A DNA stretch of 64,000 nt, from the NCBI RefSeq assembly GCF_009914755.1, contig NC_060930.1; one strand, given 5' to 3'. A model generated the notes under the pieces. That model was not told the DNA's origin and made no database searches. It was given only the letters and a program-made list of their open reading frames with translations. The stretch comes from the human T2T-CHM13v2.0 reference genome, Homo sapiens. Both the position numbers and the translations under genes were made by a program. This document shows positions 1-64,000 of this stretch, piece by piece (position 1 is the stretch's first letter; every line of letters starts with the position of its first letter).

Positions 1-1486
1 TATGTTTACTAGGGGGTAATATCTAAAAGCAATTATTAATATTTCTCTTTTACTGTGCTCTCATGACTATGAATGTCACCCTAATTGCCCAGAGCCATCT
101 TTTGGAAGAAAAACTTAGGGTACGGAAATTAAGACTGTAACAAGATAAATGTAAACAAAAAAATACAGGTAGGATGCAGCTTTGGATGCTCAAAGTTAGA
201 AACATATCCTTTCAAGTCATGTTATTTTTCTGGAAAAGGATTTTCTGATTCCTTTAGCTCTCATGTAGCATACCAAGGGTTTAAATTGGCTTTATAGTCC
301 GATAGAAGGATTTCATGTAGGGAAAGTAAAAGGAAACTCAGGCTCTTTCCAATGCCTGTGGATTATGGAACAAGTAACAGGCACAAGGAGAAAGAGCTAT
401 CAGAGCTCATCAGATATATATGTCCAGATTTTACTTTCTATGTGCTTAGCTCACTAAGGGCTGATAAGGAAGGGTCTCATGCTAGCATACAGTGCCCTGG
501 GTGCCAAGCAAGGGCATCTGCTGATAGGCATGGACTTGGGGTACTCTTGCCTGCACTCCTAATTTTTAACTTGGGAAAGAGACACTTTCTTTAGCTTCCC
601 CTAAACAACTAGGGCGTGGCAACATCAACTGGAAGGCTCAGGGAGAAATTAAAGGCCTGAGGCATTTTTGTTCTCCCATATTACCCAGAGTTACCATGGG
701 GCATGAATGCTTAATTGAGGTGTAGAGGGCCAGCCATCAGGTCCTTTATGGCAATGGAGGCTGAGGGTAAATGACCAGGCCAAGGCACTGAATGGAGAAA
801 GTGTGCAGATTTAGAGGTCTTTAGGGCACAGAAGTTGAGAAGGGACCCAATCAGCCAGGGAGCTTCACCTAGTTCTGACCAAGCCAAGATCACACTGCAC
901 ATTTCACCAGTCGTGAATTCCACCAGCCATGAATGAGGGCAAGCAGAAAGCAGATGAATAATCCCCAGAGACTACATGGCTGAACTTGACAACTTGTAAG
1001 TGAGAACTTCTAAAGGCTATGTAATCATATGTGGATGAAAACTTTACCTTGTTTCTGCACATCCAAATTGTAATTAAATTCTGCAAACCTAATTATGAGA
1101 TAATAGTTGTTTGTCAAAGTCTGGGAATAGAATGGTCTGGTTTCAACCTGTCAATGATCAGGCAGTATTAGCACAGGGCAAGGTCTCTCTTAATAGCTAT
1201 TTGGAGCAATGCACTTGCAATTCTTTAATCAAAAACTGTTACTGATAGGAGAGCCTCATCCTGCTAAAGTCCTCTGAAATTTGTCATTCCAGATCAATTA
1301 TAAACAAACTTGAGGATATTTATATTGATGGTTATATTGATGGATATAATGACTGCTTTCAATTCATTTTTGATATCCATGATAATAATGACTTTTAATC
1401 AAAGATGTAAATTCCTAATTAGAAATTCTTGTTCCATTATTTCCTATGCAGCAACAGAAATAACAATTTACTGTATATTAAATTTA

Positions 1487-2150
<664 letters not shown>

Positions 2151-2865
2151 TCTATTTTGCCTTATAATTGTGTCTGTGGAAGATCAATTTTACCACTGTT
2201 TAATGTATAATGTATTAGAAAGCCTCATATATTATTGGAAGGATGAAACAGCAAATTAAAACAACAAATTGCAACACAGTCTAAACTTACTGAGTTCTTA
2301 TTATTCTATGTTTAATTCTCCTATCTTGTAGGAATGAAATGAGCTAATATATTAAAAGTGAAAAAATAGGCCTGACACATAGTACATGTTTAAATCATTT
2401 CACTTTTCTCTTCCTCTATAAACTTAGAATATAGAGAGATAAATGGACAGACAGGTATGCACACATAAACACATGCTCCTCTATATATCTCTATATCATA
2501 TATACCTTTATATAGTGTATAATACATATAATTAAAAAACCATGAAATAGTATTATAAAACTATAAAGGCTAAAAATAAAATATTTGAACTACTTGCATT
2601 TTCATTTTTTAATGTAATGCAAGATACTTTGTATATAAGTGAAAAATAATTTAAAGTGAAATTCTTACAAAGAATACTTAATGACCACTTAAATAAAAAG
2701 AAATATCAGTTTGATCAAGCCTAAAATCATTCAATTAAATTATTAAAATTACAAAGCTTTATTTTAGTGTTAGTTGACTATATATTATTATTGTTGATGT
2801 CAAATAAATGGTATTAGCTATAGTCAGGAAAAAGAGCTTAATGTTATTTGAAAATCAAAATGTTT

Positions 2866-3081
2866 GTTCTCACTCATAAGTGGGAGTTGAACAATGAGAA
2901 CACATGGACACAGGCAGGGGAACATCACTCACTGGGGCCTGTGAGGGGGTCCCCTGCCAAGGGAAGGGAGAGCCTTAGGACAAACACCTAATGCTTGTGG
3001 GGCTTAAAACCTAGATAACGGGTTGATGGGTGCATCAAACCACCAAGGCACATGTATCCCATAACTTAAAGTAAGATTAAA
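2866..3081 (+). mobile_element. 5'-truncated L1PA 3'-UTR fragment (about L1PA7-10)
   Basis: gttctcactcataagtgggagttgaacaatgagaacacatggacacagg...ggggcttaaaacctagat; TSD aaaatcaaaatgttt (2851-2865) / aaaatcaaaatattt (3082-3096). Confidence 0.92.
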
Positions 3082-5855
3082 AAAATCAAAATATTTTAAA
3101 ACATACCAAATTATGAGTTTGAAAAAACCTATAATTGGAGAAAATATACTCTGATAAATGCACACAGCAAAAACACTCTGAAATGCTGGACAATGGGATG
3201 TCTGGATGGCTCTCTTGCTCCCTGGGACTTCAGCCAGTCCATATGGTCATCTAATAGGAAGCCTGAAGACTGTGGGTGATCTTGCAGACCATATGTGCTG
3301 CAATACCTAGGAACAACTGGGGCTTGGCTAATGACGTGGCAAAAACCTAAATTTAGATTTAACTTGTTTTTATTGAGCAGAACCCAAACCTCATTGGTAT
3401 TTTTGCACATTGCTTGCTTTGTTTATCAATAACTTTGAAATGAGGCTGCAAAAATATAGCCCTTTCCACTGCAGACATGCTTCAAATGACCTATTTTGGA
3501 ATGAAATGCCTTTCATTCTACAGAAATATTTTAAAAGCCAAAAGAAATAATGTTGTTGCAATTCTCCTTGTGCTGAGAACTAAGACTGGAGCCCACCAGT
3601 GGGTTGGCATTATAATTGCATCTGTAAATGATCCAGGGTACCTGTCTAAACCAAGACTATCCTCTAATCTTAGAGCTGACATTAAAGAAAAGAAAACAAA
3701 AACCATGAATGTGTAGTTGCTAGGATTCTAGAAGTCCCTGGGGAGTGCTTAAACTCAGGAATGGGCAAGAAGAATGTCAAAATAGATGGAAAATAAAGAT
3801 CTGATGAGATGATCATCAAAATCATGAGATATAGCATTCTCCCTAAATCTTCACTCTGTTGTCTATCCTTAGATGAGCATCCTGTTTTGTGAGAGTCAAT
3901 TTCATTTGAATACTTCACCTTCTTTATGTCATTTTAGCACCACTTACAAATACAGCAAAATTTATCACCAGGAAATAGAGTAAGGGAGACAGGGACAAGT
4001 AAGATAGAATTTAGGGGGTGTGATATTCTGAGCTGTGTTCTCTGTTTAAACTCACCAATTAATTTTTTGCTTAACCTCCAATTTTATATTGATTAATACA
4101 CATCAACGAAGTACCAATAATATTAAGAAGCTTACTTTCAACTCAAGATTAATGAAGATACATTATAAAATGGAGGAAAATTCCTTTACACAAAAGATAA
4201 GCAAGGAAATACTTTAAGACAACGGATGCACTTATTTTGAAGAAATTCTACACCTCCAACAAGAGAGATGGGTGTTTTCCATCAACAGAACTACTTTTCT
4301 AGCTCAGTATCCTTGTGAACAATTTGCACTCGATTAAGAGGCGTTAATTCTGATCCTCCTTCTTAGGTTTCACATGTCAAAGACTACATCTGATGTTTAG
4401 AAGCAAATTGACATTCCAATTAAGCTTATGTAAATGTCAACATCTATTTAATTTATTTTTACAGGTTAGAAATCAAACGGGTGTGGGGCTCTCTTTTAGT
4501 TGGTATTGTGTTGTTTAAATTTCTGTTTGTTCCAGATTATGATTTTAAAACTGGTAAATATGCCAAGGAGATGCCACATTTAATTCAGCACTGTGTTGTC
4601 AGATTGTTAGGAAGCAATTTTTATTTTCTTGAACAGAAGTGAGATCACTTGAGTAATATTAACTTTAATGTTCAAAATTGGCTTGGGTTACCCTCAACAT
4701 CACACTTGATGCAAGATTACAAAATGGGAGAACTAATGCTTAGGTGTTTAGAGGGTTCTGAACATGTCAAGCACTAAATTCTCTGTTAATTTATCAGCAG
4801 GCTATTTGATTATCACCAAGTAACAAATTTGTTTCTATATTTGTGGAAACTAATATAGAGAATGATATTGAGACCACAAATTGCTTCTCCATGTAGCAAT
4901 GGTGTCATAAAGATGAGAAATATATTTCTGTTACTGGTTTTAAACCTTGAAGGCTGAATTTCACACGGAACAGAAACTCCTATATAGTTTAGATGAGCCA
5001 CTATAGTTAAGAGGACAAAATAATACTTTCATTCAATATAGAGACAATAAAAAAGAACAATGAGCAAGTAGAACCATGAAATCATGGTCATTGAGCTACA
5101 TATAAAAATGAAATTAATATTCCAGATGATAGGAATTTCTATAACAAAAGTCCTGTGGGCATTCTCCCTGAAAATGTTGTGGAAGAATCCCAATAGGAAT
5201 AGATTTACTGATCCATTAGCAAATATTTATTTTATTTATCGACCAAGGACAATTCAAGAGACAAAAACCACATCAGTTATGTAAACAGAGAGAATTTTAT
5301 ATAAAGAATGATTAATTAGGTATCCAGTTATTAACTAGATACCTAGTTAATGTCACAAGTATTGTAATGAGCATCAAGGACAAAGTGGCACTCGAGAGAC
5401 CCTGACTTTCAGAAAGCTATGATGATGTTTAATAAAACAGAATGATAATCCCAGAGGCAAAATAGATGGGAACCAAATGAGGGTTTTGTTTAATCTGTAC
5501 AACCCAAAGAAATCAAGGTGGATATTTAAGGGGCTGAGGCAGTACCCAATAAACTACTACAGTTCCCTTGATCAGTTTATATACTTGGGCTAGTTTTCAG
5601 ACCCAGAAGCCACAACTGAAGGAGAGGCTGAGTTTCTAGGAGGAAGAACTCTGCAACACCACGACAATTGCATGTAGAGTAGTTATCCCTGCTTTCCTCT
5701 CCCAAAAGGACCTTCCACCATTTACTCAGGTTATCATACATTGATTAAAAGACAGTATTAACAGCTTTGAGAGCTATTCAACACTATATTTGTGTTGACA
5801 CTTATTCCTGGAAACCCACCAAAATTTTGTCATCTTGTTCCTTCTCTTAGAGTAG

Positions 5856-6334
<479 letters not shown>

Positions 6335-7400
6335 CCCCATCCCCACTCCCCAAATCAAGATAGTAAATCAAAAACAACATTGCATCCTGAGGAGACATCA
6401 GGGATTAGTGCCTCCCATAAGGACCTTAATGTACAAGGAAGGGATTTGCCATCATATCTTCACTAATTCACCACCTGTTCCCTGTGTATATGATATGGAT
6501 ACTAGAGGGTAGCAGTGGAATACTACAAACTTAGCCAAACAAATAGTATCATTTATACCTGCTGTGCTAGATATGATAGCTTTGCTAGAACAGATGAAAC
6601 AAATTAGATATACCAAATACAAATTTGCTAGAACAGATTAATACAAATATAGGATCATACTACATCTCTCACTTCTCACAGCTAAGAAGGTAGCATAATG
6701 CCCTAGAAGCTTCCTTGGATTCTCAAGTTCTGGAGGGGGCATATTACTCACATAGGAGTAGTGCTTAGACCCATTTACTGAGTGACATAGAGGGCTAGCT
6801 TTGAGGAAGGCTCATAAGAGAAAACGGATCTAGGAGTTAATGGTTGTAGTCCAGATGTTCCTGTCACATAGACCTTGTGACCTAGCAGATCTCATCCATT
6901 AGAGGTAACCATGATGGGAAAAGATGCCACAATGGAGTTCATGGCAAGCTCAGATATTAGAATCACAAGATAGAACTCAAGAGTTTTGGAGCAAAACCAT
7001 GTCATCTGCAGCAGAAAATTTAAAACTATTCAAAAATCAGCTCCCAGCATGCTATTGCATCCTGATAGAAACAGAGTCCCTGGCCATGGAATAAGTAACC
7101 ATATGTCCTTAACTGTTCATTATGAGCTAGATTCTACAGGGTTGCATGGGTCTTGTAGCAATCTTTTATAGCACAGAAGTATTATATCTACTATTGGGCA
7201 CAAACAAGGCAAGAGGCACAGAGTGTGAAGATCTTTGCATTATATATTAACAAACGCCAGAGACACATTATCTCCAAAAGTGTGTAATGAGTCAGCTAGT
7301 TGTCATACAATCTCTGTTACAGCTACCCCAGTGTTAGCCCCATGGGAGCATAAAGAGAGTATTGTGGTGCAGGGATAAAGGCTATCCAATTGTACTACTC

Positions 7401-7788
7401 TGTTATTGTATAAATGATAGTGTGTCCTCCAAAATTCATGTTGAAACTTAATTCTCAATGCAAAAGTATTAAGAGGTATGGCCTTTGGAAGGTGCTTAAG
7501 TCACCTCCATCCTGAATGGAACCTATTATCATTAATGGGATTGGCATCCTTATAAAAGGGCTCAATGTTAAAGGGAGTATTTTCTTGCCCTTCTGCTGTC
7601 TGCCATGTGAGGACACAGCAACAAGGTGCCATCTTGCAATCAGTGAGCAGCCCTAACCCGGTACTGAATTTGCTGGTATTTTGACCTTGGACTTCTCAGC
7701 CTCCAGAACTGTAAGAAATAAATTTTGGTTTTTTACAAATTATCCAGTCTAAGGTATTTTGTTATAGCAGAAAAAATAGACTAAGACA
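7401..7788 (+). mobile_element. MaLR solo LTR (MLT1A/MST type)
   Basis: TG...CA termini, cagcctccagaactgtaagaaataaa, ends gactaagaca; 5-bp TSD tactc/aactc. Confidence 0.88.
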
Positions 7789-8311
7789 AACTCTCATACA
7801 CTTAAGCTGACAACAATTGCTGCTACTGTCAAGTGTTCAGTTTGCCAAGCAACACTGACCATCCCAAGCTCCTGATATGGCACCATCCTTTGAGAACACC
7901 AGCCAGCCACTTAGTAGAAAGTTGATGTTATTGAACCCCTTCTACTCTCCTACAGACAGCAATTCATCGTGACTAAAATTAATGAATATATCAGCAATCT
8001 GTTTGGCTTTCCTGCCTTTAGGACTCAAACACCACTACTATTCAAGCTTACAGAGTGTTCAATTCAAAAATATAGGAAACTGCCTAACATTGCATAAAAC
8101 CACAGGACCTATAGGACCACTGCAGGACCATGGGATCCACTGTTTCTATGACATACTGCACCATGTAGAAGCTGCTGGCCTGATAGAGTGATGGCCTCTA
8201 GAGATGCTGGTAGGTGATTGGTAAAGAAGCCAACAGCAAAAACTCCAAAACCTGTATGGTTCACTAATTTGGGAAAACTCAACATTCTCTTTCTCTTTTA
8301 TTTATAGAATA

Positions 8312-8499
8312 CAGAGGTTCCCAGATTTGGCTGCACATTAAAGTCATGTAGAAAAGCTTAAAAAATCTGGATGTTCATGCTATACATCATACCAATTAAG
8401 TCGGAACTTCTGGGGGTCAGACCAAGGCATCAGAATTTTTAAAAATTAAAAAAAAATCCCCAGGTGATTTTAATGTGTAGCAAACACTGATAACTGCTG
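8312..8499. mobile_element. MER5 (MER5A/B) hAT-Charlie MITE
   Basis: cagaggttccc...ggctgcacattaaagtca...ccccaggtgattttaatgtgtagc...taactgctg, ~190 bp with degenerate terminal inverted repeats. Confidence 0.8.
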
Positions 8500-9154
8500 C
8501 ATGAGAGATTCTTGAGGCACATTTGTGATTAAAGAGCCTGAGGCGTAGTGCAGTAAAATATTTGTTTTCTTTGTTGAACCCAGTTTGCAAAATAAAGTTG
8601 TTCATTCTTTGTGTATCATTTATAATATCTCAAGTAATCCTCGTATCGCATTGATATATTCTGAGAATACTTCTTCAAATAATTTAAATATAACCTGCAC
8701 CTTCCAAGTATGTATATCTGAAGGGTTAAACATCGCATCTCATTGTTTTATTCCATTTGCATTTCCTTGTTTATTAGTGAGGTGAACATCTGTTCAAATG
8801 CTTCTTTAAAGGTCAGAAAGCTTTCAGTGTTGCTGCTTGTGGTTATGGACAATTCAAACAAGGGATTAGGGGAAGAAGGTTCAGAACATAGAGGAGAGGG
8901 AAGCCGGTGATCTGGGGAAATCAGTCATTTGGACTCAAAGCCCTGGGTTTTTCACTGGTGTCAGTGTGGCAGCGTGCTTTGTCCATGAAAATTTAGAAAG
9001 GCGGTGACGTTAAAGAACTTGTTCTCACATTCATCTGTGTAGCCAGAAATATTAGCACAGTGCATGTCGGGTTCTCCAAACACATTGGTGAATGAACTTG
9101 TGAATGCAGTCTACTGCCATGGCATTCCTGGACCTCAGTAGGGGTTCGTGGAAC

Positions 9155-9554
9155 TGCATTAGTTTTCCAGGGCTGCCATAACACAGTACCACTGCCTTGG
9201 TGGCTTAAACAACAGAAATTCATTTTCTCACCATTTTGGAGTCCAGAAGCTCAAGATCAAGCTGTTGCTAGATTGTTTTTTTCTGAGACTTTTCCTTTTG
9301 GCTTATAGATGGCCATCTTCTTCCTGTGTCTTCCCATGTTCTTTTCTCTGAGTGTATCTGTGTCCTCATTTCCTCTACTTAAAAGAATAACAGTCATATT
9401 GAATGGGCCCACCCCACTCACCTCCTTTTAGTTTAATTACCTCTTTAAATACTCTTTAAAGATCCCAGATACAGTCACCTGCAGAGATGCTGGGGGTTAG
9501 GGCTTCCACATTCTACTTAGGAATTTTCTATGAAACACAATTCAGGCTGTGACA
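9155..9554 (-). mobile_element. MaLR solo LTR (MLT1B/C-like)
   Basis: tgcattagttttccagggctgccataaca..ggtggcttaaacaacagaaatt..agatcaag..acagtcac..gggggttagggcttc..cacaattca. Confidence 0.85.
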
Positions 9555-9697
9555 GACACTCTGCAGGCAATCATATTTCCAAGTGGTCTAAAGAGGTGGC
9601 TTTGGCGTTGTATACAACTTACCGTGAGTCATGTATCTAGCCTGAACTTTTGTGGATCTAGAAAACTTTTTTCTTCCTCCCTATCAGTCATATGTGT

Positions 9698-9699
<2 letters not shown>

Positions 9700-9733
<34 letters not shown>
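9700..9733. repeat. (GT)17 microsatellite
   Basis: Direct reading of the sequence. Confidence 0.97.
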
Positions 9734-9736
<3 letters not shown>

Positions 9737-12675
9737 ACAGAAAGAGAAACTGTTAGAAAGGGGTCCTCTAAATAAGTTGGATTATTGGAATATGCTAACA
9801 GGACCCTGGTCTGCACAGGCATTAATAAGGGTGAGAGACTGGTCATATTTCTCCTCTCCTGTCTAATTCCCATGGAGAATTACATCTTTGCCTGACAGTT
9901 TAGAACCTCTGAAAAGATTCTGGGAGATGCCTGGCAAATGTAGCATTGATGATTGTCTAGCCTCAAGACTGACTACAGATATAATTCGTTCTTAATATTG
10001 CTTCCTTTATGCCATTGTAAAGAGGTAGAATTTAAGTCAAGAAGGGCTTTAAAATACTGTGATAAATTTCTTACAAAGTAGAGATTATCTTTAAGAGTCC
10101 ACTTATATCTAGAGCTATTCTTTGCTCACTGAAGAATTCCAGCAGTGTTTTCTCCCATCTTGGGGTTTCTAATCATTTCCATTTCCCTTGTATTACTGGG
10201 TTATTTTTACCTCTGTTTAAATGATGTAATTAAAAACAAAATACAAGAGAAGGCTGATAGAATAATATGTGGAACCACTCTTTTTCTTATTGAGTTTTCT
10301 GTCCATTGGGAAGACATTGAATTGCTAATGTTTTCTTCTTATTTGGATTAAGAGATTTAGGACCTGTCGATATTTTCAGGTATTTTGTATCTTTCTTTGC
10401 AATTCTCAGTCACTTGAAGAAAATACTTATATTTTCATTTTCATTAAAGAGGAACAGAAAAGGCAGCAAATCAATCCAGAGCCCTCAACCCCATCATGAG
10501 GGGCTAAATTTCATACTACAATAAAGAGATAACAATTGCAATACTTCATTAAATTTGATATAGCATAATTACTGATTTATTTACAAGAAACTTAAAACTG
10601 TCATACTTATGAAAATTTAGTTACCTATATATTTCATGAATTTTTATATGACAAAAGAAACAAAAATATCTATAAGCTAAAGATTGCATAAAACATCATA
10701 CTTAGGGAAATTGGAGAAGAAATCTATGTGTGATCTTGCTTTTCTCGCTAAATCTAATGCTTATAATTGCAATTAACATGTCTCTATAGTAAGGATAATT
10801 TCAATTCTGTAGTAATATTTTTCTAATAATGAATGTAGGTACTATGAAGACATACAATGTCCCAGTCATATCATTTATCTATACATTTATCTATTTACAC
10901 TAGTTTAGTGAATTCTATTCTACCTCAGCTACCTTAGCTGTTTTAATGTGTGATTAGAAGCTACAGTGCATATTTTGGGGGGGTTAGGGTGGGCTCTTTA
11001 GAAAAGTTTTACTTCTGGATCAACTTCTTAAGGTGAGTGTGCTTAATGAAGTAATTCAAGGTATAAAATGGGTGTGATAATTGCATATTGAAATTGTGGT
11101 AACAAGTAATTGTATTAATATATTAATAAAATACATAGGCACAACACACTAAGGGCTTGGCAATTGATGTAACCAAGGTTGTAGATTGCAACCAAGATTG
11201 TTTCAAGGACTCTTGCATGATAGCTGGAACAAGGAAGTAGAACATAACTGGTATAATGAGGAGCTTTGACTTATTGAGGTATGAAAAAAACAGTTTGATC
11301 ATCCCAGTAACTATACTATCTGTGTGCTGCAGAATTCCTGTTTTACTCTGGAGGATGGCTCTCTTAACAATAACCCCAATCAATCCTATGATTTTCAGTC
11401 ACTTTCGATTTTGTTAATACTGAAGACTCAGTTACGTTTATTCAGACTAGTGGTTAGTCATAATCTTTGTGCTGGCTCATTGTTGATAGCCCTACAGCAG
11501 TACCTTTGACACCCGGGGAAGATAGTTTTATTTGTTTGTTTGCTTTATCAGCTCTCTCTCCCATAGAGCAAAACTATGTTCAGTAATAATCATAAAATAA
11601 AATAAATAATATTAATGGCCAGAAAATAAGATTTTCTATTTAATTTCATATATATAATCATGCCAGTAAAATTTTTAACTACAAAAACTGTAAAAGTACA
11701 AAAAGGAAAAAACTAATGGTTTGATACTGTTCAATTACACTAATAAATCTTTTGAAAAAGGAGAAAAAACTTGTACCTAAATGTTGGGTTGTCACAGCAA
11801 AGAATAATAAAATTACAGTTTCTGTTTCAAGACAGTTTTATAAATTTGTCAATGATTTTGTCATAATTGCTGTCTTTTTTGTGCACATACGTGTTCAATA
11901 GACAGTATATATAGATTCAATCCATCTTTACTTATACTTCATTAATTAACACTTATTAATTTTAATTTTTAAAAAGTTTCATTTTCTTTAAGCAACAGCT
12001 ATTCCAATTATTAAGAAAAGTTTTCAACATAAGGATACATCTGACAGAGATTTGTAAAAATTTCATTCATAAAAAATTCTTGAAATTTCAACATGTATTT
12101 CCCCCCAGGATTAACTGTATTAGCTTTCAAATGTCTTTGCAATGGAAAAACAATTAGACACAGTTAAAATCCTCCAAACAGTCACACAGCATGGCAGAAT
12201 TGAATTAACTCAAGTTGTATCTCTTTGTCTTTATGATCCTTGTGCTTTTAAATGTTTTAACTCTGAAATGCATTGTCCTTCATGGGTTGGACTTACAAAC
12301 TACACCCAAAGTGAGCTTGAATTATGCTGAATTATTTGCATCCTTTCGAAAACTTACTCTATAAAGGAACATATGTGACAGTCTTGTGTGTTGGAACACT
12401 TACTGTATAACTGAAAGTTTCCCCAAATTAACTCTGATGTACATGTTATTTTTGTTTAAGGATAAATAATCAAATATTCTAATTTGAATATTACTCATAT
12501 ATTATTCAACTCACCTGTAATTGAAACAAATGTAAAATTAGAGCAAAAAAATTTGTTTTGTTGTATTTTGTTTTCAGGAAAGAGCATTGATCACTGATAT
12601 TATTGAAGATGCTGAATATCTATCTTGCTTGCACCCAGGGCAGCCCTCTTCCATGTGTTCTATTCTTAGCCCTAC

Positions 12676-13179
12676 TGTTAGCAAACAATATTTTATGGGT
12701 CTTTCATATTTCTGATTGCTTATAAGTGGTGGCACTAACTGCCTTTGTCCTAGACTGTCTTTCCACAAATGTTTGTACTGAGAACAGTCTTGAAAGATAG
12801 AGATAGTGTCTTCCTCCAGATTAAAGAGCACATGTGCTTACTGTCCAGTGTATTAAATATAGTCTCTTCCTCCACAGCAAAGGACAAGCATAATGTCAAC
12901 TGAAAAAGAAATTGAAATTCCCTAACTTTGGGGTTCTCTTCTGTAACATAACCCTCTGCATGGACAAGCATCACCCAGTCTTCTTCACATGACCCTGTGG
13001 AAATTGGGCTCAGGAAACTGACATAGATGCTGACAATTTGTGCTACTGCTATTGCTAAGAGTAATAAAGTTATTTATTTCTGACCCAGGAGTCTCATGTC
13101 TTTTACCGGCATCCATGAAACTGTACCAGGCTAACTTGCTACCTTGCAAATAGGGTAAAATCTCACTTCGCGTATAACA
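12676..13179 (+). mobile_element. Old ERV (ERVL-class) solo LTR, subfamily not assigned
   Basis: TG start, gatagagatagtgtc, AATAAA followed by ctgacccaggagtctcatgtc..gcatccatgaaactgt..ggctaacttg..gggtaaaatctca, as in old ERVL-type LTRs. Confidence 0.65.
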
Positions 13180-14329
13180 TGATTCTATTATAAATATTTT
13201 GAAGACAAATTAACCTGTTAAAAGTGCAAAGGAATGTAGATGACCTTTAAAAATGAATAAGAGGCTTTCTTGATTTCTTAGATGGATTATATATAAAATG
13301 CTTTGGTCTTTAAATGTTACCTGCATGATGATTGGGTCATCCGTGTGTTGACACAGGACAAAAACCAGAGACATTCCAGAGTCATGCAAGAAACAAAGAG
13401 TGAGCAAGTGTTAGATATGTTCCACAGAAGGTAGTGGTTTACTGGAAGGGATGCAGCTATGGTTTAATGTGAATGGTTAAACAGGAAATGCTATAAGGGA
13501 GCTGAGTGACAGGTAAAGGACAAAAGTCAAAAACAAATGATGCCAAAAGAAGGTAAAGTAGCTGAAGGCTGGCTTAGAGGAGGCAGTGCTAGTGCAACCT
13601 CATGACCTTTGTCAGGTCCCCAGTCTTTTAACCCTGCTAAAAATACACATGGGCAACTCCACATCTTAACCTGCCATCTCAGATCTGAAATCTGTAGGCA
13701 TAGTATATATCTCACTTGCTTTCTGTTTCCTTTCTTTATGTATTTTTTTTTCATGTTGGATTACTCCCTTTCAAATTTGAACATTTAAAGAGGAAAATCA
13801 ATTAAAATCTGTTCATTGCACTTTCCCACCTTTGGAGGTTGTTGTGGAAGGGTTTCGTTTGTTTGCTTTCCTTTATTTTAATTTACTGTTCATGATCTCC
13901 ATTACAACTCATTTAGAGACTCCTTTTCCCTGGTTACTAATCCCTTTAGAACTGGTGGCTATTTCACAAGTACTAATATCATCATTATTATGCACTGGCA
14001 TGTTCTTAGGGAGACAGAGTAGGAAACAGAAAATATCTACATCTTTTCCCTGGAGGAAACTCTAAATGGACCATGATAGGGGCTAAAGAGACCATATTAA
14101 TGTCACAGACTGTAGGGAATATATTATCTGCAGACTTTTACAGTCATATAGATAGTATATTACATTAAAGTTTAAAAATTGTATTTTAGACTAGAATTCT
14201 ACTCTAACTATTAAAGATGTAAAAATTTACATGAGACCAGTTGAAAATGATTCCTTATTCCCTGGTTTTTAGAGTTAACTTAAAGCTGTAAGGGAAAGCT
14301 CTAGATTGAGAGACTAAGACTATCTGGGC

Positions 14330-14440
14330 ATGCAATTCCATGTTTATTGAGCACCTACTAGGTTCCAGGTTGGGAGTCAGTGCTATGGATCAGAGACCTA
14401 TTAAGCAGCAGGACCTGCTCTTTAAAAACTATAATATTAA
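14330..14440 (-). mobile_element. L2 3'-end fragment
   Basis: tttattgagcacctacta..ccagg..tgct..gacctgctct. Confidence 0.55.
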
Positions 14441-15384
14441 TTTAAGAAACTGAGCATGAGTATGAATTTCTTGAAGAATATTTCCAACATTTTAGGAAGG
14501 AAAAAAACTTTAAATATTAATTCTAAATAAAAAATGTGAGTAATGCTATCTCATTTTAAAATATGAATATATTTTTGTTCATTATTGGCGACAGAAATGT
14601 TGGTTTTAACCAGGCAAGCCTCTTGAATAAAACAATTCGCTTTAGTTATTTTGTGCAATAAGCAACATTTTAGAGGCAACTTACAGAAATGACCAATGTT
14701 TATCAGTACACGCTCTGAAAAAAGCTCAGGATGAGGAATCTCATTAAAGAGGTAACTCGATGTCTTGAGACTGCACCTAATCACATCCTATCAGTCACGG
14801 TTTCAGATATGAAACTAGAGCATGTGAGTGGGAGTGAAATGAAACTTCCCTCCTTTGTGAGCAAGCATCAGCACAAGTGAGCGAGGCCAAATGCTTCTCA
14901 GGAGGCTCAGGCTGGGCCCATGCAGTGAGAGGCTCTGTATCCTCCTGCTTTTATCTCCACCCCACCCCCACCCCCAACCTTTCTTCCAACCACCTTACAC
15001 TATTTTCAGTATTTGCTTGCATTTTCTCCACCACAGTTTATCAAGCTTATCAAAAAGGGGAAGATCAGCACTTTGTTATTATGGGAAAAGGAAAAATGAT
15101 TGGATACGATGAAAATCTAAAAATTAATTCAATTTTTAAAATCATCAGATAAAAAATTATTGAAAAAATTATGGAGGCTAAAAATAAAACAAATTTTAAA
15201 GAGAATATGTAAAGAATATTTACCACCCCTAACTTCTCTCTTTATTCGAAGTACTCAACTTTTACCAGTTGATATTTATGATGGATAGATTTGTAATTAT
15301 CAAATGTGGAGCTATTTGAGCCATTTCCAAAGGAGTTAACATTGCTGTAGATACCTTGATCATGTTCATTTGCTGGTTATGTAC

Positions 15385-15730
15385 TAACGAAGGACAGAGG
15401 CTATGTTCTACTTCTAGTGACCATCAAAGAGGGAATGCAACAGAGTCTCCCGTAGACACTCAAAAGTGTTTGCTGAATGAACTCATTTGCATGTAAAGAA
15501 ATGGGAAGGGAAGTTTATGAAGAATTCTACAAGAAGGTTTCTAAATGCATCTTTTTTTTTAGGTGATCTTATACATGTTATGTAATAATAATGTACTTAT
15601 ATTTTTTCTTTAACTACTGGACCTGGAAATCTTTTCAGGACAGCAACTATACTTTTTTTCATTTTTGGTAATCCCTCAAGCCAGCACAGTGCTAGAAACA
15701 TGACAGATGCTCAACAAGTGTTTATTGTTT
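15385..15730 (+). mobile_element. Two L2 3'-end fragments
   Basis: gtagacactcaaaagtgtttgctgaatgaa and agcacagtgct..agatgctcaacaagtgtttattg. Confidence 0.5.
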
Positions 15731-16652
15731 TATCTAATTACTTGTGGCTATTAATTCTTGCTGTGAGCAAAAAGAGACCCTGCTCTCATGCAAAGTTAAA
15801 GAAAAAACATGAAGTCTTTACCAAACGACATTTAAAAAGAAAAAAAAAAAACTAAAAACTTGAATAAATGAAAGACATTATGTTCCTGAATTGAAGAGAT
15901 TGAATATCTTAATATTCAAACCAATTTTAATGTTGAATGCAATTCAATAAGAATGTCAATGAGAAAATAGATGGATAGATAGATAGATACATGACAGAGA
16001 TATCAATACGTTTTGGAAACTTATAGGTGATTTCAAGTTTATTCTGATAAAAATAGCCATTTCGGGGAAAAAATTGTCACGAGTGGGAAATGTACTACCA
16101 GATATAAAAATAAAAAACCTCATTAATTAGAAACGTGGTTCTGAGAGAAGATGTACAAGCTCAAAGAGATCAGACTAGATAGCTCAGAAATAGATAAGGC
16201 ATATATAGAAAATTAGTGTGTGATAAACATGGTATCATAAAATATTTGGGAGAAGAATTAATAAACTATGCTAAATATGTATATAGTTAAATGTTCTTTC
16301 ATCAGTGATGCTGCTTTATCAAAATGGATTATAGAGATATTAAAAAGTTAAATGGAAGACATAATAAATCTATTAGGAAAAAGAAAGACAATATGAAAGG
16401 TTCTTTTACTGATCTTGAGATGGAAAATTAAATTCTACATATAAAAGGAATGCAAGAACACTCAAAGGAAATAATTTATATTTTTATTACAAGAAGTAAA
16501 GAATTCTGTGTTATTATTCCAATTCAAAGAAAAAGCAGGGTAAATCAGAAAACATATTTGTAACATATACAGCAATTTTTTGTCATTTATATATAAAGAT
16601 TTCATGGAGAAAACTCACTAAATCTACCCATTAAGGTGAACAAAGGGCATCA

Positions 16653-17036
16653 TGGCAGAGAGTGCCAGTTGGCCAACAGAATTTCCCTCTTTTCAGTAGT
16701 GACAGAAATGTAGTCTGGCACATGGCTAGACTCATTCCCAGCCTACCTCATGGCCACATGTCTAAGTCATCTCCAGTAGAAGAGAAACAGAAATGATGTG
16801 CCACTTCAAGGCCAGGGCTTTTCAGGGGGTCTGCATACTGCACCTTCCCCTTTCTCCATCTTTCCTATTCTGCCTGTGTGGTATGACCCAATCTCAATAA
16901 TAAAGATTTAGGGGGTGGCAGAGCCTGGGTCTCAAACAGCTTGTGTCCACCTGCCAAATTAACACCTACTGGACAGGGTGATAAATAAACCTCTGTTTAT
17001 TTCAGACTTTACTTAATATTAGCTCACCTTAATACA
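16653..17036 (+). mobile_element. Old MaLR LTR (MLT1J-L-like)
   Basis: tggcagagagtgccag..ttcccagcct..tggccacatgtctaag..gaaatgatgtgccacttc..aataaacc..taataca. Confidence 0.6.
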
Positions 17037-17243
17037 CAATGCTTAAAAAAATGCAAATGACTAAAATACACTTATTTTCATTAAAAACCAAGAAAAATTA
17101 AAACACACTTTTTGTCTACCAAATAATTATTGCAAATATGGAAACAACAAATGCAAAAAAAGTTTATTTTTAGTAAAGGTTCAGGGAAACTACAATTCTC
17201 ATATAATTATTGAGAATGCATGCTGGTCCCAATTCTTCCAATA

Positions 17244-17245
<2 letters not shown>

Positions 17246-17276
<31 letters not shown>
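17246..17276. repeat. (AT)15 microsatellite
   Basis: Direct reading. Confidence 0.95.
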
Positions 17277-17278
<2 letters not shown>

Positions 17279-17533
17279 AATATATATAAAGTGTCTTGAA
17301 CAAATCACATATTTTAAATTAACAACTTGTCTTTGATAAATTTATTCTAAGTAAACAGTACTCATGAAGATATATGTGCAAAGATGTTCACTGCAATGTT
17401 CCTTATAATGACACATTTGGAAGCAAGTTAATACAAATAATAAGATGAATAACAGTAATTTAATTTAGTGTATTGATATGGATTGTTTAGACCCATTCAA
17501 ATTGTGTTTAGTAAATTTTATTTTATTTTTTTT

Positions 17534-17945
17534 GTGTGTGTGAGCAACAAGGCTGTTTATTTCACTTGGGTGCAAGTGGGCTGAGTCTGAGGAGAGAGTC
17601 AGCGAAGGGAGATGGGGGTGGGGCCGTTTTATAAGATTTGGGTAAGTAAAGGAAAAAGGGGGATTGTTGTCTGGCGGGCAGGAGTGGGGGGTCACAAGGT
17701 GCTCAGTGGGGGAGCTTTTTGAGCCAGGATGAGCCAGGAGAAGGAATTTCACAAGGTAATGTCATCAGTTAAGGCAAGGACCAGCCATTTTCACTTCTTT
17801 TGTGGTGGAATGTCATCAGTTAAGGCAGGAACAGGCCATTTAAATATCACTCTTTTGTGATTCTTCAGTTACTTCAGGCCATCTGGATGTATACGTGCAG
17901 GTCACAGGGGATATGATGGCTTAGCTTGAGCTCAGAGGCCTGACA
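17534..17945 (-). promoter_or_regulatory. 3' LTR7, U3+R only (TATA at 17627-17633, AATAAA at 17556-17561)
   Basis: Minus strand begins TGTCAGGCCTCTGAG; two ccttaactgatgacatt repeats; TATAAAACGGCCCCACCCC; stops at CTCACACA, then an A-tract; PPT AAGAAGACAGGAA immediately upstream (17946-17958). Confidence 0.93.
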
Positions 17946-18892
17946 TTCCTGTCTTCTTACATTAATAAGAAAAATAAAACATAATAGTGTTGAAGTGTTG
18001 GGGCAGCGAAAATTTTTGGGGGTGGTATGGAGAGACAATGGGCGATGTTTCTCAGGGCTGCTTCCAGCGGGATTAGGGGCGGTGTGGGAACCTAGAGTGG
18101 GAGAGATTAAGCTGAAGGAAGATTTTGTGGTAAGGGGTGATATTGTGGGGTTATTAGAAGAAACATTTGCTGTATAGAATTATTGGTGATGGCCTGGATA
18201 TGGTTTTGTATGAATTGAAAAAAGAACAGAATAAGACAAGGAGAAAAACAGGTATTAAAGGACTAAGAATTGGAAGGACCCAGGACATCTAACTAGAGAG
18301 TGCCTAAGGAGGTTCAGCATAGTCCTTCCAGCAAAGATTATTTATTTACTTTAAGAGGGAGTTAAGAGTGGCAGTTTGGGGATAGCACCAGGAGATATCA
18401 GCTGTGATGGCTTGGAGAAACAGTGTAAACCAGCAGTGTAAACAAGAGCACGGCATTTATGAGTAGTTGAGAACGGTGAATAGGAGTATGACAGACAGAA
18501 GATAGTAGGGATGACAAGTTTTGTTTTTTTGTTTTTTTGTTTTTTTTGGTGGGGGGGTGCAGTCCAAGTTGGTCTGGTGTCTGGAATGAGACTGGGGCCT
18601 AATAAAAAGGAGCGTCTATACAGGAGCTCAAATGGGCTGTACCCTGTAGCATTCCGAGGATAGGCCCGAATTCTGAGAAGGGCAAGTCGTAAAAGTATCG
18701 TCCAGTCCTTTTTAAGTTGGTGGCTGAGCTTGGTGTGGTGTGCTTTTAAAAGACCATTAGTTCACTGAATACTAAGAGCCTGAGAAACTGCTTGGGTGAT
18801 TTGACTAATAAAGGCCAGTCTGTTATAGGACTGTATAGAGGTGGGAAGGCCAATCTTCTGACAGAAGGGAAGAAATGACCGTGGTGGCCTTC

Positions 18893-19915
18893 TTAGACCC
18901 TGTGGGAAAGGCCTCTACCTATCCAGTGAAAGTGTTTACCCAGACCAAGAGGTATTTTAGTTTCCTGACTTGAGGCATGTGAGTAAAGCCAATTTGCCAG
19001 TCCTGGGAGGGGGCAAATCCCCGAGCTTGATGTGTAGGGAAGGGAGGGGGCCTGAATAATCGCTGAGGAGTAGTAGAATAGCAGATGGAACACTGAGAAG
19101 TTATTTCCTTGAGGATAGATTTCCACAATGGAAAGGAAATGAGAGGTTCTAAGAGGCGGGCTAGTGGCTTGTATTGTAGCATAGCCTGCCTTTGCTGGTG
19201 TGTGGCGATTAGGCCTGGTGGAACTGCCATCAATAAACCAAGTGTGATCAGGGTGAGAAACAGGAAAGAAAGAAATATGGGGAAATGGGGTGAATGTCAG
19301 GTGGATCAGAGAGATACAGTCCATAGGGGTCAGGTGTGGCATCAGGAATAATGTGGGAGGCAGGATTGAAGTCCAGGCTAGGAACAATGGTAATTGTGGG
19401 AGACTCAACAAAGAGTGAGTACAGCTGAAGGAGCTGGGGAGCAGAAAGTGTATGTGTCAGGTGTGAGGAAGAAAATAGATTTTGGAAGTTATAAAACTGT
19501 AGACAGTGAGTTGAGCATAGTTTGTGATTTTAAGGGCCTCTGAAAGTATCAGGGTGGCAGCGGCTGCTGCACGCAGACTTCAGGGCTAGGCAAAACAGTA
19601 AGGTCAAGTTGTTTGGATAAAAAGGCTACAGGGCACGGTCCTGGTTCTTGTGTAAGAATTCTGACTGCACAGCCCTGCACTTCAGCTGTGGGTAATGAAA
19701 AGGGTTGGGATGAGTCAGGGAGAGCTAGGGTGTGGGCAGTCTCTAAAGCTGTCTTCAAGGAAAGGAAAGAGGAGTGGGGAAAGGATTTAGAATCTATGGG
19801 ATCAGCTAGGTTTCCTTTTGTGGGTTTATATAATGGTTTTTTAGGATGGCAAAACCAGGTATCTAAAATCGAAAGTATCCAACCATGCCTAGGAAGGAAA
19901 GGAGTTGTTTTGTAG
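18893..19915 (-). pseudogene. HERV-H pol RNaseH/integrase remnants (frameshifted, deleted)
   Basis: Peptides HTWFIDGSS..KAGYA, LALPDSSQPFSL..VAFLSKQLD, ITSQCSICYST..HQARGFAPSQDWQIGFTHMP. Confidence 0.85.
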
Positions 19916-20024
19916 AAGGTGTTGGGGTTTGAGAGATCAGTCGGACACTATTTTGCAGGGAAAGCATGTGTGTTTTTATGACAATTATGCCAAGACAGGT
20001 AAAAGATGAGGAAGAAATTTGGGC

Positions 20025-20504
20025 TTAACTGAAGTAATGGGGGCCGTCTGTGAAGGCTTGCGGCAGTACAGCCCAGGTAATTTGCTGAGCCTGATGGGTG
20101 TCAGGGTCAGTCCAAGTGAAAGTGAAGAGAGGCTGGGATGAAGGGTGCAAAGGAATAGTAAAGAAAGCACGTTTGAAATCCAGAACAGAATATTGGGTTG
20201 TGGAGGGAGGTATTGAGGATAGGAGAGTATATGGGTTTGGCTCCATGGGGTGGATAGGCAAAACAATTTTGTTGATAAGGCACAGATCCTGAACTAACCT
20301 GTAAGCCTTGTCTGGTTTTAGGACAGGTAAAATGGGGGAATTGTAAGGAGAGTTTATAGGCTTTAAAAGGCCATGCTGTAACAGGTGAGTGATAACAGGC
20401 TTTAATCCTTTTAAAGCGTGCTGTGGGATGGGATATTGGCATTGAGTGGGGTAAGGATGATTAGGTTTTAATGGGATGGTAAGGAGTGCGTGATCAGTCG
20501 CCAA
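20025..20504 (-). pseudogene. HERV-H reverse transcriptase N-terminal fragment
   Basis: QYPIP..SPYNSPILPVLKPDKAYRLVQDL..NPYTLLS..FFTIPLHP..FTFTW..TWAVLPQAF; breaks before the YxDD motif. Confidence 0.9.
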
Positions 20505-20522
20505 GGAGGGAGTAGAGGTGTC

Positions 20523-20903
20523 CTATACTTGTGGGTTAAGGTGGGGGGATAGGAGAGGAGGATGCAAAAGAGGCTTTGAACTGGGGAAAGGGGTGGCAAT
20601 GAGGTGTGGCTGTAGTCCAGGAACAGTCAGGGAAGCAGAAAATTTAGTTAAAATGTCTTGGCCTAATAAGGGAACTGGGCAGGTGGGGACAAATAAAAAA
20701 GAGTGCATAAAAGAATGTTGTCTAAGTTGGCACCAGAGTTGGGGAGTTTTAAGAGGTTTAGAAGCCTGGCCGTCAATAGCCACAACAGTTGTGGAGGCAA
20801 GGGAAACAGGCCCTTGAAAAGAAGGTAATGTGGAGTGGGTAGCCTCTGTATTGATTAAGAAGGGGATGGACTTACCTTCCACTGTGAGAGTTACCCAGAG
20901 CAT
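20523..20903 (-). pseudogene. HERV-H protease with an inactivated catalytic motif
   Basis: VTLTVEGKSIPFLINTEATHSTL (DTGA changed to NTEA) ... PTCPVPLLGQDILTK. Confidence 0.88.
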
Positions 20904-20943
20904 CTATGATGGTCCTGTAGGCTTCCGAGGCAATCGGGCAGTG

Positions 20944-21900
20944 TCAGTCTTCAGCTGCTAAGCCGAGAAGATCTGGGAAGGAGTCAGTCAGAGAGCCTTG
21001 GGCCAGAGTTCCAGGGGCTCTGGAAGTGGCTGCCAGGTGAGTTGAACAGTCCGACTTCCAGTGGGGTCCCGCACAGATGGGACACGGCTTAGGAGGAATC
21101 CCGGTCTGTGGGCATTCCTTGGCCCAGTGGTCAGATTTCTGGCACTTGTAGCAAGTTCCTGGGGGAGGAGGTTCTGGAGGAACCCCTGGCAGCAGCGGTT
21201 CAGCTGTTTTGAAGTTGTTGTGTGCTAGAGATGTGGCTGGGGTTTCTCTCACAGTGGAGACAAGGAATTGCAACTCAGAAATACATTGCTAATTGGCTGC
21301 CTTTACTCTATTATTGTACACCTTGAAGGCGAGGTTAATTAAGTCCTGTTGTGGGGTTTGAGGGCTGGAATTTAATTTTTGGAGTTTTATTTAATGTCAG
21401 GAGCAGATTGGGTAATAAAATGTATATTGAGAATAAGACTGCCTTTTGACCTTTTAGGGTCTAGGACTGTCTCAGGGTTGCTGCCGAACGAGCCATGAAC
21501 TGGGCTGGGTTTTTCATATTTGATGAAAAAGAGCCTAAATGCTAACTGATTTTGGGAGAGGTCAGATAAAGAAAAAGGAGTATTAACCTTGACTATGCCT
21601 TTAGCTCCAGCCATCTTTTTAAGAGGAAATTGCTGGGCAGGTGCGGGAGGGCTAGTCGCAGAACAAAACTGTAAGCCGGACAGGCTGTGAGGAGGGGAGG
21701 TAATAAAAGGATTATAGGGTGGGGGAGCAGAGGCTGAGGAAGAGTTGGGACCTGGCTCGGCCTGGCGAGGGGCAGCCTGGGGAGGAGGGGAGAAGTCAGA
21801 TGGGTCTGTAGAAAAGGAAGATTAGAAAGACTCAGCGACGCTTGGGGTTGGGACTCAGAGGACAGGTGGGAGGGAAAGAAGGAGGATTTGGGATGAGTCA
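20944..21900 (-). pseudogene. HERV-H gag remnant with two zinc knuckles
   Basis: CYKCQKSDHWAKEC and CPICAGPHWKSDC; upstream GAKGIVKVNTPFSLSDLSQ. Confidence 0.88.
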
Positions 21901-22778
21901 CATTGGGAACAGAGACTAGGGAGGGAACAATGTGTAAAAGAATGCCTGGACATCAGGCACCTCAGACCGTTTGCCTATTTTACGATAAGAATTATCTAGA
22001 TCTTGTAGGATGGAAAAATCAAAAGTGCTGTTTTCTGGCTATTTGGAACCACTGTTTTGTTTGTATTGGGGTCAAGCGGCATTGTAGAAGAAAATAAGGC
22101 ATTTAGGTTTAGGTCAGGTGTGAGTTGAAGAGGTTTTAAGTTACTGAGAACACAGGCTAAGGGAGAAGAAGGAGGAATGGAGGGTGGAAGGCTGCCCATA
22201 GTGAAGGAGGCAAGCCCAGAGAAAAAAGAGAGTAGAGACATGGAGAGAAGGTGTGGGGAGTGCTTGCCCCCCCAGGAAAGTGGAAAAGGGATAGGGACAC
22301 GGAGAGAAGGGGTCTGGGGGTTCTTGCCACCCAGAAAAGTGGTACTTGCCACTAAGGGTGAAGGACCAAGGCAGGCGTCCCCGCATGGTCAGACATCTCT
22401 GAATTGTGGGTGAATAATCAGGCAGGTGTCCCCGTGTGATTAAACACCAAGGGAAGACTGTCTTCCCCAGTCTGTGACCCACGCTGGAGTTTTGGGTCCA
22501 TGGATAAAATGCGTCTCCTATCTCTACAAGAAAAGGAAAGGAACTGAAATTAAGAGAAGGGAGAGATTGACGTGTGGTGCCAAGATTGAAAGGAGAAAGA
22601 AGTTGAGGGATAGTGACGGAGGTTGAAGAAGAGAGTAAAAAGAGGCCGCTTACCTGATTTAAAATTGGTGTGATGTTCCTTGGGCTGGTTGGTCTGAGAA
22701 TCTGAGGTCATAGGTGGATCTTTCTCACGGAGCAAAGAGCAGGAGGACAGGGGATTGATCTCCCATGGGAGGCCCCCA

Positions 22779-22796
22779 ATCCGAGTCACAGCACCA
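22779..22796 (-). other. Primer-binding site, tRNA-His
   Basis: Minus strand TGGTGCTGTGACTCGGAT, one mismatch to TGGTGCCGTGACTCGGAT. Confidence 0.92.
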
Positions 22797-22799
22797 AAA

Positions 22800-22905
22800 T
22801 TTCACTCGCGTCCTTGTGAAGAGACCACCAAACAGGCTTTGTGTGAGCAACAAGGCTGTTTATTTCACCTGGGTGCAGGCGGGCTGAGTCCGAAAAGAGA
22901 GTCAG
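22800..22905 (-). promoter_or_regulatory. 5' LTR7 remnant: R-U5 only, no U3
   Basis: CTGACTCTCTTTTCGGACTCAGCCCGCC...GGTCTCTTCAC..GTGAAA; LTR homology stops at 22905 and host L1 sequence follows. Confidence 0.92.
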
Positions 22906-23434
22906 TCAGGAAAATTTTTAAATTACATTTAAATACTCATATCGTAATGGTTAGTATAAAAAAGCAGCACATAAAATGAAATGTAGAATATATTACCTAA
23001 TATATAGAGGGAACACCAGAACTGTATATATTTATAAATATAGACAATTTAATTACACACACTCATATATTTGACAGGATATATGACAAAATATTGTGTT
23101 TAAAACAAGTGATTTCTATAATCTTCCCTTTACCTTTCCATAATTCTTTGTTGAGTTCTCCACAATAAGTGTGTATTAGTTTATAGTTAGAAAAGAAGCA
23201 ATTTTGAAAAGAGAAAATGGGCTGTCAATAAACTAAAGTAGATTTGTGAAATTGTATTTGTCAATATAGCAATCATTATAGCAATTGATTTAAAACTGCT
23301 GCTTTTTAGAGGACTATGTTAGCTTTATTTAGTTTTGTTCTCTGTTTATAAAACATTTTATAGTTTTAGAGTTTCCAAGATGTAGAATTTTCTACGGAGT
23401 AGTATGAAGCTGACACTTCAGATATCAAATACTT

Positions 23435-24620
<1,186 letters not shown>

Positions 24621-24649
24621 CTTTTTAAAGTGCTCTGTGGTGCTCTATC

Positions 24650-24970
24650 CTAAGAATTCTAGCTGCCTTGCTATCCCCAGACTTTCATCTCTGTCTTCCC
24701 AACCCAGGGAGTTCTCCCTGCTTATCCTGCTTCTTCCTTCTTGGGTTATGGCCTAGACGCTCTCTCAAAAATTACGCTGGGACAAGTTTATGTCTTGTCT
24801 CATTCAATTCCTGTTCCTCACAGATCATAGCCCTTCATTTCCTGACATCCAGTTTCTTGAAAACCATTTTTTTTCATATATTTTATCGTGTGTGTTGGGA
24901 GGGCAGAGTGTACAGATTGTTTCAGGCAGGAGTACAAATCTTGTTCTTTTTCCTCCATCCTGGCCAAAAA
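24650..24970 (-). mobile_element. L1M 5'-region fragment
   Basis: Similar to 48330-48625 (ttcttgaaaaccatt..tttcaggcaggagtacaaatc..ctccatcctggcc). Confidence 0.5.
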
Positions 24971-26159
24971 AACCCCAGAAGAAATAAAGTCCGTAAGCGT
25001 TTATTTTATTATCATTTTAAAACAATATGGATATATTTTAGTACTTTTTATATGCATGTCAAGTTTTACATACATACAATTTTTAATGAAATTCTTAGGA
25101 GCTATGGAGTCCCTATTTTGAAAAGTTAACACAGTTTGAAAATAGGTTAGCATATTATAAGATGTTTTTCAATGCTTTCTTTTGAAACATTAGCAGAGGA
25201 AGCAATAGGGAAGCCACATAGAGACTGTGGAATAACAACTGGGGTTTCTGTCACTGGTAAATAGAGGTAGTAAATGGACAGCTATTTGTTGCTTCAATGA
25301 TGATTAGGTTACACAGGAAGCCTGTAGAAGCAGAAAGGTGACAGAGTTGTAGAGTTAGAAATGTAAGGCCTAAAAGAGCCCTGGTCAATTTAAAAATATA
25401 CAACAGAACAAGACCATTCTTTCCAAGTTTAAGGGAAAAAGCCTCACTAATTTAATGAAGCAAAACTTGATGACCGTTTGGACATTTCAATGGCACTAAT
25501 TCCCACTTAGGTTTTTGTACTCTTTTAGGATCCTTCCCTAAATTATGTGTTTTTCAAAACACATCTACTTTGCTATCTTCTTGGGCTTATATCAGTCACA
25601 GAAGATTCCAGCTTCAATCTGTTCTGTAGGGAAGTTAATTTGGAAGCCACAATTATAAATTCTCCAGTCCACCCTATCCCCACCACTTACTGTTACTTGA
25701 CATTGGGTCATTTTCATTCTCTTAATCAGTCTCTTGAAGCATCTGAATTTGTGGCTCCTCTTACTTGTACCCTGCTGTATGTAAAGTGCTTTCACATGTG
25801 ATGTTTAAGACAACAATCCTAAAAGGCAGGAAACTGAAGTTTAAAATTATACATTATACAGTCAAATGAAGATTTGAACATCAATCTCTCCTTATTCTAG
25901 CATCTAATCCCTTTTCACACCATCATTTGATTCTCTCCTGTCCTGATGGTGATGGTGAGGACAGGACACAAAAGGAGAGTCAACCATCCGAACCCACCTA
26001 TATGAGGTGACAACTGCCTTTCACCTGAAGTTGAACACCTGCAATCTGGAAGAGGAGAGAGGCAAAGCAATTCTAACTGGTCTTGCAGACTCAAACCTAA
26101 AAGTGAAAGCAAAGTCATTATAATAAATTTAGGTATCAACCCTAAGTCAAAACATTGAA

Positions 26160-27320
26160 GAAAGGAGTATGTGTTTTATTCAGGCAATCCTGAGTTCTAG
26201 TCAGTCATATCTCTTGCACTTACTAGTGGTTCAACCTTGGGCAGGTAAGTACAATTTCTGAGCCCCAGTCTCCTACTCTGTAAGATGCAGGTAATAATAC
26301 TCATACCAGTGGCGTGCTGGTAAATAATTAACAATTGACTCTTTCTGGAAAGTGTTTCCATATTTATACCTATTTAACTTTATTATAAATTTTTGATATA
26401 GACAGTACAAATAATAAGATACGCAATATTATTTTTTGCAAAGTGCAACTAACCATAGTAATTTCCATGTGATTTGCCATTTCTTTATAAATCCACTATC
26501 ATTTTTATAATCCAACAACAGCATCACAATATCAGACTATGAATAAATGCTTGATTACTATCCAATTCAGCAAAGAAACTCTTCATGTCATTGACAAGTG
26601 AATGTAGTTCTGATGTGAATATTGGTTGATAATTTTATTTATGTTAATGAGTAAGACAAAAATGAAACAGTGAAGACATGCTAGAATTTCACTCATCCAT
26701 CAATGATGTGAATGAATTCTTTGTTGAATCTAATAATAGTTATCAAATACTGAAAGAATGTTTTCTAAATTTTTTGTCCTATTCATGGTGTAATAGCTAC
26801 TGACACATAGAAGCAAGAAATGGTCAGCTGTTTCCTGTTTTAATGAAAAGTAGGCTAAGGTATATCAAGCTCTTTTTAGTGTGGTTGATTTCTATGATAT
26901 AAAGACTCTTGCCATGGCCAATTTGAAGCTCCCTATGTGATGTCACTAAACATGGAGTTGGGAAGAGAAGTGCAGTAGCACACCATTGTATGTTTCCACT
27001 ACATGTGTACAAAAAGTACAAGGAGACTCAGCATAATTTATATAAAATGTCCTAAAATAATTAGGAAGTATTTTTTAAAAATTTAATACCTGTGTTCTTA
27101 ATGCAATTTATTTTTAATGTGAGTTTATATAATTTAATTTTTAATAAGGATAATGTTTACTAACTATCTCAAAAAGTTCTGAAAATATAACAATCAACTC
27201 TCACTAGCTGGTGTGAGCTGGCTCCATCACACTCTTTCTTCACTACAGGACAATTGAGATGCTCAGAAATTGCATAGCTAACGTTCCTGATATATAGAAC
27301 CTGCTAAATATGTAGCTATA
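26160..27320 (+). mobile_element. MIR split by a MER63 insertion (MIR parts ~26160-26306 and ~27240-27320)
   Basis: cacttactag..accttgggcaggta..ctgagccccagt..ctgtaagatg..gtaataatac, with the 3' part resuming after MER63. Confidence 0.6.
26307..27235. mobile_element. MER63-type hAT DNA transposon
   Basis: Left end cagtggcgtgctggtaaa..taacaa; right end taacaatcaactctcactagctggtgtgagctggctccatcacac. Confidence 0.72.
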
Positions 27321-27399
27321 AGCTACACAATCCCCCCACCCCCTACTAAGGAAGATAGGCTCACTAGAAATATTTTTACTTTGTTGTTTTAAAAAAGGC

Positions 27400-27590
27400 A
27401 TCATATTGTGGAAAGATCTCTAGGGTCAGGATTCAGTATTTACTATTACTAAGGTTTACTATTCTAAGCCTGCTTCTTCATCAGTAAGTAAGGATAAGTA
27501 TTATGTATGCATCATAAGGCTGTTGTACATATTAAATAAAATAATGTCACAAAGTCCCTATAACAGCACCTCCTAAGTATAAAGTACTAA
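27400..27590 (+). mobile_element. MIR fragment
   Basis: gtggaaaga..ttcttcatcagtaa..ggataa..tcataaggctgttgt..attaaataaaataatg. Confidence 0.5.
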
Positions 27591-30077
27591 GTTAAAAAGT
27601 TATGGGGCAGCAAGTTTATATCTAATCTTGAAAGAGTTCGCATGATCTGACAAAGGTCTTATTGATCCTTTCTGGCTCTATCTGTACTCACTCTGTTGTC
27701 ACTCATCTTCACAGCACTAAAAACATCTTCCAGACCCCTTCCTGCAACATTTGAATGTGCTCATCACACATTGTGAACTTTTTTGTTAAAGTGGAAGAAA
27801 CAACAATATGAACAAGTCAGTATCCACCCTTGGGTCATTACGCCCCCCAAACTGTATGAATAGTGTATTACCCTCATTATAATGCTGTAAAGCATAGTTT
27901 TGTTATTTAAAGTGATTTAAAGTTTGATATGGCTTAGAGAATTTTTGAGAATTACATGATACTCCTTGAGATAATTGAAAATACTCCAGGTGTCACAAAA
28001 TAGGAAAGGGAATTACTAACAGGAGCTTAGGCAAAGTGCTAATAAGCAGGGAAGAGAAAGTGGGCTGAGTGCTTAGCAGCAGCTGCCTGATGGAGCGAGC
28101 CTGGCAATGAACCTAAGCCCCTAAAGAAGTTTGTACTGAAGAAAACAGATCGCAAAGGGAACCTGCAGTGACTCTCTTCCCTACATGGGGCTAAACGTGG
28201 GGTGGATTGGGAAAGGAGGACACTGCAGAAAGAGGAAGGGAAGAGAAAGGAATGCAGTGTTCTTTTCCCTCCCCAAAGGCCATTTTGCATGGGATCTGGA
28301 GCTTTCAGAATAATTAAGGAGGTGAGAATAGAGCTAGAAGACTGTAGAGTTGTATATTTTCCAAATCTGATTGTAAGAGCTCTGTGAGTTCTTCATTCAA
28401 ATAAAAAAAAAAAAAAGAGGTTTTGTTGGTGGAGCAGAGATCAAGAAACTTGAAGCAGGAGGATCTTGCATGTCTGCAAGCATTATGAATAAAGTCAAAG
28501 ATGTATAATGGTCTTAAGGGATCAGACAAGGCTTATCAGTCTCCCACATCATTCTTTGATAGACTAGTTTAGTTTATGGATGGGATTATACTGTAACCAG
28601 TTTTGTTGATGGGCTGAGCTCAGCAGTGCACACTTTATTTTTCTCTTTCATTGCTTTGAAATAGGTTCCATAAGATCTGTCAGCACTTGGCTAATGTCAT
28701 AATTTTAGATTACTTTTAGGTGTAAAAAACATATTCATTATCAGTAAAATCTTAGGCTACTTTAAATACATTCTATGATTATTCCCTTTTTAGAGCCCAG
28801 GTTTGATCCAGAGAATGGAGAACAGCAGAAAAAATATGGATGGGTTGTAATTTTGACTTTCATCTTTCTCTTCTTTCTCTCCCATGTACTATGCTATTCC
28901 TCTGGCTTCTCCAAGTTTGAGAGAGGAGAGGCAGAAAAGAAGAGAAAGAAGAAGGAAAAGAGTAATGTCTTTTTATTTAGCCAATGTGGCTTGTGATTCT
29001 TTCTTGGGGACTGGCATGTCATGGTAGGTACACAAATACCTGGTCTTCCATAGAGCATCTCTCTAGAGATCCCCTTCTGAGAACCTGCATACTGCACTCT
29101 TCCCCAATATGGCGTTATTCTCTCTGGCTGATTTCCTGATCTCTTGCTTCCTGTAACACATCTTTGCCTTTTCTCCTGGAGTCCCCTCTCCCCCACAAAA
29201 TGCTTTCTAGGTGGAGTCATTCCAAATGACTTGAGTCAAGCTAAGTGCTGTGGCATCCACTTGACTCCCCAGGTGAAAAGCAGCTGAAAGTTTTGAAATG
29301 CACATGTAGTCTTAATATTCCTGGGTGCATATCTCAAGTTCTCTCAATATCCCTTGTGCTCTATTCTGAATAGTTGAGGAGAATATCAAAATTCCTACAG
29401 CTCAGTAGCCATTTAGCTAGGGCAGTGGCAATAGGGGATGTCTCCCTGGGTGCAGATCATAAGGAGAAGCATTTGGTGTAAAAATTTTAAAACAGTAATA
29501 AAACTCACCAAAAGTCAGTTTTTAAAATTATTACTAGGCACTTGACAACTCTAAACAGTATCAGTGATAACATATTCCTTGTGAAAAAATATTTTGTTAG
29601 TCTAAGTTCTTTTTGAGTATTAATAATACATAATAGGCTTCAAATTAGCATATTGTTATTACTTATCCTTCAGCAAAGGACTCCATAAGGACATTAATTT
29701 GGAGAATCCTTACTTATACAGTTGCCCCCTGATAGACAAAGTCTTGGCTTCAGGGATTCGTATTTGAGAGTAACTTCCTAATAGTATGTAATGGTTGACG
29801 CTCACTTCAAGTGTGGTTTGTGTCTCCACCCCCTGTGGTACTACATATTCCTGCATTTAAATGGTAGATTACAAATAAACAGTGACCGCACAGTGATCAT
29901 AGCGGCAAAGGAACAGAACACAAGTTACTTCATTCCTGTCATTCATTGTGACCTCTTGGAGTTTGTATTTGTGTTTAAAATTTAAAACAGTGAAATAGGT
30001 GCAAACTGCAAGGGGCAATATTTTTGTTTGGTAAATATAAATATTGGTTTACTCATAAAACACTTTATTAACTTTAA

Positions 30078-30431
<354 letters not shown>

Positions 30432-30598
30432 TTAAAAAATGGCTTGTGCTCTTACTTTTTATTTAATTGTGCTAAATCGTAATGTTATTCATTACTGTGA
30501 CAAATCAATATATAGATAGAATTTTACGATGTATATATTAATGTAATTAAAATGTTCATTTGTTGTATATTTCTTTTTTGTACTATAATATTAATTTT

Positions 30599-30904
<306 letters not shown>

Positions 30905-32426
30905 TTATCGTTACTTTACTTTTTACTGACATGTTTATGTTTATGAAGCTCAATGAAGATTTTTCACAGTCTGCATTTATTTTCTGGCTAATATTATTAT
31001 TTCATTTTAGGGCTATTACTGATGAGATGTTTAAAAACTACCCATAATCAACTCTAGAGGTTACCATTGAACTGGGGCTAAGATACCAATCTCCCCACTT
31101 AGTAAACACCTTTCCCGGTCTCTCTAAAAAGTTCTCTTCAGGCTTTTCCCTTGGCTCACCATTATTCCAAATTGTTTAGAATTTGAGATTTAAGAGAAAG
31201 TTCACAGTAACTAGAACTTTTACATCATATTTATTTGTATTAAATTCCTTTCTAAAATTCCTCTACTCCTTCAGTAATATATTTGTATGTGCTTCTGCAG
31301 GCTGGAGTATTAATCTAATGGAGATCAAAGGAATATGGTGGCAAGAAGGGGGTTCTTTCTGACCCTTTCCTTTCTGAGCTTGTGTTCATAGAGGGGAAGT
31401 TGGGGTAGTGGATTAGCAAGGGCACTATGGCTTTACATAAGTGTTCATAGGTCATGCTAGAGAGCACCTGCAGAGGAGTCAGCACAGCAGGAAGACCTAC
31501 CTGGTACAAAGATGTACCAGAAAGTTTCTAGGCTGAAGACTGAGACCAAACTTCTGATTTCCTTGTCAGTTAGGAAAGCCTGCACATTTGAAAAGGGAGC
31601 AAGCAATCCCAAGGGAGCTCCTGGGTTACAATTCTATTCTACAAGTGTTTGCAATTTATGGTGTGCCAGAAAAGAACAGGACTGGGTTCAATGTAATAGA
31701 TACTCCCTGGTGTACTATATACCCCACAAAGCAGGCCATTAATTCTCATTGATTTGTGTCCGCAAGAGTCAGCACAGAGGTGACATTCAATTCTGACATA
31801 TTTCTTACTACAGCCCCCAAAGCCCTCTGCCCATTTCCAATTAGCCCCTCACTGAATGCATGATGCATGATGTATTTCAACATCTTCACACTTTGTTGTT
31901 AAATGATTTTCATTCTCTAAGTCTGAACTCGAATGCCACTTCCTTGCTTAAATACACCATAAAACCCTAAATTAACTATGTTTTCATCTGTGTACTCATG
32001 ATATTCTGATTTCACTTCTTTTATCATTTTTTATTTAATTTTCAATTGTACTTGATTTGTTTTCACAGCTGTTACCCTTGACAGAATTTAAATGCTTTGA
32101 AGTTAGAGTTCATATTCTGTGTACTTTCAAACCTGTATCTACCTTTCTCTTCAGGGTTTAATGAAACACATGAAACTAACACATTTAGTTAAATGCTAAA
32201 ATAATGACCATGTTGATCAGAGTGGTTGCTGCGTAGTAATCAAAAACCAGTTTCTAAAAAATCTAACCAGTTTCCAGTTTTTATTGAATACCTGTTATAC
32301 TCTATATCATATTAGTAACACAGTAAATATTTCAACTAATGAAGAAAATGTGAAAAGGTTTGCCCAAATACTTTGAGGATTCAAAATATAATTGTCAGAT
32401 GAATTGGAACAATTAGGGAAAGACAG

Positions 32427-32777
32427 TGTCTTAGTTCATTTTGGGCTGCTGTAACAGGATACCTGAGACTAGGTAACTTACAAAGAACAGAAATTATTTT
32501 TCTCATAGTTCTAGAGGCTCAGTAGTCCAAAATCAAGGTGCAGGCATCTGGTGAGGACCTTCTTGTTGTATTATATCATGGCAAATGTATCACATGGGAG
32601 AAAGGGAACACCTACTTCCAAGAATATGAACCCACGGCAGCAGTATTGGCATGAATCCATTCAGGCGTATGGTCCCCCCTTGACTCAAGCACATTCCACT
32701 TGACCCCACCTCCCAACAACATTGCATTGGGGATCAAGTTTCCAACAAATACATTGTTGGGGACACACATCATAGCA
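32427..32777 (-). mobile_element. MaLR solo LTR (MSTB/C-like)
   Basis: tgtcttagttcattttgggctgctgtaaca..cccacctcccaaca..ggggatcaagtttccaac..catagca; TSD gacag/gagag. Confidence 0.85.
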
Positions 32778-33999
32778 GAGAGGTACCTTTCTTTGCTATA
32801 AGATTTCTGTTATCAGTCTCACTGGGATTGATTTAATGAGTCTAGGCACAAGCCAAGGTCAAGACTCCTGAAATCAGATTGTCATACAAAGGATGCAACT
32901 AGGAGTTAGAATAAAGTTACCTGCCCAAGTTTAGAGACATCAAGAGAGGGAGACCTGAGAGTGAAGAAACAAACAAAAACCATAAACTAGCATAAGCCTG
33001 ACATCAGAGTGAGGTGGTAGGTGGAGGTAATTTGGTTCAGCCCTTACTGAAACGAAATGGGCCAGAGAGTCAGATCATCATCAGGAAAGAAACTTTTAGG
33101 GGCTTTAAAGTTAGTAGAATCTATAAATGTCTTTTTTTTACTTTTTGCTCCCTTTTATTTCTCTTTTGCAGGCTGTATTCCATGTGCCTGGACTAGCTTC
33201 CATTAAGGATCCTGATTAATTTATGATTTTAATACAAAATAAGCATGTAAATAGATAAATAAATCCTCAACTAATTACATGGAAGCCACTTACAAGTTGG
33301 TGTATAGTTTTGACACAGAAAAAAAATCTGCTTCAGTGTCTTATTCCTCATCTAAATGTTCTCCTTATATTCAAAGTCTCAAATAATACAGATGTGACCC
33401 CACTTTCTTAAGAGGAATCAGCATGCAAGGATTCATATTGTTATGATAGAATACCCTTATTTCATTTATCAAAGATGTGTTTAAAATATTGATATTGCAA
33501 ATAACATATTTTTTGATTCCACTAAAGGTAGGTTTTTGTCCAGTTTTTTTGTTTGTTTGTTTTTATACAATTGTGGTTTACAGAGCTTGACCTGGGGAAA
33601 GGGACAAAAAATTTAACCTAACAGGTCGGAAATACAAGCAATTAAACATTCTTCAAATGCCAACTGAAATTTTACTTCCTGAGTGAAGCCTTCCCAAGTT
33701 TCCTAGTCAGAATCCCTCGTGAAAAATCAGGAAGGAAACTGAATCACTAAAATCATTTTAGAAGAATATTCCCTAATATAACAGAAAATCAATTATATAG
33801 AACTTCAGAAACTAAAATGTTGCATAAAATTGTACGTATGACATAGAAAACCTACAAATGCCGGTACTTTTGATCCCCCAATTTAAGTCTTACGTTTATA
33901 TCCACCATTGCAGAAACAAGCAAGACTAAAGAATGCTCTTCATTGTATTAGATAGTTTTCTATAGGTGTGCTATTCACCTCTTATTAGAAAAAACAATT

Positions 34000-34225
34000 A
34001 ATTATGGTTTAGTGAGAAAGCATTGGCTTGAAAAAAGATCTGGTTTTGAAAATGGACTTCTCCATTTTTGGGGTGGGCGCATTTGAGGAAGTCTCTCTAC
34101 CATTCTGAGATTTAGTTTACTTGTCTATAAAAAAACATAATGAACCTACTTCACACAACTGTTGTGCAAATTTATTGTGATCATGTCTGCAAATCATATT
34201 TTATACAATAGATAATCATATTTGT
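34000..34225 (+). mobile_element. MIR
   Basis: gaaagcattggctt..gatctggttttgaa..agtttacttgtctataaaa..ataatgaacctacttcacacaactgttgtg. Confidence 0.6.
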
Positions 34226-34859
34226 AATTTATGATTTCAATAAGTTGCATATGTCATTACCACTATGTAGAAGGTCAGTACACCTTGCTTATTTGGTTTT
34301 CACTTTTAACAACATACTGACACATTGTCTGCTCTTTTGTTTATCTGTTACTTTCAAAAGAAAAAGATGGGAGACACTAAAGGATGATATGGGATAATGT
34401 AAACTGGAGAGAGGTGTGTGTTGTAGTATAGCTTCGTGGAATTTTTCATAACTGGAAAGAGCCATACGTGTAGATACTGAAGGCACCTTGGAAAATCAAG
34501 GGGAGGTTCCACAGCTCCAGGAATAAGTATGGCCAGTGGATATATTATTTGTTCACTGGGTGGTGGGGACTGGTTGAAGAGCAGCCAGCACATAGGTATA
34601 TTGTTGATATTGGTGTTGCTTTAATTTGAATTAAGTTTCCTAGATTGAGCACTTCTCCTAATTTTCATATATGCCCCTTATAGTACATACACAATGTAGA
34701 AGTTGCTGTACCTTAACCCTTACAGCACGTGAATTTAGTCTCCTCCATCCCTTGGTTTACAGCTAGGTATCTAAGAAAGGTAACTGACTGATCCAGGGCA
34801 ACAGAGTTCTTCATGGACAGAACCACCCAATTGAGTGGGAGGGTGCTAGCTCCATCTTC

Positions 34860-34962
34860 CTCACTTCAATCTCTCAGAATTTTGTTTCCTTTTTTGTAAA
34901 ATGTGGGATTTGGCTAGCACCAGATGGTCTCTGAGATCTTCCCTAATTCTAAGCCTCTGAAT
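34860..34962 (+). mobile_element. MIR3-like fragment
   Basis: tcacttcaatctctc..gtttcct..tgtaaaatg..agatggtctctgagatcttcc..ttctaa. Confidence 0.5.
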
Positions 34963-37900
34963 TCAAGTCTTAGGAAGCTGAATCAAATGCTTTTTTCTCT
35001 ACAATAACAATTTCTCCATTCTCTCCTTTGAGGGAATAGGACTTATATACTTAGGAGCCAATATAATTCTGACTCCAAAAAAGTTCCTATGTATGTATTT
35101 CATAGATTCAATTTTGCATATCAGAAATAATATACTGCCAACCTATGAACTGCTAAAATTGTTGATATGTAAAAGGAGAGGAAAAGGCCAAATAATTTGA
35201 TTTTTTTCTGATGCAACAAAGAATAAAAGTAATTTTGCCTTTACTATTATGGTTATTGCTGACAATTTGTTATATCAGAAAAAAAATGGGTCAGGTTTAA
35301 ATACTCTGCTGCTTATAAAAATATCCAAAACTATAAAACAGTCTTTGTATGTCTTTTCTTTGAAAGGGTGGATATTTTAAATGACCTGGCTGGCTTTGTG
35401 GATCAAGTCTTTGTTTCCATGACACTGCAACTAGCAGAGGGCAAAAAGCTGGTTGATTCACTGGCTTTTTCTAAGAGGCAGAGCTGACTGCAGCAAGTTT
35501 CCTAATACCTACAGGTACTAAGAGCTTGTTGTATTAACTTGAGAAAGGATAATAGGAATTATAGTTTCTTTTAGTTAATTTTTACCCAATTCTTAACTTC
35601 AGTTCAAGAGACGATTAGAGAAATTCCCCGAGACAAGGTTATACATTACACATTACACTCTATACTGATTTCTGGTCTTCATTTTATGATTCTTGTCATC
35701 AAATCCCATATCACACATAATAAAGATTTTGTCTCAGTGCCACTCAGTAGGATGATCAAATCACTTATTTTTATTGCATTTTCATCCATGTACAATGACA
35801 AGATCTATTTTGTTTTTATCTCATGCTGAAAAATAGAATTTCTGGAGTCTGTCATGTGTTCTTTTGTTTTGGGGCAATTGCCATAATCTATTTGCAAGAT
35901 TATAAATCTATTTAAATAGCATAAAGCTATCAACCTGACACTTAACTAAAAATGTACTTAATTTTGTTGTTTTTTAAATTCATCTCTCTCATTTTGATTT
36001 CCACCCCTAAGAAGGTCATAGGGCCACTTAGTTAAGGGGTGGAAGGGGATGAGGAATGACTTATTGCTGCCTATAAATTGAATGAGTGAGGCAGAGAGTG
36101 ACGAGAGAAGATCTGAAGTTACATAGACCTTGAAGAGGCCACTTGGGGCTGCTTTTGCTGCCAAACCATCAGTATTTATGACATCTTCTTTCAGGTTGTA
36201 AAACGCTGGCCCTGGGTATTATATGGCAGTTATATTACAAGGATCACCTATCCTGCTTCTGAATTTTTGCTCAAAATATTCCCTATGTCTAGACTTGTCC
36301 CTCCCTGCTCCCTATTAAGTGTGACTCTTGTACCTAAATTTAAATCTAAACTCTAAACTTGATTCTTCAACAAATCTTGTCTGAGTTGATACAAAAAGGC
36401 ATACCATCCTACCCCTCTAAGCATTCTTTTTAACTTTCTAAGATAATTATTTCTATGAAGTGTAAATTTTAAAAGTATTCTAAATACCTACTATAAGACA
36501 AGCACCATAATAGTTAATTTTGTACACCTTTGTGTGCATTGTCAGAATTTGCAAATATAAAATCTCAGATGTGATGAGAACTGGGTAGGACCTTCTGACC
36601 CAAGACAACCTCCCTCCCGTAAATCAGGGCAGGAAATCCAATATGCCTTGGCCTTCTCTCTGGTTCTAAATTAAACAGTCAAGCCATGAGTGAAGTGACA
36701 ACAAAATTTGTCATTAACACTTAGATGTGATAGGTTTACCCCTCAATATTAAGGGTCTAGAGAACTCTTATAAGGAAGAGAATGTGCTATAACTGTAGGG
36801 CAGTGGTGACCATCTGAATCAAGCCCACAGCTTCCACATGCATCTTGAGCCATGCAAATCAGCTTTCCAGTGACCTTCTAGGAATTACTAGGAGCTGTCT
36901 CTGTTAGTCTTCTCTCTAAGGCCTTCTCTTCAGACAGCCAACTTTAAAAAAGAGAGACGTATATTGCACGTTCAAAAGTATTCTTTTTCATAGAAAATCA
37001 AAGAGCTCAAAATAGTTCATTCCCATCTCTAAAGGAATACTGTTACAACATGAGTTTTCCTGAAGCAGAAGCTCCTGACTGTGCCCTTGCTCTCATGACC
37101 TGTTTTGCTGTTACTTCTTGTAATGATAAAAAGGTCTTTCTGGTATTCCTCTATCTCCATTAAAGTTGCTTATAAAGCAAAATCGTTTGTAGCAAACCCA
37201 ATCTCTCCATTTACACACATTTAGAAGTAGGACATGGGTTTCAGTGAGGTGCCAATGAATCCCAGTCTCTGGAAGCCCTTGCCCCGACCTTATTGCTCAG
37301 GTTGCTTGTAAGATTCCATTATGTGCAGCAGAAAAACACTATGCACAGCTCTGTTCTTATTTACTTAGGCAAAAATCTCCAGAACTTGTTTGGAATGTCT
37401 TTGTGGAGGGTATAACTTAGTGGGCTCTTTGCCTTATCAATTGTAATACATTAAAAATCTGTATCAAATATCACTGCATACCTATGAAGGAAACTCTCAA
37501 TATCCCTGAAGGCCCTGTAGTAAATGTTTGAAATGAAAAAAGAAGTAATTAAGTACAGTTAAAAGAGGTGGCTTATCTGAGAATAGAAATCTGACCTAGA
37601 TAAATTGGCTCTTTCTTCCTTTCCTTTCTTTCCCCTTCCTCTCTCATACACACGACTCTCACTCAAAGGGCTGATCTCACCTAGTGTGATCTTTTTCCAG
37701 CAGGTGACAATGAAGTGTGATGGCTGGGAGGTCTAACCTATTCAATGAAAACTTTTTAATTCAATTTCTCATTTCTTTGAGCTACCAGCCTTCCTGTGTC
37801 CCTGATTTGTTCTCAGAGGTCCCTAATTCCCTTTTTCCTTTTAGAATCTGGACTGCCCTTGCCACATGTGCCTCTGAACTTGGTGAGGTGTTCAACATGT

Positions 37901-38079
37901 CACAGAGCTCAGCAACGACTCCATTCAAAACAAAACATTAAGATCGTCAAAGCAAATAAAAAATCCCAGCAGAAATTCCCCCTTACAAAGGGTTTGAGTA
38001 ATTCAGTTGTGGATGTAAGTGCTGCTGTAACAAAGAATTCATTATTATTTCTACTGTTACTTCTGAGTACCACATTTCC

Positions 38080-40800
38080 CCCTTTATTTTTTCAAAATAA
38101 CTTCCAAAATATTTTTAAATGATTCAAAAGTTGTTTGCCAAGCTAATACTTGCACACAGCTTAAAAAGTCAGTGTGTTCTAAATGGCAGGCTTTTACTGT
38201 GTCCTTGCCCTATTCCCTAGTTTTGATCCTTATAAACAATCACATTTAACTCTTTTACCTGTTTCTCTGGCATCCACTTTCATATTTGTAGCTAGTATTC
38301 TTATTCTGCTTTTATTTATTAGTGAGGTTTGGCCATTACCTTTTTATTTGAAGACAGACAATTTAACTTGAAATCCAGTCTCTTCCTTGCACTGCTTCTT
38401 TCCCATAAAGGGTAAATGAAATATTCTATGTTTAAATTACTATGATTATGTGAATGTTGTTCTTACTCTGCCAAATACTGCACAATAATTTCTTTTCTTG
38501 TACAAATTTTTGATAATCCTGAAGTTAATAATTAGCTTGTTTTGTCATTTGATGAGTTTTATTTGTAAAGATTACTAATTCTTTCCACAACTTTCTTACA
38601 ACTTCTTAGTGCAATTTGCCATATAGTCTTATGTTTCATTTTTAAATTTTTTCTAGAGACTTTCCTCCCAGAGCTCTGATTCCTCCAGTTCAGTCCAGAT
38701 TGGCGGCTCTCAAGGCCTGCTTGCAGACGCCATCTTGGAACTTCCCTGCACCAGCATCCAGAGACTTCCTTTTGCCTCTTTTCTGTGTGGAGTCTCCTGA
38801 TAGCAGGACCCCCATGCCTTCCCCTTTCTTGGTTAACTTCTTGGTGTTGTAGCTCATACCCTTGTTTTACTTTCTAAGAAAGGATGCCTAGGAGGTAAAA
38901 TTTTGAGATCTTTTAAATCTGCATATTTTTAATTCTACTTCCTCATTATTTAACCAACAGTCTAAAAATCTAGTGTAAAAATTATTTCACTCAGAATTTT
39001 GCAATTTTGCTTCTCAAAGTGATGTTGAAAAACTGATATCATTCTAATTTGTATTCCATTTTTATGTAATCTGTGTTGTTCCACTCTGGAAAATTTTAAA
39101 GATTGTCTCTTTATTCTAGGTATTGTGAAATTCATAATGCTGTGTCTTAGTGTGTCTTTTTCTTTTTTCATGTATTCTGCTTAACTTCAGTAGACCATTT
39201 TAATTAATTGATGTATGGCTTTTGGTTTTAGTAAATGTTTTGTATTATTGCTATTATTTTTAAACATATCTGTTTCTGTTACTTGGGTGTTTTAGTTGGA
39301 CACTGAAACCTTTAGAATTATCCTGATATTTTCTTATATTTTCTCTTCTACTCTTCATCCCTTTGCCCTTTTGTTCTACTTTCTGGGAGTTGTCTCAATT
39401 AGATATCTTGGGTAGATATTACTGGTGCTCATCAACATATATGGCTCTCCTCTCTTTCCTGAACATGTGAAATGATTACAATTCCTTGTGTCCTTATACT
39501 TCAAAGAAGCTATGTGACTTGGTTTAGTGAATGAAATACAGGGACTTAGGGTAAAACCATTTAAGAGCTGCTATGTGATTGTCCATGTTCTCTTTCCCTT
39601 CCATGGTGAACCCAGAAGTATCATATTTAAATAGAAACTTCACAAGTTTGGAGCAGCCTAGTGGAGAAGCTAAGACTCCATAGAGAGAATAACGATGTTG
39701 GAGAACCACCCAGGTTAACAACAGATGGTACAAACAAGAAATAAATTTTCATTGTGTTAAATTCTTGAGTTTTTTTGTTGTTACCACAGCAAAATTTTGT
39801 AGATCCTAAATGATTACATTTCCAAGATACTTTCTTGTGATTTTATTCGTCTTTTTTTGTGGCAACTCTTACTTGATTCATGGATGTAATAGTGTTTCAT
39901 AACCTAAAAGTGATAAGAATAACATGTTACCTTCCTTTGCTTCTGTATAATCTGGGTACATTGTGATTTCCTAGTCTGCATTTCTTGACTTCTGGCTTTC
40001 CTCAACTTTCAGGGGATTCTTAGCTCTCAGTTCCTTTTAGAGTGAGGCACTAAGAAGCTGATTGGAAGCACTATTTGCATGACATGGCTTGTTGGTTGTT
40101 GGACTTCACTGTAGCATAGTCAGCATAGTGAAATGGAAGCCTGAGAAGTGTTCCTCTCTCCTGCCACTATTTTGCACTTCATGATATAAGCCTAGTTGCA
40201 AGTGTTGGGGGAGATAAGTAGATGAAGGGAAGTAGGAGAAGATTTCACCTCCCAGTATGACTATTTTAAATTAACTTTTCTATTTCTTAATCCATACCCA
40301 CTTATGTGCTCTTCTACTGTCCCTGAGTCTCCTTCTCTGGTTCCAATTTTCCAGACAAAAAAATAATAAATCTCCATGCTCATGTAGGGCTGGGGCAGAA
40401 ATTGGACCGTTTAGGGGCAGTGCTGAGGACCTGAAGACCTAATTGTTCCTTGGGCAGGACTATAACCAATCCTTTTTTTCTGGCTTCATTGTCACCCTTG
40501 TCTTTCACAGTAATCACACCTATGGAAATTCTGAGACAAGCTGCAGTTCTATGAGCAGTTCTGCTTTCTTCTTATTGTATCCCTTCTGTCTGCATTTAAG
40601 TTCAAGTTTCTCTGCTCTTCCATGTCACTCATCTCTCCTCTGCCTGCTGTTTATATTCTAACAATGGGTTGAAGTCTCTCATCTGCTGATGCTCTCATTT
40701 TCTGTTCCTTTCAGTTTTATACCTCATTTATTCCTCTACTGACATTTTGGAAGAGATTTATTTTTGAACAAAGATAAAGAGATATATGAAATCTGCCTGG
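38080..40800 (-). mobile_element. HAL1/old L1M fragment interrupted by an MLT1 LTR
   Basis: ttctaagaaaggatgcctaggaggtaaaattttgaga, attctacttcctca, gaaattcataatgctgtgtcttag, T-rich antisense LINE composition. Confidence 0.6.
39409..39818 (+). mobile_element. Old MaLR LTR (MLT1I/J-like)
   Basis: tatgtgacttggtttagtgaatgaaa..catttaagagc..caagaaataaattttcattgtgttaa..ttgttaccacagcaaaa..tgattaca. Confidence 0.7.
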
Positions 40801-40869
40801 TTTATCTAGAATTGTCTCTGAAAAAAAACTCATATTATGAGTTAAGATGGTCAACATTATTAAGACACT

Positions 40870-42455
<1,586 letters not shown>

Positions 42456-43769
42456 TATGGGTCCACCACCAACTGCATGAAACTTTTCCCTACAACTTAG
42501 TTCAATAGTCATATCCACTCTCTATCTCACTCCCTTTCCCCTTCTGCTTCTCCAAACTTTCCATAACTTTCTGGTGTCATCCCCATATTTGTAAAAAATT
42601 GGCAATTCTACTATACTTACCCTGCCAATCCTTAAGACTAAATTAATACAATCTCTGGCTTTTCTGCTCTATACCCAAGCTGTTAAATAATTTGATTAAA
42701 TGCACACAACTGTACGGGTTGTTTCAAAAAAAAAAAAAAGTATGATCACAAACCCTATTGCAGCATGGAAACCTTAAATAACTATTTGCTTTCTCATAAT
42801 TCTCCAGAATTATTTCAAACCTCCAAAATTGTTATTGAAACTGAATGCTAACAACTTGCTCCCATTGGAAAAGTTCTGAACACAGTGAGCAGGAGGAAGT
42901 CCTTCACATTTGTACCTGTAAGAATATGCATCTCAAATCTAAATATTCTTTCCTTCTTCTTGTAAAGGATGGTTTAGCATAATTATCACCTACTTCCCAC
43001 CATGGAGGAAACCACAGGCAATCTATAAAGTACCCGTATAGATAGGCCTAGAAGACATAGTTCCACTTGTCCAAACAACCCAGCTCAAGCCTCGATCCAT
43101 CTTTTTAAAATGCAAATGTAACTATGTCACTGCCCACCTTGACTTGCTTCAAAACTTCCTATTGCCTTCAGATTGAATCCAAATTATTTGGCATCCCTAA
43201 AGTGCTGTATGCAAATGCATAGAATTATGAACAAGCATGGTTCTTTAGGAGAACTGAAGTAGTTTGGAGGTTGATAAAATATGGCTTGGTATAAGACTGA
43301 AGAGGTAGGTAAGGAACAGAACATGAAAGACATTGTATCACAATAGTAAGTTGTTCTGTTAGTGCTCAGAAAGAATGAAAATAACAAAACCACAGCTGAG
43401 ATGTCAAGGTGCAAATGTTGGTCTCTGTTGTGACCAGATAGAGGCCATATGGAAAGACAACTTAATATTTTATGTGATGATCTTTTGGTCTTAGGGTGAG
43501 TTCCTTCCTATTTCATTATCACTTTGAAGAATGTGGCCATTGCTAAACTAGGCTTGTGGGCAGGGTGGATAGGCTGTGTTCACAGCCTCAAGTAACAGTA
43601 TTCATTTTCAATTCATGTAATTATTTTCCTCCTATTGGAGTTCCTGGTCAGGTCTGCCTTGCTTGCCTCTTTCTCCCTGTACCTTGTGTACAACCAATTG
43701 TAAATCTGAAATTTGAGTTAACCTTATATATTGGCAATGAGAAAGTACATGTCTAGTCATTATTAATGT

Positions 43770-46700
43770 GCTCCACCTGTCCCCAGACAACTATTGATTT
43801 GCTTTGCGTCAGGTTAGTTTATATTTCTTAGAGTTTTATATAAAGGAAATTATGTAATATGTACTTTTTGGCCTGGCTTCTTGCCCTGAACATAATTATA
43901 ATGAGATTTATTCATGTTATTGCATGTATCAGTAGTTTATTGTTTTCCCTTGATGAATAGTAGTTCGTTTTACAGAAACCAAAATTTTATTTATCCATTC
44001 ACCTGTTGATGGATAATTAGGTTGTTTTCAATTGCTGGCTATTACAAATAAATCTGCTATAAACATTGGCATACAACTCCAAGTTCTTAAATAAACATAT
44101 GCTTCTATTTCTCTTGAATAAATACCTAGAATTGGAATGGCCTGATAAACATGTATGGGTATATTTAATTTTTAAGAAACTGCCAAACTATTTTCTAAAG
44201 TAGTTTGCCATTTTTATAATTCCACCTGTGGTGTAGCCAGTTGCCCCACATGGTCATCAACCCATAGTATGGTCCATTATTTTTTAAAATTTTAGACATT
44301 TTAATAGGTATGTAATGGTATCTCATTGTGCATTTATTTTGTATTTTCCTAATAATTATGATGTTGAATATTTTTTCCGTGTGCTCGTTTACCATATGTA
44401 TATCTTCTCTGGGACAGTGTTCAAGTTTTTTGCCCATGTATATGGGTTTCTTATTAGTGAGTTTTGAAAGTTCATTATAGATTTTGGATAAAAGTTCAGT
44501 ATTATACATATTCTTTGCAATTATTTTCTCTCAGCCTGTGGCTTGTCTTTTTATATTCTTTTAAAAATGTTTTCAAAGGGCAATGTTTTAAAATTTTGAT
44601 GAAGTTTAACTTATCAATATTTTCTTTAATAGATCAAAAGTTTAGTGCTTTATCCAAGGTAATTTTGCCAAACTTAAAGTCATAGTGATTTCTTTTATGT
44701 TTTCTCACAGAAATGTTAAAAGTTTTAGAATTTACTTTTGTTCTATGGCCAAGTTGAGTAGTTTTGGTATTTGGAATGAGTATGGACTAAGTTAAGATTT
44801 TTTGGCATAGGGATATCTGGTTGTTTCAGTTCCATTCATTGAAAAGCCTATCATTGATCTACTGAGTCAATTTTGCTTCTTTGGAAAAAATCAAATATAT
44901 ATGTCTACCTCTGAGCTCTCTATTCTGTTCCATTAATATATTTGTCTAAGTTTAATACCACCCTGTCGTTGTTACTATAGCTTTGTAATCGTTTTTTAAA
45001 TCAAATAATGTTTTTCTTTCTACTTTATTTTTTCAAAATTGTTTAGGCTATTCTAGGTCTTTGCACATCCATATGAATTTTAGATCTCCATCTCATTTTC
45101 TAAAAACAAACACAACCCTGAGATTTTGATTGAGATCATGGTTAGTCTATAGATCTTTTTGGTGAAAACTGTCTTCTTCACAATATTGAGCCTTCCAATC
45201 TAGGAGAAATCATATCTTTCCATTTATTTAGATCTTCTTTAATTTCTCTCTGCAATGTTACAGAGATTTCACTGTACAAGTCTAATCTATGTTTTGTCAT
45301 ATACAAATGTGTTCCTATTTTTGATGCTGTTGCAAACTATATTGTTTTTGAATCTCAATTTCTAAGTGTTTGTTGCTAGTATATAGAACTATGATTGCTT
45401 TTTTGTATTTATCTTGTATCCTGAAACATTATAAAACTCATTAGTTCTGGTAGCTTATTTGTAGATTCTATTGATTTTTCTACATGAACAAACATATGAA
45501 CTGTACACAAAGACAGTTTTACTTCTTCGTTTATCAGGCCGTACGGCATTATTTTCTTTCTTGCTTTATTCCACTCTCTAGAACCACTAGTGCAATGTTA
45601 AACAGAGTTAAAAATAGACATTCTTCTTTTGATTCTGAACTTAGGGGTAAAGCATCTGGTCTTCCATGAATAAATATGATGTTAACCATAATTTTCTCAA
45701 CAATAATGTTTGTCAGGTTAAGAAAGTTTTCTTTCATTCAAAGTTCTCTGAGAGTTTTCATCTGGAGTGGATGTTTGGCTTTGTCAAGTGTTTTTCTTTA
45801 TTAATACGATCAGCTGTTTGCTTATAAAACATGTTTTAATATGGTGAATTATACTGATTTATTTTGAATGTTAAACCAAGCCTGCATTGGTTTTGAATTG
45901 ATATCATTTTGTTAAAAAATTGCACATCTCTGTTCGTGATGTGTATTGGTTTGTAGTTTTATTTTCTTATAATGTCTTTGTGTATTTTCATGATCAGGGA
46001 AAAGCTGGCCTCAGGGAATGAGAGATACCTTCTTTACATTTTTCTGAATAAATTGGGGTATAATTCATATGACTTCATTTTTAAATGCTTGGTAGAATTT
46101 TCTAATGAAATCATCTGAGCCTAGAGTTTTCTTTGTGAAAAGTTTTAAACTATAAATTCAATTTATGTTGACCATTTCTTTTTGAATGGGCTTTGGTACT
46201 TTGTGTTATTTGCTGCATAAACGTTTAGGATTGTTATGTCCTTTTGACACATTGATGCTTTTATCATTATGAAATTATATTTTGTAGCCCTGGCAATATC
46301 CTTTGCTCAGAAACCTGCCTTGTCTGATACTAATCCAGACACTGAAGCTTTATTTTTGTATTATTACCATGGTATATATTTTTCAGTCTTGTATTTTTGA
46401 CTTATATTTGTCTTTGTATTTAAAATACATTTATTCTATGCAATATATTGTTGGGTCTTGTGTTTTTTTAAAAAATCAATACAACAATCTTTATCTTTTA
46501 CTTAGGGTGTTTAGGCCATTTGTATTTAAAGTGATTATTGATTTGATTAATTGTTCATCTATTATCCTGCTATTTGTTTTCTACTTTTCCCCTTGGTTAT
46601 TTATTTTTCTTCTTTTTCTGTCTTCCTTTGTATTTTAAAAAATTATTTTATTGTATTTCTTTTATTGGCATATTAGTTAATAACTAGTTTTGTCATTTCA

Positions 46701-48625
46701 GTTGTTGCTTTAGGGTTCATAATATACATCTTTAACTTATCACAGCCTACCTTCAAACAATATTTTAGCACTTAATATGTAGTATAAGGACAATACTTTC
46801 ATGTCTTCCCTTCCATAAATAGCCTTTATGATATTGTTGTCATATATTTCAAGTATACATATGTTATAAACACTACAATACATTGTTGTTATTTTTGCTA
46901 AAGTGTCAGATATTTTAACAGAGGTTTAAATAATAAGAAAAATATTGTATCTATTTACTCACATAGTTATCATTTCTAGTGGTGCTTGTTCTTTGTACAG
47001 ATCCAGATTTTCATGCAGCATCATTTTCCTTCTGCCTGAAGTACTTCCTGTAACAGTTCTTTTAGTGATAGTTTTCTGGTGATGAATTCTTTCAGTTTTT
47101 ATATATCCTCACCTTTGATTTTAAATATATTTCTGATGTCTAATGAATTTTATACTGAGTTTTCTTTCAGTGTTTTTTGTGTTTTTCCACTATCTTACCA
47201 GCCTGAATTTTTTACAGTAAGAAATCTGCTGTCATCCTCATCTTTATTTCTTTTTACATGGTGTGTCTTTTTTATCTCACTACCTTTAAGATTTTTCTTG
47301 TTATCAATGATTTTGAACAATTTTATTAGTTGTGTATTAGTATAATCTTTATCTTTCTTGTGCTTAGGATTTGTTCAGCCTCTTGTATTTGTGTATCTAT
47401 AATTTCATAAACTTTGGAAACATATTTGGTCATTATATTTTCAAATTTTTTTTTCTGTTCTTTCTCCTTTCTATCCTTTGGAGACACCATTTACACATAT
47501 ATGAATACATTTGATGTTGTCCTAGCTCAATGATGCTTCTTTTATTTTGATTCTTTTTTCTCTTTCAAGGTTTTTTTCAAGTAGTTTCTATTGTTATATC
47601 TTTAAGTTTACTAATTATTTATTCTTCAATGGCTGGCATTAATCTGACATTGATTCAATTCTGTGTATTTTTCATCTCAGACATTACAATTTTCATCACT
47701 AGGAGCTTGATTTGTATTTTTACATTATTCATGTCTCTACTTCTCAAATATATGGAAGATGTTTTAATGTTTTTTTAATGATCTTGTCTGCTAATTCTAA
47801 TATCAATATCACATCTGAGTCAGTTTCAATCAGGTGAGATTCCCCATTATGGGTTATATTTTCCTGTTTCTGTGTATGCCCTTTGATTGGGTATCAGATA
47901 TTGTGAATTCTGCCTTGTTGAGTCCTGGAAATTTTTGTATACATATAAATACTCCTAAGTTGTGTTCTGAGATACAGCTAAGTTATTGGAAACAGCTGGA
48001 TTCTTTCATGTTGTGTGTATAATATTTTTAGATGTGATCATTTCAGTGGTTAGTCTAGGGCTAATTGTTCTTCATTACTATTCAAGACCAGTCTGAGTAC
48101 TTTACTCAATGGCCTGAGAATTATGAGTTTTTTTCAGTCTGCTGGGGAGTATGAGTACTATTTTAAGCCCTGTATGACCACCAGGTACTGTTCCAATTCT
48201 TTTTCAAACATTAGATAGTGTTCTTACACACATGTGTTAGTCAGTACTCAGCTAAGTATTTGAAGGGACCCTCTGCAGATCTTCAGAGTTGTCCCCATGT
48301 GCAGTTCTCTCCTTTCCATTACTTGTACACACTCTAGCTGTGTCTCTCTGGATGCTCAGTTCCATCTAATCAACTCTGAAATTCTGCTAGGGTCCACTTG
48401 GGTTAAATCCTCCCTTCACTGCATCCTAGATATTCACTCAAGGAAATGACCTGAGAGAATTGTAGGGATCCCCCCACTTGCATGCCATTTCTCAGAGATT
48501 ATTGGTTTTTATTACCTGATGGGTGGTATCCTGAAAACTGTTCTGGAGATATCTTGTCTGGTCTTGTGACAATTTCAGATGGCAGAGCAAATCCAGTCCT
48601 TTTTAGTCTACCTTGACTGGAAGTG
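43770..48625 (-). mobile_element. Long old L1M (L1MB-L1ME range): 3' end, deleted ORF2, ORF1 and 5' region
   Basis: Antisense L1 motifs; the ORF at 44195-44509 gives a degenerate ORF2 C-terminus (KIYNELSKL..EDIHMVNEH..MRYHYIPIKM). Confidence 0.85.
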
Positions 48626-49412
48626 AAAATCCCGACTCATTTATTTTTAAAGTTTGCTTTTAAATGATAGGAAGATTGGTCTCTAGTATATCATTTTAGC
48701 TCACAGTATATTTTTATGGTAGATAATAGTAGCTTCAATTTATGCCTCGTAAATCATTGATGTAATTTTTCTGTCTGGTTATTTTCCTTATCCTTGTATT
48801 TAGGGATTCCCGTCAGATAGCTTTTGATTCACAGAAAAATGTTTGTTTAGATCATAATTTTTGCATTAAAATCTCCTTAAAAGTCTCTATTTTTACTAAT
48901 TCTTTTACATATTTTCTCAATTTTATAGCATCCTATTATTAATTTTCACCTTTCTTAAGACCTATATAACTACAATTAAAAAGATGCTGAACACTAGTCA
49001 AAAACAGCGGTGGCCATTATTTCCACATGTGATGTAAGTTTTTTAGGTTACAATTTTTTAATAAGTTGTAACAAAGTCAATTTTCTCATGAATACACTCA
49101 TTTTAGAGCAGGTGCACAGATTTTTAAAATGTAACTTAGTATTTATATACTCCAATCCAAGGTACATTTTGCCCTATATATTTATGAAAATCATTATTTA
49201 AATGAAGTGTTTTGCTTTCCTGGGGCAAGTATGACTCAGGAAAGATCTTCCCTGAAGCAATCTGACTATTAATATACTTCTTGGCAAGAGTCAAGGTCAT
49301 ATTTATAAGGGGGCATGTGATAGGTCAGTTCAAATTTTATCACATGTATATCTTCTCTTTTCATTGAAGTTTAATGTTGAGAAGCCTTAGTAATATCTTT
49401 TAACCTTTATTC

Positions 49413-49415
<3 letters not shown>

Positions 49416-49446
<31 letters not shown>
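49416..49446. repeat. Poly-T tract (T31) with no attached Alu or L1 body
   Basis: Direct reading. Confidence 0.95.
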
Positions 49447-49448
<2 letters not shown>

Positions 49449-49762
49449 CACAGACCTGTTGTTTAAGACCCAAACTCTTACTTGAACACTCAGTATGAAA
49501 AACATGAAAGCAGGCTGTGCACTGTTGGATTACTGACATCATGGAAGCACTGAACCAGGAGGTATTTATCCCTTTTGTACTATTTCACTGGTGTCTTTTG
49601 ATGTTACCAAAGTGTAGGCAGAGCACCCCATATTTTCTTAGACAGCCAGTAGTCAACATCTGATCCCAATCCAGAGTTGGTGTGGATGAGCAGTTAGAAT
49701 TATAAAGATTAAAAAGTTGTTTCCTGTCTCTTCCAAATTGTGTGATAGAATATGGAAGCTCT

Positions 49763-50130
<368 letters not shown>

Positions 50131-50204
50131 CTATGTGTGTTCATTCAATCAACTATTTTTGAGTATTATAAGTTGAATATTATAGAGAATATTATGGGAA
50201 GTGA

Positions 50205-50500
50205 GGCAGGCAAGTGGTTCACACCTGTAATTCTAACACTTTGGGAGGCTGAGGCAAATGGATTGCTTGAGCTAGGAGTTTGAGACCAGCCTAGGCAACA
50301 TGGCAAAACCCCATTTCTACAAAAATACAAAAATTAGCCAGGCAGGGTAGCATGTGCCTGTGGTTCCAGCTACTCAGGAGGCTGAAGTAGGAGGATCACT
50401 TGAGCCCAGGAGGTCAAGGCTGCAGTGAGCCAAGATCATGTCACTGTACTCTAGCCTTGGTGACAAAGTAAGATGCTGTCTTAAAACAAACAAACAAAAC
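50205..50500 (+). mobile_element. AluJ (Jr/Jo-like)
   Basis: ggattgcttgagc, ggatcacttgagcccaggaggtcaaggctgcagtgagcc; (CAAA)n tail; flanking aatattatggg repeats. Confidence 0.93.
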
Positions 50501-50900
50501 AATATTATGGGGGACTAAGAGAAATCGAATTTATGGCTCCTGGCTATAACTTTGAGTTCATCTTAAGCTCTAATGTCCTCATTCTTTATGAAATGAGAGT
50601 ATGAAACTGCATGTCAGCATTCAGTATGACAGGAGCATTGGAGCAGATTTGAAAAGGTGAGTTTCAATGTTTATAACTGCTTAGGGCATAAAACTGCCCA
50701 AATAGGTAGATCATCTAGTGATGCTTATATGGTATAATTTGTGAGCCAAAGATACCATAATTCCTCTGGTATAAAATGTGTTTTCTCCCTGCTGATCATA
50801 CGGAGATTTTAAATCACTATTGCATAAAATTAATTCCAACTTTTCTAAATTGGATCCACTGTCAATAAAAAACTGGACTACTATTTTCAGGGCAAATCTT

Positions 50901-51740
50901 TTATTTATTTATTCATTCATTTGTTTGTTTATTTATAATTTGGGTAAAATATACATATATAATTTATCATCTTTACCATTTTTAAGTGTACAGTTCAGTG
51001 GTAATAAGTATATTTATTTTTTTCCCTCTTTATCCCTCTCTCCTTCCTACCCTTTCTGACCTCGGCTAACCGCCATCCTAATGTCTGTCTTCATGAGATT
51101 CACTTTTTAACCTCCCACATGTGAGTGAGAACATGTGATATTTGTTTCTCTGGGTTTGGGTTATTTTACTTATTATAATGGCCTCCAGTTCCACGTATGT
51201 TGCTGCAAATGATATGATTTCCTTCTTCTTATGACTAATATTCCCTTGTGTATATGTATCACATTTTCTTCATCCATTCACATGTTGATGGGCACTTACA
51301 TTGATTTCGTATTTTGGTTGGTGTAAATATTGCTACAATAAACATGGGAGGGCAGACAATACTTTGAGCCTGGAATTTCATTTCCTTTGGATATATACCC
51401 AGTAGTATAATTGCTGGATCATATGGTAGTTATAGTTTTAGTTTTCTTGAGAAACTTCTAGACCATTATCCATAGTGGCTGTACTAATTTACATTCCCAC
51501 CAACAGTATACTAGGGTTTCCCCTTCTCCATATCCTCACAGCATCTATTATTGCCTGTCTTTTTGATACAAGCCATTTTAACTGAGGTAAAATAATATCT
51601 CATTCTGACACTGATTTGCATTTCTCTGATGGTTAGAGCTGTTGGGCAGTTTTTCACATACCTGTTGGCCATTCATATGTCTTCTTTTGAGAAGTATTTT
51701 TTCAGATCTTTTGCCCATTTTTATTGGATTATTTCTTTTT
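50901..51740 (-). mobile_element. L1MA-type 3' end
   Basis: T-rich tail, ctcccacatgtgagtgagaacatg, tttcctttggatatatacccagtag, acattcccaccaacagt. Confidence 0.85.
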
Positions 51741-51935
51741 CTTAATAATTTCAACTTTTATGTTAGATTCATAGAGTACACGCGCAGTTTAGTTACATGG
51801 GTATGTTGTGTGACACTGAGGTTTGGGGTAAGAATGATCCCAACACCCAGGTAGTGAGCACTATGTCCAATAGGTAGTTCATCCCTTACCCCCCTTTCCA
51901 ATCCTCTCTAGTAGTCCCTATTATCTATTGTTTAT
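51741..51935 (-). mobile_element. L1PA15/16-like 3'-end fragment
   Basis: tttcaacttttatgttagattca..gttacatgggtat..gaggtttgggg..acccaggtagtgagca. Confidence 0.8.
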
Positions 51936-51939
51936 TTTC

Positions 51940-54103
<2,164 letters not shown>

Positions 54104-54454
54104 AACACTGAGATTTTTACCAGCAATGTACCATAACTCAAGTATAAGGATGAAATAGTTCCCACAGCCACAGAGAAGTGAAAAAATTTCAAGCAGAGGG
54201 TAAGAGAATCAGACTTCTACATCCACAATGCCCGATCTCCCATTCTGCTTGGTAGCAAATGCTTGGAAAGTCTCCTCCAACTCATAGTTTCTAAACTGGA
54301 AAGTGTCAGATTGAGGCTGTTAGCCATTTTACCCCATCTTGGGTGCCTTTTCAGCAGACTCATCTTTGCTTTAAGCCAAGAGTTCTGGGAGCATTATAAG
54401 TATGTGAAGAGAGAAAAATCCCTGAGGACAGCCAGAGACAAAGGAAAGAACTAC

Positions 54455-55258
54455 TGAGAGGTGAAGTTGGCTGGGCTTCCGGGTGGGGTGGGGACTTGGA
54501 GAACTTTTCTGTCTAGTTAGAGGATTGCAAACACACCAATCAGCGCTCTGTGTCTAGCTAAAGGTTTGTAAACACACCAATCAGCTCTCTGTAAAAATAG
54601 ACCAATAAGCACTCTGTAAAATGGACCAATCAGTGCTCTGTAAAATGGACCAGTCAGCACTCTGTAAAATGGACCAATAAGCAGGATGTGAATGGGGCCA
54701 AATAAGGGAATAAAAGCTGGCCACCCAAGCCAGCAGTGGCAACCCACTGGGGTCCCCTTCCATGCTGTGGAAGCTTTGTTCTTTCGCTCTTCACAATAAA
54801 TCTTGCTGCTGCTCACTCTTTGGGTCCGCACTACCTTTAAGAGCTGTAACACTCACCGCGAAGGTCTGCATCTTCAATCCTGAAGTCAGCGAGACCATGA
54901 ACCGACTGGGAGGAACAAACAACTCTGAATGTGCCACCTTTAAGAGCTGTAACACTCACTGTGAAGGTCTGCAGCTTCACTCCTGAAGCCAGCGAGACCA
55001 TGAACCCACCAGGAGGAATGAACAACTCTGGACGCACCACCTTTAAGAGCTGTAACACTCATGGCGAAGGTCTGCAGCTTCAGTCCTGAAGTCAGCAAGA
55101 CCACGAACCCACTGGAAGGAAGAAACTCCAGGCACATCTGAACATTTGAAGGAACAAACTCAGGACATGCCATTTTTAAGAACTGTAACACTTACTGCAA
55201 GGTCCGGGGCTTCATTCTTGAAGTCAGTGAGATCAAGGACTCACCAATTCTGGACACA
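54455..55258 (+). promoter_or_regulatory. 5' LTR12 (804 bp) with a tandem CCAAT (NF-Y) array
   Basis: tgagaggtgaag start; repeats of accaat(c/a)agcactctgtaaaatgg; AATAAAA TATA-like box; caataaa poly(A) signal; ~103-bp U5 repeats; ends ggacaca. Confidence 0.93.
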
Positions 55259-55261
55259 TTT

Positions 55262-55279
55262 TGGTGACCATGAAGGGAC
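55262..55279 (+). other. Primer-binding site, tRNA-Arg
   Basis: TGGTGACCATGAAGGGAC equals TGGCGACCACGAAGGGAC with two CpG-type transitions. Confidence 0.8.
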
Positions 55280-56227
55280 AATCACCAAGTAGTGAGTACC
55301 ATCGGACCCCTTTCACTTGCTATTCTGTCCTATCTTTCCTTAGAATTCGGGGGCTAAATACCAGGCACCTGCCAGCCAGTTAAAAGTGACTAGTGCAGTG
55401 ACCAGACTAAAGACACGGGTGTCAGCCTTTCTGGGAAAGGGCTCTCTAACAACCCCCGACTCTTTGGAGTTGGGAGTGTTTGTTTGCCTAGAACCAGCTT
55501 CCGCTTTTCCTGTACTTCTGGGCTGAGCTGAGGGTTGACAGAGAGGAAAGCCATTCAGCTCCAGGGTCCTGACAATAAGTTGGTTGACACTGTGGCCATG
55601 AGCAGAACTCTCAAAGTCACGTCACCCAAGTGAGACTCTCCCCTCTATCCTATCTATCCTAATCCTTGCCTCCTGGGTCCTAATGTTTGTCAGGCAAACT
55701 TTCTCTCACCTCTCTTCTCTGAGGATAGTCCTGCTTCTAGAAACCACACCCTGTCTCTGGTGCTTTTCTAGTTTATCTTATAAGAATGATTTCTAGTATA
55801 AACTTCAGGACTCTGTTACCTTCTTTAGGCACCTGGGCTCACCAATCAGAAAGACATAATTTTTGCCCAAAGCTCCATTGTAGGGGGACTATCTGGAATT
55901 TTAGGATCCCTCCTCAGACAAGCAGATCTAATAAAAGCTATTCCTGAAGCTAGGATATGGGGAGCTTCAGAAATTCTATCTTTCCTATTCATATAAGTGA
56001 GGACAAAAGGCATCACCCTTCCAACACTGGAAATCCCTTCCCTCCCTCAGGGTATAGCCCTCCACTTCATTTTTGGGGCATAACATCTTTATAGGGCATG
56101 AGTAAAATCCCAATACTAAAAGGAGAATGCTTAGGACTCTAACTCTAACAGGTTTTCGAGAATGCATCAGTAAAGGCCACTAAATCCAACCTTCCCCAGT
56201 CCTCCTTGTGGTCTAGGAGGAAAACTA

Positions 56228-56388
56228 GTGTTTCTGCTGCTGCGTCAGTGAATGCAACTATTCTGTTCAGCAGGGTCCAGGGGCCATTGCAGATTCTTGG
56301 GCAAGAGGTGTTTCTGCTGCTGCATTAGTGAGCACAACTATTCCGATCAGCAGGGTCCAGGGACCATTGCAAGTTCTTGGGTGGGGGA
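56228..56388 (+). repeat. 80-bp tandem duplication in the HERV9 leader
   Basis: gtgtttctgctgctgc...cagcagggtccaggg.ccattgc..ttcttggg at 56228 and 56308. Confidence 0.85.
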
Positions 56389-56437
56389 GAAACAAACAAA
56401 AAAACAAACCAAAACTGCAGGCAGTTTTGTCCTTCAG

Positions 56438-57887
56438 ATGGGAAACACTCAGGCATCAACAGACTCACCCTTGAAATGCATCCTAAGCCATTGGGACCAA
56501 TTTGACCCACAAACCCTGAAAAAGAGGCGGCTCTTTTTTTCTGCACTACAGCTTGGCCCCAATATTCTCTCTCTGATAGGGAAAAATGGCCACCTGAGGG
56601 AAGTATAAATTACAATACTATACTGCAGCTTGACCTTTTCTGTAAGAGGGAAGGCAAATTGAGTGAAATACCTTATGTCCAAGCTTTCTTTTCACTGAAG
56701 GAGAATACATGCAAAGCTTGCAATTTATATCCCACAGGAGGACCTCTCAGCTTACCTCCATATCCTAGCCTCCCTATAGCTCCCCTTCCTGTTAGTGATA
56801 AGCCTCCTGTAATCTCCCCTTCCCAGAAGGAAATAAGCAAAGAAATCTCCAAAGGACCATAAAACCCCCTGGGCTATCGGTTATGTCCCCTTCAAGCTGT
56901 AGGGGGAGGGGAATTTGGCCCAACCCGGGTACATGTCTCCTTCTCCCTCTTTGATTTAAAGCAGACCAAGGCAGACCTGGGGAAGTTTTCAGATGATCCT
57001 GATAGGTATATAGATGTCCTACAGGGTCTAGGGCAAACTTTCTATCTCACTTGGAGAAATGTCATGCTATTGTTAGATCAAACCCTGGCCTTCAATGAAA
57101 AGAATGCAGCTTTAGCTGCAGCCCGAGCATTTGGAGATACCTGGTATCTTAGTCAAGTAAATGATAGAATGACAGCTGAAGAAAGGGACAAATTCCCTAC
57201 TGGTCAGCAAGCTGTCCCCAATATGGATCCGCACTGGGATCTAGACTCAGATCATGGGGACTGGAGTCATAAACATCTGCTGACCTGTGTTCTAGAAGGA
57301 CTAAGGAGAATTATGAAAAAGCCCATGAATTATTCAATGATGTCCACCATGACTCAGAGAAAGGAAGAAAATCCTCTGCCTTCCTCGAGTGGCTATGGGA
57401 GGCCTTAAGAAAATATACTCCCCTGTCACCCAACTCACTAGAGGGCCAATTGATCCTAAAAGGTAAGTTTATTACCCAGTCAGCCACAAATCAGGAGAAA
57501 GCTCCAAAAGTGAGCCCTGGGCCCTGGACAAAATCTAGAGGCATTATTAAACCTGGCAACCTTGGTGTTCTATAATAGGGACCAAGAGGAACAGGCCCAA
57601 AAGTAAAAGCGAGATCAGAGAAAGGCCACAGCCTTAGTCATGGCCCTCAGACAAACAAACCTTGGTGGTTCAAGGAGGACAGAAAATGGAGAAGGCCAAT
57701 CACCTGGTAGGGCTTGTTGTCAGTGTGGTTTACAAGGACACTTTAAAAAAGATTGTCCAATGAGAAACAAGCCGCTCCCAGTCCATGTCCGCTATGCTGA
57801 GGCAATCACTGGAAGGTGCACTGCCCTAGAGGACAAAGGTTCTCTGGGTAAGAAGCCCCCAACCAGATGATCCAACAACAGGACTGA
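56438..57887 (+). pseudogene. HERV9 gag (frameshifts and stops)
   Basis: [56 protein letters not shown], zinc knuckle CCQCGLQGHFKKDC, ends CAGGACTGA. Confidence 0.9.
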
Positions 57888-59190
57888 GGGTGCCCAGGGC
57901 AAGCGCCAGCTCATGTCACCCTCACTGAGTCCCGGGTATGTTTAAGCATTGAAGGCCAGGAAATTGACTTCCTCCTGGACACTGGTGCGGCCTTCTCAGT
58001 GTTAATCTCATGTCCGGGACAACTGTCCTCAAGGTCTGTTACCATTCAAGGAACCCTGGGACAGCCTGTAACCAGGTATTTCTCCCACCTCCTCAGTTGT
58101 AATTGGGAGACTTTGCTCTTTTCACATGCCTTTCTTGTTATGCTTGAAAGTCCCACACCCTTATTAAGGGGGGATATATTAGCCAAACCTGGAGCTATTA
58201 TCTACATGAATATGGGGAACTAGTTACCCATTTGTTGTCCCCTGCTTGAGGAGGGAATCAACCCTGAAGTCTGGGCATTGGAAGGAACAAACTCAATCCC
58301 CAGCCTTAAGCCTTCCCACAGGAGAAAACTTCTCTTTATATGTCACAAGGAGAGCAGGAATAACTCTTGGAGTCCTTACTCAGACTCGTGGGACAACCCC
58401 ACATCAGTGGCACACCTAAGTAAGGAAATTGATGTAGTAGCAAAAGGCTGGCCTCACTGTTTAAGGGTAGTTGCAGCAGTGGCTGTCTTAGTGTCAGAGG
58501 CTATCAAAATCACACAAGGAAAGGATCTCACTGTCTGGACTACTCATGATGTAAATGGCATACTAGGTGCCAAAGGAAGTTTATGGCTATCAGACGACTG
58601 CCTACTTAGATACCAGGCACTACTCCTTGAGGGACCAGTGCTTCAAATATGCACATGTGCAACCCTCAACCCTGCCACTTTTCTCCCAGAGGATGGGGAA
58701 CCAATCAAGCATGACTGCCAACAACTTATAGTCTAGACTTATGCTGCCCAAGATGATCTCTTAGAAGTCCCCTTAGCTAATCCTGACCTTAACCTATATA
58801 CCGATGAAAGTTCATTTGTGGAGAATGGGATATGAAGGGCAGCTTATGCCATAGTTAAGGTGATGTAACTGTACTTGAAAGTAAGCCTCTTCTCCCAGGG
58901 ACCAGCACCCAGTTAGGAGAACTAGTGGCACTTACCCAAGCCTTAGAACTGGGAAAGGGAAGAAGAATAAATGTGTATACAGATAGTATGCTTATCTAAG
59001 CCTACATGACCATGCTGCAATATGGAAAGAAAGGGAGTTCCTAACCTCTGGGGGAACCCCCATTAACTGCCACAAGGAAATCATGGAGTTATTGCACTCA
59101 TGCAAAAACCCAAGGAGGTGGCAGTCTTACACTGCTGAAGCCAACAGAAAAGGGAAGGAGAGGGGAGAACAGCACCATAAGCGGCTGGCA
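57888..59190 (+). pseudogene. HERV9 pro-pol: protease, RT largely deleted, connection and RNaseH remnants
   Basis: FLLDTGAAFSVLI (DTG at 57978); jump near 58290 to VAHLSKEIDVVAKGWPHCLR; RNaseH-like [20 protein letters not shown]. Confidence 0.88.
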
Positions 59191-59194
59191 GAGG

Positions 59195-59560
59195 CAAGGA
59201 AAGACCAGCAGAGAGAAAGAGAGAGACAAAGTCAAAAACAGAAGGAAAGAGAGAAAGAGACAGAAACAGCCGGAGAGAAAGAGAGAGAAAGAGACAGAAC
59301 CAGAGAGAAAGAGAGAGAGACAGAAACAGCCAGAGAGAAAGAGAGAGAAAGAGACAGAAAGAACCAGAGAGAAAGAGAGAGGAAGAGACAGAAAGAGAGA
59401 GAAAGAGAGAGGAAGAGACAGAGAGACAAAGAGGGAGAGAGAGAAAGAGAAAGGAAGTCAAAGAGAAGGAGACAGAGAGGAAGAGACAGAGAGACAGAAA
59501 GTCAAAGAGAGAGACAGAGAGGAAGAGACAGAAGAAGTCAAAGAGAAAGAGAGATATAAG
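59195..59560 (+). repeat. GA-rich low-complexity tract inside HERV9 with ~60-bp and ~30-bp internal periodicity
   Basis: Repeated gagagaaagagagagaaagagacagaaacagcc units. Confidence 0.92.
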
Positions 59561-60264
59561 TAGTCAAGAAAAAACAGTGTACCCTATTCCTTTAAAAGCC
59601 AGGGTAAATTTAAAACCTATAATCGATAATGGAGGTCTTCTCTGTAACCCTATAACACTCCACCTTGTTGTCAGTGTAAACAAGGGCATAGCCTGAAAGC
59701 ACTGAGGCCACTGACAACCTGTAGCCTTCCTATCAAAAATCCTTAACCCAGCAGGTTTCCTAACAGGGGATCTAAATTTTAATTAATTGCCATACAAAGG
59801 TCCGACCAGATCTAGGAGGAACTCCCTTCAGGACAGGATGATACATGGTTCCTCCCCGGGGATTAAGGAAAAAAGACACAATGGGTATTCAGTAAATGAT
59901 GAGGAAACTCTTGTAGAAGCAGAGTTAGGAAAATTGCCTAATAATTGGTCTGCTCAAATGTGCAAGCTGTTTGCACTCAGCCAAACCTTAAAGTACTTAC
60001 AGAATCAGGAAGGAGCCATCTATACCACTTTTAAGTTAACATGGACTGAACGAGGTCTTATTAACAGCAAAGACCTCCAAACAGCAAAGTTTGGAATCCC
60101 AAACTTACAAGGTTTTCAACAAAAGTAAAGTCTGCTAAAAGTTAACAGTGTAAACATACATTATCCTAATTTCTAATCTTGTGGAAATGAGACCCTATCA
60201 GTACTGCTCAAAGCTCAAGTCTGTCAGCACAGAGCCATACAACTAATACCCCTACTTATAGGGT

Positions 60265-60800
60265 TAGAAGTGGCTACTGCTACAGGAACTGGAATAGCCA
60301 GTTTATCTACTTCGTTATCCTACTACCACACACTCTCAAAGGATTTCTCAGACAGTTTGCAAGAAATAACAAAAGCTCTCCTTACTCTACAGTCCCAAAT
60401 AGACTCTTTGGCAGTGGTGACTCTCCAAAACCACTGAGGCCTAGACTTCCTCACTGCTGAGACAGGAGGACTCTACACTTGCTTAGGGAAAGAGTTGTTT
60501 TTACACTAACCAGTCAGGGATAGTGAGAGATGCTGCCCAGCATTTACAGGAAAAGGCTTCTGAAATCAGACAATGCCTTTCAAACTCTTATACCAACCTC
60601 TGGAGTTGGGCAACGTGGTTTCTCCCCTTTCTAGGTCCCACGGCAGTTATCTTGCTATTACTTGCCTTTGGGCACTATATTTTTAACCTCCTTGTCAAAT
60701 TTGTTTCCTGTAGAATCGAGGCCATCAAGCTACAGATGGTCTTACAAATGGTACCCTAAATGAGCTCAACTAACAACTTCTACCGAGGACCCCTGGACCA
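60265..60800 (+). pseudogene. HERV9 env TM remnant
   Basis: ATATGTGIASLSTS.., ISD-like LQNH*GLDFLTAETGG at 60423, WSWATWFLPFLGP..FNLLVKFVSCRIEAIKLQMVLQM. Confidence 0.85.
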
Positions 60801-60953
60801 ACCCACTGTCCCTTTCACTGGCCTAAAGAATTCCCCTCTGGAGGACACTACAACTGCAGGGCCCCTTCTTCGCCCCTATCTAGCAGGAAGTAGCTAGAGT
60901 GGTCATCGGCCAATTCCCAACAGCATTTGGGGTGTCCTGTTTAGAGGGGTTAT

Positions 60954-61607
60954 TGAGAGGTGAAGCTGGCTGGGCTTCTGGGTCGGGTGGGGACTTAGAG
61001 AACTTTTCTGTCTAGCTAAAGGATTGTAAACACACCAATCAGTGCTCTGTGTCTAGCTAAAGGTTTGTAAACGCACCAATAAGCACTCTGTAAAAATAGA
61101 CCAATAAGCACTCTGTAAAATGGACCAATCAGCAGGATGTGGGTGGGGCCAAATAAGGGAATAAAAGCTGGCCACCTGAGCCAGCAGCAGCAACCCGCTG
61201 GGGTCCTCTTCCACGCTGTGAAAGCTTTGTTCTTTTGCTCTTTGCAATAAATCTTGCTGCTGCTCACTCTTTGGGCCTGCACTACCTTTATGAGCTGTAA
61301 CACTCACTGCAAAGGTCTGCAGCTTCTCTCCTGAAGCCAGCGAGACCACAAACCCACTGGGAGAAATGAACAACTCTGGACATGCCACCTTTAAGAGCTG
61401 TAACACTCACTGTGAAGGTCTGCAGCTTCACTCCTGAAGTCAGTGAGACCAGGAACCCACCAGAAGGAAGAAACTCTGGACACCTGTGAACATCTGAAGG
61501 AACAAACGCCGGGCACACTATCTTTAACAACTGTAAGACTCACCGTGAGGGTCCATGGCTTCATTCTTGAAGTCACCGAGACTAAGAACCCACCAAATCT
61601 GGACACA
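60954..61607 (+). promoter_or_regulatory. 3' LTR12 (654 bp)
   Basis: Same termini and motifs as the 5' LTR, with fewer repeat units. Confidence 0.93.
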
Positions 61608-62269
61608 CTACCATCCCCAGCCCTGGAAACTCTGCTCTGCTACTCAGCTAAGGGAGATGCTAAATCAGAGTGGCTCTTCAGCATCATCATGGGGTAGGAG
61701 ATTCCCTGGTTCAATATGCATAAATTTCCTGGTTCATAAATCCCTAGATCCCTGGGCATAAACCCCTAGAAAGCCTTGACACATTCCTGGGATAAATCCT
61801 TTGGAACCTCCCCATTTCAGGACAGGCTGCACTCCAATCATTTACCTGAACTAAAGCAACCTTGGGCTTAAGATGCCAACTAGAGCAGGAAAGGAGGCAG
61901 CGATCTAGTGGTAAACATTAAGCAAATATATTCAATAAAAACCAAACAGGCCATACATAGAAAACTGGAGTAAATAACTAATCCTTCAATGAAAGACATA
62001 AATATATACTCCCCAAAAGGATGAATCTAACATCCATTGACTGACCCTAATGAGATGGCAATGTGTGAGCTCTCTGACCAAGAATTGAGTGCAAATCCTG
62101 AACAAAATTTCATAAATGATAAGATGTTCTTGGTGAGTTTCAGAATCCTAATTTTGAACTTTTCCCCCTTAAACTATATTCTCCAATATAGTGATTTCTA
62201 TGTTTTCATGTTGACCTGTGTCAGCATTAAAAAAATTCCAAGACTGTTGCTTGGGAGATAGGCATGCTA

Positions 62270-62370
62270 ACCTTGTTTCTTCCACTAAGTAGCAGTTTCC
62301 TCATCTGCAAAATGTGGAACTTTACAGGCATAATCTCTAAAGTTATTTAAAGTTACCAAATTCTGAAATA
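62270..62370 (+). mobile_element. MIR3-like fragment
   Basis: cagtttcctcatctgcaaaatg..aatctctaaag..aattctg. Confidence 0.5.
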
Positions 62371-62817
62371 TTTAAGGTTTCCATCAAGAGGGAAAGGACT
62401 TAATATTTCCACGTAAAATGCTGGTAACATTTGTCACAAATAAAATGCATCTAAAAGAGATACACTTAAAATGGATGTGCCAAGTGTTGACAATTTGGGA
62501 ATTAGAGCTTCATTATTTCTGCTAACACCATCATTCTGAGCCACTCAAACACACTTTCTCTTTCCATTTGGATATGCTTTTTATTCACGTATGTACTTCG
62601 TGAATACTAACCTAATAAATATTTACTGAGTGTATTTTATGTAGTTCTAGGTGCTGTTGCAAATACTTCTAATTTCAGAATTTTTTTCTACATGCTAATA
62701 TAAAATGTAGAAAATTGTAGCGTCTGAAGCAAGTGCTCTATAAAATTATGACACTGAAATGCATGTAAGAGGATGATCTGTACACCAGCTACCTCTCTCC
62801 CTGTTCCTATGCCCACC

Positions 62818-63355
62818 TGCGGCAATGGTCCTCTCACGGGGGCAGCAGCTGCGAGGGGTCTATCTTGCAGACCCCTGACCCGAGGACGGATGAATGAAGT
62901 ACACTGACACACAGATATTCCGCTTTGCCAGTCCAGCTGAGGGTGTCCAAGCCTCTTACAGACTCCCTGCTGAATTCTGTAAACAGCTGTGAATATGGCG
63001 CTGATCAGCTAGTGAGATTCGCATTTATTCAGTAAGATTAATTAACAAAGGCTTGAGTCAACACCGTTAGAGGGTAATTGACATTGTGGACTTCCCAAGT
63101 AAAAAGCACTTAAGCACCTGCCATACCTCAAAGGTTAGTCTTAAGATCATATGAGTAAACAAGCTAGCTAGGTAAGCTACTCTGTCTTCCTTTATTACTA
63201 CTTTAACTTGTTTAACTAATGGTAAAGGGACCAGGCTGACTTCAGCCAGATCTATTACTGAAGTTATGCAAACTTCTCAGCCTTCCAAGGAGATTTGTGT
63301 CTATCTCTGTAAATATCTCTAATATTTTTCCTACCAGCCTGATTGAACCCTAACA
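62818..63355 (-). mobile_element. Solo LTR22 (HERV-K22/HML-5)
   Basis: Minus strand starts TGTTAGGGTTCAATCAGGCTGGTAGGAAAAATATTAGAGAT..TTGGAAGGCTGAGAAGTTTGCATAAC, contains AATAAA, ends CA; 6-bp TSD cccacc/cccatc. Confidence 0.88.
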
Positions 63356-63649
63356 CCCATCTACATTCTGGCCAGTCCTTTAAAGTTTCTTCCCAAATAT
63401 TTTGGATGAAAGGGAGGAGATAATTTTGATGTATGAGGCAGAAATTATAGAAGGCATTATTTGTGTAAAATACTGAGGTGGGCACTCCATTTATCCAAAG
63501 GATAGAGGAAAACATAGCCAGATGAGATGGAGGAGTCTAAGAGTAAAAGTGCATATCTATATATATGTATTTTTTTTTACCAGCAATGTACCATAGGCTT
63601 GTCTTCATGCATCACAGAAATAGATTTTTTTTGTAAAGGTGCAGCCTGA

Positions 63650-63689
63650 ATATGTGTGCATGTGTGTGTGTGTGTGCATGCACACACAT
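63650..63689. repeat. Alternating purine-pyrimidine (TG/CA) tract containing a 20-bp palindrome
   Basis: tgtgtgtgcatgcacacaca at 63669-63688. Confidence 0.9.
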
Positions 63690-64000
63690 TTGTGTTTCCC
63701 CCCACATAGAATATATGTTTCAAATGGGGAAAGGTTTTTCCTTTGTGTTTTTTACCTGCAGACATTCAAATATCCCATTTATTTTATCATACTTATGATA
63801 AGTCTGCACTTTAAAGGAAGTCCAGATATGCAAAACTATAATTTAAGAAGACACTTGCATTAGAAATAAATGCCTTAAAGTAACGCATGCTTCTATGAGC
63901 TCACAACTGAATCCTTCATGTCTAAACTATAGCATCCATTTTTTAAGGTTTCTCCAACTCTCAGACTGTACATTTGTCATCATCATTTCATTGTTTACAT

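What the first reader, a model, noticed from the sequence alone, without database searches (positions are those of the whole stretch)
17511..22921. HERV-H with mRNA architecture: probable L1-retroposed ERV processed pseudogene
Seen in the sequence (minus strand): (1) The 5' LTR has only R-U5 (22800-22905). Its first base corresponds to position 17602 of the 3' LTR, 31 nt downstream of the TATAAAA at 17633, which is the expected cap-site distance. (2) The 3' LTR has U3-R but no U5: it stops at CA dinucleotides 22 nt after AATAAA and runs into an A-rich tail (17516-17533, A8 TAAAA TAAAA). (3) The far flank reads TTTTT/AA (22915-22921), the L1 endonuclease consensus. (4) There is an imperfect direct repeat gtaaatttt (17511-17519) / gaaaatttt (22910-22918), extendable with mismatches to ttagtaaatttt/tcaggaaaattttt, instead of the short integrase TSD next to complete LTR termini. 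(5) The host L1M is continuous across the insertion. Established: retroviral reverse transcription regenerates two complete LTRs, whereas L1 target-primed reverse transcription copies R-to-poly(A) RNA. Such ERV processed pseudogenes are well known for HERV-W and much less so for HERV-H. Inference: a full-length, apparently unspliced 5.4-kb HERV-H transcript was mobilised in trans by L1 in the germline or early embryo. Standard repeat annotation would simply list it as a provirus with two partial LTR7s.
Basis: partly seen in the sequence, partly recalled or inferred. Interest (0 to 1): 0.82.

Follow-up and report, generated by a model that had tools for sequence, protein, structure and literature searches.

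The report
L1-retroposed copy of HERV-H RNA
This 5.4-kb element is a DNA copy of a full-length HERV-H retroviral transcript that the L1 retrotransposon machinery pasted into the genome, and dozens of similar HERV-H copies exist in the same genome.

Summary
On the minus strand the element (17516-22907) starts at the first base of the LTR7 R region, 30-31 nt after the TATA box position. It runs R-U5, tRNA-His primer-binding site, then degraded gag-pro-pol, then U3-R. It stops 22 nt after AATAAA in an 18-nt A-rich tail. The 5' U3 and the 3' U5 are both absent. A TTT|AAAAA L1-endonuclease motif lies 12 nt upstream of the 5' junction (P about 0.02 by chance).

Two sub-claims fail. The direct repeat is no better than chance (P 0.14-0.33). 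The claim that the host L1M is continuous across the insertion found no support.

Of 26 independent LTR7 R-poly(A) ends that I examined, 19 have clear 10-17 bp target-site duplications. Eleven are HERV-H copies that begin at the same R base, usually with one extra untemplated G. One is spliced at the donor that the window copy leaves unused, and two have 5' inversions. The patterns used point to at least about 46 events, of which 23 were checked at both ends.

Verdict: an L1-made HERV-H processed pseudogene, confidence 0.9. It is a new member of a kind known from HERV-W, and of moderate interest.

The parts
22920..22922 (-). TTT directly before the target-site copy. Together with the next part it reads TTT|AAAAA (plus strand TTTTT/AAA), the L1 endonuclease nick motif.
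   Evidence: TTAAAA at this distance at 1.8% of random window positions
22908..22919 (-). 5' copy of the putative target-site duplication, AAAAATTTTCCT
   Evidence: Not above chance on its own.
22907..22907 (-). G with no counterpart in the LTR7 template, read as the extra (cap-derived) G seen in 10 of 12 other R-start copies
   Evidence: That it derives from the cap is recalled knowledge.
22839..22906 (-). 5' R region. The first base, 22906, is A where the 3' LTR and the other copies have G. It holds an AATAAA.
   Evidence: 60 of 67 positions identical to the 3' R
22800..22838 (-). U5, ending in GTGAAA
22779..22796 (-). tRNA-His primer-binding site TGGTGCTGTGACTCGGAT, 17 of 18 matching the published HERV-H PBS primer
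   Evidence: PMC3253121 methods passage.
22650..22656 (-). Major splice donor CAG|GTAAG, left unused in this copy
   Evidence: Homology of L034 and L069 to the window element breaks at element position 266, within 2 nt of the exon end at 268.
17946..22778 (-). Internal region: leader, then degraded gag-pro-pol in retroviral order. Zinc knuckle 21106-21159, protease 20628-20894, partial RT 20028-20321, RNase H-like 19603-19773. No integrase or env match. Many stops.
   Evidence: read with X at stops. Colinear with other HERV-H copies.
17604..17945 (-). U3 of the 3' LTR (342 nt, starts TGTCAGGCC), with TATAAAA at 17627-17633
17534..17603 (-). 3' R, from G17603 to the poly(A) site. AATAAA at 17556-17561. 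Ends GCTCACACACAC with a short (CA)n.
17516..17533 (-). A-rich tail A8TA4TA4 (16 of 18 bases are A) where U5 should be
17510..17519 (-). 3' copy of the putative target-site duplication, AAAATTTACT. Its first four A overlap the tail.

Best explanation
An unspliced, polyadenylated transcript of an env-less, pol-deleted HERV-H provirus was made from the cap site in the 5' LTR to the poly(A) site in the 3' LTR. L1 ORF2p then copied it in trans by target-primed reverse transcription. The bottom strand was nicked at TTTTT/AAA, the T-run primed on the poly(A) tail, and the cDNA ran to the capped 5' end, adding one G. The copy was sealed with a target-site duplication of about 11-12 bp that has since decayed.

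The result (17516-22907, minus strand) has no promoter at its 5' end and keeps a U3-R at its 3' end. Shown here: the ends, the tail, the nick motif, colinearity, and the existence of sister copies with clean L1 hallmarks. Inferred: L1 as the enzyme source, occurrence in the germ line, and an age of tens of millions of years.
For: Ends of the window copy:
- The 5' end lies at the R start and the 3' end at the poly(A) site, in all 9 LTR7 comparisons.
- There is an A-rich tail.
- TTT|AAAAA lies 12 nt upstream of the 5' junction, P=0.018.

Identity:
- The His PBS and the R-region sequence match published HERV-H primers.
- gag NC, protease, RT and RNase H remnants lie in retroviral order.

Sister copies:
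- A strict R-poly(A) pattern gave 102 matches against 0 for the reversed control, which collapse to 28 sites and 26 events.
- 19 of the 26 events have clear TSDs of 10-17 nt.
- 11 are HERV-H copies starting at (G)GCTGACTC, the same base as the window copy.
- 10 of 12 R-start junctions carry one G beyond the template.
- L034 is spliced at the donor the window copy retains.
- L022 and L032 have 5' inversions.
- In a second set found by the 5' pattern, 4 of 5 sampled copies have poly(A) plus a TSD.

Definition: the features match those given for HERV-W processed pseudogenes in PMC5016936.
Against: The window copy's own TSD is not distinguishable from chance. It has 2 differences in 11 positions, while the sister copies show 0-1 in 10-17.

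Its tail is short and impure. No empty orthologous site could be examined, so a target deletion or an endonuclease-independent insertion cannot be excluded for this copy.

Base 22906 is A rather than the expected G. No donor provirus was found: the best relatives are only 90-91% identical.

7 of the 26 sister events were not resolved at the 5' side. Three had weak TSDs, three had none found, and one was not fetched far enough.
Confidence: 0.9

Rival explanations
1. An ordinary integrase-made provirus that later lost its 5' U3 and its 3' U5 by two separate deletions. The A-rich run would be flank or a small microsatellite.
For: The TSD is not significant and the tail is only 18 nt with two T. 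The element is old, at most 91% identical to any relative seen, so there has been time for deletions.
Against: Both breakpoints would have to fall on the very bases where at least 11 independent copies with clean long TSDs and pure poly(A) begin and end. There is no short integrase-type repeat and no LTR terminus at either end. A TT|AAAA motif sits at TSD distance, P=0.018.
Confidence: 0.03
2. A reverse-transcribed copy of HERV-H RNA that entered by a route other than L1 endonuclease-dependent priming. Examples are insertion at a pre-existing break, or cDNA made by a retroviral reverse transcriptase that failed both strand transfers and was joined by end-joining.
For: The target duplication is weak and possibly absent. 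The two bases GA between the repeat and CTGACTC could be filler.
Against: The L1 nick motif sits at the expected place. The extra G is shared with 10 of 12 sister copies that have canonical L1-type TSDs. A retroviral cDNA would be primed at the PBS, not at the poly(A) tail, and would not retain a tail.
Confidence: 0.06

Closest known systems
HERV-W processed pseudogenes. Pavlicek et al. 2002 was not held and is cited as summarised in Grandi et al. 2016, PMC5016936 (passages read).
   Same: 5' LTR reduced to R-U5, 3' LTR reduced to U3-R, poly(A) tail, TT/AAAA insertion motif, variable TSD, colinearity with the retroviral RNA, and promoterless copies.
   Different: A different retroviral group: LTR7 and tRNA-His PBS rather than LTR17. 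The fraction is far smaller. 135 of 213 HERV-W loci are pseudogenes, against a few dozen HERV-H copies out of about one thousand elements (the figure of about 1000 is from a PMC3253121 passage). The HERV-H set also includes spliced, chimeric and R-only retrocopies.
Cellular processed pseudogenes (mRNA retrocopies) made by L1
   Same: Trans use of L1 ORF2p on a polyadenylated Pol II transcript. Poly(A) tail, TSD, 5' truncation and 5' inversion, all seen among the sister copies.
   Different: The template is a retroviral genomic-length RNA, so repeat annotation will show the copy as a provirus with two partial LTRs.
Spliced HERV-H copies in genomic DNA. Goodchild, Freeman and Mager 1995, Virology: recalled only, not seen here.
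   Same: RNA-mediated amplification of HERV-H, including spliced forms.
   Different: As I recall it, that work argued for retrotransposition in general. I could not check whether those copies have complete LTRs or R-to-poly(A) ends.
Canonical HERV-H provirus
   Same: The same internal sequence and LTR7 sequence.
   Different: A provirus has two complete U3-R-U5 LTRs and a short integrase-made duplication. Neither LTR terminus is present here.

Membership tests
L1-made ERV processed pseudogene (criteria as listed for HERV-W in PMC5016936) | 5' LTR truncated to R-U5, starting at the transcription start | tested here: met
   Homology to 9 of 9 LTR7 copies starts at 22905/22906. This is the same base as the 5' end of 11 TSD-flanked sister copies.
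L1-made ERV processed pseudogene (criteria as listed for HERV-W in PMC5016936) | 3' LTR truncated to U3-R, ending at the poly(A) site | tested here: met
   Homology ends at 17537, 22 nt after AATAAA, and U5 is absent.
L1-made ERV processed pseudogene (criteria as listed for HERV-W in PMC5016936) | Poly(A) tail | tested here: met
   A8TA4TA4, 16 of 18 bases A. It is short and impure compared with the A14-A35 tails of sister copies.
L1-made ERV processed pseudogene (criteria as listed for HERV-W in PMC5016936) | TT/AAAA insertion motif | tested here: met
   TTT|AAAAA lies 12 nt before the junction. It is found at 1.8% of random positions.
L1-made ERV processed pseudogene (criteria as listed for HERV-W in PMC5016936) | Target-site duplication of variable length (5-15 bp) | tested here: inconclusive
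   AAAATTTTCCT against AAAATTTACT, edit distance 2. P=0.14 against random flanks and 0.33 against AT-rich flanks.
L1-made ERV processed pseudogene (criteria as listed for HERV-W in PMC5016936) | Empty orthologous site in an outgroup | not testable with these tools
   No primate genome other than the window's own is held.
HERV-H (LTR7 / tRNA-His group) | Primer-binding site complementary to tRNA-His directly after the 5' LTR | tested here: met
   17 of 18 bases match the published HERV-H PBS primer (PMC3253121).
HERV-H (LTR7 / tRNA-His group) | LTR and internal sequence homologous to the family | tested here: met
The LTR is 92-94% identical to other LTR7 copies. The internal 2.8 kb is 84-90% identical to 40 scored copies out of 1239 candidates.
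Canonical integrase-made provirus | Two complete LTRs with their termini and a short flanking duplication | tested here: not met
   The 5' U3 and 3' U5 are absent, and no LTR terminus abuts either flank.

The most novel reading that the evidence does not exclude
HERV-H RNA was a recurrent substrate of L1. The T2T genome holds at least about 46 independent L1-type retrocopies of LTR7-initiated or LTR7-terminated RNAs besides this one. About 29 of them begin exactly at the LTR7 cap site. They include genomic-length unspliced copies, spliced copies, chimeric copies and even an R-only copy.

This contradicts the printed statement that HERV-W is the sole HERV group mobilised by L1. It also means that a few per cent of annotated 'HERV-H proviruses' are promoterless retrocopies. 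For those copies LTR-LTR dating, solo-LTR recombination and promoter assignments do not apply. Their 5' ends record the ancestral HERV-H cap site at single-base resolution.
Probability: 0.45. Interest if true: 0.55.

Novelty: new member of a known kind. Interest (0 to 1): 0.42.

Why it matters
HERV-H is the retroviral family most studied for transcription in human pluripotent cells and early embryos. Locus-level work assumes that a copy with LTR7 at both ends is a provirus with its own promoter. Copies like this one have no U3 at the 5' end, so any transcription must come from elsewhere. Their two 'LTRs' were never identical sister copies, so LTR-divergence dating is invalid for them.

In the papers I could read, L1-made pseudogenes are treated as a HERV-W peculiarity. 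A 2017 review abstract calls W the sole such group (PMC5537654). A 2018 study of HERV-H, HERV-K and HERV-W dimorphism removed pseudogenes for W, and its pseudogene and L1-machinery passages name no other family (PMC6298018).

The sister copies also give a base-exact record of the HERV-H transcription start, poly(A) site and main splice donor in the ancestral germ line. The mechanism itself is textbook, so for a specialist the surprise is modest.

Tried and rejected
- Host L1M continuity. I cannot say the flanks are not L1M, because no repeat library was available.
- A longer or better TSD for the window copy: none within 155 nt of upstream and 160 nt of downstream flank.
- A recent donor provirus: none, best identity 90%.
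- The 5' pattern GGCTGACTC as a specific marker of retrocopies: rejected as specific. 27 of 60 matches are ordinary LTR7 with a C-to-G variant, and 8 of the 26 stubs also had a U3.
- Literature. Six exact phrases for HERV-H processed pseudogenes or retrocopies found 0 papers. Searches combining HERV-H or HERVH with 'processed pseudogene', LINE-mediated, L1 machinery, or LTR7 with retrocopy terms gave no description of HERV-H processed pseudogenes in the listings and passages I read. Pavlicek et al. 2002 is not held, so I could not check whether it mentions HERV-H cases. I half-recall that it may. Supplements were not consulted.
Full report
**What is in the window**

Read on the minus strand, the sequence upstream of 22907 is AT-rich unique DNA ending ...GTAATTTAAAAATTTTCCT. 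Then come G, A and CTGACTCTCTTTTCGGACTCAGCC....

I compared this with nine other LTR7 copies taken from the same genome. In blastn and in a MAFFT alignment, homology begins at 22905 or 22906 in all nine. The stretch 22800-22906 is R plus U5 and ends in GTGAAA. TGGTGCTGTGACTCGGAT follows. [quoted passage not shown] The same paper's R-region primer is the reverse complement of bases found at the start of this R (PMC3253121, methods passage). That passage is my support for the names HERV-H and LTR7. No repeat library was available.

At the other end, a complete U3 of 342 nt starts at 17945 with TGTCAGGCC. TATAAAA lies at 17627-17633, and the base homologous to the 5' end is G17603/C17602, 30-31 nt downstream of the TATA box. 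R runs through AATAAA (17556-17561) to GCTCACACACA. Homology to the eight complete LTR7 copies stops at 17537, and the roughly 40-nt U5 is replaced by A8TA4TA4 at 17516-17533.

The two R copies are identical at 60 of 67 positions.

Between the LTR parts, Pfam finds a gag zinc knuckle, protease, a partial reverse transcriptase and an RNase H-like domain. They are in that order, in shifting frames with many stops, and there is no integrase or envelope match (read with X at stops). The element is colinear with other HERV-H copies across the leader and across the splice donor CAG|GTAAG at 22653/22654. It therefore copies an unspliced RNA of the common env-less, pol-deleted form.

**What does not hold**

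My best reading is AAAATTTTCCT (5') against AAAATTTACT (3'), an edit distance of 2. I scored random 5' flanks from the window in the same way against the real 3' flank. 14% did as well or better, and 33% of AT-rich flanks did. No longer repeat lies within 155 nt upstream and 160 nt downstream of the element.

The claim that a host L1M runs continuously across the insertion found no support.
- Both flanks are essentially unique in the genome search.
- Six-frame translations of 1.5 kb on each side hit no L1 domain.
- In 340 kb of other human DNA, only the 3' flank had a weak 62% relative.
- The 5' flank does not continue that match.

This is absence of support, not disproof.

**What does hold for this copy alone**

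In sense orientation the 5' flank reads TTT|AAAAATTTTCCT. This is the L1 endonuclease motif TT/AAAA, placed 12 nt before the junction, where a target-site duplication should begin. Only 1.8% of sampled positions in this window have TTAAAA at such a distance.

**The decisive evidence comes from sister copies**

First set (3' pattern).
- A strict pattern for 'end of LTR7 R followed within 8 nt by nine A' matched 102 times in the genome and 0 times when read backwards. The 100 listed matches collapse to 28 sites. The window copy, with eight A, is not among them.
- I fetched all 28 sites. Three share their flanks (L025-L027, inside alpha satellite), which leaves 26 events.
- 19 of the 26 show clear target-site duplications of 10-17 nt directly after the poly(A) tail and directly before the 5' end. 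Three more are weak or short (L033, L038, L040). Three showed none by my searches (L019, L020, L028). One 5' end lay outside the fetched stretch (L041).
- Eleven events are HERV-H copies of 0.8-5.5 kb that begin at the same R base as the window copy: L016, L018, L021, L023, L024, L029, L031, L034, L035, L039 and L042.
- L036 is R plus poly(A) only.

The extra G. Genomic LTR7 reads ...CCCTTCG|CTGACTC. The retrocopies begin with that G. In 10 of the 12 R-start junctions a second G precedes it that neither the LTR nor the 3' copy of the target duplication explains. I read this as the extra G that L1 reverse transcription adds at capped 5' ends, which is recalled knowledge. The window's G22907-A22906 fits this as 'extra G plus first base, G mutated to A'.

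Other L1 signatures among the sister copies.
- L034 lacks the sequence between the donor at element position 266-268 and two downstream blocks, so it copies a spliced RNA.
- L022 and L032 carry an inverted 5' segment, as twin priming produces.
- Nick sites read TT|AAAA or close variants in most copies. I judged this by eye from the output.

Second set (5' pattern).
- A 5' pattern, GG followed by the R start, gave 60 matches.
- 27 of these have LTR7 U3 context and are ordinary LTRs with a C-to-G change.
- 7 are the 5' ends of copies in the first set.
- Of the remaining 26, read as 161-nt stubs, 8 have a U3, 1 is an inverted R-R junction, and 17 (16 events) have unrelated flank right up to the GG.
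- I fetched five of these 16, chosen because their flanks showed an A-rich motif, so they are not a random sample. Four have poly(A) plus a TSD: one full-length copy (L070), one deleted (L071), one spliced or deleted (L072) and one chimeric copy spliced from the HERV-H donor into other sequence (L069). One was unresolved (L073).

Third set (looser 3' pattern). This pattern found 29 sites, 24 already known and 5 new and uninspected. One of the new sites lies 4.4 kb downstream of a second-set 5' end.

Counted together this is at least about 46 events besides the window copy. Of these, 23 were verified with tail and TSD.

**Mechanism**

The best explanation is L1-mediated retroposition of a full-length HERV-H transcript. 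The bottom strand was nicked at TTTTT/AAA, priming took place on the poly(A) tail, the cDNA ran to the cap, and the second strand was cleaved about 12 nt away.

The ends, tail, motif and colinearity are shown. The enzyme, the cell type and the date are inferred.

The nearest relatives are only 90-91% identical. The copy is therefore old, and a decayed 11-12 nt duplication in a T/A run is not unexpected. Even so, this copy's duplication stays unproven.

The rival of two chance deletions would require both breakpoints to fall on the very bases used by at least eleven independent retrocopies. I give it 0.03. An L1-independent or endonuclease-independent insertion of the same cDNA gets 0.06.

**Comparison with what is known**

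The structure meets the criteria listed for HERV-W processed pseudogenes: R-U5 at 5', U3-R at 3', a poly(A) tail, the TT/AAAA motif and a 5-15 bp TSD (PMC5016936, passages). The exception is the TSD, which is inconclusive.

It is not a member of the HERV-W group. It is the same kind of object from HERV-H.

In the papers I could search and read, I found no description of HERV-H processed pseudogenes.
- A 2017 review abstract calls HERV-W the sole group mobilised by L1 (PMC5537654).
- A classification of 3173 HERV loci says processed pseudogenes were not told apart from proviruses (PMC4724089, passages).
- A study of HERV-H, HERV-K and HERV-W dimorphism says it excluded such copies for W. The passages I read name no other family (PMC6298018, passage).
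- The founding paper (Pavlicek et al. 2002) and other subscription-era papers were not available to me, so prior mention cannot be excluded.

**Verdict**

The locus is a new member of a known kind. The mechanism is ordinary. The under-recognised class behind it is the more interesting result.

Noticed in passing
L036 (chr14:33487064-33492964), junction near index 5648 in sense orientation: A retrocopy consisting only of the LTR7 R region (about 70 nt) plus poly(A), with TSD AAAACTCTGTTCT and the extra G. It implies an RNA that started at the cap site and was polyadenylated in the same LTR.
   Followed up: partly
L025, L026, L027 (chr9:42.41M, 47.59M, 77.28M): One 3-kb retrocopy that starts with non-HERV sequence and ends at the poly(A) site of an LTR7 variant. 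It is inserted in alpha satellite (TSD A[A/G]TAGACAAAAG) and is present three times with the same flanks, so it was later segmentally duplicated.
   Followed up: partly
L022 (chr5:144.46M) and L032 (chr12:9.72M): 5'-truncated HERV-H retrocopies with an inverted 5' segment next to or upstream of the sense part, as expected from twin priming.
   Followed up: partly
L069 (chr3:158813570-158820100): A 1.5-kb retrocopy whose first 250 nt are LTR7 R-U5 and leader up to the HERV-H splice donor. The rest is unrelated sequence ending in poly(A) (TSD AAAAAAAAGTGGTACA). It is a fossil of an LTR7-driven chimeric transcript.
   Followed up: partly
L017, L019, L020, L025-L027, L043, L051, L054, L064: A second LTR type shares the R region but has a different U3 (…CCTATAAGAACTAATGATAATCC… before the cap site). 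I took it to be another LTR7 subfamily but did not name it.
   Followed up: no
L048 (chr3:90149443-90149603): Two R regions joined head to head: an inverted R runs straight into GGCTGACTC. The site lies near the chr3 centromere.
   Followed up: no
L073 (chr16:76430810-76437340): A copy that begins at the R start with non-LTR flank, but whose downstream LTR is complete and is followed by a second PBS and internal region. It may be a retrocopy of a read-through RNA from a tandem provirus. The end was not reached.
   Followed up: no
window 17534-17541; L070 3' end; chr12:78819095-78819134 (L033): A (CA)n run has grown at the LTR7 poly(A) site in several retrocopies: 4 units in the window and about 14 in L070. 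This hides them from strict patterns.
   Followed up: no
window about 17245-17290 and about 23694-24045: A (TA)n microsatellite lies in the 3' flank. An Alu-like stretch lies in the 5' flank, seen in the read-through translation and masked in the hub's list.
   Followed up: no
window 19670-19881 (element positions 3041-3252): About 210 nt present in the window copy and in L029, L039 and L040 but absent from most other HERV-H copies compared. It is an indel that splits the family, not a foreign insertion.
   Followed up: partly
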